Shown: positions 1 to 64,000 of the stretch, piece by piece
Layout of the letters: every line of letters begins with the position of its first letter
Numbering within the stretch: position 1 is the stretch's first letter
Assembly (NCBI GenBank): GCA_963665235.2
Contig: CAXXLX010000002.1
Location: forward strand, 768,001-832,000
DNA length: 64,000 nucleotides
Source: Candidatus Poribacteria bacterium
GTDB taxonomy: Bacteria; Poribacteria; WGA-4E; WGA-3G
Reading direction: 5' to 3'
Made by a program: the position numbers and the translations under genes
Notes under the pieces: generated by a model
Databases searched by the model: none
What the model saw: only the letters and a program-made list of their open reading frames with translations
Told to the model about the DNA's origin: nothing

Positions 1-1056
1 CTCGAAACCCGCGGGGCCCTGGCTGTCAACGAACAGAATACGGAAAACGACGCGCTCCCTCCGTTGCAGATAGAGAATATCATCGGAAAAAGCGAAAAAA
101 TGCAGGAACTATTCAAAAATATGTCCAGCGTCATTCATCGGGGGGTCAAGCAAGTGCTTATCACCGGGGAAACGGGCAGTGGGAAAACCCTTGTCGCACA
201 TGCACTCCATGAACACGGAAAACGCAAAGAACATCCGTTCGTGTCCATTAATTGCGGTGCAATTGCGGAAACCTTAATTGAAAGCGAACTGTTTGGACAC
301 GAAAAGGGGGCGTTTACGGACGCTGTTCAACAGAAGCAGGGTTTCTTTGAAATTGCGAATACCGGTACCCTCTTCCTCGATGAAATCGGGGACATCTCTG
401 TTCAAACGCAAAGCACGTTACTCCACGCACTGGAAAAACATGAAATACGCCGCGTTGGCGGGACGCAAAACATTAAAGTGGACGTATGCGTTATCACAGC
501 AACCAACAAAAATCTGGAGCAAGCTGTTAGGGATGGAACGTTCCGTTCAGACTTGTACTTCCGTTTGAACGTCATTCCGCTCAATATTCCGCCACTTCGG
601 GAACGCCCAGGGGACATCCCGCTTCTCGTGGACTTCTTTATTCAAAAGTTCATCGACGAATATGCGGGTGCTGTGCCGAAACAGTTCACATCGCGTGCCA
701 TGTCTGCCCTCTGTCGCTATCGGTGGCCGGGCAATGTCCGTCAATTGGAGAACTATCTGCATCGTATCTTCGTCCTGTCCGAAAACGTTGTCATTGACCT
801 AGACGAACTCCCCCCCGAAATCTTGGACACCTCCCTGCCATCAACCGATTTTGAGATTGACATTCCAGAGAGCGGGGTGTCCTTAGAAGATATTATCAAG
901 GAATACGTCCGGACCGCTATAGAAAAAACCAATGGCAACCAAAGCAAAGCAGCCGAAATGCTAGGACTCACACGCCGCAAATTGCAGATCCGAATGCAGC
1001 GCTATGGGCTGGACAGCCAAGATTTTAAAGATAACGCGGAGGATGCGGGACCCTAA
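1..1056 (+). CDS. Sigma-54-dependent (NtrC/Fis-family) transcriptional activator, 5'-truncated by window edge
   Basis: Walker A GETGSGKT, GAFTDA loop, LFLDEIG, WPGNVRQL and C-terminal Fis HTH (GNQSKAAEMLGL); frame is open back to base 1. Confidence 0.95.
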   Translation, partial: LETRGALAVNEQNTENDALPPLQIENIIGKSEKMQELFKNMSSVIHRGVKQVLITGETGSGKTLVAHALHEHGKRKEHPFVSINCGAIAETLIESELFGHEKGAFTDAVQQKQGFFEIANTGTLFLDEIGDISVQTQSTLLHALEKHEIRRVGGTQNIKVDVCVITATNKNLEQAVRDGTFRSDLYFRLNVIPLNIPPLRERPGDIPLLVDFFIQKFIDEYAGAVPKQFTSRAMSALCRYRWPGNVRQLENYLHRIFVLSENVVIDLDELPPEILDTSLPSTDFEIDIPESGVSLEDIIKEYVRTAIEKTNGNQSKAAEMLGLTRRKLQIRMQRYGLDSQDFKDNAEDAGP

Positions 1057-1074
1057 ATCCTCTAAATTTAAAAC

Positions 1075-1104
1075 TTGACAATTACCGGAGAGATATGATA
1101 TAAT
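1075..1104 (+). promoter_or_regulatory. Sigma-70-type promoter upstream of Rpn-like gene
   Basis: TTGACA (1075-1080), 18-nt spacer, extended -10 TGaTATAAT. Confidence 0.6.
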
Positions 1105-1146
1105 ACATTTTGAGATAGAAACTTTACAGCACCGAGGAGATGCACT

Positions 1147-2194
1147 GTGGCAGAAAATCGTAACGTACCGCCCTCAAACGGGCAGAAAATCGTAACCCCC
1201 GATAGCAAACTCATCTTGCCCAAACCGTTTGATAACGTTACGGGACGAAGTGTCCGCAAAGACCCGATGGGGTTTGTCACAACGTTCCTCGGCATAGAGG
1301 CGGATACCTGTGAAGTCATTGAAACTGAACAGCTCACTATGAAAACACACATTGCTGGTAGTTTCATATTAGTGACTATCGGGGGTAAGCAAATTATTGT
1401 CCACTGCGAGTTTCAAACACGCGATAGTCGGGATGTCCCGATGCCGTTCCGCATGGCAGGCTACATCGGCAATTGCCTCGCGGCTTACAAATTACCTATC
1501 TGTTCTCATGTCATTTACTTGGATAGAGAGGCAGGGGAGAATGACCCGGGTCAATACGTTCAAGAGATTCCGGGCTATAATATTCACATAGAGTATCGTG
1601 TTATCAGGTTGTGGAAGATGGATGGTCAAAAGCTGTTAGATGCGAATCGTGTGGAGCTTGTTCCGTTTGCGGCGTTGATGGCACCGCCTGCGGAGTTGGA
1701 TGGTCCTGCATGGCTTCGTCGGTGTGTAGAGGTGATTGAAAGTAGTTCAGTTGATGAATCTGCAGAAAATAGAGGCGTTAGCGGATTTTGCGATTTTAGG
1801 TGGTTTAATCTATGGTTCCGAAACGATTTGGAACGCAGTATTGGAGGCAACCGTGATAGAATCTTCTGTTATACAAGACTTAAGTAAAAAATGGATCGCA
1901 CAAGGTGTTGAACAAGGCATCGAACAGGGCCGAGAAGAGGGTATCGAACAGGGGCGACAAGAAGGCATCGAACAAGGCATCGAACAAGGCATCGAACGGG
2001 GGCAAAAACTACAAGCGCGCGAGGCAGTGTTCACAGTGCTAACAGTTCGATTTCAAACCGAGGCAGTGGAGAGACTAAAACCGCTTATGGAGGCGATTGA
2101 CGATTTAGATTACCTTAATCAGTTGCATCTCGCTGCTGCAAAAGCCGACAGCATTGAAGACTTTAGGAACGCCCTATTCAATATCAACCCCTGA
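1147..2194 (+). pseudogene. Rpn/YhgA-like PD-(D/E)XK protein, frameshifted near 1760
   Basis: IVHCEFQT...MPFRMAGY motif in frame 1147; C-terminal EQGIEQG repeats in frame 1736; one extra base at gaatct-g-cagaaaata joins the frames. Confidence 0.75.
1853..2194 (+). CDS. Putative internally initiated small Rpn protein (RpnS-like antitoxin), 113 aa
   Basis: GGAGG (1843-1847) then GTG at 1853, in frame with MIESSVIQ...EQGIEQG. Confidence 0.5.
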   Translation: MIESSVIQDLSKKWIAQGVEQGIEQGREEGIEQGRQEGIEQGIEQGIERGQKLQAREAVFTVLTVRFQTEAVERLKPLMEAIDDLDYLNQLHLAAAKADSIEDFRNALFNINP

Positions 2195-2235
2195 GTTCAA
2201 TGAGACGACAACTAAAGTCGTAAGCATACTTGCGC

Positions 2236-2370
2236 CGGCAACTTGGGTTAACGTGAGTTTGAAAAAAGTTTTCGCCTGCTGCGTTCTGCAGTAGTTTTAG
2301 CAAAAGACAGGATGTGTAAAGTTTCTGTACAAGTTACTAAACTTTGGACAATTTTAGGGTGTGTCCAGTC
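2236..2370. repeat. Cluster of MITE ends (gcaacttgggt; taacgtgagtttg; gtgtaaagtttctgtacaag)
   Basis: Each motif recurs elsewhere in the window (43691, 56219/60888, 60319). Confidence 0.7.
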
Positions 2371-2599
2371 AAAGGGATAGGTGGAAGGGTGGAAGAGTGG
2401 AAGGGTGGATTTCGCGTGTGTTGTCTGAATGCACGGCGCATTCGGACGAGTACGCCGCAAATCGCGGATTGGTGCGGAGGACACGGATTTCGCGGATTGT
2501 AAGTAGTGGGGGCATCACCATTTTGGGATTAATGGTGTTGTGAACATTTTGGATCTGGTGATCGTTGCTAACGCTTTTGGTAGTGCAACAGACACCGAT

Positions 2600-2720
2600 T
2601 TGAAATTTGAGCAGTATCGCAGGGTTGCCACCCGCTATGATAAATATGCTGACCGATACCTCGGATTCGTTTTTTTCACAGCCATACTTATCACTGCTAA
2701 CAAAATGTAAACACTACCTA
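2600..2720 (+). mobile_element. IS5-family transposase 3' remnant with probable terminal repeat
   Basis: Translates LKFEQYRRVATRYDKYADRYLGFV*, the R.ATRYDK motif of IS5-family transposases, followed by gtaaacactacct. Confidence 0.7.
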
Positions 2721-3161
2721 ATAACGTTGGATAGTTGAATCAATCTCCTCCGCCCACCTATCAATACCCCCAGCTACGCTGAGTACGGACCTGACCCCAA
2801 GTTGCTGTAGGAGAACTGCCGCATCAAGACTTCGCATACCCTTGTGGCAGTAAACGATAATTTCCTCACCCGGGGGGAGCTCGGTAAATCGCCGTGGCAG
2901 CTCACCCAGCGGAATAGACACTGCTCCCTCAATGTGCCCTATATGATACTCCCACGTTTCCCTGACATCCAACAAGATAAAATCTTTTCCTGTGTCCATC
3001 ATCTGTTTGAGTTCATTTGGAAAAATAGCGTATTCCTCCGGGTCAAACGGCAGGATAGCCTCCTCTACACTCGGTACTGCCCGCGGTAGAAAATTGTCCC
3101 GTGAGGTTCGGTTGGCAGAAGCGCGGATTTTTTGAAATACCGCTTTGATACGCTCAAACAT
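2718..3161 (-). CDS. Rhodanese-like domain protein
   Basis: LLDVRE..EY..GHIEGA, VYCHKGMRS, V.GGIDRW motifs. Confidence 0.9.
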   Translation of the reverse strand: MFERIKAVFQKIRASANRTSRDNFLPRAVPSVEEAILPFDPEEYAIFPNELKQMMDTGKDFILLDVRETWEYHIGHIEGAVSIPLGELPRRFTELPPGEEIIVYCHKGMRSLDAAVLLQQLGVRSVLSVAGGIDRWAEEIDSTIQRY

Positions 3162-3190
3162 TTTTTCTTAGTTCCCATCCGAAAGTATTG

Positions 3191-5209
3191 CTAAAATGTG
3201 ATTGTCATCCCCAGTGTTGGAAGAATTGGCAGCAGCGGTTCTTCCGCAATTTCACACCCAATAATAGCATCCGTTTCCTCATCTCGCAGCTCACTGAATG
3301 CATACTGATCGATGTTAGTGCGGTTATACAGGTTCAGAATTTGGAAATACCACGTAAGTTCCCACCGCTTGTAAGGGTTCCGTTTTGTAATTCGAAAATC
3401 GAGACTATGATACGGTGGCAGTCGCTCTGAATGGGTTTCCCCAAACTGCCTGTCGCATGCGATGCTGCCATCTGGCAGCGTTACCGTTTCCTGAATCAAC
3501 GGGGTTTTCGGTTCACCTGTATGGAAACGCCAATTGACATAGAGATGCCAGAGCGGTGAAATCTGATGACTGGCGTTCAAAAAGAGAGAATGTCTTCGGT
3601 CGTACTGCCGAAAAATTGTCTCGTCCCCCGCCTTCTCTTTTGCGATGCCGTAAGCGTAACCGATGCCCCACGTCAAACGTTGTGAAACCGCATGCGTTGC
3701 GAAAACATCGAACCCTTTCGCATCCGCGGTGTCCGGGGAGGTGAAAATCTGCGTCTGCCGCCCAAATTCCCGGAGCCGCCCGACCAGATTGTCAAATTTT
3801 TTGTAATACCCTTCTAATCGTATGAGGAAATTGTCGTTGCGGCTATATTCACAACCGACGATGTAATGCATCGCCTGCTCCGCACGCCCAACCGTCTGGA
3901 TTCCATCTTCAACAGGGATTGTCATCATATCCACTGGCTGGTGATAGAGACCCCATGCGCCCCGAAAGATTAGGTTTTTCATTGGACGCAGCGCGAGCGC
4001 GATTCGGGGCCCAATCTCATAATTTTGTAGTTGAGGTTTCCGATAGTTCTGGAGGACATACCGTCCCCCGACATTAAGGGCAAGCTTCGGGTGAATCTGC
4101 CATTCATCTTGCAGAAATACCTTGATGTCGCTTCCGCTGTCATCAATATCAGCGCGGATGGCGTTATAGTTGTTTATGCCTGCCTGCCGTTCTTGCACGT
4201 CGTATTCATATTCTCCTGCCAACCAACGCCACGTGACACCGCCTCGGAACGTGTGCTTCTCAAAGACGTTAGCCGTCCACTCCGCTTTTGTCCCAAAGAA
4301 CTGAAAGTCGCGATTGTCAAAATCGACCTCTCTTGTCGTTCTATCTTGACGGGATGTGCCAGCAAAAACAAAAACATCTGTCCAGTGTGAGGTTTCGGAA
4401 CCGAAGGTGTGCCGCCATCTCGTCCATGCCGTGAAATTGTCATAACGCGAATCCAGATTATTGTCCGTATCCTCTACCCGTATCAAGTTCTTATCCCACC
4501 CGTATAATCCGTTGAACGTCAATGTATCTGTCTCTGTGAGTTGGTAAGAGAGTTTTCCGTATAGGTCGGCATATTGTGGTTTATACTGTTCGTCAATATC
4601 TATCAGTGCAAGAATCAGGTCTACGTATCCCCGGCGTGCTGATAGCATCCAGCTCCCTTTTTCAGTCAGGGGCCCCTCCAGCATAGCAGTAGCGTTAATG
4701 AGGTCAAGTTCAAAATTTGCGGAGATTTTTTCGGTATTTGCTGCTCGTGTTGTCAGGTCGAACACGCCTGACATCTTTTCTCCGTATTCGGCGGGGAATC
4801 CGCCCATCAGCAATTCGGAACGTTGGATTAGACCGAGTCGGACCAATGAAATTGCACCGCCGAAGTCTTGCAAATGGTATGGATTATAGAGTTCCATCCC
4901 ATCCAATCGGACCGATACGCCATCCTTTTCGCCGCCTCGGACGCTGAAACGCGCGCTATAATCGCTCGCGACGACCCCCGGAAAAATATGCCCCGCCCGC
5001 ATGACATCGTTGCCAATCAACGGAAAACGTTCTATCTCCTCTTTTGACAGAGAGAGTTGTGATGTTGCTCCATCATAAATCGTAAAACGCCCGGGTGTCA
5101 CCACAATTTTGTCAAGCTCTATCGGTTCTGTGGTCTCTTGTGCTTGCACCACAAAAAAACAGCCGATTTGAAAACAGAGAATTAGGGAAAACAACCTAAC
5201 ATTGCACAT
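3191..5209 (-). CDS. TonB-dependent receptor
   Basis: Signal peptide, 'IVVT' TonB-box region, plug motif FSVRGG...GGFPAEYG, C-terminal F; GGAGG RBS before ATG 5209. Confidence 0.9.
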   Translation of the reverse strand: MCNVRLFSLILCFQIGCFFVVQAQETTEPIELDKIVVTPGRFTIYDGATSQLSLSKEEIERFPLIGNDVMRAGHIFPGVVASDYSARFSVRGGEKDGVSVRLDGMELYNPYHLQDFGGAISLVRLGLIQRSELLMGGFPAEYGEKMSGVFDLTTRAANTEKISANFELDLINATAMLEGPLTEKGSWMLSARRGYVDLILALIDIDEQYKPQYADLYGKLSYQLTETDTLTFNGLYGWDKNLIRVEDTDNNLDSRYDNFTAWTRWRHTFGSETSHWTDVFVFAGTSRQDRTTREVDFDNRDFQFFGTKAEWTANVFEKHTFRGGVTWRWLAGEYEYDVQERQAGINNYNAIRADIDDSGSDIKVFLQDEWQIHPKLALNVGGRYVLQNYRKPQLQNYEIGPRIALALRPMKNLIFRGAWGLYHQPVDMMTIPVEDGIQTVGRAEQAMHYIVGCEYSRNDNFLIRLEGYYKKFDNLVGRLREFGRQTQIFTSPDTADAKGFDVFATHAVSQRLTWGIGYAYGIAKEKAGDETIFRQYDRRHSLFLNASHQISPLWHLYVNWRFHTGEPKTPLIQETVTLPDGSIACDRQFGETHSERLPPYHSLDFRITKRNPYKRWELTWYFQILNLYNRTNIDQYAFSELRDEETDAIIGCEIAEEPLLPILPTLGMTITF

Positions 5210-5318
5210 CAAATAACCTCCGAGTTGAAAAAAGTTAAAAATTATAACCCTGCCTCCATAATATTTTACCATATTTCACCGTTTATAGTAAAATCTATAA
5301 TTATTTGGATAAAAAAAC

Positions 5319-5347
5319 TTGACATCTAATCTGATGCAGTATACAAT
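5319..5347 (+). promoter_or_regulatory. Sigma-70-type promoter
   Basis: TTGACA-17nt-TACAAT. Confidence 0.65.
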
Positions 5348-5412
5348 CTCTTCACGAGGTAAAGAGGTTAAACAGATTGGCATGAAATTTCAGGATACCG
5401 GAGGATGAAAAC

Positions 5413-6411
5413 ATGGCAAAACTACGTGTAGGTGTTATAGGATGTAGCGGTATTGGGACAACGCACGCATCGGGGTTAGTGGGTTTACCGAACGTCGAAT
5501 TAATCGCCGGATGCGATTTTGTGCAAAGCACCCTGGATGCCTTCAAAGCAAAATGGCAGGGCACTTGGGATGACATCTCCCTTTATACAAATCATCAGGA
5601 GATGCTTGCCGCCGAGAATTTAGATATTGTGACGGTTGCAACTTCTGATCATCGGCATGCTGACCTTGTTGTTGATGCGGCAAACGCAGGGGTTAAAGGA
5701 ATATTCTGTGAAAAACCGATGGCGACCAGCGTGGAAGATGCGGACAGGATGATGGAAGCGACACAACAAAATGGCACAATTTTATCAATTGACCATACCC
5801 GCCGATGGCAACCTTTGTGGCGACATACCAGAGAGGACATCGTCGGGGGCGGACGTATCGGAGATGTACAATATGTCATCGGTACGTTGAGCGGGGGCCG
5901 CGCGATGCTCTTCCGTAATGGGACACACTGTGTTGATGCTATATGCTACTTCGCGGACTCGGAGCCAGAGTGGGTTTCGGCTGAATTAGAGGAGGGCTAC
6001 GAGGATTATGATGAATATAAGGGGGATGGTGGGCATGCCCCATCAACTGAACCATCAGCGCACGGGTATATCCACTTTGCAAACGGCGTGCGCGGCTATT
6101 ATGCTGGCGGCCCGAAGACGACGCAATCCGGCTTTCGTGCGGAGATTGTCGGCACAAACGGCTATATTCTGATTAACGACAGGGGGGCCACAATTCACCA
6201 AGGAGATTCGGTTGAAAACATTGAAGCACCAACGTGGGATGTCGTCGGTATTCCTGCGGGTGTTCAAGAGTTAGTGAAACTTGTCGCCGAAGGCGGCGAG
6301 CCTGTCTCTCCTGGCACTGAGGGGTATAAGGTTGTCCAGATTATCATCGGTTTCCTGACTTCACAACAGCAGGATAATGGAAAGGTGAAGCTGCCGTTGT
6401 CTCAAAGTTAG
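5413..6411 (+). CDS. Gfo/Idh/MocA family oxidoreductase
   Basis: VGVIGCSGIG Rossmann motif, CEKPMA, G.H..D. Confidence 0.92.
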   Translation: MAKLRVGVIGCSGIGTTHASGLVGLPNVELIAGCDFVQSTLDAFKAKWQGTWDDISLYTNHQEMLAAENLDIVTVATSDHRHADLVVDAANAGVKGIFCEKPMATSVEDADRMMEATQQNGTILSIDHTRRWQPLWRHTREDIVGGGRIGDVQYVIGTLSGGRAMLFRNGTHCVDAICYFADSEPEWVSAELEEGYEDYDEYKGDGGHAPSTEPSAHGYIHFANGVRGYYAGGPKTTQSGFRAEIVGTNGYILINDRGATIHQGDSVENIEAPTWDVVGIPAGVQELVKLVAEGGEPVSPGTEGYKVVQIIIGFLTSQQQDNGKVKLPLSQS

Positions 6412-6554
6412 TAATGTATATAACGTGAGCTCGGTGTAAGAAATAAGTTTTGATAAATAGAGAGCTCCTATGTTATAACGCGAAGAGGGCTGGCGCGGAT
6501 ATGCTACCAGCCCTATATCCAAGAAAAAGGCAAAAATGGCTTTCTGCGTTTTAC

Positions 6555-7047
6555 CTCTCCTCCGCTACTACATCCCAATCCTTTAGGTTTGGGATGTAGT
6601 AGCGGCGCATGAGTTGAAATTTTAATTTGACTTTTTCTAAAAACTGTGGTATAATTATACTGACACTTTTGGATAGCATTGTCACCCTGCACAAACTCAG
6701 TGCAGGTGCTATCCCTCACCCGTGACAAGGTGTGTAGTGTTAGTGTTAGACCACTTTAAAAGTATATCGGGCAGTTAACGCATAATTGAGCGAAAGCTTG
6801 TATCGTGGCGGGGGTGAAAGTCCGCACGTTGTATTGCTGCCACTCTCTTAAATATCGTTCGGATGATTCTATTTCGAACGAGGCACGCGGGGATAGCCAG
6901 GAACCTTCTGACCTGATATGCCCGGAGGATTTTTCACCTGCGGGGAATCGCGTGCGGGTGGAGCGACAGTTAGACGGTAAACTCTCTGAGTAAACCGCAG
7001 TTGCTACGAAACCGAAGCCCACGCCTTTAGGCGTTGGGTGCTATCAC
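6555..7047 (+). mobile_element. ORF-less (non-autonomous) IS200/IS605-derived element
   Basis: Left hairpin ccgctactacatcccaa...ttgggatgtagtagcgg; 45 bp (6591-6635) identical to 58931-58975; right end gaagcccacgcctttaggcgttgggtgctaTCAC resembles the right end of the element at 26064. Confidence 0.8.
6659..7047 (+). ncRNA. Putative structured ncRNA (omega/reRNA-like 3' part) inside the ORF-less IS element
   Basis: TTGACT-17-TATAAT promoter (6627-6655) followed by many complementary helices and two pseudoknot-type pairings; no credible ORF. Confidence 0.55.
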
Positions 7048-8960
7048 AGTTCATCTATAGAGACTTCTACGGTCCCTTTTTCATCGGCGATAAAGTATCG
7101 GTGATCAGGGAACTTTTCTGCAAGCTTCCGTTTTCCGTTTTTTCTATGTTTAGCGTATATATGTGATTTTGCAAAGGGCGCGTTAAATGGATAATGTACT
7201 CGAAGTATGTATTCCTCTTTCACGAAAACAAGTGCTTTTTCCATACTGTTTTCGTCAAGGTATTTTTGAATTGTTACGTCTACCCCATAAGCTTGATATG
7301 ATTTTACTGTTGCCGGCACATTGAAAAGAAAAGCAAATAGAAAAAGACTTATAAGTATTACACACAGTATATTTTGTGCATGTGCGTAAGAGACTATTTT
7401 CTGCCAAGATGTCAGGAGCCGCGTGCTCAATGCAATCCCCCGGCTTGTTAAGAGAATTAGGGCTGGAAACGTTTCATACACGTACCTTGGCCCGAAGGTG
7501 AACTCGTTGAAGAAATAGAAAACCTGTGCCATGAGCAATGCCCCTATCCATCCGACAAGTAGCCATTCCCACTTTTGTTTTTTTCCGAATGTGAGGTAAA
7601 GACAAACAAAAAAGAGCGAAGGCATTGGCCATTCAAACAGATAATAGTTAAGTCCGTTTAGATTGCCATTCACGTATTTCAGTCCTTGTGTGAGCGTGTG
7701 TGATTGCTCCACCCACGGATCTTGGTGAAAGCCTGGGTAGTGTCCTTTACCATGTGCGGCGATATATCCAAAAAGGAGCGGGTCTCCTGTCGTTGCGAAG
7801 TTGTAAGCGAGAAATGCCAACCCCATGACAAGGATAGGGATTGCACCTATAAGGATATGCCGGCGTGACAATTCTTTCCGCATGACAATTGCTGCGATGC
7901 CCATTAGGATACAAATCCATGCAGCTGTATAGGGCCTGCACAGCAGGGCAATGCCTAAAGCCGTCCCGCAGGCCAACGCTGAAAACAGTGGACGTTTATC
8001 TTTAACCACCCGGACGAAACTCAGAAAAGCCACAGTTATGAAAAAGAGGGTTGAACTGTGTGACATGAACTCTGAGGACATGAAGAGAAAAAAGCTGCTT
8101 GCGGTTGCCAACAAAGCAGAAAGTTTTGCGATGTTCTCCTCATAAAGCTCCTTGGCTATCAGATAGATACACACGATTGTCAACGCACCCAATAGTGGAT
8201 TCACAAGCCAAGCAAGACCGAAAAGTACACCGAATGCAAGTACAGCGGGGTATCCTGGCGGGAACTGTGTATACCAGCTGTCGTCAAGAATAACATGTAG
8301 GTTTTCAAAAAATTGCGGTTCTGGAGGTACCGGGGCAGAAAGTGTACCGTGCGCGAACAGGCGCGCTTGAAATAGGTACGCGCAGCCATCTATAGTCCCC
8401 GGCACGCCATCGAAAAGATGCCATGAGATTAAGCCACATATTAACAAAGCACTCGCAAATAATCCGCCTATAAAAGCTCGAGGTGGCATGTCGCGCATCC
8501 ATTGAAAAAGGCGAAAACAGATTGTCCGAATTCGGGATAGTCGCATGCAGAGCAATCCGCGAAAACATAGGGCGATACCGACACCGTTGACAATCATGCT
8601 ATACCCACTGGGTAGAAGTCCGACAGCATTGAAACGTGCGGTGTTAAAGGACGCATGTAGTGGCAACACACAGATAAAAAGCAGGATGCTAAAGACAACA
8701 ACGTGAACCCTCCGTTGACTCAACACTTGGAAGTCCGGTATTATCAAAAGCAGCATGTAAAACAGAAGTCCCCCGGCAATTAGATTGACACCCCAGATTG
8801 GAAAAGAGATTGACAGATACGAAGATTCCTGCCAAGAAATTAGCACTTTGTCATCAAGAATAACAAAGTGCTTTTTTATCCAATATCCAAGGAAAAGGAA
8901 AAAGAGCGCACCGATAAAATAACTCGCTATACGACACAATTGAATGAGTCTGGATTTCAT
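7044..8960 (-). CDS. GT-C fold (PMT/ArnT-like, GT39/GT83) membrane glycosyltransferase
   Basis: Polytopic membrane protein with D...Y..QA, PPGYP, RPY and GPRY motifs. Confidence 0.75.
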   Translation of the reverse strand: MKSRLIQLCRIASYFIGALFFLFLGYWIKKHFVILDDKVLISWQESSYLSISFPIWGVNLIAGGLLFYMLLLIIPDFQVLSQRRVHVVVFSILLFICVLPLHASFNTARFNAVGLLPSGYSMIVNGVGIALCFRGLLCMRLSRIRTICFRLFQWMRDMPPRAFIGGLFASALLICGLISWHLFDGVPGTIDGCAYLFQARLFAHGTLSAPVPPEPQFFENLHVILDDSWYTQFPPGYPAVLAFGVLFGLAWLVNPLLGALTIVCIYLIAKELYEENIAKLSALLATASSFFLFMSSEFMSHSSTLFFITVAFLSFVRVVKDKRPLFSALACGTALGIALLCRPYTAAWICILMGIAAIVMRKELSRRHILIGAIPILVMGLAFLAYNFATTGDPLLFGYIAAHGKGHYPGFHQDPWVEQSHTLTQGLKYVNGNLNGLNYYLFEWPMPSLFFVCLYLTFGKKQKWEWLLVGWIGALLMAQVFYFFNEFTFGPRYVYETFPALILLTSRGIALSTRLLTSWQKIVSYAHAQNILCVILISLFLFAFLFNVPATVKSYQAYGVDVTIQKYLDENSMEKALVFVKEEYILRVHYPFNAPFAKSHIYAKHRKNGKRKLAEKFPDHRYFIADEKGTVEVSIDEL

Positions 8961-9033
8961 ATCGTAATTGCCTCCGCCGAGATAACCGAGCTAGTACTAG
9001 TTGTCCCTACACCTCGTAAAAAAATAGGAGAAG

Positions 9034-9514
9034 TTAGAAAAACCGCAGCTGTTCACCCTCAAGGATAATCTCTTTGTCTCCTGCCTGTAAAATTACACGT
9101 TTTGCTTTTATCACCTTTACACGCGCATCACCAATCTGCTCGTCTACTTGCACGATATGGAGTTGTCCTGAACGCCGTTCCACAATAAACGCCTTCGTGT
9201 CAGTCCCATTTGAGGCAATGGCTGTGCCAAGAAGGGTATACTCCGGCTCTTCTTTAGGAGGTTGCCACCCAAGCGGACGGAAGATATTATTATCAATAAT
9301 AACCTGATAAAACTCGGCAGGAGTCTCTAAGGTATTGGAAGGGCCCCCTTCTGTTTTGCAGCGGACGCGCCTTGTGTTGTGAACTTGATACCGCATCTAT
9401 TTCACTCGGCGACTGATAATTTTGATCGTCCCGCAGGTCCAGATAGAGGCCAGCGGCGATGATAAGTAAGACGCAGAAACATCCGCCTATAATCATAATG
9501 TTTCTTATAGACAC
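9034..9514 (-). pseudogene. Membrane-anchored T2SS-C/PilP-like protein, split by frameshift near 9345-9390
   Basis: N-terminal TM in ORF 9293-9514 overlapping C-terminal 'NIFRP...YTLLGT...AFI...V.V...IG' domain in ORF 9034-9396. Confidence 0.5.
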
Positions 9515-9648
9515 AGGACTAACCTTCCGTTAAACTATCCATTAAGTTGTTCAGCAACTGCTAACTCAAGAAGCTTCCAAATCTTCAGATGGTCACCACG
9601 GGTCCGTGGGGCCCAGAACGTTTCTGTCAGATGCGGCAGCTGGATGCC

Positions 9649-11664
9649 TTACAAGTAAGGTTTCAAATCCCAGAGCAGAATAGTGCCATCATAACTGCCA
9701 CTTGCCAAAACCGTGCCATCTGGCGAAAACGTAAGGGACTCAACGTCAGTAGGGTGACCCCACAACGTCGCAACATTTTCACCCGTTGCAACTTCCCACA
9801 AACGGATAGAAACTTTGGGCGTTCCTGACCACCAGGAACCAGATGCAAGATACTGCCCGCAAGGAGAAAATGCCAACGAGTATGGAAACCGACATTCCAA
9901 GGGCGGCACCATTGCCATAAGCGGAACATGCTTTGTCGCATCCCACAGACGAATCTCCTCGAATAACCCCCCAGCAATGATGTTTCCACAAGGCGAAAAG
10001 ACTATATCCTGAATTGTCACACTCTCACGCGGTTTTTTGAAACTTTGTATCTGACGCGCATCGCCTAAATATAGAGACCTATCTAATCGGCCTGTGGGCA
10101 ACGAGACGAGCTCCTCGCCAGAGACAACATCCCAGAGCCTAACGGTATCATCGGACGAAATACTCACAAGTTGCTGACCATCAGGATGGAATGCCACGGT
10201 TTTGACCCAACGTGTATGCCCAGACAAAATTGTCTCATCCCCGCTTTCATCCCGCACATAGAGATTACCGTCTTCATCACCACTCACCCAGGATGTGCCT
10301 GTGGGGGAAAAGGCAAAATCTCGCAATTGGGCCTGATTTTCAAAGGTAGCGATTGTTTTATCCATTTCCACATCCCATACGATATCGATATTCGCGCCTC
10401 TAATCCCACCCAGCGCACGCATCTCTCCGGTCGGCGCAATATAAATATGACTTATTGTTTTCCTGTCGTTGTATAGATACCGCTCAAATCGTTTTTCTGA
10501 TACATTCCAACAATAAGCAGCATCACTAAACAGTGTTTTCCCATCAGCGGAAAACGTAGGAGAATAAGAAATAGAGCGATGTCCTAAAAGCCTATCCCCT
10601 TTGTATGGAGAGTTCTCTATCCACACCTTAAGCGGATTTCTGAGAGCTAGGTGTGTGCCGTCTAAAAAGTGATATGAAAAGATGTACCAGTCGTAATCAA
10701 ACACGTCTAACTTTTCACCACTTTCTACGTCCCAAATAGCGATTGTTGAACCATGTTGCCCCGCAGCCCGGAGTTGACCGGATTGTGTGTAGGCGGGGAG
10801 CACCTGATAATATCTTGGATATTCAGATGACACCTTTAGCTGTTTTTTAGTCTGTTTTCCGGTGGTGACCTCCCACTCCTTCAGCGTGCCGGCGGCATCT
10901 CCTGCAGCAAGGAAATTTCCACACGGTGAAAAACAGAGGGTATCTACTTGTGTGGTATAGTCTCTAATGGAAGCAATGTGTTCCAGCGTTTTCATGTCCC
11001 ACAAAGCAATGAAGTCGGTGTCCCCTGCTGTGTCTGCGGGACTTGCACAAGCGAGCAGATGTCCATCAGGTGAAAAGCAAAGCGGGCGGGGGACATTTCT
11101 ACGTTTTTCTAGTGCTATCTCAGGTTCAGTTGAGAGCTTAGCAATCTGTTCACCCGTGTCAGAATGCCAAATGTAAATGACACCGTTTACCTTACTAGAT
11201 ACTGCGATGTACTTACCTGAACTGACAATTTGATTAATTGCCAGTTCAGATGTAAAACTGGGACGAGATCGCTGTCGTGGACGTTGAATTTTGGTAATGC
11301 ATGATCCGATTTGAACGTCCCATATCTTGATTTCTCCATCCAGGTTACCCGTTGAAAGCCTCTGACCATTTGGAGAGAAAGCGAGGGCAGAAATTACTCC
11401 ACGTTCCGTTTCCCATAATGCAATAGGAGACCACGTAGACACGTCATACCACCATACGCCAATCATGGTACCGACAGCAAGGAACTTTCCATCAGGGGAA
11501 AAAGCTAATGCGTTCTCCAATCCTTTGCCGAATCGAACGATTGCCCCCTCCGGAAGTGCCCATGTATTGGGATTGGTCCTTATATCTATGTTGTGTGTCG
11601 GAATCGGTGAATGAATACCGGACACATCTGTAGCATTCGACTGAGTTCGATTTTCCACCCTCAT
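9649..11664 (-). CDS. WD40-repeat beta-propeller protein
   Basis: Multiple AFSPDG...LASGS.DGTI.LWD repeats; LPEGAIVRFGKG N-terminus. Confidence 0.92.
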   Translation of the reverse strand: MRVENRTQSNATDVSGIHSPIPTHNIDIRTNPNTWALPEGAIVRFGKGLENALAFSPDGKFLAVGTMIGVWWYDVSTWSPIALWETERGVISALAFSPNGQRLSTGNLDGEIKIWDVQIGSCITKIQRPRQRSRPSFTSELAINQIVSSGKYIAVSSKVNGVIYIWHSDTGEQIAKLSTEPEIALEKRRNVPRPLCFSPDGHLLACASPADTAGDTDFIALWDMKTLEHIASIRDYTTQVDTLCFSPCGNFLAAGDAAGTLKEWEVTTGKQTKKQLKVSSEYPRYYQVLPAYTQSGQLRAAGQHGSTIAIWDVESGEKLDVFDYDWYIFSYHFLDGTHLALRNPLKVWIENSPYKGDRLLGHRSISYSPTFSADGKTLFSDAAYCWNVSEKRFERYLYNDRKTISHIYIAPTGEMRALGGIRGANIDIVWDVEMDKTIATFENQAQLRDFAFSPTGTSWVSGDEDGNLYVRDESGDETILSGHTRWVKTVAFHPDGQQLVSISSDDTVRLWDVVSGEELVSLPTGRLDRSLYLGDARQIQSFKKPRESVTIQDIVFSPCGNIIAGGLFEEIRLWDATKHVPLMAMVPPLECRFPYSLAFSPCGQYLASGSWWSGTPKVSIRLWEVATGENVATLWGHPTDVESLTFSPDGTVLASGSYDGTILLWDLKPYL

Positions 11665-11687
11665 TTTCCTCCTTTTTTGTATGAACT

Positions 11688-12152
11688 TTATTCGTTACCA
11701 AGCTCGCGGCCGGGGATGATCTCATCCCTGCGAGTACATTTAGGATTATCACTCTCACATAAATTGAGGTCAACTGCATTTTTGCATTTGTGCTCCTCGC
11801 GACACTGGTCACAGCCTATCGGGGGCACAAGTTTCTTTGGAGGACAGTTATCTGAGCAAGAAGCCCATTTATTGCCACATTCCCCTTTATCTTCCCCTTC
11901 TTTAAGAGGTGGACAATCACCACACTCGGGATCCGGAGCGAACAAGCATTCACACGGCTCACTCTCATCATCGTCACCGCCACAGTTCCCACTGCTAGCC
12001 ATAGCGACCCAGACATCAACATCACCATCAGTGGCAGTTTGCACATTAAAACCATCAAACGCAAACGCATAAACAAAACCAGTACCAACCAAGAACGCAA
12101 TCAGCACCGTGCCAACCACGTTCGGTTGTGCTAAAAACTTTTTCAAATACAT
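11688..12152 (-). CDS. Secreted/membrane-anchored cysteine-rich protein
   Basis: Hydrophobic N-terminus, about 13 Cys in the last 100 aa, AAGGAG RBS. Confidence 0.7.
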   Translation of the reverse strand: MYLKKFLAQPNVVGTVLIAFLVGTGFVYAFAFDGFNVQTATDGDVDVWVAMASSGNCGGDDDESEPCECLFAPDPECGDCPPLKEGEDKGECGNKWASCSDNCPPKKLVPPIGCDQCREEHKCKNAVDLNLCESDNPKCTRRDEIIPGRELGNE

Positions 12153-12294
12153 GAATCTTTACTCCTTTTTATTTTTATGCCGCATGGGCATCAGTATAGA
12201 AATATCCGAACACACCTACGTGATGTGTCTATTACGCGCCTCTTTTCGAAGCACGGTTTTTCAGTCCCCGCGATGGGGAAACTACAGTGATAAA

Positions 12295-12852
12295 CTACGG
12301 ACTGCCGCATCCACACCCGCCGGTATCCGTAGCGTCGCTTTGCGGTGCCTCAGGAACCGTTTGGCGGGTTTCGGGCACGACCGGAGGTTGTGTTTGTTGT
12401 GCCGCGTCGCCGCTTTGCGCCGTTTCGGGCGCAGAAGTTCCGCAGCACCCGCCAGGCGTTGCGGGCGACGTTTCGCCTTCAACCGTGGACGCACCGCAAC
12501 ACCCCGCAGTGGATTCCTTGGCAACGTCCTGCACTTGATGTTCCGTGGCGGGGGCTTGCTGCTGGACAAGTATGAAAGCACCGAAGCCTCCTATAATAAC
12601 CAGGGGGAGATAGAGAAGACGTTCCGGACATGTCTGTTCCTTCTCTCTATATGGACAAGGTTTCCTATCCGGCGCGCGTTCCTTTTCTTCCTGTGGACAA
12701 GATTCCCAGCCCGGACAGGGACGCTCCGGCTGCGTTGCCTTGGGATTAAAGTCATTCAACAGGAGAAATCCCGCGATGCAAACTACAACTAGCAGATAAC
12801 CTATTATCCTGTACACGCTTCTCGATTTGAATTTGGGGTATTTCATTTGCAA
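12295..12852 (-). CDS. Cysteine-rich membrane protein (GCCG x2, GGCGCGSP terminus)
   Basis: Two hydrophobic segments, PCP repeats, GCCG motifs. Confidence 0.65.
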   Translation of the reverse strand: MQMKYPKFKSRSVYRIIGYLLVVVCIAGFLLLNDFNPKATQPERPCPGWESCPQEEKERAPDRKPCPYREKEQTCPERLLYLPLVIIGGFGAFILVQQQAPATEHQVQDVAKESTAGCCGASTVEGETSPATPGGCCGTSAPETAQSGDAAQQTQPPVVPETRQTVPEAPQSDATDTGGCGCGSP

Positions 12853-12967
12853 TATAGGAAACTCATTAGCCTCAGTATTCAGGCAAGCAGACCGCTCCTT
12901 AATATCGCGAGCACAGCTCGCTCCTACAGAAGAGGTTTGTTGAAAAAACGAAGAAAAACATGGAGAA

Positions 12968-14326
12968 CTAAATAGCCCTGGTTACCTCAGCAATGGCGCG
13001 ATAGGTGTTATCAAGTAGGATGTCCAACTCTGAAATTGAAATCTGTAACGGCGGCATTAGGACTATAGTATTGACAAGCGGTCGGAGTATTAGCCCGCGG
13101 GCAAGTGCTGCTTTACAAACGCGGATACCGACCTTCTCTTCCAACGGATAGGGGTCATGTGTATCCGGGTTTTTCACTAATTCTATCCCTGCGGCTAAGC
13201 CGCATACACGCACATCCCCGACATGGGGCAAGGCATAAAATTCCTGAAGCCGGTTTTTGAAATGTTTGATGCTTATTTGGAGGCGCGCGAGGAGCTCCTC
13301 ACGTTCAAAAATGGCGATATTTTCCAATGCCACAGCACATGCCAGCGGATTACCGGTGAAGGTGTGCCCGTGGAAGAAGGTTTTGAGTGCACTGTATTCG
13401 CCAAGGAAACCGTTATAGATTTCATCTGTGCTTAAGGTCGCTGCGAGCGGCAGATAACCGCCCGCAAGTCCTTTTGCTGTGCATAGCAGGTCGGGGGTGA
13501 CGTTTTCATGTTCACACGCCCACATTTTTCCGGTGCGTCCAAATCCTGTCATCACTTCATCGACAATGAGAAGTGTTTCTGCCTGTTTTGCCAGTGCTGC
13601 GACCTGCTTCAGAAACCCTTTTGGTGCGACAAGCATCCCGCCTGCACCTTGAATGAGCGGTTCCAAAATAATCCCCGCAATCTGTTTCGGATGTTGGGCG
13701 AGCGTACGTTCTATCTCACGCAGGCAACGTGCTTTCACGGCTTCAGGCGGCACAGAAGCACGATAGGTTTCAGGGAATGACACACGGACGCTGTTAAAAA
13801 GGAGTGAATCAAAGGTTGTGTGGAAACTATCAATGCCGCCAACGCTCATAGCCCCTATGGTATCGCCATGGTACGCCTTATCAAAGTGAATAAACAGTTT
13901 GCGTTGCGGCTGGCCCTTATGTTGCCAGTACTGATACGCCATCTTGAGGGCAACAGCAACAGCCGTTGAACCGTTATCGGAGTAGAATACCTTGTTGAGC
14001 CCCGCTGGTGTAATTTCAACTAATTTTTTGGCAAGTCGAATTGCGGGGATATTGCTGTAACCGAGCAGGGTGGTATGTGCAACCTGTGCCAGCTGTGTTT
14101 TAAGAGCAGCGTTCAGGTCCGGATGATTGTGCCCGTGGATGTTCGTCCACATGGAAGCGATTCCATCAAGGTATCTGTTTCCTTCAATATCAATGAGATA
14201 AACGCCGTCGCCCCGTTCGATGATAACCGGCACTTCTTGAAGCCAGTCTTGCATCTGTGTGAACGGATGCCAGAGATAATTTTTGTCCCAGTCAGCAAGC
14301 TGTTGACTATCCCTTAAGTTTTGCAT
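12968..14326 (-). CDS. bioA: Adenosylmethionine-8-amino-7-oxononanoate aminotransferase
   Basis: LWHPFTQM, SDNGSTAV, YHGDT, DEVMTGFGRTG, AKGL.GGYLP, HGHTFTGNPL. Confidence 0.95.
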   Translation of the reverse strand: MQNLRDSQQLADWDKNYLWHPFTQMQDWLQEVPVIIERGDGVYLIDIEGNRYLDGIASMWTNIHGHNHPDLNAALKTQLAQVAHTTLLGYSNIPAIRLAKKLVEITPAGLNKVFYSDNGSTAVAVALKMAYQYWQHKGQPQRKLFIHFDKAYHGDTIGAMSVGGIDSFHTTFDSLLFNSVRVSFPETYRASVPPEAVKARCLREIERTLAQHPKQIAGIILEPLIQGAGGMLVAPKGFLKQVAALAKQAETLLIVDEVMTGFGRTGKMWACEHENVTPDLLCTAKGLAGGYLPLAATLSTDEIYNGFLGEYSALKTFFHGHTFTGNPLACAVALENIAIFEREELLARLQISIKHFKNRLQEFYALPHVGDVRVCGLAAGIELVKNPDTHDPYPLEEKVGIRVCKAALARGLILRPLVNTIVLMPPLQISISELDILLDNTYRAIAEVTRAI

Positions 14327-15602
14327 AGTGGACCGGCTGTTCTAGAGCGAGAGCGTCACATTTTCCTGTCTTGGGTACGATAATTTCGAGTATCCTATTC
14401 CGATAGGTTGCGTGGAAATCCTCTGGCTGCCCTATAAGGGGAAAGATATTTCTGAATCCATCCGGAAATGAGCTGGTGCGTCCGATGACCTTTTCAAACC
14501 GCAAATCCTCGAGTTGGTTTGGATTTTTAGGATTTCTTGGCAGCTGCGTTTGGACAGTCACGATAATCTGTGCTGCCGGGGGCGCGTCCGGGGAATATGG
14601 CGAACTTAGACAAATTTCATAGGCATAATCGGGCAGTCTATCCGGAAGATTATGGGTTTTCTTCGCTGCAGAATTGGGAACCCATCTCGGAAACTCAATC
14701 TCAATTTGATAATAATCCGTCATTTCTGAGACGCGATTGACCATCCCGTAGCGGCGATACCGTTCTTTTGTATCGTCGGTGTAAATTTCACCTTCAGTTT
14801 GGACTGCCCCGGGCATTGTTGTCCGCGGTGCCTCTGGGGAGGCGACTAGCGCGGGCCGTAAACCACTGAGAAGGGGAGTGGCAAGGAGTGAAGGGAACCA
14901 ACCGTAGAATGCCGCGCCATAACGGGATTGTGTTCCATCCGGTGTTGACGTTATCTCATCTTTAAAACGGTACGCACCTTCAGCAATAGCAATCACTATT
15001 CCTAAAAAGATCATTAAATTGCCTTCGGGTGTGAAAAAACTGCTGACGTTGCCCGACTGCATGCCGATAAAGAAGAGCACCAGCGGATAGAGTGTCAAAT
15101 TGATTAAACTGTTGATACCTGTTGAAACGGCGGCACTGAACACCCGTGTGTTTCCTGCCATCTCTTCAAGCCGCGCTTTAAATTTCGCTGAAAATGCACC
15201 GAGTAGGGGTTGACCAAGCATGACAAACAACCCGAAAGGTACACGCAGCGATGACCGCGCAGCGTCCGGTAACTGTACGAATTCTTCAGGGATGCCCTGT
15301 TTTTTCCCGCCACCTTGTCCTGCGTCGTCAGCTGTGCCTTCATCGGTTTCAGGATAAACAAATGTTTCGAAAAATTCTGCGTTTATTTCGATATAAGATT
15401 GCCACTCGCTTGGGACATCGCTTTCCATATAGATTGCGTCAACGGGACACACGGGCTCACACGCTGCGCAGTCGATACATACGTTCGGGTCAATATGGAG
15501 CTGTGTTTTGTCTTCGGTAGTGTGTATGCAGTCCACTGGACAGGGCACGACACAAGCGGTGTCCATCACGTCAATACACGGTTCACAGATTATATAAGCC
15601 AT
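14307..15602 (-). CDS. 4Fe-4S dicluster ferredoxin fused to membrane segments and an alpha-crystallin-like C-terminal region
   Basis: CxxC...C...CPVDCI and CIDCAACEPVCPV motifs; hydrophobic helices; ATYRNRILEIIVPK tail. Confidence 0.75.
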   Translation of the reverse strand: MAYIICEPCIDVMDTACVVPCPVDCIHTTEDKTQLHIDPNVCIDCAACEPVCPVDAIYMESDVPSEWQSYIEINAEFFETFVYPETDEGTADDAGQGGGKKQGIPEEFVQLPDAARSSLRVPFGLFVMLGQPLLGAFSAKFKARLEEMAGNTRVFSAAVSTGINSLINLTLYPLVLFFIGMQSGNVSSFFTPEGNLMIFLGIVIAIAEGAYRFKDEITSTPDGTQSRYGAAFYGWFPSLLATPLLSGLRPALVASPEAPRTTMPGAVQTEGEIYTDDTKERYRRYGMVNRVSEMTDYYQIEIEFPRWVPNSAAKKTHNLPDRLPDYAYEICLSSPYSPDAPPAAQIIVTVQTQLPRNPKNPNQLEDLRFEKVIGRTSSFPDGFRNIFPLIGQPEDFHATYRNRILEIIVPKTGKCDALALEQPVHYAKLKG

Positions 15603-15898
15603 ATCTATCTAGGTTTTCCTCCTTTTTCGCAATACGTTTAAAATTATACCACAACTGCTTGTGAATAGCAAATTCAAATTCCATTAATTTAAATTTTTAT
15701 TTGCTTTTCAGCGAAATTTGTGTTATGATTATTTAAAGAAGCTTGTGGTAACGGAATATTTTGGTGTATAGGAATATTTCTGTGTGTTACTTTTTTTGAA
15801 ATTTTTTGTAACTTCATTGGATGGGTTAACGTTATTATCTATGTATGAACAAGAAAAACTGGTTTTAGAACATCCTTTGGCCAAAGGAGAAAATTGTT

Positions 15899-16516
15899 AT
15901 GGCGCGCCAAGCAACAAATAATCTTTCTGCAATTGAAGATACTTATTTGGCTACCCAAGCCGAGCAAGGCGACGAAGCTGCGTTTACGCAATTATTTGAG
16001 AAGCACTATAATTGGGTTTATAGCAAAGCTTACCGGATACTTAGCGACCATCACGACACCGAAGAAGTCAGTATGGATGTCTTTATCAAAGTTTGGAAAA
16101 AATTAGATGAAGGCAAATGGGATCCGGAAAAGGGTAGTTTTCAAGCCTGGTTAAATACGGTAGCGCACAATACAATTATTGATGCGGTCCGAAAGCGGAG
16201 CAGGACCCCTGAAACACTTCTCACGCCTGAGGAGGAAGAGGAGCGCCCGCTGACCGAGTACGAAGACGTAAGTCCTGGTCCTGATAGGAATGTGGTAGCG
16301 CAAGAAGCACAGGAACTTTTAGAACGTGCACTTGAGCATGTCTCGAAGCCGAATCATCGCATCGCTTGGATTTTGCGGCATTTGGAGGGATGCAGTATCG
16401 CAGAAATTGCCCGTATTCTTAATCGGAAGGAGGGCACTGTGAAAATTTGGATTTTTCGGTGCACCCAAGAATTGCGGCAAATTCTGATTAACAAAGGTAT
16501 TCATTGGATTCAGTAA
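15899..16516 (+). CDS. ECF RNA polymerase sigma factor
   Basis: GDEAAF..LF, F.AWL..VA.N..ID, S..EIA.IL...EGTVK. Confidence 0.92.
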   Translation: MARQATNNLSAIEDTYLATQAEQGDEAAFTQLFEKHYNWVYSKAYRILSDHHDTEEVSMDVFIKVWKKLDEGKWDPEKGSFQAWLNTVAHNTIIDAVRKRSRTPETLLTPEEEEERPLTEYEDVSPGPDRNVVAQEAQELLERALEHVSKPNHRIAWILRHLEGCSIAEIARILNRKEGTVKIWIFRCTQELRQILINKGIHWIQ

Positions 16517-16523
16517 GAATTCA

Positions 16524-17210
16524 GTGGATTTGATTGATAATAACGATAATAATCTGGAGGATGAACTCATGCGTTTTTTTAGGAAAACCCCCGGGAATAT
16601 TCAATATAACGATGCCGAGCTTAAAGAAGCAAACATACTAGAAGCCTATACCTGCTGGCTAAAAAACGAAAAGCTCACCCGTAAGCAGAAGCGGCTCCTT
16701 AAAGAGATACCGGAGTCCCCCCGCTTTCATGCTTTAAAAGAACTCGTTGATTTTGCACACTATCGCTTTCAGGAAACGGAGAGCGTTAAGCCGCGCCCGG
16801 GGGCGAAGGAACGTGTAGCGGAACGACTCATGAAAACTATCAAAGGCGAAATAACAGAAGCTGCTCCCGAAAGCCCGGTAGACCTAGTGGCAGAGCCTGC
16901 TTACAGCCCACAAGCAATGGGCAACTGGGACACGGATGTGCTTCCAGGCGCGTTAGAGCCACCCACCGATGCCCAATTGAAACGTTGGAGCACCCCGGAA
17001 GGCGCGCATCAGACCCAGGTGCGGCCCCTTGCCCATCTCAATCTTCGCTTTGAAATGCAGGGTGACGAGGTGTCTGTCACCGATCTGGGAAGCCATATAC
17101 CGACTCATATAGAAGGGGTTCGCCTCAAAAATTCTGCCCCAATTCAGAAGGGAACAACCCTTAGGTGCGGAGACATTACGTTCCAAGTTGTTGATATAGA
17201 GGATTCCTAA
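16524..17210 (+). CDS. Putative anti-sigma partner with C-terminal FHA-like fragment
   Basis: Directly follows ECF; C-terminus VTDLGS...T.IEG.RL.....I..G..L..G resembles FHA. Confidence 0.55.
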   Translation: MDLIDNNDNNLEDELMRFFRKTPGNIQYNDAELKEANILEAYTCWLKNEKLTRKQKRLLKEIPESPRFHALKELVDFAHYRFQETESVKPRPGAKERVAERLMKTIKGEITEAAPESPVDLVAEPAYSPQAMGNWDTDVLPGALEPPTDAQLKRWSTPEGAHQTQVRPLAHLNLRFEMQGDEVSVTDLGSHIPTHIEGVRLKNSAPIQKGTTLRCGDITFQVVDIEDS

Positions 17211-17350
17211 GTTATCCCTGGTAGGACAGGGGGGCAATCTGACGAGGTGCGGTTTTTGCTGGCTTGCTGGCAGCGAGACTGGGTACCGTGTGCTCGTGTG
17301 TTCCCCTGTTCAAACCTAATTGGCCCTAACTCACAGGAAACTAAGGACTC

Positions 17351-18379
17351 GTGCGCTATACGAATTCACTCGCTCTCTCTTATTTTCAACAAGCGGCGGT
17401 CTGTTATCAACAAGCTCGCTATGTTGAATCCATCCAATACTATCTTGCAGGCTTAAGATATGCTCCAGGTCATCACCATATATACGCTGATCTGGCAAAA
17501 GCGTATGAAATGGTCGGAAAATGGGAGCAGGCGTTGGCATACTTGGATATTGCGCTTCGATTATGTCCAGATTCTCCAACAGCCTTAAGACGCAAAGCCC
17601 GTATCGCTCAGGAAAAAAGCTGCTATCAAACGCTGATTCGTGAGAGCAATTTAGTAGAACATCCCCCCTTGGACTTTCTGCCAGCGGCTTTTTCTAAAAA
17701 CGGTTCACGCGCACAAATGGTAGTGGAGCGCACGTTTTTCAAGCTAACTTTTGAACCGACTGTTTGTCCGAAAACACTCTGGAGCGTCTCACAACTCATT
17801 GAGAAAACTTATGATGAAGTCGGTAATCAACTTAGCTGCTATCCAGAACATCAGGTGTCTATCTCAATTACAAACGCATGCGCTTTAGCGTCCCAGGGGC
17901 CCCTTCCGAAGTGGGCAGCGGGCCGCTACGATGGCGACATTCATCTGAGCTATTGTGCGGAGGGTGAACCTGAACTTGGCGTTTTATATGCCTTAATTCG
18001 CCACGAATGGACACATCTATTAGTTCACATCCTGACACACCGCAAATGTCCTGCTTGGCTTGACGAGGGACTTGCACAAACTATTGCCCGGCCCTTGCTG
18101 TCCTTTGAAAAAGAAGCACTCCAACAGGCATACAAAAAAGGACACCTACTAACTTTGGTTGAACTCAACCAACCTTTCAGCCAGATTCCTGCCTCACGAC
18201 GGCAAACCGCTTATCTGCAAGCTGCAGCGATTGCAGAGATGCTGATTCATGAAGGTAGTTTCGTCGCTATCCGGCACCTTCTCGACAGCCTTGGAAAAGG
18301 TGTCCCAATTGAAATTGCAATGTGGCAAACTTTTGCAAAAAGGATGAGAGATATCCCGTTGACCGGACGCGCAAACTAA
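17351..18379 (+). CDS. TPR + peptidase MA-like (HExxH) protein
   Basis: N-terminal TPRs; RHEWTH...P.WLDEGLA. Confidence 0.8.
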   Translation: MRYTNSLALSYFQQAAVCYQQARYVESIQYYLAGLRYAPGHHHIYADLAKAYEMVGKWEQALAYLDIALRLCPDSPTALRRKARIAQEKSCYQTLIRESNLVEHPPLDFLPAAFSKNGSRAQMVVERTFFKLTFEPTVCPKTLWSVSQLIEKTYDEVGNQLSCYPEHQVSISITNACALASQGPLPKWAAGRYDGDIHLSYCAEGEPELGVLYALIRHEWTHLLVHILTHRKCPAWLDEGLAQTIARPLLSFEKEALQQAYKKGHLLTLVELNQPFSQIPASRRQTAYLQAAAIAEMLIHEGSFVAIRHLLDSLGKGVPIEIAMWQTFAKRMRDIPLTGRAN

Positions 18380-18397
18380 ACGCCACGGTTATGAATT

Positions 18398-18868
18398 ATG
18401 ACCAAGTTGGATATTGCGATTCTCATCGTTATCGGGATAATTGGATTTAGCGGCTACCGGGTGGGGTTCACACGAAGTGTGTGGGGCATTTTGGCACTCG
18501 GAACAGGCCGCTTTATGGCAAGCCAAGGTTGGCAAAACGTAGCCACACTCATCCAGAAGTTTATCGACAACGAAAAGGTCGCTAAATGGCTCAGTATTAT
18601 CCTAATTGTCATACTCATAACGGTCGTAATAGACATAATTTTGGGACGAATTCAACGATTTTTTGAAAATGGGGTCTTGAACAAGCTGAACCGTGCACTC
18701 GGCTTAGGCATAGGTATCGCTGCAAGCGCGATTGCTATTGCTGTCACACTCTCTCTTCTCAATCCTCACGCGAATGATGCACTTAAAAACGAAATCGCCA
18801 ATTCAAGCTTTGCTGCCCCACTTAGGGACCTCGGTGACCACGTTTGTGGATTTCGTGAGAATGAGTAA
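18398..18868 (+). CDS. CvpA-family (colicin V production) membrane protein
   Basis: LDI.I.....G...GF, LNR.LG..IG, S.FA motifs. Confidence 0.8.
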   Translation: MTKLDIAILIVIGIIGFSGYRVGFTRSVWGILALGTGRFMASQGWQNVATLIQKFIDNEKVAKWLSIILIVILITVVIDIILGRIQRFFENGVLNKLNRALGLGIGIAASAIAIAVTLSLLNPHANDALKNEIANSSFAAPLRDLGDHVCGFRENE

Positions 18869-18884
18869 AAAATATTCAAAAATA

Positions 18885-19080
18885 TTTAGCAAATAGCAAA
18901 TGGCGATTGGCAATTGGCAAGATGTTGTGAGTACAAGCAGGTTTCTGACGCGCTGCAGACGTTGCGCGGTCTACCGAGTCCATGTCCACCTGATGAGTAC
19001 AAACAGGTTTCTGACGCGCTGCAGCCCCCTCTTCCTCTTGCTAACAGCCAATTGCCAATTGCCAACAGCCAAATCAGCGA
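18885..19080. repeat. Heptamer-flanked dispersed repeat with internal 30-bp direct repeat
   Basis: (GGCAATT/GCCAATT)-like arrays in inverted orientation; gagtacaa.caggtttctgacgcgctgcag twice; inverted relative at 22895-23030. Confidence 0.75.
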
Positions 19081-19716
19081 TTACCACCCTGCCTGTTTGA
19101 GAAATTCTAACGCCATCAAGGTGTGTCCCTCAGCATTGGGGTGAACGCCATCTCGGGTTGTCCACAACGCCCCGGGGCGCGCAGCGACCGCGCGTTCAAA
19201 CGCAGCACTTACCGTTATGAGCCGTGCGTCAAACTCCTCAGCGAGTTTATGGATGCTTGCGTTGTAAGCAGCAACGGCTAACGGGCGTGGCGTTTCAACA
19301 TCGGCTTCAATATAAAAAATTTCAAACAGAAACAGGGGTGCCGCTAATTCCGTTTTCACCCGCGTCAGAATTCGCCTATAGCACGCCTCCCAAGTTGGCA
19401 GATATTCCTCTGTCGAAACATTTTGGGAGAGTTGACGGCTGGCGTTGTTGATGCCGATTTTGACAGAAACCCACTTCGGTTTCTCAGCAATAACGTCGGT
19501 ATCCCATCGATTTTCTAACCCCTCAACGATATCGCCCCCGATTCCTTTGTTCACATAAGCGATGTCCCGTTCAGGGTATTTGGCCGTAATCAACTCGGTT
19601 ATTTTACGGACATATCCGTGTCCCAAAGGTGCATGCTCACCCCGTCTTCCACAGTCCGTAATGCTATCCCCGATAAAAAGCACTTTATCTCCGGATTGAA
19701 ATAGTAAATTATTCAC
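19081..19716 (-). CDS. SGNH/GDSL hydrolase
   Basis: FIGDSITD, NKGIGG, IGIN, DGVHP. Confidence 0.92.
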   Translation of the reverse strand: MNNLLFQSGDKVLFIGDSITDCGRRGEHAPLGHGYVRKITELITAKYPERDIAYVNKGIGGDIVEGLENRWDTDVIAEKPKWVSVKIGINNASRQLSQNVSTEEYLPTWEACYRRILTRVKTELAAPLFLFEIFYIEADVETPRPLAVAAYNASIHKLAEEFDARLITVSAAFERAVAARPGALWTTRDGVHPNAEGHTLMALEFLKQAGW

Positions 19717-19842
19717 AAAATTTCCCCTTTATGTGGTATACTAAATTATTATAGAAATTCAATCGTTTTTATGGCGATTTGTTGCCATGAAAATTGAACG
19801 TCCTTAGTTAGTAGCATATCACATTTTCGAGAAAATGCCAAC

Positions 19843-20472
19843 ATGAAAGACATCGGAATTCTTCACGTTATCACAGATACAACGTTTCAGTCTCGGTTTA
19901 CGCACACCGAATTAGCAGAGCTGGCAATCCAAGGCGGCGCGGATACAGTTCAATTGCGGGATAAACAGAGGACTACGCGTGAATTGGTAGAAATCGCACA
20001 AGGGATGCAGGCAATATGTGAAAGGCATGAGGTGCCCCTGATTGTGAACGATAGAGCCGATATCGCGCTGGCTGTTGGAGCAGCGGGGGCGCACTTTGGA
20101 CAGGAAGATATGCCCATCACAATAGGAAGACGCATCCTCTCCACAAAGGCTATCCTTGGGGCATCTGCTCGAACTGAAGAGAAAATACTCGTTGCAATTT
20201 CAGAGGGCGCAGATTACATCGGGTTTGGCCCCATCTATCGGACCGGATCAAAATCGGATGCAGAAACACCTAAGGGGTTGGCACGTCTCCGCCGAATTTG
20301 TGAAATTGCAACGTGCCCAGTTATCGCAATCGGGGGGATAACCCTGGAAACTGCAGCGGAGGTTATACGGACAGGGGCACACGGCATCGCTGTCATCTCT
20401 GCTGTGTGCGCGCAACCGGACCCGCGTATAGCAACGCAAGAACTGGTCCGAGAAATTCGCAACGCGAAATAA
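19843..20472 (+). CDS. thiE: Thiamine-phosphate synthase
   Basis: VQLRDK, LIVNDR.D, H.GQED, DYIGFGPIY.T.SK, AIGGI. Confidence 0.93.
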   Translation: MKDIGILHVITDTTFQSRFTHTELAELAIQGGADTVQLRDKQRTTRELVEIAQGMQAICERHEVPLIVNDRADIALAVGAAGAHFGQEDMPITIGRRILSTKAILGASARTEEKILVAISEGADYIGFGPIYRTGSKSDAETPKGLARLRRICEIATCPVIAIGGITLETAAEVIRTGAHGIAVISAVCAQPDPRIATQELVREIRNAK

Positions 20473-20503
20473 ACTAAAATCAAGGGAATTGGAGAATAAT
20501 AAA

Positions 20504-21994
20504 ATGAGTGAGCACAGGCAGGTTGATGTAACCGATGCTCCTGAACATGCATCTTTTTTGAAAAAACTCCGGGAGGTCGACCAGGTTTTTGAACCCGATT
20601 TCAGTAAGATTCAGGAAGATTTCGTGCAGAAATTATGGGACACCCAACGTTATTTCAACGCAAACCTAACCTCCATTGATGGCCAAGAGATTCGCGTGCT
20701 AAAACCGGGTGTATGGAACCACGAAGAGGGCCCCGATTTTATGCACGCTGAAATTGAGATTAATGGCAAGCTGCTGGTCGGTGACGTTGAAATTCACGTC
20801 AAATCTTCCGAATGGTACATGCATAAACATCATCTCAATTCTCGGTATAATCGCGTTATTCTCCACACAGTGTTCTTTGACGATGAACTCAACTTACGGG
20901 CCCGGCTCCAAAACGGGAGACGGATACCTACGTTGGAACTTCTCAAATGGATTGATATGCCTATCGGCGACCTGTTTGACGAGACCATGGAAACAGAAGC
21001 AGATACGACCGAGTATTGTCGGGTTACAGGAAACCGTTTAGATATGGAACCCCTTCGGGGGGTGTTTGAGTCGTTAGGTCGTCAAAGGTTTTTAGAAAAA
21101 GCGGATGCAACGCGCTTGTTAAGAACACGGCTGAATTTTGAGCAAATTCTCTATGAGGGGATAATGGAGGCGTTAGGTTATAAAAGCAACAGCACACCGT
21201 TGCGCGAATTGGCACAGCGGGTGCCTTTTTCGGATTTCGATGATAGGTCCGAGCCGGAGATTCAAGCCATCCTCTTCGGGGTTGCCGGGCTGCTGCCATC
21301 GCAGCGGGACAAACCGCTGTCAGCCGAAGAAGCAGCTGAGCCGTTTCTTGTCACGCTAGAGAAACTGTGGGATACTTCCGAGCACGCAACCCGCCAAAAT
21401 CAGATGAACACAGAACGATGGCGGTTCGGCAGTGTTCGTCCTTTTAACTACCCATCTCGGCGAATTGCTGCAATGAGCCAGCTAATCGATCGCTGCAACG
21501 GCAGTTTAATGATGCATTTTCTGCCTACATGTGAAAAGGCAGCCGCTGCAAATACGCCAAAACTGTTGAGAAATATCCGGAAAGAACTGCTCGAACTACT
21601 CACGCTTGAACCTACTGACTATTGGTCAACCCGTTACGACCTCGGGAAAAAGAGTAACCGCAAAGCTGCTTTCATTGGCGCGAGTCGAGCCGTGGACATC
21701 ATCATCAACAAAATTCTGCCAGCTGCATATATTTGGGCAGTTGAAGCGGAAAGCAAGGAATTGCAGGAAGCTATCCTACAACTTTATAGCGCATATCCTG
21801 AATCGCAAGAAAACCAGTATATCCGCCAGATTAAAAAACAGCTCTTCACGGAGACACAACCGATGAAACTGCTCCCCCGAACTGCCAAAATTCAGCAGGG
21901 AGCTATCCGACTTTATAGGAATTATTGCGCCGACAGACTCTGTGACTTGTGCCCTATCCTAGAGCACAACGCTGTTGTCCTAGAGGCGGATTGA
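20504..21994 (+). CDS. DUF2851 family protein
   Basis: PG.WN..EGPDF, GDVEIH...SEW..H.H....YN.VILH, RP.N.P..R, C...C..C tail. Confidence 0.85.
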   Translation: MSEHRQVDVTDAPEHASFLKKLREVDQVFEPDFSKIQEDFVQKLWDTQRYFNANLTSIDGQEIRVLKPGVWNHEEGPDFMHAEIEINGKLLVGDVEIHVKSSEWYMHKHHLNSRYNRVILHTVFFDDELNLRARLQNGRRIPTLELLKWIDMPIGDLFDETMETEADTTEYCRVTGNRLDMEPLRGVFESLGRQRFLEKADATRLLRTRLNFEQILYEGIMEALGYKSNSTPLRELAQRVPFSDFDDRSEPEIQAILFGVAGLLPSQRDKPLSAEEAAEPFLVTLEKLWDTSEHATRQNQMNTERWRFGSVRPFNYPSRRIAAMSQLIDRCNGSLMMHFLPTCEKAAAANTPKLLRNIRKELLELLTLEPTDYWSTRYDLGKKSNRKAAFIGASRAVDIIINKILPAAYIWAVEAESKELQEAILQLYSAYPESQENQYIRQIKKQLFTETQPMKLLPRTAKIQQGAIRLYRNYCADRLCDLCPILEHNAVVLEAD

Positions 21995-22169
21995 AAATAG
22001 ACTGCTGTTGTGTAATTCACGCGGCACTTCGTAATGTCAAACGAAAACGACTGCTACGGTTTGTTATTAGATGTAGTGAACGTTACAAATTGCTTTTGGT
22101 ACAAATAGTCCGGGAGCATGCAAAACGCGGGCTCCCACAATTTATCAACACAAAATAGGAGAACTTTTC

Positions 22170-22889
22170 ATGAAAACAGTGTGTATTTTAACAATGATGC
22201 TGCTTTGTCTCTCTGTGGCCACAGCGAAGGAGACCTTCTTTTCGGCATTGGAGAGTAAAGCGGAAGTGGAAAGAGAGGGCGGCACCGTTGATGGCGGTAG
22301 CTTCGTCCCCGGTAAATTCGGTAACGGTTTTGTCAGTGAGAAAGTAGGAGACGTTATTCACTTTCCCGTGGAAGACCGATTCGTCAATCTGAAGGAGGGC
22401 ACCGTTGAATTATGGGTGACCATGGGACTTGACGCTGTAGAAATCACCGGCGAACTTTTCATGTTTATGACTTATAAACGTGGGAGCGATGCAATTTTTC
22501 TGCAATTTAACAACGGCGGAAAAGCACAAATGCGGGTTAAAAGTGCCGGGGCCTGGCTCGATGCCAACAGTGAACCGCTTACATGGGAAAAAGGTGAACA
22601 TCACCACATGGCGGGAACATGGGGACCGGATGGACTTAAACTCTACCTAGATGGTAAACTTGCAGGGGAAAACGCGTCTACAAAAGGGCCGACCATTTTT
22701 GCAGCAACCTTTGAAATTAACAACGCTTCACCCCCCGACCCCAAATTTCCAACGAATTGCGTCGTTGATGGGCTCCGTATTTCTGACCATCAGAAAGAGG
22801 CTAATGAATTGGTACTTGACGACCCTGCCCCTGTCGAACCGCTTGGAAAATTGACTACGACTTGGGGACAATTGAAAGCCGCTAGATAA
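22170..22889 (+). CDS. Secreted LamG/concanavalin-like domain protein with TWG-K tail
   Basis: Signal peptide, GKFGNG, GT.E.W, LYLDG, C-terminal VEPLGKLTTTWGQLK. Confidence 0.85.
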   Translation: MKTVCILTMMLLCLSVATAKETFFSALESKAEVEREGGTVDGGSFVPGKFGNGFVSEKVGDVIHFPVEDRFVNLKEGTVELWVTMGLDAVEITGELFMFMTYKRGSDAIFLQFNNGGKAQMRVKSAGAWLDANSEPLTWEKGEHHHMAGTWGPDGLKLYLDGKLAGENASTKGPTIFAATFEINNASPPDPKFPTNCVVDGLRISDHQKEANELVLDDPAPVEPLGKLTTTWGQLKAAR

Positions 22890-22894
22890 AAGAT

Positions 22895-23030
22895 TGATTG
22901 GCGATTGGCTTCATTGGAAACCATTGGAAACCTATAGCAAGAGGAAGAGGACTCTGACGCGCATCAGAAACCTGCTTAGAATCACAACATCTTGCCAATT
23001 GCCAATCGCCAATCGCTAATTGCCAATTGC
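22895..23030. repeat. Second (inverted) copy of the heptamer-flanked repeat
   Basis: tcagaaacctgct..aatcacaacatcttgccaattgccaatcgcca is the reverse complement of 18900-18950. Confidence 0.75.
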
Positions 23031-23056
23031 TCCACAAACAGAGCGGAGGACTAGAA

Positions 23057-24124
23057 ATGTATAAAACAGAAAACCCGCTTTTCACAGCGGGGACAGAAGG
23101 ATATAACACGTTTCGTATTCCTGCACTCGTCGCCTCTAATGAAGGAACACTCCTAGCGTTCTGCGAAGGCAGACGAAAAGGCGGCGGAGATTCGGGCGAC
23201 ATAGATATTGTACTGAAACGCAGTTTTGACAACGGCACGACATGGCAACCGATACAGGTCGCTGTCTCCACCGGCACAGATACAGATGGCAATCCCGCAC
23301 CAGTGGTTGACCGTGATACCGGCACTATCTGGCTGCCTTTCTGTAAAAACTTCTCTGATGGCGGAGAAGGAAAAATTATCGCGGGTGAAGCACCACGAAC
23401 CGTCTGGGTAACCTCCAGCACCGACGACGGGGAAACATGGACTGAACCGAAAGAGATTACCGCCGATACAAAGTTGGACACATGGACATGGTACGCAACA
23501 GGACCATGCCACGGTATCCAATTGGCAAGCGGCAGATTGGTGATTCCGTGTGACCATGTGCTTGGGAACAGTCGAAACTATGCTGAACACGGCTACTCAC
23601 ATCTTATTGTCAGTGATGACCACGGTGAAACGTGGCGTATCGCGGGTAAAGCACAACCCGGCACAAATGAGTCTGTTGTCGTTGAGACCGTCGATGGCGA
23701 CCTCTATTTTAACTGCCGAAACTACGTCGCACCGAAACGACGCGCATACGCTTGGAGCTCCGATGGCGGCGATACGTTTACCGAATTCGGTTACGACGAT
23801 AATTTAATTGAACCCATCTGTCAAGCCAGCATGGTGCGCTACACGGATGCCAATTCGCACGACAAAAACCGGGTGCTGTTCTCTAATCCAGCAAGCATGG
23901 GCAGGGAAAAGATGACAATCCGTATCAGTTACGATGAATGTCGTTCCTGGAACGGTGGCAAAGTCTTGCATGCAGGCCCCGCTGCTTACTCTGACCTCTG
24001 TATCGATTCAGACATGAATATATGTTGTCTCTATGAACGGGGGGAACGTGGAGCTTATGAGACGTTGTCGTTCGCAAAGTTCGATTTGGCATGGTTGACT
24101 GATGGAGCGGATACATTGGCGTGA
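23057..24124 (+). CDS. Sialidase (GH33)
   Basis: FRIP motif, Asp-boxes (SFDNGTTW, STDDGETW, SDDHGETW, SSDGGDTF), AYS. Confidence 0.93.
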   Translation: MYKTENPLFTAGTEGYNTFRIPALVASNEGTLLAFCEGRRKGGGDSGDIDIVLKRSFDNGTTWQPIQVAVSTGTDTDGNPAPVVDRDTGTIWLPFCKNFSDGGEGKIIAGEAPRTVWVTSSTDDGETWTEPKEITADTKLDTWTWYATGPCHGIQLASGRLVIPCDHVLGNSRNYAEHGYSHLIVSDDHGETWRIAGKAQPGTNESVVVETVDGDLYFNCRNYVAPKRRAYAWSSDGGDTFTEFGYDDNLIEPICQASMVRYTDANSHDKNRVLFSNPASMGREKMTIRISYDECRSWNGGKVLHAGPAAYSDLCIDSDMNICCLYERGERGAYETLSFAKFDLAWLTDGADTLA

Positions 24125-24267
24125 TGCAAGCTTGATTTAGGAGGGGAAGACTGGAAGTGTGGAAGCGGAAACCTCTCAATCTTCCATACTTTCAATTTCC
24201 CCCTTGTGAACTCGCCGATTTTTTATCAAACTTTACGCTGGCACGCTGGCAAATGAAGGACATTCAG

Positions 24268-24504
24268 ATGAAAGAAAAACCTGAAAAACACCCAGAATTC
24301 GACCCCGAAACTTATACTGACCCTATTCTCGAAGAATGCTATCGAATCAAAGCAGAGATTAGTGCGCAATTCAAGAACCCCGGCGAATACTTTGCGTATT
24401 TGAAAACAAAACAGGAAGAGGACAAACGGAATGGAATAAAATACGTCTCGTATTTTGATCCGTCCAAACACACACCGCCAAAAAAATCTGACGAGGATGA
24501 CTAA
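24268..24504 (+). CDS. Small hypothetical protein, tandem copy 1
   Basis: DPILEECYRIKAE core; near-identical termini with copy 2. Confidence 0.75.
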   Translation: MKEKPEKHPEFDPETYTDPILEECYRIKAEISAQFKNPGEYFAYLKTKQEEDKRNGIKYVSYFDPSKHTPPKKSDEDD

Positions 24505-24546
24505 CCAGAAGCGGGAATCCTGGTAGAACTGATGGAGGTCATTCAG

Positions 24547-24780
24547 ATGAAAGAAACGCCTGAAAAACACCCAGAATTCGACCCCGAAACTTATACTGAC
24601 CCCATTCTCGAAGAATGCTATCGTATCAAAGCAGAACTGAATGCTAAATTCAAAACTCTGGAGGAATTATTTGCGTACATAAGAGCCGGAGAAGAAGAGG
24701 ACAAACGGAACGGAATCAAATACACCCCGTACGATCCGTCCAGACATAAACCGCCAAAAAAATCTGATGAGGATGACTAA
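24547..24780 (+). CDS. Small hypothetical protein, tandem copy 2
   Basis: GGAGG RBS; 279-bp period duplicate of 24268-24504. Confidence 0.75.
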   Translation: MKETPEKHPEFDPETYTDPILEECYRIKAELNAKFKTLEELFAYIRAGEEEDKRNGIKYTPYDPSRHKPPKKSDEDD

Positions 24781-24836
24781 CCAAGTCTCTAAAGGCACAT
24801 CCGCATCTGTAGGTTGCCCCAGCCTTTAATGTCCAC
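24781..24836 (-). repeat. Diverged duplicate of the phyH 3' coding end
   Basis: 24797-24836 matches 25351-25391 except for a 1-nt deletion, then continues as VPLETW versus VPLKTW. Confidence 0.8.
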
Positions 24837-24838
24837 GA

Positions 24839-25234
24839 TTAGGAAAAGAAAAATGACTTGATGAATGCCAAAATCGCTATAGCAATAGAGCCAATAATAC
24901 CGCCGATTTGCCACCGTTCGTTGGTATCCACGTTATGCTCGCCTATGTTGGGGATAACCCCGTCGATTTTAGCCTCCACCCGTCGTAAATCCGTTTTTAC
25001 TTCGGTTTCCACTCGCTGTAAATCTATTGTTAACTTGGATTCTATGCGTTCTAAACTTGCAGCCAGTTTCATATCCGCAGTTTCCGATCGGCGGCGATCA
25101 TCGGCTTGTTGTAATTTCACATCGGTTATATCTTGCTGTAAGCCGCCTACATTTTTCCGTAGGTCTTTTACATCTTCTGCAAGTTCAGATAACTTTTGTA
25201 GAATCAATTCATCTCTATCCATTTTGATGTTCAT
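24839..25234 (-). CDS. Coiled-coil protein with C-terminal TM anchor
   Basis: Heptad-like DL.RVE repeats; hydrophobic C-terminus. Confidence 0.7.
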   Translation of the reverse strand: MNIKMDRDELILQKLSELAEDVKDLRKNVGGLQQDITDVKLQQADDRRRSETADMKLAASLERIESKLTIDLQRVETEVKTDLRRVEAKIDGVIPNIGEHNVDTNERWQIGGIIGSIAIAILAFIKSFFFS

Positions 25235-26097
25235 CCATTTTAATTATCCAATTTAAAATTCAAGGAAAAAACGCCACAGGTGAGAAATCCCAAAAGCCTC
25301 TACCGCAAATATTCTCCCCACGATGCTCAGCAATCCATGTCTTCAGCGGGACATCCGCATCTGTAGGTTGCCACCAGCCTTTAATGTCCACACCATCGCC
25401 TAACAACTGTCGTCGAATCGGGCCGCATTTCTCAAGAATCTCTGGTGGCATGAGGTTGTAATCCAAACCACGCAACCACCGATAACTGTATCCCATAAAC
25501 AAAACTTTTCGCGTCACATCGGAGAAATTCCAGCCGCGTGAATGCCACATCCGCCGATCGAAAAGTACAGCGGTACCACGCTTGACGAGCAAATCCATCG
25601 CACCATCAGGGTCGCCATCAGGCTCACTTGGCGGCGGTAAAGTGTCAAGTTTATGACTTCCCGGAATAAGACGCATTGCTCCGTTATCACGATGCGTAAC
25701 GTCGGTTAACCAATAGCTGACTTTAAGCGAAAGGCGCGGATGTGGACGTTCCATCTCCGGTATAGGTCTACCGCCATCCTGATGCCAATGCGCCGCTTTC
25801 CTGACACACAGTCTATCGGGGGGTTCCGGCGGATACATGATGAGATGCAAGATGTAAAGCTGGATGTTCCACCCCAAAATATCCCAGAGCAGCGGAAAAA
25901 CCTTCCTGTTATCGAGCAGTTCCAGCAGTAGGTCATCTTCAATGACGGTGCGGAATTTGGATAACAACTTATGTGGTGCCAGCCCGGTTTCGGCGCGTTC
26001 CGCCGCATCAACCCTGTCGGCGACCTCTTCTAATGCGTCTACCATCTCTTGACTAATTGCGTCGTGATACTCACAACGCCTAAAGGCGTGTGCTTCT

Positions 26098-27378
26098 TTA
26101 CCGCCTCTTGGACGGTTTACTTGATATGAGTCCCGAAAACGGTGACCACGAATCAAGTCTACATAGGTTCGGATTATACCTGATACCTACGGGGGATACC
26201 ACCACCCCGACTACAGGGTTAAAAAGGTAACCCTGATACGCTGTGAGAATATTACTCGCACCCACTACATCTCTATGACCATGCCACCCGCATTTGGGGC
26301 ATTTATAGTTGCGTTTGACTGGTTTTTTGCGATTACCGCAACTTGGGCAGGTTTGAGAGGTATAGGCTTCGTTTTGGGTATCAACTTTGATACCAAGTGC
26401 TTTTGCTTTGTAGGTAATCATCTCTCTAAATTGAGAAAATGCCCACTGGTGTAACTTCTCATTGGCTTTTCTACCGTAGTTTATGGATTGTCGGATATGC
26501 TTAATATCACCAATAACAATCGTTTCTATCTTTCGCTTAAAGCAAGAAGAAACAAACCGTGATGTGATTTTGTGTCGCATGTCACGTAACTGCGACGCTA
26601 TTTTGAAAAGGAGTTTGTCTTTGGCGCGCTTGAGTTTTTTCCAACGCCGACTGCCTCGCTTGCATCTTGAGAGTTTACGGTTGAGACTCCCTTTGGACTT
26701 CTCGCGATACCGCACTTTACTGCGGTGTTCGCGTCCGTTGTAGATTTCGGCAGTGATACCGTCGAAAGCTGTGATTGGGTGTATTTCACCCATATCGACT
26801 GCAACGGCTGTCCCGTGTTTTATTTTTGGCTGTTTCGGTTGTGTTTGGTACGTTGCATGGAACTCATACGCTTTTGTTGTTTTGTTGTAGACAAGGGATA
26901 CTTCGGTTGGCACAATCTTATGGAATTTCTTGTCAACCTTGATATAAACAGCTTCGCGTCCTTGACCCATAGACAATCGGAGTCTGCCAAGTTTATAGGT
27001 GATACCCGTCGCACGCCAGGTGAAAGTGTGGAATTTATATGTCCGTTTGGGCGGCTTTGCCTTGGGATTAGATTTTTTATTGCAAAAGAAAGAACGCCTT
27101 GCACCGCAATAGTCGTCTATAACTGCCTGAACAGAATGCGCATGGCAGGGATACCGCTTAAACTTAAGATATTTCTTGAGGCCAGCATCGGACAACCAAA
27201 AACCCTTTTTGTTGTATGTTCTAAACGCAAGTGATACCGTTTTGGAATAGATTCGTCCACCGAGACGATTTATCGCGTCTAATTCCGATGTCGGTTTTGC
27301 TGTCGCTATAATGTAGGTTCGAAACGTTTTGGTATCCTTTTTAGACATGCTTTTGGTCCTCAATATACCTTTTGACAA
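26098..27378 (-). CDS. tnpB: TnpB RNA-guided nuclease (rearranged RuvC-II type)
   Basis: VAVDMG, IVIGD, NEAYTSQTCPSC...CPKC, HRDVVGASNI. Confidence 0.92.
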   Translation of the reverse strand: MSKGILRTKSMSKKDTKTFRTYIIATAKPTSELDAINRLGGRIYSKTVSLAFRTYNKKGFWLSDAGLKKYLKFKRYPCHAHSVQAVIDDYCGARRSFFCNKKSNPKAKPPKRTYKFHTFTWRATGITYKLGRLRLSMGQGREAVYIKVDKKFHKIVPTEVSLVYNKTTKAYEFHATYQTQPKQPKIKHGTAVAVDMGEIHPITAFDGITAEIYNGREHRSKVRYREKSKGSLNRKLSRCKRGSRRWKKLKRAKDKLLFKIASQLRDMRHKITSRFVSSCFKRKIETIVIGDIKHIRQSINYGRKANEKLHQWAFSQFREMITYKAKALGIKVDTQNEAYTSQTCPSCGNRKKPVKRNYKCPKCGWHGHRDVVGASNILTAYQGYLFNPVVGVVVSPVGIRYNPNLCRLDSWSPFSGLISSKPSKRR

Positions 27379-27754
27379 CTTCTAAGGAGGGGCTACCCAC
27401 AGATGATATGAATTTAGAACGCGTCCACAAATAAGGTAAGCGAGATTTTAGGCATGCGAATTCCTCACGGAGCACACTAGAGGTAAAACCTTTTATCAGC
27501 CCAACCTTCCGTGTAAATGGCACTTTGGGGTTGTTTTCTATTATCATAAGCACAGGGTCTTGCATAACCTCACTGGCACACACCTTAAAATCTGACTCGG
27601 TTTGTTTACAACAGATTAGCGGGTGCAAGCGTTTTTGTATCCGTTCGGTTAAAACCTGGCACCGATACTTCGGACACCAGAGGACAGGATACTGAAAACT
27701 GTAAACAAGGTTTGTCTCGGAGGACCAATGCTTTTCTCCATTCTTAATAAACAT
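27341..27754 (-). CDS. tnpA: Y1 (HUH) transposase TnpA, probably inactive
   Basis: WCPKYR, KGFTS..LR.EF, LW..S.F.SSVG, YIEDQ; HUH motif reads DPVL. Confidence 0.85.
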   Translation of the reverse strand: MFIKNGEKHWSSETNLVYSFQYPVLWCPKYRCQVLTERIQKRLHPLICCKQTESDFKVCASEVMQDPVLMIIENNPKVPFTRKVGLIKGFTSSVLREEFACLKSRLPYLWTRSKFISSVGSPSLEVVKRYIEDQKHV

Positions 27755-27993
27755 TATACTATATCCCTTATCTGGTAGGTTCTATAATAGAGTATAACAC
27801 ATTTCCCATAAAAAGTCAAACGATTTGATTACAGAGGCACGAGAGACGCGGGTTGGACCCAAGTCTAAAGACTTGGGATTGTTAAGGGAGTCCCTTCAAC
27901 GATGAGATAGCCGGTATCGTTGAAGGCTTTGAGCTGTTCTTCCGTAGCGCAGTATTCAAGCCAACTGGCATCCATGGTTATGCCCTCCGACGG

Positions 27994-29212
27994 TTAACTC
28001 TGTTCTTCCACACGTTCAATAATTTCACCAGTCTCACGGTCTCTGAAGATCCGTTTCATTCTGCCATCGGGCATCCGTTCATCTTTGAGATGTGCATAAC
28101 GTTCATCAGCATCCGATTGCACGGGGTGGGCATCGGCAGTGTCCGCTGTCCCCCGCCAGTCCGCCAGTTCAACCGTTTCCCACTGTTTCGATTTTGCGGA
28201 TTTATAGCAGGCATCAATAATAGCGTTCACGACATAACCGTCGTAGAAGGTCTCTAACGGCTCTCGTTCCTCGTCCAGTGCGTTGAACATATCGAGAAAC
28301 ATATCTCGATAGCCGAGTTCAGCAACTTCATCACCGACGGGGAAAGAGCCAGCCGGTGTCGCCCTCCGCCTTTTCAGCGACATAACCGCCCTGGCCGACA
28401 GCTGTAAACATCTCGTAGCCTGTGCGAAGCCAGTGATTGAGCCAGATGGTGCCCTCACTGCCAGAGACTTCGTCGCGCAGGTCCATACCGCCTCGGAATG
28501 CCCAGCTTACTTCGAACTGTCCCATCGCGCCGCTTTCAAATCGGATGAGCGCGATACCGTGGTCCTCTGCGTCAATGGGATGCACAAGCGTATCCGCCCA
28601 GCACATAACCTCAAGCGGTTTGTTGTTCTTCCCAACGAAGTTTCGGATAATCTCGATGCAGTGGCACCCCATGTCGACGATAGCCCCGCCGCCTGCTTGT
28701 TCCAAATCCCAAAACCAATCGCTGTGAGGCCCGGGGTGTGTCTCACGCGAGCGTACCCATAAAATTTTACCGAGCGCGCCGTTTTGGACCGATTCTAATG
28801 CTTTGAGGGTTTTGGGCGGATAGACCAAATCTTCGAGGTAACCGCCAAATACGCCCGCGTTTTCAACGATATCCAACATCTTTTTCGCTTCGTCCGCTGT
28901 GCGTCCGAGCGGTTTGGTACAGAGAATCGCTTTCCCCGCTTCCGCTGCAAGTTCAACCGCTTTCAGATGCAAGTTGTTGGGCAATCCGATGACGACGACA
29001 TCTGTTTCAGGATGATTGATGGCTTCAGCCAAATCGGTTGTTGCGTTGGGAATGCTCCACTCTTCAGCAAAGGCGTTAGCGCGTTCTTCACGGCGGGAGT
29101 AAGCGACGTGCACGCGGTCCACACCCCGCTGATTGTGGAGTGTCATCGTGTAAAACATGCCGATGAGCCCCGTACCGAGCATTGTAACCTTATGGTTTTT
29201 CTGTTCTGACAT
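27994..29212 (-). pseudogene. Gfo/Idh/MocA oxidoreductase, +1 frameshift near 28340 (or sequencing error)
   Basis: [23 protein letters not shown]; GWLFP|VGDE junction at tttcccc. Confidence 0.8.
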
Positions 29213-29268
29213 TTTTTCTCCTTAATTGTTAGCGTGCTGTAGTGAATTCTGCGACAGGGAGGTGTCTG

Positions 29269-30339
29269 CTACTTTTTGTAGGTTGCAATTACACCCCAAT
29301 CGTCAACGACCCAGCAGCGGTTTTTATCTATCGCGTAAACAGCTTTAAGGGCACCACCTATCCCTACTTTTAAGGTGTTCCAGGTTTTGCCGCCATCTGT
29401 AGTGTGCAACACCGTGCCGTAATCTCCAGCTGCCCAACCCACCATCGCATCAACAAAGGTAATATCGTAAAGATCATTGTACGAGTCGGTTTTCTGCTGC
29501 TGCCACGTTTTTCCGCCATCGGCGGTGTGGAGGATTAAGCCCTCCTGTCCAGAAATCCAGCCTGTGTTTTCATCAAAAAAATGGATGCCGAACAGGTTGC
29601 TATCCATCTCAAGCTCCCGTTTTTCCCAAGTGTCGCCACTATCGGTCGTCCGTAGCAGTGTTCCGAAAGACCCGATAATCCAGCCCGTTGTAGGAGAAAC
29701 AAACCAGATATTCTCAAGATTTGTGCGGGTACCGCCAAGCCGTATGCGTTCTGAATTGCCTACCCAGGTTTCCCCTCCATCGGTCGTTTTGAGGATAGTA
29801 TTCTCCGTGCCTGCAATGAAACCTGTCTTCTCATTAATCATCTGAATCCCCATCAAAGTAGCCCGAAGTGGCCGTGGGTTTCCACCTCGCCCTGGGGTTG
29901 TACTTCTTGTCGTTTTGCGTATCCATGTTTTGCCGGCATCCTCGGTTTTCAAGATAGTGCCCCTGCCGCCTGTGATAAACCCAACTTTCTCGTTCATAAA
30001 GTAGATATTATGAAGGGGCGCGGGCCCACGACGGCCGAAACCCCCTGGCGGTTGCCCTGGTCTTTGGGTATTGCCAGGACCGGGGGGACGTACAGTGACC
30101 TCTTTTTTGGTCCAGGTTTTCCCGCCATCTGTTGTAACCAATATTAAGCCGTTATTTCCAACGACCAAACCGTTCTGTTCATCCATAAAATGGACATCCT
30201 GAAGCATGCCTTCAATACCGTCAGCACGAAGAACGTCATCTTCGCGGAGGATGGTCCATTTCGCATCAGCTAGCTTCTGTGGAAAAATGCACGCGATGCT
30301 GACAAATACTATGAAAAAAGTGATAATTGTTCTACCCAT
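29269..30339 (-). CDS. YCF48-like / BNR-repeat secreted protein
   Basis: Signal peptide; repeated G..G.IL.T.DGG.TW. Confidence 0.88.
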   Translation of the reverse strand: MGRTIITFFIVFVSIACIFPQKLADAKWTILREDDVLRADGIEGMLQDVHFMDEQNGLVVGNNGLILVTTDGGKTWTKKEVTVRPPGPGNTQRPGQPPGGFGRRGPAPLHNIYFMNEKVGFITGGRGTILKTEDAGKTWIRKTTRSTTPGRGGNPRPLRATLMGIQMINEKTGFIAGTENTILKTTDGGETWVGNSERIRLGGTRTNLENIWFVSPTTGWIIGSFGTLLRTTDSGDTWEKRELEMDSNLFGIHFFDENTGWISGQEGLILHTADGGKTWQQQKTDSYNDLYDITFVDAMVGWAAGDYGTVLHTTDGGKTWNTLKVGIGGALKAVYAIDKNRCWVVDDWGVIATYKK

Positions 30340-30375
30340 GGCAATCTCCTCTCTTATATTTGTGCTAAACCGTGT

Positions 30376-32568
30376 TTAAGAGGCTTGAAACGTTTCGTAA
30401 ATCTGTCGGGCTTTGCTTTCAACCCCCTCTAGGTAAGTTTGACCAAGCAGTGAAAGGTAAAGTTCGGTAGGTTCACCACTTGCTTCCCCGAAGGCTTTCG
30501 CGAACGCGCGGCACTCGGTTTTATCGGGGCCGGAGGCGTAAGCTTTCGTTTTCGCGTCTGTCCCAGATTTTCGGACTTCAACGAACTTGTCGTGAAATTT
30601 GAGATAACTCCCATCCCCTACGAATCGGACATCCTCAAGTGTTGTGAAATCAAGACCTGGCAGGGCATCGGAAAGGATAGCGCGGGTCTGTTCTATCTCT
30701 ATTTTTCCCTCGCGGAGACCAATAGCGATGCCAAGAAAAAACAGGTCGTTTTTGTCACGTTTCGCTTCACCCGCTATTTTCGCCGCCCGTAGCTTTTCGG
30801 GGTTGGGTTCAGATTCGTTGTAATAGGTAATATCCTCTCTCACATCACACGTTGCACTGATGCGGCTCTCCGTGAAAACGGCAGCAAGATAGTCAGACAA
30901 CGGAATATTCGCCTGTTTGCAATGGGCGGCAAGTGCTGTGACCAACACCATAGATTCACCCGCAGATTTTTCACGCATCGCGATAGCGGTTCTGCCGCCC
31001 TGGCTCCGGATGAGCTCTTCGGGGCCCGTAATCATCCCGCCGCTCTCCTCACCAGCAAAGATGAGGCGCGGCTGTACACCGAGTGAAATGGTTTCACCGT
31101 AAACGTCTTGGACAACAACTGGGGCATCTGGCGCGTCGGTAAGCTGTCGCTCAATCTTCTTCATAATCGCGGCAATCTCCTTGAAACCGACGGGTACATT
31201 AATCACGTTGACTGCATTCGCCGCTGCCCACTGGTCCCAAGCTAATGCGGAGGGAGTCGTCTTAATCAGAAAGCGTGGATGATTCTCCCAGAGTCCAGCG
31301 GTTTTTAGCTGTTTTGTGTGGAAGTCCATCAGCATGAGAAAGGCTTGATTAGGGGTGTAAATCGTCAACACCCGGCTGTCGTCAAGCGGTAGAAATTCAA
31401 TACCGAGGCGGTGGAGCGTGTCTGCACGCGAAGCGTCCTCTATTTCACAGACGATGAGCCGGTCGCCATCTGGGTCTGTCGCCTCAATGATTGTGCCGAT
31501 GGGGTGTGTCTTCAGTTTCGTCCCATATTCCGCCGATTTGACGACATCGAGAATGCTAAAATCGCAGCCGAGGTCGTAAAATTCAGCGGCACCTGTCTTC
31601 GGATTGTAATCCAATTTACCTATATTGTGATAGAGCGGGTCCGCCTTGACATGGAGCCAGTGAACAGCCGTAGCAATGCCTAACCGTTCGAAGATAGCAC
31701 GCATCGGACGATACATACATCCCCCCACACAATCAACGACAATTGCGGGTTTGGTTTGACGAATAAGGTCGAGATTCGATGCCGTGGCGACACCGTTTCT
31801 GAGATAACTGACGTAGAGTTGTACGCCATCGTGGAGTTCATCCAATCTTTCAAAATCGATGTGTGGGTCGTTACGTGCGCTGAACTGGATAGGGTATCCT
31901 TCAGACTCGGCGGTCGTCAGAATTGTTTCAATCTTGCTGACGAACCGCATCGATTCTTCAGGCAAATATTGACTCCCCTGGTCGTTGAGGTCTTTGGTAG
32001 CGGTCTTTGTGCTGACAGAGTGGCTTGATGTGACATGCTCGCCGCCATCCAGGTCCAGCATGAAGATTAAAAACGATGCCATCCAAATCGGTAGGAGCCC
32101 AAATCCTTTCGGCACGTAAGTTCGAATGCCTTGCGCTGCCTGAATGCGTGCGATATATTCTACATATTTCTGTGAGTTGTATCGGACCTCACACCCGGCT
32201 ATTTTCTCAATAGGTTTCCCGGCTGATGTTTCCCTCGCGACGAGGCTTTTTCCGAGCGTCGCCAAAATTATGCCGACCTGATTAATTGGGAAGCGCGTAT
32301 CCCAGGGGTATAAAATATTTTGCGGACCCCGGATACCCGCAGTTGAGACCTGTGCCTCCTTGGCATAGTTGCGAAACCAATCCCAGAGATTCAGTTGGTC
32401 AATCAGGTCTTTGTCAAGCACGAACGTGAATGCCCCCGGCTCGTCTTGTGGAAAAAGGGGAGTTTTTACCGGGTCTGGCGTATTCTGTTCAACGACTGAA
32501 AAGAGTTGCTGCTCCGTTTGATTGCGTTTTTCAAGATACGCCGTATCGACAGGAATGATCATCTTCAC
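30376..32568 (-). CDS. Alpha-D-phosphohexomutase (PGM/PMM) superfamily protein
   Basis: STAGIRG, TSSH, DPDGDR, PVGFK, GEESGG, RKSGT. Confidence 0.85.
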   Translation of the reverse strand: MKMIIPVDTAYLEKRNQTEQQLFSVVEQNTPDPVKTPLFPQDEPGAFTFVLDKDLIDQLNLWDWFRNYAKEAQVSTAGIRGPQNILYPWDTRFPINQVGIILATLGKSLVARETSAGKPIEKIAGCEVRYNSQKYVEYIARIQAAQGIRTYVPKGFGLLPIWMASFLIFMLDLDGGEHVTSSHSVSTKTATKDLNDQGSQYLPEESMRFVSKIETILTTAESEGYPIQFSARNDPHIDFERLDELHDGVQLYVSYLRNGVATASNLDLIRQTKPAIVVDCVGGCMYRPMRAIFERLGIATAVHWLHVKADPLYHNIGKLDYNPKTGAAEFYDLGCDFSILDVVKSAEYGTKLKTHPIGTIIEATDPDGDRLIVCEIEDASRADTLHRLGIEFLPLDDSRVLTIYTPNQAFLMLMDFHTKQLKTAGLWENHPRFLIKTTPSALAWDQWAAANAVNVINVPVGFKEIAAIMKKIERQLTDAPDAPVVVQDVYGETISLGVQPRLIFAGEESGGMITGPEELIRSQGGRTAIAMREKSAGESMVLVTALAAHCKQANIPLSDYLAAVFTESRISATCDVREDITYYNESEPNPEKLRAAKIAGEAKRDKNDLFFLGIAIGLREGKIEIEQTRAILSDALPGLDFTTLEDVRFVGDGSYLKFHDKFVEVRKSGTDAKTKAYASGPDKTECRAFAKAFGEASGEPTELYLSLLGQTYLEGVESKARQIYETFQAS

Positions 32569-32670
32569 TCTCCAAAAAAGATTTTGGGGCTATTATACCA
32601 TATATCCACAATTTGTGTCAGTTAATTTGTAGGATATTAGGATATGCCAGAGACATTCAATCCGCTCATC

Positions 32671-33422
32671 TCATGTAGTCTCTGCTGAATTAAATTTAAC
32701 GATTTTCTCCCAAAGTATGTTACCGTCGTTATCACAAAATTCCTTGATAAATTCAAAAGTAAACTTGTTGATAATTTTATCATACTCTTCCATAAATTGC
32801 GCGTTTTTCTCTTTGGCTTGATGTCCCAGCGGTTCAATGATGTCAGTATACAAGTTGTCATCAGCTGAAATAAATGCCCAAAATTTTTGGCCACACAACT
32901 TTATATAGTCGCCCTTATCTGGCTTCCGATTTTTTCCATAGCAGCAACCGTTGATAGCAACGACATTTGTAGAGGGTGTATTTGTCCTGAGAATCCGTTT
33001 TGCTCTCTGCATTTTTTTGATTTGAAATTGTCCTGCATTTTTTTGATTTGACTACTATTTCCCCAATTTGGCCCAGATTTAATCGATATAATATATCTTA
33101 CGCTGTCTTTTTCAAACTCTAAATCAATTCCTTCTGCTGAAGATTTTCGACCATCATATACTTGTGTGCAAATAAAAATAGCAAGCCCCTCCAGAAACCC
33201 GCCAAAAATCGTTTCTTCTTGCGAAGATAGATGAGCCTCTAGAATAGTCTTAACAAATTCCGATGCCGTGTTAATATTTTTCGCCTTGAATAAATATGGA
33301 TTTTTGCGTTTGACAACATTCATCAGTTTCAATTTTTGAAGGTTTTCTAACCTTCTCTGATGAAAGATTTGAATATTCGCCTCAACATAATCCGTGAGCT
33401 CTTGTTGTGTAATGGGTTTCAC
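32671..33422 (-). pseudogene. PmeII/EcoO109I-like type II restriction endonuclease, frameshifted near 33007-33025
   Basis: RKNPYLF, SSQEET.FG.FLE, GIDLEF, IKSGPNWGN, GQKFW; frames 32901 and 32671 joined by a 14-nt insertion. Confidence 0.8.
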
Positions 33423-34266
33423 ATTCCACCTCTTCAAATAACGAATATTGTGATTGTGTCGATTCGATGTGCTCTTTTGCCACCTGATAATACTGCGGCA
33501 AGATTTCAATGCCGGCAGAATTTCTCGATAACCGCTGAGCGACCTGACATGTCGTTCCGGAACCCATAAACGGATCCAGCACCCAATCCTTTTCCTTCGT
33601 AAATAGCCTAATAAACCATTCGGGCAACGTCTTCGGAAAAACGGCACTATGTTTGCGATTGCCCGTTTCTGTCGCAAGATGCAAAACATTCGTCGGATAC
33701 GCCATTTTTCTGCCTACCCAATTTGAAACGTTTTTACCAAACCCGCTCCCCACTTTTGATGTATCCCGCCCTTTATCTGTTTCGCTGAGGTTTTTCAATC
33801 GTTTTTCCGCCCACTCGCCCATCGGCACCATGACAGCCTCCTGATACATATTGAACTTCTTCGTTTTGTTGAACTGTAAACACCGCTCCCAGGCATCTCT
33901 GAATCGGTTTGGCCATTTGCCCGGATAGCAATTTTTCTTGTGCCAGACAAACTCCTCTGTCCACAACCAACCCTGTTTTCTCATCTCGAGTATCAATTCA
34001 ATAACATAGGTGTGCCGTTCACCGCTAACGGCGTTCTCTTTAATGTTCAGGATGAAGGTGCCAGATGGCTTGAGGACTCTTAGAAATTGTTCGGCACGAG
34101 GCATAAACCAATTAACGTATTCATCAGGTTTGATTCCGTTATACGTTTTGGCGCGGCGGTCTGCGTAAGGGGGAGATGTTATGATTAGGTCAAACGAATC
34201 GGTGTCAAAATTGGAGAGGACCTCTAAACAATCTCCGAGATACAAATCGGTTTTTACTATTTTCAT
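33382..34266 (-). CDS. N4-C/N6-A DNA methyltransferase (beta class)
   Basis: TSPPY, H.A.FP, VLDPFMGSGTT. Confidence 0.92.
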   Translation of the reverse strand: MKIVKTDLYLGDCLEVLSNFDTDSFDLIITSPPYADRRAKTYNGIKPDEYVNWFMPRAEQFLRVLKPSGTFILNIKENAVSGERHTYVIELILEMRKQGWLWTEEFVWHKKNCYPGKWPNRFRDAWERCLQFNKTKKFNMYQEAVMVPMGEWAEKRLKNLSETDKGRDTSKVGSGFGKNVSNWVGRKMAYPTNVLHLATETGNRKHSAVFPKTLPEWFIRLFTKEKDWVLDPFMGSGTTCQVAQRLSRNSAGIEILPQYYQVAKEHIESTQSQYSLFEEVECETHYTTRAHGLC

Positions 34267-34525
34267 TGGAAACTGCCTTTGGACACTAAACTTTGGACGA
34301 AGTCACGGATAGCCTCATTTAGATATTATAGCAGATGTAGCGTTGCAAATGCAAGGAAAAAATAGAGAAGGTGGTAAATATTTTGTCAAAAATTGAACAG
34401 TTCTGCACTAAAAATAAATTTTGCTTGACAAATTCTGTGAAAATCTGTTTAATAGTAGAGACAGGTACAAAAATGCTGCCTTTGCAGCACCTTAGAATTA
34501 ACCTACTTGGGAGATATTAAATTAC

Positions 34526-34987
34526 ATGAAAATAGAGAAACGACTTGAAGAACTAGGTGTGAAATTACCACCTCCGGCGGTCCCCGTGGCGAATTACGTC
34601 ACAACGGTGCAAACCGGAAATCTTGTCTTTACGTCTGGACACGGACCCGGCACAGGCGAAGGTAAAATCTATAAGAGTCAACTCGGTACAGATGCGACTA
34701 TTGAAGAGGGGTATGCCTCTGCGCGTCAGGTTGCAATCGAATTATTGAGCACGCTCCAACATGCCCTCGGCGATTTGGACCGGATTAAGCGGATTGTGAA
34801 GGTTGTCGGTTTCGTTAACTCGGCACCAGATTTCACGGACCAGCCGGCTGTCGTCAACGGTGCATCCGACTTTTTCGTTGAGGTATTCGGCGATAAGGGA
34901 AAACATGCACGTTCGGCAGTTGGCATGGTACAATTGCCCGGCGGCATTCCGGTTGAAATTGAGATGGTTGTTGAAATTGAGGAGTAG
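34526..34987 (+). CDS. RidA/YjgF-family protein
   Basis: PVANY, V.GFVNSAPDF.DQP.V.NGAS, HARSAVG. Confidence 0.92.
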   Translation: MKIEKRLEELGVKLPPPAVPVANYVTTVQTGNLVFTSGHGPGTGEGKIYKSQLGTDATIEEGYASARQVAIELLSTLQHALGDLDRIKRIVKVVGFVNSAPDFTDQPAVVNGASDFFVEVFGDKGKHARSAVGMVQLPGGIPVEIEMVVEIEE

Positions 34988-34999
34988 ACTTTAAATACC

Positions 35000-36193
35000 A
35001 TGGCAGTTCAAATTGTTAAGCCTCGCATTCGCGGTTTTATCTGCACAAATGCGCATCCTGCTGGGTGCCAGGCGAACGTTCAAAACCAGATAGCACTGAT
35101 TAAGGAGCGTATTCCGCACAAATCGGCAGGGTTAAATGCGCTCGTTGTGGGCGCGTCAACCGGTTACGGTCTTGCTTCTCGGATTGCCTTGACGTGGGCG
35201 TACGGTGCTAAGACACTTGGGCTTCTCTACGAACGGCCCGCGGATAGCCGACGGACCGCAACGGCAGGCTACTATAACACGGTTGCGTTTCATCAAGCGG
35301 CAGAACGCGATGGGTTTTTGGCAGAGAGCCTCAACGGTGATGCCTTTTCGGATGAAATAAAGGCGGAAGCCCTCACCCGAATCAGAGAGAATTTTGGCAA
35401 AATAGATATGCTCGTCTATAGCATTGCGGCTCCCCGACGAATTCATCCCCGCACTGGCGAAGCGCATACGTCTCAACTAAAACCGATTGGCGAAGCCTAC
35501 ACCGGGAAAACCGTGGATTTGAATCGGGAGGTCGTTGTGCCTGTAACGATTGAACCGGCAAACGAGCAGGAAATCTCGGACACAATTGCTGTTATGGGGG
35601 GCGAAGATTTAGAGATGTGGGTGTCGGCACTAGCGGATGCCGATTTGCTGGCACCAGCAGTAACGGTTGTCGCTTATACCTATATCGGCAGTGCATTAAC
35701 TTGGGCAATTTATCGAGATGGCACTATCGGCAGGGCAAAAGATGACCTGAAGCTACGGGTTGACGCGCTCGATGAAAAACTTGCGAAGCAATTAGGCGGC
35801 AATGCCTACATTTCGGTTAATAAAGCAGTCGTTACACAAGCTTCAGCGGCCATCCCTGTCGTTCCGTTGTATATAAGCATTCTTTACGATATTATGAATG
35901 CGAAGGGTATCAACGAGGCACCGATTGGACAGATGCAGCGGCTCTTCTCGGAGCATCTTGGACCGGGACTAAAACCGCAACTGGATAGCGAACGTTACAT
36001 TCGCCTAGATGATAGAGAATTACGGCAAGACGTAACCGAGGCTGTCACGGCGCGTTGGGAAGAGATTGATACCGACAACTTCCATGACCTCTCCGATTAC
36101 GCAGATTTCAGAAGACGGTTCCGAAACCTATTCGGCTTTGAGGTCGACGGCGTGGACTACGATGAAGCCGTGGAAACAGAATTAGTATTCTAA
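35000..36193 (+). CDS. fabV: Enoyl-ACP/trans-2-enoyl-CoA reductase
   Basis: RGFIC..AHP.GC, GASTGYGLASRI, GDAFS, VMGGED, YRDGTIG.AK, VTQAS.AIP. Confidence 0.93.
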   Translation: MAVQIVKPRIRGFICTNAHPAGCQANVQNQIALIKERIPHKSAGLNALVVGASTGYGLASRIALTWAYGAKTLGLLYERPADSRRTATAGYYNTVAFHQAAERDGFLAESLNGDAFSDEIKAEALTRIRENFGKIDMLVYSIAAPRRIHPRTGEAHTSQLKPIGEAYTGKTVDLNREVVVPVTIEPANEQEISDTIAVMGGEDLEMWVSALADADLLAPAVTVVAYTYIGSALTWAIYRDGTIGRAKDDLKLRVDALDEKLAKQLGGNAYISVNKAVVTQASAAIPVVPLYISILYDIMNAKGINEAPIGQMQRLFSEHLGPGLKPQLDSERYIRLDDRELRQDVTEAVTARWEEIDTDNFHDLSDYADFRRRFRNLFGFEVDGVDYDEAVETELVF

Positions 36194-36207
36194 GGAGGAA
36201 TTTAATA

Positions 36208-36699
36208 ATGGGACGTTATTTCAACCGCGTATTGACATTTTTAGTAATCGCTTGTTGTTTAGTGCTTCAGCCTGCTGAGGCAACAGATAATAAAGATGCT
36301 GACTTCGGATTCGGCTACATGTTTACCTCCCTGTCCAATAGAGAGCTGATAAGCGCAAATGGTCTCAGTTGGAAAACGCCGCTCTCAGAAAGTTTCAGTA
36401 TTCAAAATGTTTTATGGCTTTTGGAAGATGAGAAGACAAGCGTGGCAGTGACAAACCGATTTTTGTATACCGTCAAAATACATTCTCGAAGCCAGCTCTA
36501 TTGGGGTTGGGGTACGGTTTATCCGAGACAGTGGCAGTATGAAACACTCATAGGTTTTGAATACTTCTTTTTAGAGAATGCTGATTTCGGATATACCATT
36601 GAGTTTGGTTTGAGCCGCTTAAAACGTGCAGCTGAAGATTCAGAGGATGGTAGTAGATTAGGCAAGCGTTTACTGTTCGGTTATCATCTTTACTTCTGA
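36208..36699 (+). CDS. Hypothetical outer-membrane beta-barrel-like protein
   Basis: Signal peptide, alternating aromatic strands, C-terminal GYHLYF. Confidence 0.6.
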   Translation: MGRYFNRVLTFLVIACCLVLQPAEATDNKDADFGFGYMFTSLSNRELISANGLSWKTPLSESFSIQNVLWLLEDEKTSVAVTNRFLYTVKIHSRSQLYWGWGTVYPRQWQYETLIGFEYFFLENADFGYTIEFGLSRLKRAAEDSEDGSRLGKRLLFGYHLYF

Positions 36700-36736
36700 T
36701 TACGTAAGTTAGGAATCGCTTTATAAGGAGAAAGTT

Positions 36737-37459
36737 ATGGCACAACCTTTGGTTACAGTTTGGAATGAATTTAGGCACGAAAAAACGAACGAAACCATCC
36801 GCAAAATTTATCCGAAAGGCATTCACACCGCTATTGCTGATGGGTTAAATGAACACGGCATTGAAACGCTAACCGCTACGTTAGACGAGCCGGAGCACGG
36901 TTTGACTGACGAAGTGCTGGATAAAACGGATGTCCTAATATGGTGGGGACACGCTGCGCACGGTGCCGTTGAAGATGCAATCGCTGATAAGGTGAAGGCA
37001 CGGGTGTTACAAGGTATGGGATTAATCGTCCTACATTCCGGGCACTATTCTAAACCCTTTACCCGCTTGATGGGAACATCGTGTAGCCTCAAGTGGCGTG
37101 AGGCAGCCGAAAAAGAACGCATCTGGGTGATTGAACATAGCCATCCAATCGTTGAAGGCCTCGGCGAATACTTCGAAATTGAGCACGCTGAAATGTATGG
37201 CGAACCGTTCGACATTCCGGAACCCGACACGCTTGTTTTTATCAGTTGGTTTCCCGGCGGTGAGGTCTTTCGGAGCGGGTGTTGCTACTATCGCGGCAGA
37301 GGAAAAATCTTCTATTTCCGCCCCGGGCATGAAACATACCCAATCTATTACGATGAAAATGTCCGACATGTAATCGCCAACGCAGCGCGATGGGCAGCAC
37401 TCGGAGACGCACCTAAACCCGTTTTCGGACATTCACAACCGTTGGAACCCCTCAGTTGA
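36737..37459 (+). CDS. thuA: ThuA (trehalose utilisation) family protein
   Basis: [38 protein letters not shown]. Confidence 0.9.
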
Positions 37460-37486
37460 GGAAAAACCGCAATAAGGAGATGAACT

Positions 37487-38209
37487 ATGGAACAGACAAA
37501 ACCGAAACTTGACCAGCTGCTACAGGACGGTTTCATTTTAATAGAGGGTGCGTTGTCACCAGAGGAAACCGAAAACATTCGTCAGCGGGTTAACTACGCC
37601 CGCGAACAGGGTTGGGAAGAGGGATTGAACGCAGTCGGTAATATGTGGTTCGATTCCCTGCTTGACCGCGAACCGGATACATACGGGCCCCTTGTCGGAC
37701 ATTCTAGCGTCCGTCCCTATCTTGAAGGCCTGATGGGAAAACAGTGCCAGCTACGGAGCTTGCGTGCACATATCAATCCAGGCCCTTATCTACAAGAGTG
37801 GCACATGGACTTTTACGGCTATTGGCACGAAAAACGATATGTTGAGGAACACCCGTTTGCAATGGCACCTGCCGGTATCAACACCACCTACTATTTTCAA
37901 GACAACGGCCCCGGAGAAGGGCACCTCAAGTTTGTCAAAGGTGGACATCTAAACGAACCGCCGCATCTATATCCGTTAGACCGTCCCAAATTTGAGGAGT
38001 GGTGTGAATCACAAGAACACGTTATTCTGTATCCGAAGGCGGGGGATTGTGTCGTGTTTATCAATCACATTCCGCACCAGGGTGCAAAAGAACGCGACGA
38101 TATGGAACGTAGCAACGTTGTGTGCCATTATCAGGTAACACCGATGTATGATGGCGTTTGGCACGTCTCACGCCCGCGCGGGTATCAGGGCACTTTTCCG
38201 TTTGCTTAG
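37487..38209 (+). CDS. PhyH-family Fe(II)/2OG dioxygenase
   Basis: DGFILIEGAL, WHMD, AGDCVVF...H. Confidence 0.85.
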   Translation: MEQTKPKLDQLLQDGFILIEGALSPEETENIRQRVNYAREQGWEEGLNAVGNMWFDSLLDREPDTYGPLVGHSSVRPYLEGLMGKQCQLRSLRAHINPGPYLQEWHMDFYGYWHEKRYVEEHPFAMAPAGINTTYYFQDNGPGEGHLKFVKGGHLNEPPHLYPLDRPKFEEWCESQEHVILYPKAGDCVVFINHIPHQGAKERDDMERSNVVCHYQVTPMYDGVWHVSRPRGYQGTFPFA

Positions 38210-38258
38210 ACATAATAGTAGGCACACACCCTGTGCCTACTCTCATTGATGAGAATAG

Positions 38259-39077
38259 GTGACACTTATGCGTACATTTATTATTTTTCTATACGTTGTA
38301 TATCTGGTAGGCAGTTTTCAATTTACCTGCACAGCCGAAACATTTAAGGGCTTGGTCGTTTATTTCTCATTTGAAGAGGGCAGCGGTAAAACCGTTGTGG
38401 ACCGCTCAGGCAACGGCAACAACGGACAATTAGCAGGTGACACCGATTGGACTGATGGTAAATTCGGTAAAGCTCTCAATTTTGGTGGGGAGAACGGCAT
38501 TGTTCACGTCAAACATTCGGACACTTTTGAATTTACAGATGGCATTACGATTTGCGCCTGGATCCGCCCTACGTTGATAGAGGGACCCGGGGAATGGCAA
38601 CTTATTGCAGCCAAGGGACCCGATGTTGATGAGTTCTTTGAGATTCTGTTACATCCAGATGGCTTTATATGGATGGGGTGGAGATTATCGGTTGGGCGTA
38701 TAGTGCCTGAGAAAAGTCCGCCAGATATTGTCAAAGATAAATGGCAGCACATTGCCGTTTCGTTTCAAGCAGATAGGTGGTGGACAATTTACCTTAATGG
38801 CAACGTCCTGATTGATTATCCAAGGGCACGCGCCAATTTGAAACCTGTCGAATCGCCGTTGCTGCTGGGAACAGAGGAGCCGTTCGCTCTGAACCGCTAC
38901 TATAACGGTGATATTGACGAGTTCGTGATTTTTAACCGGGGGCTCTCCGAGAACGACATTAAAAAACTACAGGCAGCGCCGGTGGAAACAATATTGGCTG
39001 TTGACCCGAGCGCGAAGCTCTCCACAACGTGGGGTACCCTCAAACAGAGATATAACGTTCGTGATGTGTCAAATTGA
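38259..39077 (+). CDS. Secreted LamG-like protein with TWG-K tail
   Basis: YFSFEEGSG..V.D.SGNGN.G, GKFGKAL, WQHIA, G.IDE; VDPSAKLSTTWGTLK. Confidence 0.88.
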   Translation: MTLMRTFIIFLYVVYLVGSFQFTCTAETFKGLVVYFSFEEGSGKTVVDRSGNGNNGQLAGDTDWTDGKFGKALNFGGENGIVHVKHSDTFEFTDGITICAWIRPTLIEGPGEWQLIAAKGPDVDEFFEILLHPDGFIWMGWRLSVGRIVPEKSPPDIVKDKWQHIAVSFQADRWWTIYLNGNVLIDYPRARANLKPVESPLLLGTEEPFALNRYYNGDIDEFVIFNRGLSENDIKKLQAAPVETILAVDPSAKLSTTWGTLKQRYNVRDVSN

Positions 39078-39163
39078 CCTGAGGTCCGAAACGTTTTTAG
39101 CGTGAAAAGTGCCAAATTGGCATGCATACCCCCGCTATCTACCGAATTTGAAGGGGTTTCGGT

Positions 39164-39179
39164 TGGCACAAATATTGCA
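39164..39179 (+). promoter_or_regulatory. Sigma-54 (-24/-12) promoter of dnaK
   Basis: TGGCAC-aaata-TTGCA matches consensus TGGCAC-N5-TTGCW; palindrome TGCCAAaTTGGCA about 50 bp upstream. Confidence 0.75.
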
Positions 39180-39226
39180 TACAATAGAGATATAATTAAA
39201 ATAACTTGTAGAATTGGAGATTTAGC

Positions 39227-41155
39227 ATGAGCAAGGTCATTGGAATTGATTTAGGAACAACAAATTCATGTGTAGCTGTCTTGGAAAGTGGCGATGCCAA
39301 GGTAATAGAGAACGCGGAAGGGAATCGGACGACTCCCTCGGTTGTCGGTTTTACCAAAGAGGGGGAGCGTCCCGTCGGGCAGGTCGCTAAGAGACAAGCT
39401 ATCACGAATCCCGAAAACACAATTTTTTCCATCAAACGGTTCATGGGACGAAAATATAGCGAGATTGGTGACGATGCCTCCCGTGTGCCTTATGAATTAA
39501 AAAGCGATAAAGATGGCAATATTGCGGTAGATATCGAGGGCAAAACGTATTCACCTCCTGAGATATCCGCGATGGTTTTGCGGAAGATGAAGGAAACCGC
39601 GGAGGCATACCTCGGTGAAGAGGTCACGCAAGCGGTTATCACTGTCCCCGCCTACTTTAACGATTCCCAACGTCAGGCGACAGCCGATGCGGGCAAAATC
39701 GCCGGGTTAGAGGTGCAGCGGATTATCAACGAACCGACTGCCGCCTCTCTTGCCTACGGGCTCCAAACTGAAGGCGAGCGGAAAATCGCCGTCTACGACC
39801 TCGGCGGCGGCACGTTCGATATCTCTATTCTTGAAATCGGCGATGGGGTCTTTGAAGTCAAAAGTACAAACGGGGATACACACCTCGGCGGTGACGACTT
39901 CGACCAAGCTGTTATTGACTGGATGGCACAGGAATTCCTCAGCAGCCAAGGCATCGACCTACGGAAAGATCAGATGGCTTTACAACGTTTGAAGGAGGCA
40001 GCGGAAACCGCAAAATGTGAACTCTCTAGCACGTTACAGACCGATATCAACCTCCCGTTTATCACTGTCGATGCAAGTGGGCCGAAGCATCTTAACTTGA
40101 CGCTCACCCGTGCGAAACTTGAGCAGATTACAGATGAACTCGTCGAACGTTCGCTCCAACCGTGCCGACAAGCCCTCGCGGATGCAGAAATGCAACCCTC
40201 CGATATTGACGAAGTTATACTGGTCGGGGGACAGACCCGGATGCCGAAAGTACAGGAAGCGGTGCAGCAGCTCTTCGAAAAAGAGCCGCACAAAGGGGTC
40301 AACCCGGACGAAGTCGTTGCAATCGGGGCAGCAATTCAGGGGGGTGTGCTCGCTGGCGATTCCGAAGTGAAAGATATTTTGTTACTGGATGTAACGCCAC
40401 TTTCACTCGGTATTGAAACGCTTGGCGGTATGTTTACGCGGTTAATCGAAAAGAATACCACAATTCCGACTAAGAAATCGGAGAAGTTCACAACCGCAGA
40501 AGATAGCCAGACAGCCGTCGATGTGCACGTCCTTCAGGGAGAACGGGAACAGGCGGTCTACAACAAAACCATCGGTCGGTTCCGCCTGAGCGATATACCC
40601 CCCGCTCCAAGAGGTGTACCTCAGATAGAGGTTACGTTTGATATTGACGCAAACGGAATTCTCAATGTGTCTGCGAAGGATACGGCAACGGGGAAGGAGC
40701 AGAAGATTACAATTACTGCCTCCTCCGGCCTCACGGACGCTGAAATTGAACAGATGGTGAAGGATGCTGAAGCGCACGCGGAAGAGGATAAACAGAAAAG
40801 AGAAGAGGTTGAAACTCGCAACCGTGCGGATTCTATGGTCTACGAAACCGAGAAAAACCTACAGGAATTTGGCGATAAGGTTGACGACGCTACGAAGGAA
40901 AAGGTGAGCACCGCGGTGGAACGTGTCAAGGAGGCCTTAGCAGCAAACAATCACGACGAAATCCAGTCCGCAACCGATGCACTCACACAAGCCTGGCATG
41001 AGGCTTCCGCACAGCTGTATCAACAGACAACAGCGGATGCCCCGGAGGACGCGCCTGAAGACGCACCCACCGAAGACGCTGATGATGACAATGTCGTTGA
41101 TGCTGAATACGAAGTCGTTGACGAGGACACGAATGAAGATGCGGAGAAAAATTAG
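39227..41155 (+). CDS. dnaK: Chaperone DnaK (canonical Hsp70)
   Basis: [48 protein letters not shown], lid and acidic tail. Confidence 0.98.
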
Positions 41156-41277
41156 GCGAAGTATTCGGACGTTGTAATCGCGCCCTTCACCCTTGTAGGC
41201 GCGCTGAACCCCCTATAGACAGGCTTTTAGGCGCGCGTCTGCTTGTCGGGTTTCTCTTCGTTCAACTTTCTACACAA

Positions 41278-41360
41278 ACCTAAGTTGCCACCTATAAATT
41301 TTTAGACTTGGGAACGCCGATTTTAGTCAAAAAATGATGATAATTATAACGTGAACTTCT
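41278..41360. repeat. Partial MITE (acctaagttgc family)
   Basis: About 42 bp match the reverse complement of 43660-43701. Confidence 0.65.
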
Positions 41361-41435
41361 ATGGGGCACCCTTATGCCACAAACTAGGAAGTTTGTGCTA
41401 CTATGTGGCAACTTTCTATACAAGAGGAACTATCG

Positions 41436-42041
41436 ATGTCTTATAGAGAGTTTACTTTAGAGGCAGTGGTGCCAGCATTTCAACTTGAGAAAATTGACAC
41501 CGTAGGTCTTTTTTCGGAGATAGAACCGGTAGTGCCAAGCGCAGCACTCACCGCGGACTTGAAAAAAAAGGTACCCTTAGCTACCACTATCGGCACCGAG
41601 AAAGCACGTTCCGAATTGATTGTTATCAATTTGCTGGTTGAACTTCGGGAACACTATAATCGGCGCATCAGCCTCTTTTCAGGGATTGACTTCAACGTTG
41701 ATGCCGACGCAGGTTTGAACGGCGTGTGCGATTTTTTAGTGAGCCTGTCGCCTAACCAATTTTATTTGGAGGCACCTATCATTAGCCTTGTTGGGGCGAA
41801 AAACATTGACGTGAAACTTGGACTTGGGCAGTGTGTGGCAGAAATGCTCGCTGCCCAACGGTTTAATGCTGAAAAAGGGAATGACATCCCTAGCATTTAT
41901 GGTGCCTCCACGACAGGGGTAAATTGGCAGTTTCTCAAGTTGTCGGAAAAATGTCTCCATATTGATATGGTAACCTATACCATCGAACGGTGCGACAGAA
42001 TTCTCGGTATACTGTCCAGCATGGTTGCACAGAAGCCGTGA
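41436..42041 (+). CDS. Hypothetical PD-(D/E)XK-like protein
   Basis: EKARSE.I, L.G.CDF, GLGQCVAEM.AAQ, TTG..WQFL; expected EAK motif reads GAK. Confidence 0.65.
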   Translation: MSYREFTLEAVVPAFQLEKIDTVGLFSEIEPVVPSAALTADLKKKVPLATTIGTEKARSELIVINLLVELREHYNRRISLFSGIDFNVDADAGLNGVCDFLVSLSPNQFYLEAPIISLVGAKNIDVKLGLGQCVAEMLAAQRFNAEKGNDIPSIYGASTTGVNWQFLKLSEKCLHIDMVTYTIERCDRILGILSSMVAQKP

Positions 42042-42128
42042 CATTCTGTCAACCGATTAGATAAGAAAATAGGCAGATACCGTGTCCGATACCTGCCTAT
42101 GCTTACTGTGATTTTGGATTTGTCTGAC

Positions 42129-42330
42129 CTACTGCTTCAGCACTCCCCACGTTACTTTTTTTTCCCCGATAGGGGATACAGATAGCACATCGTCACTTAT
42201 CCAATCTAGTGTCGCATCCTTGCCCGGGTGGTCTGTTAGCTGCGTTCTCACACCTGTCTCAATATGATACTTATAGATATTGGCTGGGGGGAACACAAAC
42301 GTGAAATCAGACGGACAGAGGTCAGACGGG
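42129..42330 (-). pseudogene. 3' remnant of a TolB-like propeller gene with TWG-K tail
   Basis: IYKY..ETG.R.QLTDHPG.D...DWISD.VLSVSP.G.KKVTWG.LK, no upstream body. Confidence 0.6.
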
Positions 42331-42498
42331 TGGAGCCATTCAATCCGCAATTTAGACAATTCCCATTATAACAGAAAGTTCCGCAAAAGTCAAATAAAAA
42401 AGAGTGTGTAAAGCATTTCTCTAGGTGTTGACAAAAAAAGCGAAATAGACTAAAATATGTTCAAGATTGAGAGCTACAGCTACAAAAGGGAAAAAATT

Positions 42499-43545
42499 AT
42501 GCGAATCAGAAAAGTTGTCATGAGGAATGAAGCCGGCCGTATCTGGACAGAGGAGCAGGAAACGCCTGCACTGAAACCGGGACAGCTACTAATTGAGGTC
42601 TTCACCTCGATGGTCAGTCCTGGGACGGAGCTGGGGGGTATGAAACGGAGACGCGAGAACCCGGGGTCCGAGGCACACAAACGTCCGTTCGGATATACCA
42701 ACGCAGGGAGAGTCATCGAGACATCGGGAGATTGCGATGAATTTGAGGTCGGGGACAGAGTCGCAGGCATGGGCGGGGGGTACGCGCTGCATGCAACTTA
42801 TGCATGTGTGCCGCATAACCTGTGCGCTAAAATTCCCGATAACGTCAAGGATGAACACGCCGCATCTATTCACCTCGCGGCGACAGCATTGCATGCGGTG
42901 CAACGTGGCCGTATTCGTATCGGTGAAAACGTTGTCGTAGCGGGATTGGGCATCGTTGGGCAGTTTGCCTGCCAGATAGCTAAAGCCGCGGGAGCCTATG
43001 TGCTTGGAATGGACCGATTGCCGTTGCGGCTCGAGATTGCACAAAATGCTGGAATAGACCTCACAATAAATGTCTCTGAAACCGACCCGATTCCGATTGC
43101 AAAGGAATTCACCAGGGGGTATGGCATGGACTGCGGAATTATCGCATTCGGTGGCGATGCTACAAGTGCTTTTCAGCAGATTCGCGCAATGTTAAAAACA
43201 GCACCGGATACACACAAGATGGGCAGGATTGTCATTGTCGGCGGTGCGAGCATTACACACGGTTTCGCAGCAGGACTCGGCAACGTCGACGTTATCAGCG
43301 CAGCACGCACCGGTCCCGGGTACCACGATGAAGCTTATGAACACGGCGCGGAGTATCCACCTGTGTTCGTCCCGTGGCCGACACAACGTAACTTGGAATT
43401 ATCGCTGCGTCTCATGTCGGAAAACAGAATCAAGGTACAACCGTTGATTACGGATATCGTGCCGATTGACCAAGCCACAGAAGGATGCGAAAAACTAATC
43501 CAAACTCCAAACGAGGCGTTAGGGGTTATCTTTTCAATGCAATAA
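42499..43545 (+). CDS. Zinc-type alcohol dehydrogenase-like (MDR) protein
   Basis: SMVSPGTE, GY.N.GRV, GLGIVGQ; TTGACA-17-TAAAAT promoter at 42428. Confidence 0.88.
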   Translation: MRIRKVVMRNEAGRIWTEEQETPALKPGQLLIEVFTSMVSPGTELGGMKRRRENPGSEAHKRPFGYTNAGRVIETSGDCDEFEVGDRVAGMGGGYALHATYACVPHNLCAKIPDNVKDEHAASIHLAATALHAVQRGRIRIGENVVVAGLGIVGQFACQIAKAAGAYVLGMDRLPLRLEIAQNAGIDLTINVSETDPIPIAKEFTRGYGMDCGIIAFGGDATSAFQQIRAMLKTAPDTHKMGRIVIVGGASITHGFAAGLGNVDVISAARTGPGYHDEAYEHGAEYPPVFVPWPTQRNLELSLRLMSENRIKVQPLITDIVPIDQATEGCEKLIQTPNEALGVIFSMQ

Positions 43546-43549
43546 GATA

Positions 43550-43701
43550 ACCTAAGTTGCCACATAGTAGCATAATCTTCCAGATTGTGCATATTTGTGT
43601 GCAAATTGGAAGTGAACGGGACAAATATTAGCTAATTATCAGCATATTTTCATTAAAGACGGTGTTTCCAGGTCTAAAAACTTATAAGTAGCAACTTGGG
43701 T
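43550..43701. mobile_element. MITE with 11-bp TIRs and 7-bp target duplication
   Basis: acctaagttgc...gcaacttgggt flanked by TAAGATA at 43543-43549 and 43702-43708. Confidence 0.8.
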
Positions 43702-43713
43702 TAAGATACAAAA

Positions 43714-44946
43714 ATGGAAATTAGAGAAGCACAAGAATCGGAATTGGAACAGGTCGTTGAACTTAACTGCATGGCGTTCAATCCGAACCAGCAGGAACGT
43801 TACTGGCAATACGTCCGAGGGGACAGCAGCTATAGACCTTCACAGACGCGGGTAGTCGTTGTAAACAATAAGGTTGTATCAACTTTACGCGTCTGGGAAC
43901 GGCGGATACGGGTTGGTGCATCTCTCGTGACGATGGGGGGCATCGGCGGTGTCTGCACAGATGAAAAGTACCGCGGGGTCGGATATGCCTCCGCGCTTAT
44001 GCGGCAGACAATTGATTATCTACAGCTAATCGGATGTGACCTCGGCGTGCTGTTTACTATCATTCCAGAGGAATTTTACCACAGATTCGGATGGACCTCC
44101 TTGCCACTACACGGTTTCACGATAAAGTTGAACTCGGCAACGATAGCTGAAAGACCATCGGACTGGCAGATTAGGGGTTTCAATTCAGAAACGGATTTAG
44201 ACGTAGTGGCAAAAATCTATGATATTGCTAATGCCCAACGGAGCGGCACTCTCTCGCGCACACGTGCCTATTGGGATATGCAACCTTCCCGTATCCGCGG
44301 TATCCTGCCAACCGTTGTCGCCACCGCCACAGGAGAAGCATCCAACTCCAATATAGGCGGATATCTCACCTATCAGATAGATGAAAAGTGTGCCGAGGTC
44401 CATGAAGTTGGACATCTCCCTGAAAATCCGGATATTTTAGACGCGCTTGTGTGCCACCTTTTACAAACGTGCACAGCAGATGGCGTTGAAGAGATAAAGG
44501 GCATGTTTTCACCGAAACACCCATTTGTAGAACGCCTTATTGTTAGGAGCAACGGAACATTAGGCACAATTACGGATACAGCAATGATGCTCTATGCCGT
44601 AAATTTACCGGTGCTTCTGCGCCGCCTTGTGGTAGGGTGGGAGTCACAAATTGCTGCTGCTGAGGAATCGTTTCCACAACTCGCTGTCAAATTTCCCACT
44701 GTCAACGGTCAACAGGCTGTATTGCATTACAACGGCAACGACACAATCCAAATCGTGGAGAACGCATCGGATGCGGTTCACTTGGAAATAATAATAAGTG
44801 AAGAAGATTTTTGGCAGCTGCTGTTCGGTGAAATAGGGTGGGCACAAGTCAATTCAGAGGACTCGGTGCCCTCGGAGGTCTCTCGATTTTTAGCCACGCT
44901 TTTCCCTAAACGTGATGTAATTTTTTGGTATCCCGACCGGTATTGA
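43714..44946 (+). CDS. Eis-like GNAT acetyltransferase
   Basis: GGIGGVCT...YRG.GYAS.LM, FY.RFGW, SCP-like C-terminus. Confidence 0.85.
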   Translation: MEIREAQESELEQVVELNCMAFNPNQQERYWQYVRGDSSYRPSQTRVVVVNNKVVSTLRVWERRIRVGASLVTMGGIGGVCTDEKYRGVGYASALMRQTIDYLQLIGCDLGVLFTIIPEEFYHRFGWTSLPLHGFTIKLNSATIAERPSDWQIRGFNSETDLDVVAKIYDIANAQRSGTLSRTRAYWDMQPSRIRGILPTVVATATGEASNSNIGGYLTYQIDEKCAEVHEVGHLPENPDILDALVCHLLQTCTADGVEEIKGMFSPKHPFVERLIVRSNGTLGTITDTAMMLYAVNLPVLLRRLVVGWESQIAAAEESFPQLAVKFPTVNGQQAVLHYNGNDTIQIVENASDAVHLEIIISEEDFWQLLFGEIGWAQVNSEDSVPSEVSRFLATLFPKRDVIFWYPDRY

Positions 44947-44962
44947 GGCAGAACAGTAAGAC

Positions 44963-45877
44963 ATGGCTAAAACAGACTCGAAACCTAAACGGCAAGGCAC
45001 ACAGACAAGCGCGTTCGGAGTATCCAAGCGGAGCGGCCACGACTCCAGTGAATTTTATGCCGGTAAACTCTACACCGATCAGCAACCCCCCGAACCTGAA
45101 ACGTGGATAGAAAACCCGATTCCCGCTGAAAACCTTGACCAACTCTATTGTGCCTCCAGCACACAGATGAACGCCGTTCCGGATGAAAGTATTCACCTCA
45201 TGGTTACGTCACCACCGTACAACGCCAAAAAGGAATACGACGATGATTTGTCGTTGGACGAGTATAGAGAGCTCCTCCGGGCAGTCTTTACCGAAACCTA
45301 CAAAAAATTGGTTACCGGGGGGCGGGCGTGTATCAATATCGCCAATTTAGGTCGGAAACCGTACATCCCGCTGCATAGCTACATCATAGAGGATATGCTG
45401 AACATAGGCTACTATATGCGGGGTGAAATTATCTGGGATAAAGCCTCAAGTGCAGGGAGTTCTACGGCATGGGGAAGTTGGCTCTCCGCGGCGAACCCGG
45501 TGTTGAGAGATGTCCACGAATATATTCTCGTCTTTTCCAAAGGCTCCTTTCATAGAAAACCGAACGGAAAAGAGAATTCCATTCGCAAAGCCGATTTCTT
45601 AGAATGGACAAAAAGTGTTTGGACGTTTCCCGCTGTTTCAGCCAAACGTATCGGTCACCCCGCCCCCTTTCCTGAAGAGTTGCCGCATCGCTTAATTCAG
45701 CTTTACACCTTCGTGGGGGATGTCGTGTTGGATCCGTTTTGTGGGAGCGGTACGACCTGTTTAAGTGCTGTGAAATCGCAACGACACTACATCGGATACG
45801 ATATTGAGGAGAAATATATCAAATTGGCAAACGAACGGATTAAACAGTACACCGCTCAGCTCCGTTTGCCAATATGA
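44963..45877 (+). CDS. Orphan N4-C/N6-A DNA methyltransferase
   Basis: TSPPY, HPAPFP, VLDPFCGSGTT. Confidence 0.92.
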   Translation: MAKTDSKPKRQGTQTSAFGVSKRSGHDSSEFYAGKLYTDQQPPEPETWIENPIPAENLDQLYCASSTQMNAVPDESIHLMVTSPPYNAKKEYDDDLSLDEYRELLRAVFTETYKKLVTGGRACINIANLGRKPYIPLHSYIIEDMLNIGYYMRGEIIWDKASSAGSSTAWGSWLSAANPVLRDVHEYILVFSKGSFHRKPNGKENSIRKADFLEWTKSVWTFPAVSAKRIGHPAPFPEELPHRLIQLYTFVGDVVLDPFCGSGTTCLSAVKSQRHYIGYDIEEKYIKLANERIKQYTAQLRLPI

Positions 45878-45895
45878 TTACGGCTACCACACCTG

Positions 45896-48214
45896 CTACG
45901 TCGAAAGTGTATACGTCTTTCCTGCTGCCGTGTCGAACGTCACAACTGAATCCGATACGGCTGCTTTAACCGGTTGCTCCTCACATGCCACCGAAACGGT
46001 GCTCGATGTTCGGACAGTACAGTCTCTACCGAGTGCGGAACGGATTTTCGCCTCGGTGAGTTTTCCGTTTTCCCACGTCATATCCACTTCAAACCCGCCG
46101 CGGGCACGCAACCCTTTGACGTATCCTGTGTCCCATGCCTTCGGAAGGGCAGGCAGTAGGTTAATTTCACCTGCATGGCTCTGTAGCAACATTTCAGCGA
46201 TACCAGAGGTTCCACCGAAATTGCCATCAATCTGGAACGGTGGATGTGTATCAAAGAGGTTAGTCAGGGTACACTTGGCGAGAAGTGCTTGGAGATGGGT
46301 GTATGCTCCTTCAGCATCCTCAAACCTTGCGAAAAAGTTGATAAGCCATGCCCGACTCCATCCTGTCTGTCCACCGCCGTGTTGCAACCGATATTCCAGC
46401 GATTTTTTCGCTGCGGCTGCTAATTCTGGTGTGCCGCGCAAGGTAATTTGGCAACTCGGGTGGAGCCCATACATGTGCGACATGTGTCGATGCCCGGGTT
46501 CCGGTTCGTCGTAATCGAACACCCATTCCTGCAACCGTCCTGTCTTTTCGCTGATTTGGAGCGGGGCGAGCCGTTCGAGGGCGGAGGCCAACTCTGCCCG
46601 GAGGTCCGCATCTCCGCCGAGGATATCAATAGCAGCGATGCAATTGGTAAAAAGCTCGTGGATAATCTCCAAGTCCATCGTTGCAGCGTAGGTAAAAAGG
46701 GAACGGTTGCCATCAGGTTTCAGGAAACTGTTTTCAGGTGAGTGAGAGGGGTTCGTCACGAGTGTTCCTGCAAGCGGTGTGCCTTCCGGTGCCTCGACGA
46801 GAAAATCGAGGATAAAACGGGCTGCCCCCTTCATCAACGGATAGGCTTGTCTCTTCAGGTATTCCACATCTTCTCCGAAAAGGTAGTGTTCCCACACGTG
46901 TTCACATAACCATGCGGCCCCCATGGGCCAGACACCCCACACCCCATCCGCGGGTGTGGTAAACCCCCAGATATCGGTAAGATGATGGACGACCCATCCC
47001 TCAGCACCGTAATGAATTTTCGCTGTCCGATTTCCGGGTTCAACGAGCGATTCCATTAGGTCAAACAGCGGCGTATGGCACTCTGGCAGGTTACAAATTT
47101 CGGGCACCCAGTAGTTCATCTGGACATTGATATTGGTGTGGTAATCACTGTTCCAGGGGGCGTTCATGTGTTCGTTCCATACGCCTTGAAGATTAGCGGG
47201 GAGACATCCAGGGCGTGAGCTTCCCATCAATAGATAACGTCCGTATTGAAAGTAAAGAGCGACAAGCCCGGCATCTGACGCGCCCTCCTTGACAGCAGCT
47301 AAACGTTCGTCGGTTGGAAGATTTTCCGCTTCAGTTGAACCGAGATTTAAATCAACCCTTCTGAAAAGGGATTGATGTTCAGCGATGTGCTCTGTCCGAA
47401 TGTCCTGATAGGATTTGCCATCGACGGCTGACAGATACGTTTCGCAACGTTCGTGTGGATTGGCACTTGCATCTGTCTGGTTGATGTAGCTTGTCGCAGC
47501 GGCGATGAAGAGTGTCACAGCATCAGCATCGCTCACAGAGATGCCGTCGTTTTTCGCTTGCGAAGTGCCCCCTTCAACGTTCACCTGTAAATATGCTGCA
47601 AAACGTAGCACCCCATCATTGCCACACTGGCCGTCGAGACGTAGTAAATTGTTATCTATCGCTTCAACGGTGGCATCCTGTTCGCGTGTCATCGTTATAT
47701 CAAAATTGAGTTTTCCCGGTGGTTCGCTTTCAACCCTAACAACGATAAGATTGTCCACTGCTGTAGCAAAGACCTCTCTGCTGAAATTAAGCTCCCCTTG
47801 TTGGTAAGTTGTGTTTGCGATACCGGTATCCAAATCCAATTCTCGGCGATATGCTGTCACTTCAGCGTCGTTCGAAAAATCGAGGAACAGATTGCCTAGG
47901 GACTGGTAGGATTTGATCCGTTTCTCTATTCCGTGCAACATTTCGCTTGCGAGTTGGGTTGCCTCTTCGTTTTTATCGTCAAAGAGCAGTTGTCGCACCT
48001 TCGGGAGTGCTTCCAAAGCCTTTGGACTATTGTTATCATTATCGCCGATGCGAGGGCCGCCATCCCAAAGTGTTTCTTCGTTGAGTTGGATGCGTTCGCG
48101 TTCCACGCCGCCGAACACCATTGCGCCGAGCCGTCCGTTTCCGACAGGCAGCGCGTCTGTCCACGCCCCGGCTGGTTTGTTATACCATAAGGTAAATTTT
48201 TTATCATTTTTCAT
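45896..48214 (-). CDS. GH95 alpha-1,2-L-fucosidase
   Basis: [48 protein letters not shown]. Confidence 0.95.
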
Positions 48215-48278
48215 CAGTTAATGCCTCTCTTGTAATTACATTTATATCCACAAATGAATCAAAACAGGTTATGTAAGA

Positions 48279-49649
48279 TTAAGATTTAAAACGTACATCC
48301 CAAGCACATCGAAACCCGATATTTGCGGTAAACCTTGCTGAGTACTGAGAGAAGAGCGTGGTGAGAAAAGGCGAACCTCCATGGCGTGCAGCAATTTGAT
48401 TAGGTTTTGACGAAGTAAAATACGAACCACCTCGCAATACGCGATTATTTGTAATCTCCCAGAAGTCCGAAATTAATATGTCAAAATCCTCTTTCGAGTT
48501 TACACCCGCAATTGGATTCTGTAGCGGTGAATTTCCATAAAAAGCGATTTGATACGCATCAAGACACCACTCCCATACGTTTCCTACTATATCATGCAAA
48601 CCGTAATTGTTTGCTGGATATTTTCCGACAGATATAGTTTCACCAGCATTCTCACCACAATGCGCTTTGTCTGAATTCAAAGCGTCGCCCCATGGGTATT
48701 TTTGGCCTGTTAAGCCCCCCCGTGCTGCTTTTTCCCATTCCGCTTCTGACAGTAAACGTTTACCGCTCCATTTTGCATACGCCATCGCCGCATACCAACT
48801 GACATGAGTCACAGGATGGTCCCCTTTTCCAGCCGGAAAGTTGTTCCTATTCCAATGTTTTAGATAGTTTCCATCGTGGTATCTTCCAAGTCCAAGGATA
48901 GATAACCTCTTTTTTGCCTTATTCCACGCGTCCCGTTCCGATAGCTTCCGCCATTTGGGATTAGCCTCAATGAACATCTTATATTGTGCATTCGTCACCG
49001 GATATTTATCCACACAGAACGCATCAACGTAGACTGCATGCTCTCGATTTTCACGGGTATTCCACCATTCTTGGCTTCCCATTTGAAACTCGCCCGCTGG
49101 GATGAGCACCATATCTTCTGGGACTGAGACGCTTAAGGATGTTTGTTCGGAGGTGGAAGATTCCTCGGTTTCAGGTGTAGTCAATTCCTCTACCGAGATA
49201 GGCTCGGTCGGTTGTGGTATTTTAGTTTGTAGTGCTGCGATATGTTCCACCCGTTTTTGTGGGTCTTTCAACGTATCCCGTGCTTGATTTAGAACGGTTC
49301 GCCACTGTTCCTGCGTCCTACCGTCCGGACGCGGAAGTCCGCCCGCCTGCAACGAGGCACTATACTGCTTTTTATGTGCTTCATCAATGCGGGTCAAGAT
49401 GAAGGTTTCATCCCGATTTTCAAATTCATCTACCGAAAACCCAAGCACTTCAAAATAGTTTACACTTTCCCCCACAATTAGTCCTGAGGCTTTCAGAATC
49501 TCATCCGCTTCCGCTGCGGAGAGCCCAAACTGCTGCACCGCTTGCTGGAGAAGCCCGATGCGCTGTTCGTCGGTAATCGTTTTTGATAACGTTTTGAGTG
49601 TGTTGACAACTCTAATGAATTCGTCGTGGCTATCGGTATGTTGGTTCAT
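48279..49649 (-). CDS. J-like domain + FGE-sulfatase (SUMF1) domain protein, paralogue 3
   Basis: NYFEVLG...RPDG...LNQARDTLKDP.KR; IPAGEFQMG, EAEWEKAARGG, GNVWEW, RVLRGGS...GFRC. Confidence 0.85.
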   Translation of the reverse strand: MNQHTDSHDEFIRVVNTLKTLSKTITDEQRIGLLQQAVQQFGLSAAEADEILKASGLIVGESVNYFEVLGFSVDEFENRDETFILTRIDEAHKKQYSASLQAGGLPRPDGRTQEQWRTVLNQARDTLKDPQKRVEHIAALQTKIPQPTEPISVEELTTPETEESSTSEQTSLSVSVPEDMVLIPAGEFQMGSQEWWNTRENREHAVYVDAFCVDKYPVTNAQYKMFIEANPKWRKLSERDAWNKAKKRLSILGLGRYHDGNYLKHWNRNNFPAGKGDHPVTHVSWYAAMAYAKWSGKRLLSEAEWEKAARGGLTGQKYPWGDALNSDKAHCGENAGETISVGKYPANNYGLHDIVGNVWEWCLDAYQIAFYGNSPLQNPIAGVNSKEDFDILISDFWEITNNRVLRGGSYFTSSKPNQIAARHGGSPFLTTLFSQYSARFTANIGFRCAWDVRFKS

Positions 49650-49826
49650 GTTTTCCGTTCTCTAAATTCTGTTTTTTTCGGGCATCTGCGGATTACCATA
49701 GAGGGGATTCAGCTAGGCGAGACTGGTTAATAGTTGCGTTTAATTCGTAGCGTTCAGCAACTGACTCGACAAGCTCCAGTAACCATCGGTATGTTGGTTC
49801 ATGTTTTCCGTTCTCTAAATTCTGTT
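49632..49826. repeat. 42-bp direct repeat (49632-49673, 49785-49826) containing the start of paralogue 3
   Basis: atcggtatgttggttcatgttttccgttctctaaattctgtt exact twice. Confidence 0.9.
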
Positions 49827-50310
49827 AGGTTTTTTCGCTCTCACTTCTCGCTCATGCAAAACTCCTTCGCTTGTGCAGATAGGGAGATAATGTGTCTACT
49901 TCAGGTATTTGATCGCCATCGTAGTCAAGATATTGAACCCTTCCGATATGAAATTGCTCGTTGGTTCCGAGACTTTTTACAAAAGACTCAAAGCGAGTTT
50001 TAATTGCAATACCTCCTTGGGTGCTAGAGTACAATTTCCACATCGCCTCTGATTCGTGTGTGCTTTCGTGCCAACAACTAATCAACGTAAAACGCGGTAA
50101 TTGCTGCATCACGGGGGCATACATATTGCTTTCTTCATCACGGAACGAATCTATGTTTCTCCTAGGTAATGAGCCCTCAAAAGGGTCCCCCAATTTGTCC
50201 GCCCTTGCGAAAAATAGGGCACCATTTTCCAAAATTGAGACAAATTTTGTGAAATCCATGTACCTCCACAAAATTGCGTCTGTGTGAGGGAGGTTGTGAA
50301 CACAAAACAT
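49693..50310 (-). pseudogene. DUF2971-like gene, frameshifted and internally disrupted
   Basis: LWRYMDFTKF, DPFEG, SCWH...ESEAMWKLY, KR.SF/HEREVR frameshift; detached tail LLELVESVAERYEL...PLW*. Confidence 0.7.
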
Positions 50311-50515
50311 AAATAAAAATTCCGGTACTAGTTGACGTGCGGGTTTTGCCCAATCTGAGCATTTGTTAGTGTAACAGATTCTATGCAATAAGACTTCTAC
50401 TTCGTGCCCTGCGGCATATAAGGTTGTCGCTCGAGACTTCTTATCCTTGTCAATTTCTAAGATCTACTCAGGACCAGGTGAGATGTTTACGCGTTCCGCT
50501 ACGTGCACAGGCAGT

Positions 50516-50947
50516 TCACTTAGATGATACATTTCGCTTCCGTCCAGTTGGAACTGTTGCCCAATTAGCGTGTCCCCTATAGACCATGACCGCATTAATG
50601 AAGAAATGGGTTGGGTAACGCCAGACATAGGCGACGACTCTTTCATCAGAAATCTCAATCGGCAGGAGCGTCACCCGTTTGCCCTCTATGAGCTCCTTCA
50701 AATATCTAGCGGCTTTTTCGTCTTCGGGGGTGCCTTTTTCCGGGGGGATTATATTCGCTAAACGCACCTTTTCGAACCCCCTTAGTTTTTCCATCCGTTG
50801 TATAGGAGTTTCGGGCAGAAGTGGAAGCATTTTAATGTGTTCAAGAAAACTGCGGTTTTCTTGACTGGAAAATCGCATAACAGTTTCGGTAGGACTCACC
50901 TCAAAAGTATCGCCATCAATGACTTTTTCTACATTATACACATACAT
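50516..50947 (-). CDS. Thermonuclease (SNase)-like protein
   Basis: VIDGDTF, VRL.NI.PPE, L..LI.GK.V, R.VAYV, IN..MV..GHA. Confidence 0.75.
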   Translation of the reverse strand: MYVYNVEKVIDGDTFEVSPTETVMRFSSQENRSFLEHIKMLPLLPETPIQRMEKLRGFEKVRLANIIPPEKGTPEDEKAARYLKELIEGKRVTLLPIEISDERVVAYVWRYPTHFFINAVMVYRGHANWATVPTGRKRNVSSK

Positions 50948-51066
50948 TTTTTTCTCCTCCAGTGTGTTTTAGCTGATAACTGAACAATCGAATTGTAGCA
51001 CAAACCTGCAAAAAAGGCAAACAGAAAAGAGGGGTATAAAATTTTATCAGGAGTTCGGACAGCATC

Positions 51067-52380
51067 TTAAGAGGTGACTGCCCTGACACATCGGAAGCCA
51101 TAGCTGTAATATGTGAAATTGGGGGGAGCCCAACCGCAATAGGCGACTTGCGCGGCACGCTCGCTACTTGCCCAAGACCCCCCACGCAGTACACGAAACG
51201 TTGCAATATGCAAAAAATTGGTTGTGATTTCATCAATGCTGTCAACCATTAAACCGGGGTGTCGACGTGGGGTATTACCATCATGTTCATCAAGACACCA
51301 TTCCCACACATTACCCGCCATATCATACACGCCATAGTCGTTAGGTGGATACTTGCCAACGGGGGTTGTTCTTCCGAGCTGCATGCCGTAATTCGCAAGG
51401 TTTATATCAATTCCATCGCCCCATGGATATATTTTCCCTACTAATCCGCCACGTGCCGCTTTTTCCCATTCCGCTTCAGTTGGCAACCGTTTATTTGTCC
51501 ATTGTGCGTAAGCCATGGCGGCATACCAACTCACATTTACAACCGGATAATCTGCTTTCCCTCTAGGCGGAGTATTGCCATTCCAAGTATTTAAGTAGTT
51601 CCCATCGTGGTAATCTTTAACGATTGTATTTTTCTGCCACTGAGGATTAGCCTCTATAAACGCCTTATATTGTGCATTGGTCACCGGATATTTATCAATC
51701 AAAAATGCATCCATGAAAATTGTTTGTGCGGGCATTTCGCTCGTATTTTCCGCTTTGTCCTGCTCACCCATCTGAAACTCACCGGCAGGAATGAACACCA
51801 TACTATCAGGGACATCGAGATTGGGTGGAACTGATACCGGGTCGGTATTTGAAAGGGGTAATACGGAGATAGTTTCGTGTGTACTTTCTGGCGTTGGCTC
51901 TGCGTTCTCAAGCTCGATTTCGGGGGAAGGCAGGTCAGTCACGGATATCTCTAATGTATCTGCGTCGCTCAGGAATGTCTCCATATATTCTCGCCGCTTT
52001 TGTGTATCTACTAAAGTATCCCGCGCTTGATTTAAAACAGTTCGCCACTGTTCTTCTGTTTTACCATCGGGACGCACGCGCGCACCGGCACCCAACGATG
52101 CCCTATAGCACTTATCGTGAGCAGACTTAACAACGCTTACGATTGCTTGCTCATCTAAACCTTGGATATTTTCTATTGAAAGGTCCAGTACCTCAAAATA
52201 GTTTATCTCCTCCCCGACTACCAAACCGAGAGACTTCAGAATCTCTGTGGCTTCTTCAACAGCCAGCTCGTAATTCTGGACTGCCTGTCTCAGCAACCCA
52301 CGCCGTTGAATATCTGTAATAGTCGGTGATACATTTTTGAAGGTATTAAGGAGTTCAATAAATTCATCACGTTTGGACAT
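51067..52380 (-). CDS. J-like domain + FGE-sulfatase domain protein, paralogue 2
   Basis: NYFEVLD...RPDG...LNQARDTLVD..KRREY; full SUMF1 motif set. Confidence 0.85.
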   Translation of the reverse strand: MSKRDEFIELLNTFKNVSPTITDIQRRGLLRQAVQNYELAVEEATEILKSLGLVVGEEINYFEVLDLSIENIQGLDEQAIVSVVKSAHDKCYRASLGAGARVRPDGKTEEQWRTVLNQARDTLVDTQKRREYMETFLSDADTLEISVTDLPSPEIELENAEPTPESTHETISVLPLSNTDPVSVPPNLDVPDSMVFIPAGEFQMGEQDKAENTSEMPAQTIFMDAFLIDKYPVTNAQYKAFIEANPQWQKNTIVKDYHDGNYLNTWNGNTPPRGKADYPVVNVSWYAAMAYAQWTNKRLPTEAEWEKAARGGLVGKIYPWGDGIDINLANYGMQLGRTTPVGKYPPNDYGVYDMAGNVWEWCLDEHDGNTPRRHPGLMVDSIDEITTNFLHIATFRVLRGGSWASSERAAQVAYCGWAPPNFTYYSYGFRCVRAVTS

Positions 52381-52414
52381 ATCTCATTTCACTTTAAAAA
52401 ATGTGACAAAACCT

Positions 52415-53701
52415 TTAAGATTGGATATCCTTTACACACCGAAAGCCGAAGGTAGGGAGCGTGTCCGTTGGATTACCTTTGAACCGGTAGGCACACCGCA
52501 CACCTGCGGAATCAATTCCCCATGAACCGCCACGCAACACGCGAGTGCTTTTAACGCTTTCGAAGTTTCGCGTTATCCACTCCACACTGTCTATGGCAGA
52601 GAAGGGATTTTGCGGTGAGGAATTCACATAGAAATAGGCATGATACGAATCCAGGCACCACTCCCACACGTTTCCACTTATGTCGTAGAGACCGTATCTG
52701 TTAGCAGGATAATGACCGACTGGTGTGGTATCACCAACATAATAGAAGTAGTTTGCATCGTCAGCACTTATTGAATCTCCCCACGGATATTTCTTGCCTG
52801 TCAAACCGCCCCGTGCGGCCTTCTCCCATTCCGCCTCTGTCGGTAAACGTTTCCCTTTCCACTGTGCGTACGCCATCGCTGCATACCAACTCACATTTAC
52901 AACCGGATGCTCACCTTTTCCACTCGGGTAGGTTTCATCCTCCCAATGCTTCAGGTAGCCTCCATCGTGATAGGCACTAGGAATATGGTCTTTGAACCAC
53001 CGCCGTTTGTGCCACTGTGGGTTAGCATCGACGAATTCCTTGAATTGTGTATTGGTTACCAAGTATTTGTCCATGAAAAATGCGTCGAGAGAAACGGTGT
53101 GAACCGGATGTTCGTCTTCGTTTGCTGCCGGGTCATCACTGCCCATTTGAAAATTGCCCGCTGGGATGAACGCCATGTCTGGCGGTGCGTCGATATTGGG
53201 TGTAACTATCTGATGATTTAATTCCTCAGTCTCAGTTAGCTCAGGCGGAGGCGATGGGTTTTCTTCCGGGAGTGCTTCTGCTTCAGTCTGCTGGAACATA
53301 GCGGCGTGTTCGTGCCTTTTCTGGGGGGCAATCAACGTATCCCGTGCTTGATTTAGAACGGTTCGCCACTGTTCCTCTGTTCTGCCATCGGCGCGGGGAC
53401 GACCCCCCGCCTTTAATGAAGCACTGTATAGGTTTTTGTGCGCTGCTGCCACGCGACTCATGACAGTCGTGTCGTTTAAGTTTTGAATCTCAGCGATTGA
53501 GAATCCCAATACCTCAAAATAGTTCACACGTTCACCGATACCTATTCCCGAGGCGTTGAAAATGTCAGTTGCTTCTTCAACAGTGAGACCGTGCTGCTGA
53601 ACGCCTAATCGGAGAAACCCTTTGCGTTGTTCGGCGGTAATTGTCGGTGAGGCGGTTTTAAGCGCCTTAAGAAATGCTATGAATTCCTCGCGTTTAGACA
53701 T
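52415..53701 (-). CDS. J-like domain + FGE-sulfatase domain protein, paralogue 1
   Basis: NYFEVLG...RADG...LNQARDTLIAPQKR; full SUMF1 motif set. Confidence 0.85.
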   Translation of the reverse strand: MSKREEFIAFLKALKTASPTITAEQRKGFLRLGVQQHGLTVEEATDIFNASGIGIGERVNYFEVLGFSIAEIQNLNDTTVMSRVAAAHKNLYSASLKAGGRPRADGRTEEQWRTVLNQARDTLIAPQKRHEHAAMFQQTEAEALPEENPSPPPELTETEELNHQIVTPNIDAPPDMAFIPAGNFQMGSDDPAANEDEHPVHTVSLDAFFMDKYLVTNTQFKEFVDANPQWHKRRWFKDHIPSAYHDGGYLKHWEDETYPSGKGEHPVVNVSWYAAMAYAQWKGKRLPTEAEWEKAARGGLTGKKYPWGDSISADDANYFYYVGDTTPVGHYPANRYGLYDISGNVWEWCLDSYHAYFYVNSSPQNPFSAIDSVEWITRNFESVKSTRVLRGGSWGIDSAGVRCAYRFKGNPTDTLPTFGFRCVKDIQS

Positions 53702-53716
53702 AGGTTAAACCTTAAA

Positions 53717-55312
53717 CTATTCAACAACAAGGTCTTGTAGCTCCGTTTTTGCCTGTGCAACCTCTTCTTCATCGAGCGTAGGTCTCTCGATAATGGAAAA
53801 GATATCGTAAACCGCCGTGGGACCATCCTCGTCAAGGGATTTTGCTGTCACCTCAAGATTCTGATCCAGATTATATTTGTAGTTTACTTCAATCGGAGAC
53901 CCTTGCGGCAATCCATCGGGCAGTTCAAGGGTACATTCCCCCAATTTATAGTCATCAAATAGCTCAATTTCGCTTTTGTGCCTATCCTGTTCAAGCCCCT
54001 GCACCACTTCGATTAACGCCGAAGTCTGATTCTCATCTACTGTCAAAAACTTATCCGATCTTTCACACGGTATGGCTGTCATTTTGGGAATCATGACATG
54101 GATAATATGTTCGCGCTGTGGATTGAGCACGACGAGCCCGAGGTTGTGTGTAGCTCCATCTGTCACCGTTACCTTCGGTGCACCGTCCGGACCGAGAAAT
54201 CTATCAATAACAGCGTCAGGCATGTCTACTGTTTCGGGATTTCCCTCCGTGAGTTGGCGGAGCGTTCCCTGAATTGCTGCGCCAATCGCGACGACCTCGT
54301 CAGGATTGACTTCGTGTGGATTAATCTCTTTACCGCTGATTGCGGCGATCATTTCCTGGACCATGGGCATCCGAGTTGAGCCGCCCACCAATAGGATTTT
54401 GTCAACATCCGCCCAGGCCATTTCTGCCTCAGATAGGACAACGTCACACAAGGAGCGACACCTTTCGAGCAGGTCTGCGGTAAGTTCTGTAAATTTTTCG
54501 CCCGTTAATTCTACACGGGTCGTCTTTCCGTTGTATCCACAGACAATTAAGGCGCGCTGCCGCAAGGACAAAGATTCTTTTGCCCCGATTGCATCCATTT
54601 GAAGGTCCTGATATGTGTGAAGATCAGCTAGCGGATTTTCGCCGTGTTCAATTTCAAACATTTCAGCGACGTGTGTGATGATTTTATCGTCCCAATCCTT
54701 GCCGCCCAACCTATGGTCCCCGTTTGTCGCAAGCATCTGTATTTCCGATTCAGAAACCTTCATGATGGTTACGTCAAATGTTCCGCCGCCGAGGTCGAAC
54801 ACGAAGACATTTTGGTCGCTGCCCAATTGGTCAATGCCGTATGCTAGGGCGGCAGCGGTGGGCTCGTTTAGGACTTGCAGGACGTTCAATCCTGCGATTT
54901 TTCCAGCGTTGCGGGTTGCTTCCCTTTCAGCGTCATGAAAATAGGCGGGAACGGTGATGACCGCATCGGTAACCTCTTCATTCAGATAGGTTTCAGCATC
55001 CTGCTTGAGTTTTGTTAAGATAAGGGCGGAGAGTTCTTCAGGTGAATAATCCTTGTCGTTGAATGAGCGAAAAAATTCCTCTTTGGATTTACCCATCTCG
55101 CGTTTGACAAATTCCACAATCTGTTCGGGAACAGCTCTCGCGTTCTGTTTCGCAATCTTCCCAACCGTTATAAGAGTGTCCTCAAACATAATTACCGACG
55201 GGGTAATCCGCTCATTTTCTATATTGGGAATAATTTCCGCTTGTCCATGTTCATTGATGTGCGCTATCGCTGAAAACGTTGTCCCGAGATCGATTCCTAC
55301 AACCTTACCCAT
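53717..55312 (-). CDS. Atypical Hsp70 (no helical lid)
   Basis: [37 protein letters not shown]; 531 aa, ends shortly after the beta-SBD. Confidence 0.92.
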   Translation of the reverse strand: MGKVVGIDLGTTFSAIAHINEHGQAEIIPNIENERITPSVIMFEDTLITVGKIAKQNARAVPEQIVEFVKREMGKSKEEFFRSFNDKDYSPEELSALILTKLKQDAETYLNEEVTDAVITVPAYFHDAEREATRNAGKIAGLNVLQVLNEPTAAALAYGIDQLGSDQNVFVFDLGGGTFDVTIMKVSESEIQMLATNGDHRLGGKDWDDKIITHVAEMFEIEHGENPLADLHTYQDLQMDAIGAKESLSLRQRALIVCGYNGKTTRVELTGEKFTELTADLLERCRSLCDVVLSEAEMAWADVDKILLVGGSTRMPMVQEMIAAISGKEINPHEVNPDEVVAIGAAIQGTLRQLTEGNPETVDMPDAVIDRFLGPDGAPKVTVTDGATHNLGLVVLNPQREHIIHVMIPKMTAIPCERSDKFLTVDENQTSALIEVVQGLEQDRHKSEIELFDDYKLGECTLELPDGLPQGSPIEVNYKYNLDQNLEVTAKSLDEDGPTAVYDIFSIIERPTLDEEEVAQAKTELQDLVVE

Positions 55313-56000
55313 CCGTGTTACCTCCTTTCTCCGCTAAAGGCGGTTGCTCTGTAGCAGGCGTATAACGAAAGATAGTGACCTCCTCCGGTCGGAACACTTT
55401 ATCTCGCCAGTTGAACCCGATTTTATGAACTTCCGCAATTTTGCCATCCTGCTCCGGATCATCGGACGAGATGACCTTCCGTGTTTTGTGCAATTGTCGG
55501 TCAAGTGTTTGTAGCGTATCCTTATAAGGGGTCACGTCCATACGGTATAGCACTTCTTCAAGTTCAAAACGGAAGTTCTCCAAATTCTTTTGATAACGTG
55601 CCAGCTCATCCGGAAGACTATTCGCCTCGTTATCAACTATAATCTCATTGAGTTGTGTTTCAAGTAAAACAAAACTATCGTAAAGCTGGAGCAGGTTATG
55701 GATAATCGGTTTGTGAAGCACTTCAAGCAGGAATTGCTCCTTATACTCTTTCATCTCAGCGTACATTTTGTCGAACATCTGTGTCTGATTCTGGTTCCGC
55801 GCAATTTCCTTTTCAAATAAAGCTTGCAACGTTGTTAACTGTTGATTTAGCTCCGTGAGCGCAGTTGATTGAAGTAATTCAGCATCGGTTTGCCGCCGTG
55901 TATCAGCAGCGGCCCTATTTTCTTGACGGCGTAAAGCTGCGTCCGTTTCCACACCGGGCTTTGGTCTGGTATCCTCTTTTCCATTCACGTCGTTAGACAA
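55305..56000 (-). CDS. grpE: GrpE-like nucleotide exchange factor
   Basis: Coiled coil, LL.LYD, H.......D...I.EV...GF....VFRP..V; AAGGAGG RBS before TTG at 56000; overlaps Hsp70 start. Confidence 0.8.
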   Translation of the reverse strand: MSNDVNGKEDTRPKPGVETDAALRRQENRAAADTRRQTDAELLQSTALTELNQQLTTLQALFEKEIARNQNQTQMFDKMYAEMKEYKEQFLLEVLHKPIIHNLLQLYDSFVLLETQLNEIIVDNEANSLPDELARYQKNLENFRFELEEVLYRMDVTPYKDTLQTLDRQLHKTRKVISSDDPEQDGKIAEVHKIGFNWRDKVFRPEEVTIFRYTPATEQPPLAEKGGNTDG

Positions 56001-56218
56001 AATTGAATCCTCCTTGCATAGACAAAAGTGTTTTACTGCCAATAGAATATCATAAACAGAAAAAAAAGTCACGTTTAAAATTCGATTCGGGGAGTGTCCA
56101 TTTTGTCAAAGGAATAGAGAGGAAGTTTGAAGGTTGGAAGGATAGCTCACCGCTTAAATGGGACGTTTGTAGGCGCGCTTACAAAGAACGCCTACAAACG
56201 ATAGAGGGGTGCCTATTT

Positions 56219-56410
56219 TAACGTGAGTTTGGAAAAAGTTTTCCCTTAGTATTCGGGCAACCAGCTCGCTCCGTAGGGACGATATATTTATAGAAAAAGA
56301 CGTTTCCATCCTAATTCTTAGTCCCAGTATTCGGGCAAGCAGCCCGCTCTTTAAGGACGATATGTTTATAGGGGTTAGGCAAACCGACATTTATTATCAA
56401 ACTCACGTTA
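56219..56410. mobile_element. MITE (taacgtgagtttg TIR family) with two internal REP-like units
   Basis: taacgtgagtttg...caaactcacgtta; internal unit is the reverse complement of 60691-60756. Confidence 0.8.
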
Positions 56411-58873
56411 TTTTAGAATTAACATACGACGCGTCGCTGAAAAGGAGCCCGCCTGAATCTGATAGAAATAGATACCGGAAGCGACATGTTCACTTAAGTT
56501 GTTACTGCCATCCCAATAGGCAGCCCGTGAACGGTTGCGATAATATCCTGCCCCCTTATGCCCTAGGTCAAGCGAGCGAACAACGGTGCCAGCGACATCG
56601 TAAATGGTAACCCTGACTGTCGCCGCCTCACTGAGTTGGTAGGGTATCCAAGTTTCCGGATTAAATGGATTCGGATAATTTTGTAGAAGACGCGGTGTTT
56701 CAGGGTGAGGCGACATTTCAAGCGTAACAGAGATGAAGCCTGTTTCAAGCATATCCGGCGTAACAGTGTATACTTGCGAGTCCCCTATAATATTACCCTC
56801 TGAATCAGCAATCCGAATTTCGAGAATATCACCGGCTTGAACGACAGCGTTCTGCATCAAATCACCGAAGGCAGCAGCGAAATACCCACGCCGCACAACA
56901 TCAATAACGGTGGTATGGGTCCGCTTGTTTGTTGCCCTGACAGTGTAACCTTCGGCAGTGTAGGGAAGCTTTCCGCTGACGACAAATGCCCACGTGTTCC
57001 CTGAACTGTTTACAGCGGGTGCAGCGAAGGCAGTCGGGGCATTTCCCCAAGCGTTTCCTCTGAACACAACAGTTTGGGCGGTTGGGACGTTAACAATATA
57101 TCCTTGTCCGCCCATAATTTCAAACCCATCGTCCGGTGCGTCTGCTGTAAACCCTTCAAATCTTTGATGCTGCGTATTGAACCGGATAAGCACTGTCGCA
57201 GCCAATTCTGTCATCAAAGTTCTAGCGGTGTAGGGTAAGTTCGGCTTAAGCGGAAGCGCAATCATATTCAAACCTTTTGCGAGCTCAACCGAAAAGGCGG
57301 GCTGTTCAAGAATAGCGAAGATAGTCGTAGTTCCGCTAACTTCGTTCCCCGTAACGAGGAGTGGATATTCTATAGGGCTGTCCGCTGCGTTGATGTACAG
57401 AATACCCTCCGGCCCGTGATCGCCGGCTGTGCTCTCTTCAGCATTGCCAGTGAAATCCCGATTGTTAATATACTGTACGAATTGGGGATGGGACGGGTCG
57501 GATATATCGTAAACGACAATTCCGCCGACGCGTTCGAACCCGATGAAAGCGTAAGTGTGTGCTCCAATCTGTCCGACCGCTATCCCTTCAGGCTCAGGGC
57601 CTTTATCGTCACTTCGCGTGTCGAAAGAATCGTTTTTGTCGTTGTTTGCATTGAAATCGTTCGGAATTAACGTGGCGGTGAGCTGTTCAAAGGCATCACC
57701 GCTATCAAAGATGAGTTGGCCATCTGCGCTCCAAATGGAGAAGGACCGCGCGCCATAATTGTAAATTGCTTCATGGAGACCATCACCATCCGCGTCTCCG
57801 GAGGCTGTTGTGGTTTTCAGTCGGCCTAGATTCTCAGATTCTTGGAGTTCTTCAGCATCAGTAAAAACCGTCGGATCCAATTCTAAATCGGCCACGCGAA
57901 CTTCCTCACTAAAACAGTCGTAGTCGCGAGCATCCCCTTCGTTTGCTGTAATCAGGAATGTTTCCCCGCCGGTCGTAAACGCTACGATGGCATCAGGTTG
58001 ATACATTCCACTGACCGGCCAGTTAGCGATATTAATTCCATCATCTTTGTCGCTTGCATCGAGACCACTGCCCTCCGCATAATTTTTGTATCCGAGCGGA
58101 AAGATGTTTGTCACCGTCGCGCTTGCTATGTTTAACACAGCAATTGCATTGTTTTCTTGAAGGACAACCCACGCTGTGCTAGAATCGGGAGCTACAGCGA
58201 TGTACTCCGGTTCGAGGTCCTGTGCAACAGTTGCCCCAGGGCCAAAGATGCGAATATCCGGGTGGATATTTTCGTGAGTGAAATGCCTAAAGTCGGCTGT
58301 ACGAACGTCGTTTTGGGTGAGATTCGCCACGCCATTTTTGAGTTCGATAACGCTTATTGAACCCTCCGGATCGCCGGCTTCCCCCGGAACACAATATTCG
58401 TCCGGTTCACCTTCATTTGCGACAAGAAGATAACGTCCATTAGGCGTGAAGATTAGCATATCCGGCAATGGGCCTACTGTCACCGCATTTAGAAATTCAC
58501 CGTCCGGGTTGAAAAAGACAGCTTTACCTGGGGCCTGTTTCAGCTCGGCTTCTATTGCGACCGCTACGACCCCATTATGCACAGCAACACTGTTAGCACT
58601 AGCACCATAAGCGGCAATGTCGATTTGAAAAAGGCGAACTGGCGTAGAGGGGGTGTTAATGTCCAGAACGTCGATATTACCGGAGTCGGCGTTCACTACA
58701 TAAAGCCGCTGGGTTTTGACATCATGTGCAACAATTTCTGCGGCGGATTCGTCAAAAATTCCACTTTGATATGTCCCGAGAGGTTGAATATCAAGTTGTG
58801 AAATAGCTGCTGAATTAAAGATAAATAATAGAAGTAAGCAGACCATTGACTTACTGCAAACTATCTTTTGCAT
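56408..58873 (-). CDS. Choice-of-anchor I (alkaline-phosphatase-associated propeller) protein with FlgD/T9SS-like C-terminal domain
   Basis: AAEIVAHD, ANEGEP, DLEPEYI, MYQPD, RSDDKGPEPEG; LLQNYPNPFNPETWIPYQL...SGIYFYQI. Confidence 0.88.
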   Translation of the reverse strand: MQKIVCSKSMVCLLLLFIFNSAAISQLDIQPLGTYQSGIFDESAAEIVAHDVKTQRLYVVNADSGNIDVLDINTPSTPVRLFQIDIAAYGASANSVAVHNGVVAVAIEAELKQAPGKAVFFNPDGEFLNAVTVGPLPDMLIFTPNGRYLLVANEGEPDEYCVPGEAGDPEGSISVIELKNGVANLTQNDVRTADFRHFTHENIHPDIRIFGPGATVAQDLEPEYIAVAPDSSTAWVVLQENNAIAVLNIASATVTNIFPLGYKNYAEGSGLDASDKDDGINIANWPVSGMYQPDAIVAFTTGGETFLITANEGDARDYDCFSEEVRVADLELDPTVFTDAEELQESENLGRLKTTTASGDADGDGLHEAIYNYGARSFSIWSADGQLIFDSGDAFEQLTATLIPNDFNANNDKNDSFDTRSDDKGPEPEGIAVGQIGAHTYAFIGFERVGGIVVYDISDPSHPQFVQYINNRDFTGNAEESTAGDHGPEGILYINAADSPIEYPLLVTGNEVSGTTTIFAILEQPAFSVELAKGLNMIALPLKPNLPYTARTLMTELAATVLIRFNTQHQRFEGFTADAPDDGFEIMGGQGYIVNVPTAQTVVFRGNAWGNAPTAFAAPAVNSSGNTWAFVVSGKLPYTAEGYTVRATNKRTHTTVIDVVRRGYFAAAFGDLMQNAVVQAGDILEIRIADSEGNIIGDSQVYTVTPDMLETGFISVTLEMSPHPETPRLLQNYPNPFNPETWIPYQLSEAATVRVTIYDVAGTVVRSLDLGHKGAGYYRNRSRAAYWDGSNNLSEHVASGIYFYQIQAGSFSATRRMLILK

Positions 58874-58893
58874 AGTGTATATGTGCTCTTTAT

Positions 58894-60302
58894 CAAATCT
58901 TCCGCTACAAAACCCCCATGCTTTAGCTGGGGGATGTAGTAGCGGCGCATGAGTTGAAATTTTAATTTGACTTTTCCTGAAAAATGGGGTATACTCTATT
59001 TAATGCCTTAGCGGAGAATCTATAGACTTCTCCGCCCCTTTTTAGAGGCAGGTAGCAACTTTTCAAGGCAGGATACCCTTAGATGTATACCACAAAATAC
59101 AAACTTTTTCGTGCCCCGCGTAATCGTAATCTCAAGCGTTTAACGTGGGTGGCCCATGATGTTTGGAACTATTTTTTAGGTTGGCAGCGGACGCGCTATT
59201 CTCTTGGTCTTGCGTATATGTCGCTTCCTGAGATGTCGCGTGCCTTTACCGTCCTTAGGAACTCACATCCTGAAGTGTTTTCGCATTGGCGTGAGTTAGA
59301 CTCTTGGGCGGCGCGTGATATACTGCGGCGTTTAGACACCGGGTATCAGCGTTTTTTTAAGTGTATTGCGAAGCGTCCGCCTAAGTTTCGTTCATGGCGC
59401 AAACCGTATTCATTCACAATGTCCCCCTCTGGCTATAGTTTCTATGGTGATAGGGTCCGTATAATGGAAAAACAATATCGGTTTAATCTAAGCCGCGAGA
59501 TAGTAGGTAATATTAAGACAGTCACTATCAAAGCAGATAGCGTTGGTGACTTCTATATGTGTGTTGTAACAGATGACACCGTATCTGAAATCCTACCTAA
59601 GACGGGTAGTGCTGCAGGGTATGATTTCGGTATCAAAACGATGTTCACCTGTTCCGATGGCACAGCCTATGCGTCTCCTGAGTTCTATAAAACCTCTATG
59701 GCGGATTTGTCTGTAGCCCAACGTGCCCATGCTAAGAAAGTAAAGGGTAGCAACAACTGTGAGCGTTCCCGCTTAAATGTGGCGCGCAAACACCGTAAAA
59801 TCAAGAGACAACGTGAGGATCATCATTGGAAACTCGCGAAGCGTTTTGTGCATGAACAAGATCACCTCTGTTTTGAGACGTTGACTTTTGAGGGGATGAA
59901 ACGGTTGTGGGGGTGTCAAGTTTCTGATATTGCGCCCTACTCGTTTCATCAAAAGTTGCAACATCAAGCGGTCAAACACGGTAAAGAGGTTCACTATATT
60001 GACCGTTTTGAACCGACTTCTAAGACTTGTAGCCACTGTGGACAGCGAAAACAGCAGCTGGACTTGTCTGTTCGTCAATGGTGTTGTTCTACTTGCCATC
60101 AGAAACACCATCGTGACGTTAACGCTGCGATAAATATTTTAAAGGTTGGGGCGTCAACCTTTGGATTAGAGGATGTCAGCCTTGCTATTGCGAGCAGCCC
60201 TCGCAGACTTCACCCGAAGTCTATACCCCACAATCCGCACCAGAAAGCATGGGATTCACTTTCAAAAGAATCCCCCTTGCTTTAGCTGGGGGAGTATGTC
60301 AA
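58894..60302 (+). mobile_element. IS200/IS605-family tnpB-only element (IS1341-like)
   Basis: Matching hairpins ccccc.tgctttagctggggg at both ends; right end ...gagtatgTCAA; TTGACT-17-TATACT promoter. Confidence 0.9.
59083..60285 (+). CDS. tnpB: TnpB RNA-guided nuclease (canonical D-E-D)
   Basis: GYDFG, LCFETL, PTSKTCSHC...CSTC, HRDVNAAINI. Confidence 0.93.
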   Translation: MYTTKYKLFRAPRNRNLKRLTWVAHDVWNYFLGWQRTRYSLGLAYMSLPEMSRAFTVLRNSHPEVFSHWRELDSWAARDILRRLDTGYQRFFKCIAKRPPKFRSWRKPYSFTMSPSGYSFYGDRVRIMEKQYRFNLSREIVGNIKTVTIKADSVGDFYMCVVTDDTVSEILPKTGSAAGYDFGIKTMFTCSDGTAYASPEFYKTSMADLSVAQRAHAKKVKGSNNCERSRLNVARKHRKIKRQREDHHWKLAKRFVHEQDHLCFETLTFEGMKRLWGCQVSDIAPYSFHQKLQHQAVKHGKEVHYIDRFEPTSKTCSHCGQRKQQLDLSVRQWCCSTCHQKHHRDVNAAINILKVGASTFGLEDVSLAIASSPRRLHPKSIPHNPHQKAWDSLSKESPLL

Positions 60303-60318
60303 AGCTACTTGAATTTAA

Positions 60319-60664
60319 GGGTGTGTAAAGTTTTTGTACAACAGGACTTACGCAAATTTAGCAGGATGCTCGTAGGGGCGGGGTCTCCCCGTCCGCTAGG
60401 TCTCCCTCTAAATCCCATTATCTATGGACTTTATCAACGCGCTGCGTAAGTCCTATGTACAAGTTAATCTATTGATGTTTAAAACGGCCTGCTCCCATAG
60501 TGCGACTCATTGCTCATCAGAGCGGTGTTCGTAGTAGGGCAAATTTATTGCCCGTCGCAGCCCGGGTTCTAGTAGCAAAACCTATCACACATCACAACCC
60601 TATACAACCCGACGGGCGATGAATCGCCCTACTACAAACGGGTGTACGAAAACTTTACACACCC
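60319..60664. mobile_element. MITE (gggtgtgtaaagttt TIR) carrying a nested MITE and a REP-like pair
   Basis: TIRs at 60319 and 60643-60664; gtagtagggc...gccctactac inverted pair. Confidence 0.75.
60342..60455. mobile_element. Nested MITE (aggacttacgca TIR) with 7-bp TSD
   Basis: aggacttacgca...tgcgtaagtcct flanked by TGTACAA (60335-60341, 60456-60462); empty-site version near 2310-2335. Confidence 0.8.
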
Positions 60665-60690
60665 GATAATAAATGTTCGTTTTTCCTAAC

Positions 60691-60902
60691 CTCTATAAAT
60701 ATATCGTCCTTAAAGAGCGGGCTGCTTGCCCGAATACTGGGACTAAGAGACCGGGCGTTAACGGATCTCTATAAATATATCGTCCTTAAAGAGCGGGCTG
60801 CTTGCCCGAATACTGGGACTAAGAGACCGGGCTGTTGTGTGTTTCTACGAACATACTGTCTATATTGGGCTAAGAGGTCAAAACTTTTTTCAAACTCACG
60901 TT
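60691..60902. repeat. Two exact 66-bp tandem units plus a taacgtgag-family end
   Basis: 60691-60756 = 60767-60832; caaactcacgtt at 60891-60902. Confidence 0.85.
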
Positions 60903-61052
60903 CGATTTAGAAACATACACATTGGACAGAGAGATTGTTGGAGAACGGTGACACTCGCGTGGTTTTTCTGTAAAGAATGTATGTTAATTTCGTGAACGGT
61001 AGGCAACCGTGTAAGCAGGTCCGGAAACCTGCCTACACGGTTGGTTTTGAAG

Positions 61053-63056
61053 TTATTCCTCTTTAGAGGGGACATCCTCTTCAAGCTCTTCAGAGAGGTC
61101 GTCGGTTTCTGTGGGAATTTCGTCTTCACCGTTGATGATGACGGTCAGCTCTTTGGACCCGATAACAACAAAACCTTCAATAATGATTTCGGTTTCGAGC
61201 GGTGTTACGTCGATTTCCTCGGGGACCTCATCAGTTTCCTCATCCCCTTCCTCGGCTGGAATGTTATCAGCTTCTTCACCGTCTACTGTTTCTTCTTCCT
61301 CCAGTCCGGGTATATTTATGTTGAAATCTATAGGGAAATCATCGGAAAAATCAAAATCGGTACCTTGACCATGGCTGAGTGTTATCGTAATAGTACTTAC
61401 ATCTATCTGCCCTTCCATCTTCTGTTTGATGACTTCGTCAAGATTTTCAGGTAATTTTTCATCTCCATCTGAGCCGTTGTCGGAGAAGATGAGCTCGCCA
61501 GCCTCTCCATTAGCAGAAACGTTGAGAGTTGCCTCACCCACCGGAAAATCTTCCGGAATATCGAGGGTAACATCTCTATGAATTTTTCGCCCCTCCGTGG
61601 CGGCACTCCAATGCGGGAGTAGTACAACGGTGAAGGTAGCACTTTCGCCAGGGATAATTTCTTCAGGCGTAATCACCTCGTGGATTACCGCTTCCTTAAT
61701 TCTCGGATTGTCTTTGAAGGCAATTGACACCGAATCCAATGTAGCTCTGGCTGCAGGGTTTGCGAATATGTTAGTGAAAGGGTCTATAGTGCCAGCAACG
61801 TAACCGTATGCATCACCAAACACATTTGGAGATGCAACTCGGAATGATTCGGTATAGACGGTTTCAGTCTCTTTGAAGTGAAGTGAAACGGTTCCATCTA
61901 TTGTACCGGGGCTAATCTCTTTCCGGATTGCGTCTATTGTCGAGGCTGCAACGAGGGCTATATACCCCTCTTGCCCCTGGGCAACCTTGTGATGTTTCAC
62001 TGTTACGGGCCCGTCAACAACCTGGTAGGTGACCTCCACAGGAATCATTTCGGGGGGTGCCCCAAGTTGTCCAACAACCGCAGGAGTGAGGTCTTTGGTT
62101 AGCGTCCCGATTGGATTGCCGTAAATAGAAGCGGATTTATAGGATAGCGACAGGCTCGGAACGATTCCGTTGACGACAGCTCTATAGACAGGTAATGTAA
62201 TCTTGCCACCGCCGCCGAAATCACCGAGCGGATGGCCAAACGCTACGAATGTCCCATCGTCATAAACCTGTGTGACTGTGCCAAGCCCTACTGCGTTGAC
62301 GACATCGCCCGTTACAAAGGCGGCTCCAATCATATCGCCAGCTGCCAATTTTGTTCTATTTGCGGGGGGTGCGTCGAGCGGTTCCCCTGCATCAGCTATC
62401 AATTCAATGAATCTGAGATCTGGACCGTTCAGCTGTCCTGCAAGTTGTGAGAGTCTGTGCGGTTGTATGCCGGTAATCAGTAGAGGGGTTTTTACCGGGG
62501 CGTAAACAGCACTAATGCCATTTGTCGGCGCAGCCGGGGCAGGTTCAGCATCCAATAATAAATCTCCGAATGTCTGATGCGCTCTTGCAGCTTCCATCGC
62601 ATCAATAGCGGTGACCCAGAAACGTCTAGGTGACGCAGAGAATTGTTCACCATAGGCGAGGGCCCCCATGACACGCCCAGGAGGTCCGACCGGACTGCCG
62701 GACATGCCTTGTGCAATACCGCCCATGGCCTCCACCGCTTCATCCATCAGTTCGCACTCATAGAGTGGAAATCCGTAGCCAAAATCTCGAACGCCGCGGA
62801 ATCGAGCCTCAATCGTGACCCTCCCCGTGCCTTCAAGCACCGTAACGATTTGGACACGGGTTTTGTCCGCGAGCCGTCTGGATTCAGCCTCATACATATT
62901 TTCCAGAACGACATCGTCCCCAAGCGGGGCACCAAACCATTCTGCCATATTAACTTCTGTCGGGTTTTCAAATTGGGCATGCTCGTCATCGGAAGAACAC
63001 CCGAAGTGACAAAACACCATGACAAATATGCCTGCAAGGGCAAAAAAATGTTTCAC
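61053..63056 (-). CDS. SpoIVB-type (S55) peptidase lipoprotein with acidic tail
   Basis: Lipobox-like FGC, GGIAQGMSGSPV, GTVT, AFGHP. Confidence 0.85.
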   Translation of the reverse strand: MKHFFALAGIFVMVFCHFGCSSDDEHAQFENPTEVNMAEWFGAPLGDDVVLENMYEAESRRLADKTRVQIVTVLEGTGRVTIEARFRGVRDFGYGFPLYECELMDEAVEAMGGIAQGMSGSPVGPPGRVMGALAYGEQFSASPRRFWVTAIDAMEAARAHQTFGDLLLDAEPAPAAPTNGISAVYAPVKTPLLITGIQPHRLSQLAGQLNGPDLRFIELIADAGEPLDAPPANRTKLAAGDMIGAAFVTGDVVNAVGLGTVTQVYDDGTFVAFGHPLGDFGGGGKITLPVYRAVVNGIVPSLSLSYKSASIYGNPIGTLTKDLTPAVVGQLGAPPEMIPVEVTYQVVDGPVTVKHHKVAQGQEGYIALVAASTIDAIRKEISPGTIDGTVSLHFKETETVYTESFRVASPNVFGDAYGYVAGTIDPFTNIFANPAARATLDSVSIAFKDNPRIKEAVIHEVITPEEIIPGESATFTVVLLPHWSAATEGRKIHRDVTLDIPEDFPVGEATLNVSANGEAGELIFSDNGSDGDEKLPENLDEVIKQKMEGQIDVSTITITLSHGQGTDFDFSDDFPIDFNINIPGLEEEETVDGEEADNIPAEEGDEETDEVPEEIDVTPLETEIIIEGFVVIGSKELTVIINGEDEIPTETDDLSEELEEDVPSKEE

Positions 63057-63190
63057 TCATTTCTCCTATATGAGGGTTTTCGTTGAAACAGTGATGAGAT
63101 GGAGGTCCCTCATAACGCTCTATTTCCATCTTCGTTAATTAGCAATTAGTGATTGGCAAAAGGACAGCTGGGTAGCAACTTGCGTTATTA

Positions 63191-64000
63191 TCACACATAT
63201 CGCTTCCGCTTTCGAGCAAGAATCATGAGGATGATAAAGATACCGATGATGCCAATAAACATCCAATTGGTCATAAAAAATTCCGTGAAGATATTAAAAC
63301 CAAGCCACATCAACGTCTCAATGGCAAAGATGGCAAATACTTTGCCTCTATGAAAATTCAGGTGTCTGTTGTTGGCACCGTGTCTCTTCAATCTCCGTGA
63401 AACTCGGGTTGCAATGCCCAATGTGCCAAGAACAATTCCAAGGAAGATGTAGTTAGCAGTCTTTCGTTCCTCTGTTTTTGAATTTGCCCCGCCGAGTGGT
63501 GTCGGAAAGGAGTAGGCTTTGGGAGTCTGACTGGTAATACCTAATCGCTTCATATCAGCTTGCTGCTGCGATGTGAAAATGGTTTGTCTAAAGGTTTTCT
63601 CCGTATTTTCGCGTGCCGTTTCAAAGACCTCCTTCCATGTCAGAAAACCGTCTTTATCTTTATCGGGGTTGCCATCCAATGCCTCTATAAAGTTTCTGGT
63701 GAACCACCCTCCTGTCACGTTGTTACTCCATCCATATTGTCCCTCAGTGGCGGCTGTCACATGAAAAAACCCTTTGTGCTCAAGAAAAAGGTTCCGCAAT
63801 ACCCGTTCAGTTAAGCGGGTCAGGCTTCGGCTGCTCTGTAACGTAGGTTCTACCTTAGTTTGAACTAGATTACTGCAGCAGTCTGTGATAAGGAGTGTTA
63901 ATCGATGTGATTTCACCTGTTTTATAGCATTGACAAGCTCTGAGCGGAAGAGCCATTTTCCTTCAGTGGCGAGAAAAGTTTGTCGGTTAGGGTTCATACC
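63191..64000 (-). CDS. Caspase-like (C14) domain protein with C-terminal TM helices, 5'-truncated
   Basis: LLITDCCS, TAA..GQY.W....GG.FT, QTP; three hydrophobic helices. Confidence 0.6.
   Translation of the reverse strand, partial: GMNPNRQTFLATEGKWLFRSELVNAIKQVKSHRLTLLITDCCSNLVQTKVEPTLQSSRSLTRLTERVLRNLFLEHKGFFHVTAATEGQYGWSNNVTGGWFTRNFIEALDGNPDKDKDGFLTWKEVFETARENTEKTFRQTIFTSQQQADMKRLGITSQTPKAYSFPTPLGGANSKTEERKTANYIFLGIVLGTLGIATRVSRRLKRHGANNRHLNFHRGKVFAIFAIETLMWLGFNIFTEFFMTNWMFIGIIGIFIILMILARKRKRYV

Follow-up and report, generated by a model that had tools for sequence, protein, structure and literature searches.

A protein-less IS200/IS605 element of Poribacteria carries a structured RNA that joins a TnpB-type guide-RNA scaffold to a 5' extension without tnpB, tnpA or Rfam kin

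Bases 6555-7047 of the analysed DNA, a 64,000-nucleotide stretch of a Poribacteria sponge-symbiont genome (the window, to which the positions refer), form a 493-base ORF-less element of the IS200/IS605 type. The neighboring genes encode a GFO/IDH/MocA oxidoreductase (5413-6411, plus strand) and a PMT_2-type membrane glycosyltransferase (7044-8960, minus strand). The element is antisense to the glycosyltransferase gene and occupies its stop codon. As read from the sequence, this gene takes its final codon base and its TGA stop from the last base of the element and the TCA at 7044-7046, while in the empty site TTTAC would give the same leucine codon and a TAA stop. With the same leucine codon and a stop in either case, the C-terminus of the glycosyltransferase (…DEL) is unaltered by the insertion. 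The main features of the element, and the two related elements of the window, are as follows.

6550-6554 (+), target or transposon-adjacent motif TTTAC, directly 5' of the element
6555-6626 (+), left end with a subterminal hairpin at 6562-6605 (44 nt)
6627-6655 (+), predicted sigma-70-type promoter, TTGACT-17-TATAAT with a TG extension
6659-6758 (+), 5' domain of the RNA, described by models R1 and R2
6759-6882 (+), middle domain of the RNA
6883-7047 (+), TnpB omega-RNA-type scaffold of ~165 nt, by homology to tnpB-linked ends
7018-7038 (+), right-end hairpin, covarying among 31 copies
7048-7063 (+), predicted guide agttcatctatagaga, the first 16 nt of the flank, placed by position only and with the length taken from ISDra2 (PMC10097598)
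26064-27890 (-), IS605-type element with tnpA (27341-27754) and tnpB (26098-27378), Pfam Y1_Tnp and OrfB_IS605, left boundary approximate
58898-60300 (+), tnpB-only element, left end and promoter of the same type as in the element at 6555, different right end

The window contains other repeats as well. Three paralogous segments of 70-200 nt (66-86% identity, spacings of ~2.7 and 1.4 kb) lie within 48557-53463 and are probably paralogous genes, and a repeat with a 12-nt period is found at 1887-2008.

The ends of the element agree with what the initial annotation, made from the letters of this DNA, had reported for them. Both IS hairpins are intact, the left end shares an identical run of 45 bases with the tnpB-only element (placed there at 58894, here at 58898) inside a 96-nt stretch of 86% identity, and the right end is similar to that of the IS605-type element with its end at 26064. 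Left ends ~80% identical to that at 6555 are also located just upstream of two Y1 transposase genes (left ends at C1:3153030 and C1:33157, genes near C1:3153209 and C1:32727). The element terminates with TATCAC, up to 7047. In the listed copies the left end follows TTAC, TTTAC, TTAT or TTAA, with unrelated flanks on both sides; the exact insertion cut carries a one-base ambiguity. That the element is mobile is shown by its copies, which have unrelated flanks both here and in many other genomes. In respect to the features of PATEs, the element has subterminal imperfect palindromes at both ends, inserts 3' of a short motif without target duplication, holds no protein gene and occurs in several copies at unrelated sites, with a Y1 transposase in the same genome (13 Y1_Tnp matches, 12 of them above the curated cut-off). 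No joint skipping 6555-7047 was found for this multi-copy element among the contigs of four sequencing runs.

The lack of a credible ORF after the promoter, also pointed out initially, holds for the family. Stop-free stretches in 31 copies span 40 to 107 aa, the two longest ORFs of the window copy have only piecewise matches in other copies, with the frame changing between pieces, and in none of the 40 fetched loci is an open frame of 150 aa or more contained entirely in the element. A small conserved ORF, on either strand, was considered and rejected, because the reading frame shifts between copies.

The near-consensus promoter proposed at 6627-6655 agrees with the consensus at 11 of 12 positions, and both boxes (-35 and -10) are conserved among the aligned copies, including those of other genera. 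Its activity is predicted, and a promoter scan of 6400-7300 gave two promoter-like sites vs 1.5 expected from shuffled sequences. The predicted transcription start is at ~6659, where the 5' domain begins, so the RNA would start within a helix. On the plus strand, the scan gave no terminator-like site 3' of the right end. In one RNA library (with DNA carry-over possible and the element being multi-copy), contigs from related copies cover 6627-6861 and the right end; none of those listed spans the entire RNA stretch, and contigs cannot give the start, end or level of a transcript.

The RNA, ~390 nt long, was modeled as three consecutive parts, the first two of which form the 5' extension (6659-6882). 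The paired and conserved segments are listed below from 5' to 3'.

6660-6666/6737-6743 (+), P1 of the 5' domain
6671-6677/6708-6714 (+), P2 of the 5' domain
6679-6685/6722-6728 (+), pseudoknot PK1 of the 5' domain
6686-6692/6700-6706 (+), P3 of the 5' domain
6717-6720/6729-6732 (+), P4 of the 5' domain
~6743-6745/6752-6754 (+), P5 of the 5' domain, weak
6660-6666, 6737-6743, 6744-6749 and 6750-6755, repeat-related segments (columns 2-8, 108-114, 115-121 and 122-129 of alignment A3)
6769-6774/6837-6842 (+), long-range helix of the middle domain, 98% paired, with all 5 counted pairs changed on both sides
6787-6800 (+), optional GAAA-tetraloop hairpin of the middle domain, missing in 14 of 31 copies
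6808-6825 (+), hairpin of the middle domain with the loop GGTGAAA
6825-6837 (+), nearly invariant segment CACGTTGTATTGC of the middle domain
6855-6881 (+), variable hairpin of the middle domain
6883-6890/6948-6955 (+), basal stem of the scaffold
6892-6897/7040-7045 (+), pseudoknot PK3 of the scaffold, GATAGC/GCTATC
6898-6915 and 6921-6944 (+), hairpins of the scaffold, the loop of the second pairing with 6813-6819
6962-6967/7000-7005, 6975-6978/6994-6997 and 6981-6984/6988-6991 (+), further stems of the scaffold

The 5' domain was modeled on six copies from two other genomes and the alignment comprises 44 copies, 42 of them distinct, with the ones of this genome among them. In this alignment 95.4% of the cells are paired, 27 of the 36 pairs show changes on both sides, and none of 500 shuffles matches the score; when the partners are slid against each other, pairing falls to 31-49%. 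PK1 is absent from the alignment model and is nonetheless 98% paired; 5 of its 7 pairs carry two-sided changes, and six or more sequence versions occur. For the middle and 3' parts the pairs were counted in 31 full-length copies: 90.3% of the cells are paired, 31 of 75 pairs are changed on both sides, and the covariation score is reached by 0 of 500 shuffles. At several positions G-U is the commonest pair, on the plus strand only. Folding of the single sequence gave a minimum free energy of -132.9 kcal/mol (z = -2.36).

The middle domain and the scaffold are connected by a second crossing interaction, PK2, in which GGTGAAA (6813-6819) pairs with TTTCACC (6932-6938), that is the loop and the 3' strand of the hairpin at 6921-6944. 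At least 7 contiguous base pairs are formed in 22 of the 31 copies, two of which carry the compensated version GGTCAAA/TTTGACC. The partner motif TTTCA is found in 26 of 31 ORF-less scaffolds vs 3 of 13 tnpB-linked ones. Compared with the set of pairings drawn from the single sequence in the initial annotation, the covariation of the 44 copies confirms the three nested helices 6659-6667/6736-6744, 6671-6678/6707-6714 and 6686-6692/6700-6706, the pair counts support 6856-6863/6873-6880 and 6883-6889/6949-6955, and both crossing pairings stand (for the second, the double change is seen in 2 of 31 copies). The helix 6805-6811/6837-6843 lacks support: it is paired in 77.4% of cases, a value matched by 54 of 500 shuffles, and the covarying helix 6769-6774/6837-6842 replaces it. 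The 5' extension is under selection as RNA.

A tandem repeat of 6-7 nt makes up the 3' strand of P1 and the 5' strand of P5, and the partners of these strands are also alike. Among 39 distinct copies the 5' end can pair (at least 5 contiguous base pairs) with the first repeat in 32 and with the second in 35. In the copies L100 and L102 all four repeat-related segments are changed in concert. The tandem repeat together with the concerted changes hints at alternative pairing.

In the case of the 3' part, kinship to TnpB guide RNAs is visible at several levels. The last ~100-165 nt recur in relatives, where all 13 examined right-end matches directly follow a TnpB-type ORF (11 of ~370-410 aa and two shorter) ending with …DRD(V/I)NAA(I/K/R/L)NI…. 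An nhmmer profile of the ORF-less RNA matched 21 of 21 tnpB-linked loci, over positions ~122-288 in 12 loci and from 183-192 to 288 in eight, while the remaining locus is a further ORF-less element, matched from position 57. The match to tnpB-linked loci starts only at GCAGGCGGGGATAGCC, which corresponds to the last tnpB codons, and ~20 nt at the start of the scaffold derive from these codons (...AGIA). PK3 is 100% paired in the 31 copies and appears as GATACC/GGTATC, with a G-C to C-G swap, in three of them. Similarity among the copies ends at TATCAC, and the flanks differ right after. From this homology we read the last ~165 nt as a TnpB guide-RNA scaffold, in agreement with the likeness to a TnpB omega/reRNA scaffold ending at TCAC that had been proposed. 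Elsewhere in the genome the predicted guide has matches that are chance 12-mers only, without an adjacent target motif.

The preceding ~225 nt (6659-6882) are a structured RNA without tnpB, tnpA or Rfam kin. No family of Rfam 15 matched the whole window at the gathering score; at E<=10, region 6400-7200 gave 13 weak matches, with no riboswitch, ribozyme, group I intron or HEARO among them, the strongest being microRNA and snoRNA models placed on the left-end hairpin. When three TnpBs and one TnpA were compared by tblastn with the 5' 226 nt of 40 copies, the best hit had an E value of 0.42, and hits were scattered over both strands. A likeness of 6803-6855 to the C-terminal coding region of tnpB, seen by eye, was dropped, because the nhmmer profile of the middle domain found no consistent place in the tnpB ends. 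In genome G067 an ORF-less element lies in tandem 31 nt upstream of a tnpB element (L173, G067:C1:4550700-4553000), and the two are alike only over the left end and promoter (~110 nt) and the final ~105 nt; the tnpB element, the second of the pair, is inserted after TTTAT. The initial annotation had offered two identities for what it took to be a stand-alone mobile RNA gene, a trans-acting guide scaffold or a new class of structured RNA, and both halves hold, the former for the 3' part and the latter for the 5' part. The Rfam search is consistent with a new class for the 5' ~225 nt. Origin as decayed tnpB, which the annotation had named as the finding that would overturn it, does not do so, the extension having no tnpB or tnpA match and ~20 nt of tnpB frame being all that is left.

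The extension is not tied to one scaffold. It also occurs fused to another scaffold and right end (TATGAC), those of a second TnpB lineage (388 aa; C1:1303437 and C2:528790). A short class of ~290 nt with this second-lineage scaffold has the same 5' and middle domains and is represented by three copies in this genome.

The distribution of the RNA was followed with covariance models R1 and R2 of the 5' domain (first 100 nt of the RNA). This genome (G000) contains 10 R1 and 12 R2 matches. R1 matched 49 of 112 genomes of the window's family, and R2 matched 74 of 151 genomes of a phylum sample; without the window's own genome, R2 was found in 69 of 99 genomes of the window's family, 4 of 26 of a second family and 0 of 25 from seven other families. 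These counts are lower bounds, as a diverged copy in G007 is missed by both models. One genome for each of 185,579 species was also scanned with a degenerate 25-mer from the middle of the RNA, which gave 69 loci, 40 of them in Poribacteria, all 40 true and 37 full length. The 29 loci of other phyla were rejected, since with nhmmer they match just the motif or nothing (E values from 2.6e-4 to 6.4e-3 for five of them); we read them as chance matches, their number being about as expected by a rough estimate. By these searches the RNA family is confined to Poribacteria. The literature search, made in the texts of the papers themselves, found none combining 'Poribacteria' and 'TnpB'; supplementary files may list such elements.

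BLAST detected a right end on the 3' side of the 5' domain in 37 of the 40 fetched loci. Measured from the start of the domain, it comes after 366-424 nt in 30 of them, after 289-295 nt in five, after 326 nt in one and after 699 nt in one, and the 699-nt copy contains a tandem-repeat expansion. The remaining three loci comprise one with a variant right end (judged by eye), one that is truncated and one interrupted by another element. In L087 (G115:C1:1111519-1114621) the RNA element is interrupted ~330 nt in by another insertion, with a 363-aa open frame that starts MFVPVKTKDGRQLMP… and contains …GVDPGSKKEG…; we take this protein to resemble the IsrB/IscB type without the HNH domain. Copy c5 (G000 C1:892456-893214; L005, L073) has a ~330-nt tandem expansion with the 18-nt unit gtcctcggtgggaccgat within the scaffold and is also duplicated in part of the 5' domain. 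Copy c4 (G000 C1:185197-185642) has an insert, gagcgggctgcttgcccgaa, in the variable hairpin. Words of this insert recur in the inverted repeat that flanks 56.3-60.8 kb of the window (56248-56387 and 60677-60842), and insert and flanking repeat may represent a second small repeat family.

Proteins that could serve such an RNA are common in these genomes. The TnpB of the tnpB-only element (59083-60285, 400 aa) contains the Pfam domains OrfB_IS605 and Cas12f1-like_TNB and, in a comparison with the solved structures of the PDB, matches the TnpB of ISDra2 with an E value of 1.2e-34. Of 112 family genomes, 98 have a TnpB of this clade, which makes its co-occurrence with the RNA uninformative. Five genomes (G006, G015, G065, G076 and G093) have an R2 match and no TnpB at E <= 1e-60 with a single query. 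Among the tnpB genes of this genome the closest right end belongs to G000 C1:331168-332271, which is a candidate for the cognate TnpB on the sole basis of 81% identity across the final 91 nt.

Our main reading, to which we give a probability of about 0.68, is that of a protein-less, non-autonomous PATE or stand-alone omega-RNA element in which tnpB is replaced by a ~225-nt structured RNA, working in the following way. Transcription from its own promoter (6627-6655) would begin at ~6659 and pass the right end into the flank, the last ~165 nt would fold as a TnpB omega-RNA scaffold, and the flank after 7047 would serve as the guide. A TnpB encoded elsewhere, for which the gene with the closest right end is the candidate, would bind the RNA in trans. 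The Y1 TnpA would excise the element, TnpB would then cut the rejoined empty site (TTTAC followed by the guide), as in the homing described in the cited work, and repair from a sister copy would presumably put the element back. Within the RNA, the middle-domain loop would dock on the peripheral hairpin of the scaffold, and the pseudoknotted 5' domain would start at the predicted transcription start. The extension most likely acts to stabilise, fold or assemble a guide RNA that would no longer be made as the tail of a tnpB mRNA. A stabilising role of the 225-nt fold is plausible but not demanded by precedent, since the ISDra2 RNA 5' of the 116-nt scaffold is dispensable.

The same data can be read with the extension as an RNA functional by itself, either a ligand- or protein-sensing switch gating the guide or a cargo RNA, help to the guide not being its main role. 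We consider this unlikely. In its favour, covariation is strong, unpaired segments such as that at 6825-6837 are nearly invariant, the module is fused to two different scaffolds, and the pairing of the P1/P5 repeat with the concerted changes in L100 and L102 has the expected look of an alternative-pairing switch. However, the repeat could be a relic of duplication, the extension was met without a scaffold and right end only where a copy is truncated, as in L069, it matches none of the riboswitches and ribozymes of Rfam, and there is no downstream gene to regulate. We also hold it quite doubtful that the extension is a new class of structured RNA domain which controls the TnpB guide, perhaps with a switch built of alternative P1/P5 pairing and loop docking. 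If this were true, TnpB would be loaded or activated conditionally, or a second protein would be recruited, and the element would encode a natural regulated guide RNA.

It is very improbable that the conserved pairings have their role in the single-stranded DNA of TnpA-mediated transposition and not in RNA, even though IS200/IS605 elements move as single-stranded DNA with end hairpins that act in DNA (10.1101/2023.03.14.532601), which could explain the covariation of the right-end hairpin, and even though DNA also forms G-T pairs. The conserved promoter stands exactly before P1, a GAAA tetraloop, pairings between loops and a pseudoknot close to the guide are typical of folded RNA, and the scaffold is homologous to tnpB-linked omega-RNA regions. 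We give almost no weight to an interior made of decayed tnpB or of a self-splicing intron of the IStron kind. Decay fits the ~20 nt at the start of the scaffold, which stem from the final codons of tnpB, but the 5' 226 nt of the 40 copies gave nothing better than E 0.42 by tblastn, and the middle domain has no consistent place in tnpB by nhmmer. Group I introns end in G, whereas the element ends in C, has its own promoter and is antisense to the gene that it touches; no group I intron match was obtained up to E 10. In favour of an intron is the existence of IStrons, which join structured RNA and omega RNA in IS605/IS607 elements (10.1101/2023.11.20.567912).

Several known RNAs are similar in part. 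HEARO, the omega RNA of IscB, is large, pseudoknotted, mobile and tied to IS200/IS605, and is located upstream of iscB with a 5' guide. The RNA described here is likewise a large, pseudoknotted, mobile non-coding RNA tied to IS200/IS605; it differs by the lack of an Rfam match, by a guide on the 3' side and by the absence of an ORF. IStrons also carry a large structured RNA on the left and an omega RNA on the right, and their minimal forms without tnpA and tnpB exist as laboratory constructs, as far as described in the accessible text (10.1101/2023.11.20.567912). Unlike them, the present element has no group I intron signature, has a promoter of its own and is not placed in sense within a gene in the window. 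With the omega RNA of ISDra2 (PDB 8EXA and 8H1J; PMC10097598) it shares the pseudoknot of guide-adjacent nucleotides with an upstream segment, a peripheral hairpin, a 3' guide and a related TnpB (E 1.2e-34). The two RNAs have no sequence similarity, the pseudoknot partners are ~150 nt apart here vs ~100 nt in ISDra2, the target motif is TTTAC/TTAY here vs TTGAT, and the 5' region in ISDra2 is tnpB coding sequence and dispensable, as stated in the accessible part of PMC10097598.

The closest parallel is found in stand-alone omega RNAs, which act in trans with compatible effectors and whose biology is called unknown (PMC10691335, citing Altae-Tran 2021), and in PATEs, which often encode omega RNAs (preprint 10.1101/2023.03.14.532601). 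As far as the accessible parts of these two sources go, the likeness comprises a protein-less, mobilised element with IS200/IS605 ends, a scaffold that abuts the right end, a guide taken from the flank and the expectation of a TnpB acting in trans. What sets the present element apart is the ~225-nt pseudoknotted extension, which has no counterpart in tnpB-linked elements, and the near-consensus promoter of its own. Such a 5' extension is undescribed in the accessible main texts of PMC10691335, 10.1101/2023.03.14.532601 and 10.1101/2023.11.20.567912. Measured against these texts, stand-alone omega RNAs acting in trans are already known, and the structured 5' extension fused to the scaffolds of two TnpB lineages is new.

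In general, the elements make up a well-populated natural family in which a conserved RNA module, pseudoknotted and equipped with its own promoter, has taken the place of the nuclease gene. Should this module serve to stabilise or assemble the guide, it would offer a ready natural design for expressing TnpB guides separately from the protein; should it gate the guide, the result would be a regulated guide RNA, and to our knowledge there is no earlier one of the TnpB stand-alone kind. With this family, an uncultured phylum of sponge symbionts gains a large structured RNA that Rfam does not contain.

Follow-up and report, generated by a model that had tools for sequence, protein, structure and literature searches.

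We modestly favour reading an operon of Candidatus Poribacteria as encoding a self-contained Hsp70 machine, made up of a GrpE-like factor, a lidless Hsp70 and HPD-less J-like adaptors with FGE heads, in which the docking of adaptor on chaperone would be rewired. Both sides of a normally invariant docking contact have changed, and the operon may thus be a naturally insulated chaperone circuit. It lies on the minus strand of the 64,000-nucleotide stretch of DNA analysed here (the window). The first gene encodes the GrpE-like nucleotide-exchange factor (55305..56072; Pfam GrpE E 8.6e-12, residues 67-234), and its 3' end overlaps by 8 nt the start of the gene for a specialised Hsp70 paralogue of 531 aa (53717..55312). 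On the same strand are adaptor paralogue 1 (428 aa, 52415..53701, head at residues 174-424), adaptor paralogue 2 (437 aa, 51067..52380, with a J-like domain and a head at residues 192-433) and adaptor paralogue 3 (456 aa, 48279..49649, head at residues 178-450), the last of which falls outside the region covered by an earlier, sequence-only reading of this DNA. All three window adaptors contain an FGE-sulfatase fold (Pfam E 9.8e-66, 4.5e-64 and 5e-58), which is C-type-lectin-like and is read as a non-enzymatic head for binding, and seven J-like copies are found in the genome, together with one specialised Hsp70, one canonical DnaK with the Arg and four J-proteins with HPD. The canonical DnaK (642 aa, 39227..41155, plus strand; Pfam HSP70 E 3.9e-270), used as the reference, is located outside the operon. 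The GrpE-like protein scores above the Pfam gathering threshold (PF01025; 45.5 bits, cut-off 25.8) and far under the NCBIfam GrpE equivalog cut-offs (19.8 vs 176). Our literature search found no paper on this Hsp70/GrpE-like/J-like adaptor system.

The operon Hsp70 is recognised by PF00012 (E 1.3e-119), with an NBD, a linker, SBD-beta and the ATPase residues, and its match to the profile spans positions 1-490 of 599, leaving no helical lid. It shares 39% identity with the DnaK of the window and 33% with E. coli HscC. Assignment as DnaK proper was rejected on the basis of its scores (NF001413 / TIGR02350; 420 bits vs 648 and 407 vs 822), its Q146, its VTVT linker and the profile coverage that stops at 490; assignment as HscA fails on score (TIGR01991; 329 bits vs a cut-off of 708.55). 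An HscC-type identity was rejected in view of the 33% identity, the presence of the GrpE-like gene, partners lacking HPE, and a quick tree (few reference rows, midpoint root) in which the operon Hsp70 clade forms its own group and HscC is a separate long branch.

The sequence-only reading had proposed that Gln replaces the Arg of E. coli DnaK that reads the HPD motif and that the interdomain linker is altered, and both proposals hold. The segment GLNVLQVLNEP corresponds to residues 141-151, and alignment with DnaK from E. coli K-12 (NC_000913.3) places Q146 (codon 54875..54877, minus strand) in the R167 column. Among the 120 homologues listed this position is Q in 117 and H in 2, the motif not being found in the remaining one; across 38 members of the clade Gln occupies it in 34, with Ala in 2 and His and Asn in one each. 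The linker, KVTVTDGATHNLG (residues 380-392, 54137..54175, minus strand), reads VTVTD in place of the VLLLD of DnaK, and among the 38 clade members L390 and L392 are replaced, mostly by Thr (24 and 25 members, respectively), while L391 is Val in all 38. The DGATHxLG linker pattern is present in 114 of the 120 homologues listed. Further positions have changed in the same 38 members: the E206 column is K in 17, R in 9, Q in 6 and N in 3, the D477 column is K in 23, S in 5, R in 4 and T in 3, the N415 column is M in 36, and T417 is altered too. Q378 (35), P419 (38), E171 (38) and K414 (36) are kept, and N170 and T173 are also unchanged in the clade (E. coli numbering). The window's canonical DnaK has kept the Arg (R165, matching E. 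coli R167) together with an LLLD linker.

In paralogue 1 an N-terminal three-helix subdomain precedes the J-like domain (residues 57-140; 53282..53533, minus strand), which is followed by a low-complexity linker and the FGE-sulfatase-fold head. The AlphaFold2 model of its N-domain (mean pLDDT 88.2) has J-like helices at residues 61-64, 77-97, 109-124 and 126-137, with a loop at 98-108 between helices II and III. A VIA-align search with this model gave a best J-domain match over 71 residues (Z 10.4, r.m.s.d. 2.2 Å, model range 58-140), although Z below about 13 in helical folds can mean merely a common arrangement; 38 of the 50 rows listed were titled J-domain, DnaJ, Hsp40 or HscB. By hhalign the family profile aligns with the four HPD J-domains encoded in this genome (92.3%, E 5.6e-7, 69 columns). 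Foldseek returned nothing at E<=0.001 for the modelled N-domain (best 0.17), and Pfam DnaJ (PF00226) misses the three window adaptors at E<=0.01 and their N-terminal 134-150 residues even at E<=10. The same Pfam model matches 19 of 93 more distant family representatives, and the second J of a Planctomycetota orthologue, likewise without HPD, is detected at E 2.7e-12; paralogue 3 has a weak HscB match (TIGR00714, residues 115-159, E 0.0011) that is under the cut-off. The model and the profile comparison show the N-module to have a genuine J-domain fold, with four helices and the helix II/loop/helix III hairpin.

The strings quoted in the sequence-only reading (RPDG, RPDG, RADG, GLNVLQVLNEP and the linker) are all present in the sequence. 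Paralogue 1 reads GGRPRADGRT (RADG at residues 103-106, nt 53384-53395), paralogue 2 reads GARVRPDGKT (RPDG at residues 103-106, nt 52063-52074) and paralogue 3 reads GGLPRPDGRT (RPDG at residues 107-110, nt 49320-49331), and the conserved loop motif of the adaptors is G-G-x-x-R-x-D-G. These RxD tripeptides had been taken to occupy the place of HPD. They do sit inside the modelled helix II-III loop, as that reading requires, but the residues aligned with HPD itself are L96-K97-A98, where helix II ends, both by HMMER against the DnaJ J-domain and by hhalign against the genome's own four, which leaves RxD around 7 residues downstream, facing the canonical 'NPxD'. By these alignments RxD did not take over from HPD residue for residue. 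It is a lineage-specific feature of the Poribacteria-type branch. In 79 non-redundant N-domains the R and the D are each at least 90% conserved, and the middle residue in 199 domain hits is P in 92, A in 45, S in 24, T in 9, V in 7, L in 6, R in 3, K in 3, H in 1 and Q in 1, with 8 unmatched. Because of this conservation, and because Gln is found in 117 of the 120 homologues listed, RxD and the Gln are not chance features. HP[DE] occurs in none of the 79 N-domains and in the helix II-III loop of none of 214 J-like domains from the fetched loci; it is found anywhere in only 2 of the 214, both times near the C terminus and outside the loop.

The operon is conserved at 75 loci in Poribacteria, Latescibacteria, Terriglobia, Verrucomicrobiota and Planctomycetota. 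In 52 of these 75 fetched loci the Hsp70 gene is immediately preceded, on the same strand, by a GrpE-like homologue (phmmer E<=1e-5), and from 1 to at least 6 J-like genes follow the Hsp70. Wherever the motif is readable, the partner Hsp70 never has R at the R167 position, which is instead Q, H, N, S or A. The claim that both partners had changed together stands in part: with Hsp70s that lack the Arg and J-like loops that lack HPD, the canonical pair is lost on both sides at the family level, but the covariation expected of RxD and Gln across homologues was not found. In the Verrucomicrobiota and Planctomycetota operons an Hsp70 without the Arg (Q/N/S/A) accompanies a J-like loop without RxD, and at one Latescibacteria locus such an Hsp70 accompanies GED in the loop. 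On the quick tree the Arg loss falls at the base of the entire clade and RxD maps to one inner subclade, and therefore the two look like separate events, RxD having apparently arisen after the Arg was lost. Since the Verrucomicrobiota and Planctomycetota orthologues do without it, RxD is dispensable for the system as such.

The contacts of a canonical J-domain with Hsp70 are described in PMC8215388 as H33 with the L391 backbone, P34 with P419, D35 with R167 and Q378, and K48 with D477, and suppression between R167H and D35N is described in PMC5519331, as far as the available sections of both sources extend. We propose that each adaptor would use helix II, the loop and helix III to dock, through rewired contacts, against the NBD/linker/SBD-beta face of the Hsp70 paired with it and would pass on whatever the variable head had bound, and that the GrpE-like protein would reset the cycle. 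Prediction of the complex of the J-like domain with the operon Hsp70, which came without a contact list, lends this weak support, with a score of 0.56 (runs 0.56, 0.01 and 0.65, sharing at least 59% of contacts, partner pLDDT at least 77) against 0.06 for the best of three controls. Of 80 solved complexes 58 reach the mark, as do 2 of 110 mismatched pairs, but scores of 0.60 or under include only 7 of the 80 and both passing mismatches, and the score may reflect memory of solved Hsp70-J complexes. At the K48 equivalent the J-like domain has a conserved Arg (R113), which would not be complementary to the K/R of the D477 column if that contact were kept; this column, though, belongs to a loop that varies. 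Helix II of the J-like domains has a mean net charge of +0.18 (range -4 to +3, n=79), modestly lower than the canonical +1 to +4, with E. coli HscB at 0.

Since the D35-R167 and H33-linker contacts are lost on both sides, cross-talk with the housekeeping DnaK and DnaJ would be unlikely, and from these residue changes insulation of the operon pair appears plausible. The pair could instead be uninsulated, its changes tuning rates while DnaJ and DnaK cross-react and the operon adds capacity or targeting. The retained J fold and the many unchanged J-contact residues (Q378, P419, K414, N170 and T173) speak for this, and with those residues kept a canonical J-domain might still dock; but D35-R167, the pair with the best genetic support (available part of PMC5519331), is gone on both sides, the E206 and D477 columns are charge-reversed in most members, and HscC/DjlC, more mildly changed in keeping R and having HPE, is already partner-specific according to the sections available of PMC8215388. 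We consider an uninsulated pair improbable. HscC with DjlB/DjlC is comparable to the operon as a short Hsp70 paralogue with neighbouring J-type partners that depart from HPD (HPE in DjlC) and as carrying a similar deletion in NBD lobe I, seen by sequence alignment and in the same source text. It differs in that its 167 column is still Arg and its linker reads ILTD, and that text has it probably not using GrpE, whereas the operon here has its GrpE-like gene. HscA-HscB is likewise a dedicated pair, and HscB (4it5) matches the J-like model (Z 8.4, 29% identity, 73 residues), but HscA has R167 and an LLLD linker, HscB has HPD, and the operon has no isc context. With the canonical DnaK-DnaJ-GrpE triad the operon shares the same three roles, but it differs in the missing lid, the Gln for R167, the VTVTD linker, HPD-less partners unseen by Pfam DnaJ, and a tandem array of partners for one Hsp70.

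The J-like domain, having lost HPD, might also be a tether or regulator that never triggers the ATPase, the Hsp70 changes reflecting relaxed constraint on a contact no longer in use and the RxD loop serving something else, for example the N-terminal subdomain, the GrpE-like protein or a second adaptor. We judge this unlikely, if less so than an uninsulated pair. It would fit the report that ATPase stimulation was lost in all systems tested once residues of HPD were exchanged (available sections of PMC8215388), the existence of J-like proteins that lack HPD, Pam16 and DNAJB13 among them (PMC10410713, likewise in part), and the absence of RxD from Verrucomicrobiota and Planctomycetota orthologues whose operons are otherwise alike. 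Yet the full cycle set is retained, with E171 in 38 of 38 clade members and a GrpE-like gene at most loci, and hydrolysis that is never triggered is therefore hard to explain. The loop and helix III, moreover, are the part of the adaptor under the greatest constraint: its most conserved stretch runs from where helix II ends through the loop and helix III, the column entropy in 141 adaptors being lowest in the N-module at residues 91-120 (0.61-0.86 bits), against 1.3-1.4 bits in the rest of the module and 3.1 bits in the linker. The eukaryotic proteins Pam16/Tim16, DNAJB13 and ARC6 resemble the adaptors in having a J fold without the HPD triad; as the available source text describes them, they act with or on a canonical J/Hsp70 pair, whereas the Hsp70 here lacks the reading residue and the operon has no HPD partner.

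Across the family the J-like module is joined to varied heads (FGE, ankyrin, PDZ, HEAT, TPR and WD40). That the FGE-head proteins are themselves clients or cargo of the Hsp70, held inactive or monomeric until release, for example, seems very improbable to us. Such a relation is suggested by the seven adaptors for one Hsp70 and by the missing lid, a form that may be a misfolded-protein sensor according to the accessible part of a 2025 preprint (PMC12642450); but what is conserved across all head types is a J fold, a co-chaperone docking domain, and not an extended Hsp70-binding peptide. A self-contained machine with docking adaptors remains our preferred reading. A catalytic FGE was rejected, since the two catalytic cysteines that follow the GGS motif are missing: when aligned with the solved FGEs 6s07 and 2afy, paralogue 1 has Ile in the first Cys column and a gap at the second, and the other two paralogues lack the Cys pair at that place as well. 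Diversification of the head by a DGR was also rejected: the sole repeats within 47-57 kb reflect the 66-75% paralogy between the genes, the single RT of the genome is about 510 kb away from the locus, and a 13 kb region surrounding this RT matches the adaptor genes over no more than 22 and 14 nt.

The GAP1-N2 GTPase systems of Kaur, Burroughs, Iyer and Aravind include a neighbourhood of HSP70, GrpE and DnaJ-FNIII, and their conflict systems combine an NTPase switch with variable heads, which are FGS (FGE-sulfatase) lectin-like sensors, ankyrin or beta-propeller, in several paralogous copies (PMC7159879, PMC8195603, both in part). The sections available of these papers call the J a DnaJ domain and do not mention loss of HPD. 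Unlike in those systems, no GTPase, STAND, EAD or effector gene was a constant neighbour in the loci examined here, and no DGR link was found. EACC1-protease modules, as described in the accessible part of PMC12642450, likewise include a DnaK-like protein without a lid, in what may be a defence setting, and FGE domains are listed as sensors in that preprint. There the DnaK-like protein is reported to be 50% identical to DnaK and is fused to a protease and a pore-forming effector, whereas the operon Hsp70 is encoded by a separate gene, has a GrpE and J-like adaptors of its own and is accompanied by no protease. In PADLOC-DB 2.0 the Hsp70, the GrpE-like protein and the adaptors have no match better than E 0.004, and 93 representatives hit repeat-type models only (PDC-M72A 9, Ankyrin 8, MzaA 5). 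For the role of the operon we give an even chance to the remodelling or sensing of specific targets in the context of conflict or symbiosis, think a sulfatase-related function distinctly unlikely, and see some other role as possible though doubtful. Relatives of the source bacterium are sponge symbionts.

The operon Hsp70 paralogue (531 aa, 53717-55312, minus strand) matches the Pfam HSP70 profile with an E-value of 1.3e-119, and because the match covers only profile positions 1–490 of 599 we describe the protein as lacking the helical lid. It belongs to a row of four genes on the minus strand, together with a GrpE-like gene (55305-56072; Pfam GrpE, 45.5 bits against a cut-off of 25.8) and adaptor paralogues 1 and 2 (52415-53701 and 51067-52380), and adaptor paralogue 3 (48279-49649, same strand) lies beyond two small inserted ORFs. 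Paralogues 2 and 3 are 54–55% identical to paralogue 1; all three end in an FGE-sulfatase domain (Pfam E 9.8e-66 to 5e-58), and their N-terminal ~140 residues match no Pfam model, DnaJ included, even at E ≤ 10. A canonical DnaK (39227-41155, E 3.9e-270) is also encoded within the window. Across the whole assembly, J-like N-domains number seven, of which three belong to the window and four lie outside it, and there is a single specialised Hsp70, a single canonical DnaK and one partial Hsp70-like match. PF00226 is matched five times, in four cases strongly and with the reading YHPDKNP. This genome therefore has a private set next to a housekeeping one.

The N-domain of adaptor paralogue 1 was modelled with AlphaFold2 on an alignment of 79 sequences filtered to below 72% identity (mean pLDDT 88.2, pTM 0.58). 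The model has an N-terminal three-helix subdomain (residues 3–17, 23–37 and 41–51), followed by a J-like part with helices at 61–64, 69–73, 77–97, 109–124 and 126–137, in which residues 98–108 (AGGRPRADGRT) form the helix II–III loop. A repeat of the three-helix subdomain after the J-like domain of Verrucomicrobiota proteins was considered and rejected, the subdomain HMM giving only E ≥ 13 there. Foldseek against the PDB with this model returned nothing at E ≤ 0.001 (best 0.17), and its top rows were nearly all J-domains. In VIA-align, whole J-domains are covered by residues 57–140 and 38 of the 50 rows shown are titled J-domain, DnaJ, Hsp40 or HscB, with a best Z of 10.4 (4wb7_A; r.m.s.d. 2.2 Å over 71 residues) that lies in the range below ~13 possibly generic for helical folds. 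The family profile gave five matches at E ≤ 10 among PDB sequences, four of them to the E. coli DnaJ J-domain at non-significant E-values of 0.51–1.5; hhalign of the family against the four canonical J-domains of the same genome gave 92.3% probability (E 5.6e-7, 69 columns), and Pfam DnaJ matches 19 of 93 more distant family representatives. Because of the model, the fold matches, the hhalign result and the Pfam DnaJ matches in distant relatives, the predicted J-domain fold of the N-module can be considered sound.

With the fold sound and the RxD motif (RADG or RPDG; R103, D105 and G106) inside loop 98–108 of the model, the motif therefore stands within the helix II–III loop, as the sequence-only reading had supposed, and not outside it. 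That reading had also put RxD at the position where HPD is expected, and here the alignments disagree with it. In both the profile search of PDB sequences and hhalign, HPD is matched with L96-K97-A98, where helix II ends, and RxD follows about seven residues past the HPD-homologous site, opposite the canonical 'NPxD', in a loop about three residues longer than the canonical one. HP[DE] is absent from the loop in all 79 alignment rows and in all 214 domain matches at the loci, two of which contain it elsewhere, close to the C-terminus. Among the 79 N-domains (<72% identity), conservation reaches 90% or more at each of R103, D105 and G106, and the middle residue is free to vary: of 199 domain matches, 92 have P, 45 A, 24 S, nine T, seven V, six L, three each R and K, and one each H and Q, with eight unmatched. 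Column entropy in 141 adaptors is lowest within the N-module at residues 91–120 (end of helix II, loop and helix III; 0.61–0.86 bits, against a module mean of 1.3–1.4, 3.1 for the linker and 2.0–2.4 for the C-terminal third of the FGE head), which is what would be expected of a working interface. Helix II carries a mean net charge of +0.18 (range −4 to +3, n = 79), against +1 to +4 in the canonical J-domains taken for comparison and 0 in E. coli HscB, and the residue equivalent to K48 is a conserved arginine, R113.

The motif and linker strings quoted from sequence alone were all found in the genes named for them, and the two changes reported in the Hsp70 are confirmed by alignment of the operon proteins with E. 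coli K-12 DnaK (from NC_000913.3), where Q146 falls in the R167 column and linker columns 389–393 read VTVTD as against VLLLD. Both changes are conserved: among the 120 homologues listed, 117 have Q at position 146 (two have H, and in one the motif was not found) and 114 carry the linker pattern DGATHxLG. According to PMC8215388, the solved contacts are H33 with the L391 backbone, P34 with P419, D35 with R167 and Q378, and K48 with D477; PMC5519331 reports that DnaJ D35N is suppressed by DnaK R167H and that the largest binding contributions come from DnaK residues 206–219 and 391–393. Among 38 members of the Hsp70 clade, the E206 column holds K in 17, R in nine, Q in six and N in three, and the D477 column K in 23, S in five, R in four and T in three. 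L390 is replaced by T in 24, L391 by V in all 38, L392 by T in 25, N415 by M in 36 and T417 by A in 17 or P in 16; retained are P419 and E171 (38 each), K414 and N170 (36 each), Q378 (35) and T173 (34). This pattern points to a broad re-wiring of the Hsp70/J-like surface with no clean pairwise swap, and R113 facing K or R in the D477 column would be non-complementary if the old K48–D477 contact were retained.

Prediction of a complex between the full operon Hsp70 (38-row alignment) and the J-like N-domain (79-row alignment) gave a score of 0.56 (runs 0.56, 0.01 and 0.65; best of three controls 0.06), in the range of 0.60 or under where the mark is passed by only seven of 80 solved complexes and by both passing mismatches; over all scores it is passed by 58 of the 80 and by two of 110 mismatched pairs. 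Agreement of contacts between runs is 59% or higher, and the partner pLDDT is at least 77. The prediction is weakly supportive of an operon Hsp70–J-like complex, and its pass may reflect memory of solved Hsp70–J complexes.

At every locus with a readable motif, position 146 is occupied by a residue other than Arg. We paired this residue with the type of the downstream J-like loop over 75 sources (74 loci and the window). Q occurs with an RxD loop in 53 sources (three also with a separate Arg-type Hsp70, two also with a match unreadable at the motif), with the Verrucomicrobiota-type loop PLKNQPSNPLAQLL, which has no RxD, in six, with a GED loop in one, and in three with a J-like gene that is frameshifted or unreadable, or with no J-like match. 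H is found with RxD loops in four sources, A with Planctomycetota loops in three, N with the Verrucomicrobiota-type loop in one, and S in one where no J-like gene was found and the contig ends; in the last three, whatever the loop, the motif was not found. Residue-level covariation between position 146 and loop type is absent in these tabulated pairs, which number ~70 and are of low diversity. On this pairing, the part of the earlier proposal that holds, namely that both partners changed together, is the joint loss, as the losses of Arg and of HPD coincide throughout the clade. The exchange of RxD for Q does not hold: RxD is limited to a single branch, and the distribution of Q does not follow it. 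RxD is a branch-specific loop motif of later origin and not the covarying partner of Q146.

A quick maximum-likelihood tree, midpoint-rooted, was calculated from 47 rows: the 38 clade members, five 'second' Hsp70s and four references (E. coli DnaK, HscA and HscC and the DnaK of the window). The clade lies on one side of a branch with an SH-aLRT value of 96; its sister (98) consists of ~700-aa Hsp70s that are found upstream in five loci and keep the Arg, and clade and sister together stand apart from DnaK/HscA and from HscC, a long branch. With the caveat of a quick tree and a midpoint root, the topology implies one loss of Arg, basal in the clade, and a later gain of RxD within it. The second Hsp70 precedes the GrpE-like gene at these five homologous operon loci (L045:4781-7048, L050:4915-7035, L052:4989-7067, L053:4951-7038 and L075:6035-8116), with Arg in the 167 column and the linker MRISD, and they may represent a two-Hsp70 form of the system.

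HPD is regarded as the defining and indispensable feature of a J-domain. A 2026 review puts it in 99% of wild-type J-domains and describes bacterial DnaK derivatives as largely unexplored 'dark matter' (PMC13580251); a survey of ~280,000 J-proteins removed HPD-less sequences (PMC10410713) and prokaryotic Hsp70s are of three types, DnaK, HscA and HscC (PMC8215388). The operon appears to encode a dedicated Hsp70/GrpE/J-like system from which the canonical HPD–R167–linker relay is gone on both sides, and because of this two-sided loss insulation from housekeeping DnaK/DnaJ is likely. A fully orthogonal natural Hsp70 circuit, in which hydrolysis would proceed without the HPD/R167 relay through a G-G-x-x-R-x-D-G loop on a re-wired NBD/linker, as a private channel for an array of recognition heads (lectin-like, ankyrin, PDZ, propeller), seems to us rather improbable; if true, the cell would have a programmable system for recognition and remodelling, of an immune-like or symbiosis-related kind, that spares housekeeping proteostasis. 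The dedicated and probably insulated system is of clear interest to the chaperone field, as a conserved family that keeps the complete Hsp70 cycle set while lacking HPD and the reader Arg. It offers a natural test case for whether Hsp70 hydrolysis can be triggered another way, a candidate insulated chaperone/co-chaperone pair for synthetic biology, and a concrete, testable case within the 'dark matter' named in PMC13580251.

Related arrangements are described in several works. Kaur et al. report conflict systems centred on GTPases with HSP70 + GrpE + DnaJ-FNIII neighbourhoods, and see in FGS heads lectin-like sensors of invaders that are coupled to NTPase switches (PMC7159879, PMC8195603); a 2025 preprint describes defence protease modules that carry fused DnaK-like domains without a lid (PMC12642450). 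In the present operon, chaperones are linked to variable lectin-like heads of the kind proposed by others as invader sensors. Within the portions of the literature available, we found neither a paper on this operon nor mention of it in the works cited, nor an HPD-less J/Arg-less Hsp70 pair in bacteria. PADLOC applied to the operon proteins gave nothing better than E 0.004.

Aligned with the solved FGEs 6s07 and 2afy, the adaptor head has Ile in the column of the first catalytic Cys and a gap at the second, and the other two paralogues likewise lack the pair. The missing pair rules out the heads as formylglycine-generating enzymes and argues that they are binding modules. Diversification of the heads by a DGR is unsupported: the repeats near the genes are only paralogy at 66–75%. 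The single reverse transcriptase of the assembly lies ~510 kb away from the operon, and within 13 kb of it no match to an adaptor gene is longer than 22 nt. Adjoining the reverse-transcriptase gene on contig 2 is a long, internally repetitive stretch (L084:189-3495, a locus of the same genome) that matches itself, at ~70% identity, with shifts of about 75 nt.

Relatives of the operon Hsp70 were found at 75 loci in species-representative genomes, most of them Candidatus Poribacteria and the others Latescibacteria, Terriglobia, Verrucomicrobiota/Chthoniobacterales, Planctomycetota (Kuenenia) and one Actinomycetota. In 52 of the 75, the gene immediately preceding the Hsp70 on its strand is GrpE-like. 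Downstream J-like genes number none at two loci, one at 31, two at five, three at 11, four at seven, five at six, and at least six at 13, six being a floor set by the 8-kb flank. The family is a rare one, with 390 representative clusters at E ≤ 0.001 among 1.84 billion proteins. In 93 representatives, taken from 145 by length (230–1100 aa) and total residue count, the heads are FGE-sulfatase in 26, ankyrin in nine, PDZ, PEGA and PG-binding in three each, and HEAT and TPR in two each, and 11 PADLOC families were matched, none of them a Zorya model. WD40-type propellers occur among close homologues, and the loci include ankyrin giants of 885 and 1877 aa. The Planctomycetota proteins have two J-type domains, one matched by Pfam DnaJ (E 2.7e-12), with HPD in neither; in the orthologues L068:9614-11218 and L069:9620-11266 these precede a hydrophobic stretch and a pair of PDZ domains. 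At a further homologous locus, L056:6526-8760 holds two J-like matches within one protein.

The two ORFs inserted between adaptor paralogues 2 and 3 (49852-50947, minus strand) are an SNase-like ORF (50516-50947; Pfam SNase E 1.9e-4) and one of 178 aa (49852-50388) that matches the PADLOC candidate PDC-S31 (E 8.9e-15). SNase-like homologues are found near the arrays of four other loci and PDC-S31-like ones near two, both kinds in L036, and the inserted ORFs could represent a mobile cassette or accessory effector. A 42-nt exact direct repeat (49632-49673 and 49785-49826, 153 nt apart), whose first copy includes the start codon of paralogue 3, resembles a duplicated junction at the border of the inserted ORFs. 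Upstream of the GrpE-like gene, an intergenic 46-nt element occurs twice (56248-56293 and 56326-56371; 87% identical, 78 nt apart) and is a possible regulatory repeat of the operon. Directly upstream of the operon is a gene for an 821-aa protein (56408-58873, minus strand) in which a choice-of-anchor I domain is combined with a type IX secretion C-terminal sorting domain; homologues of this protein lie nearby in the loci L047 and L049, and ~3 kb from the operon there is a TnpB/IS605 OrfB-like gene (59083-60285, plus strand) with Cas12f1-like TNB and OrfB_IS605 domains.
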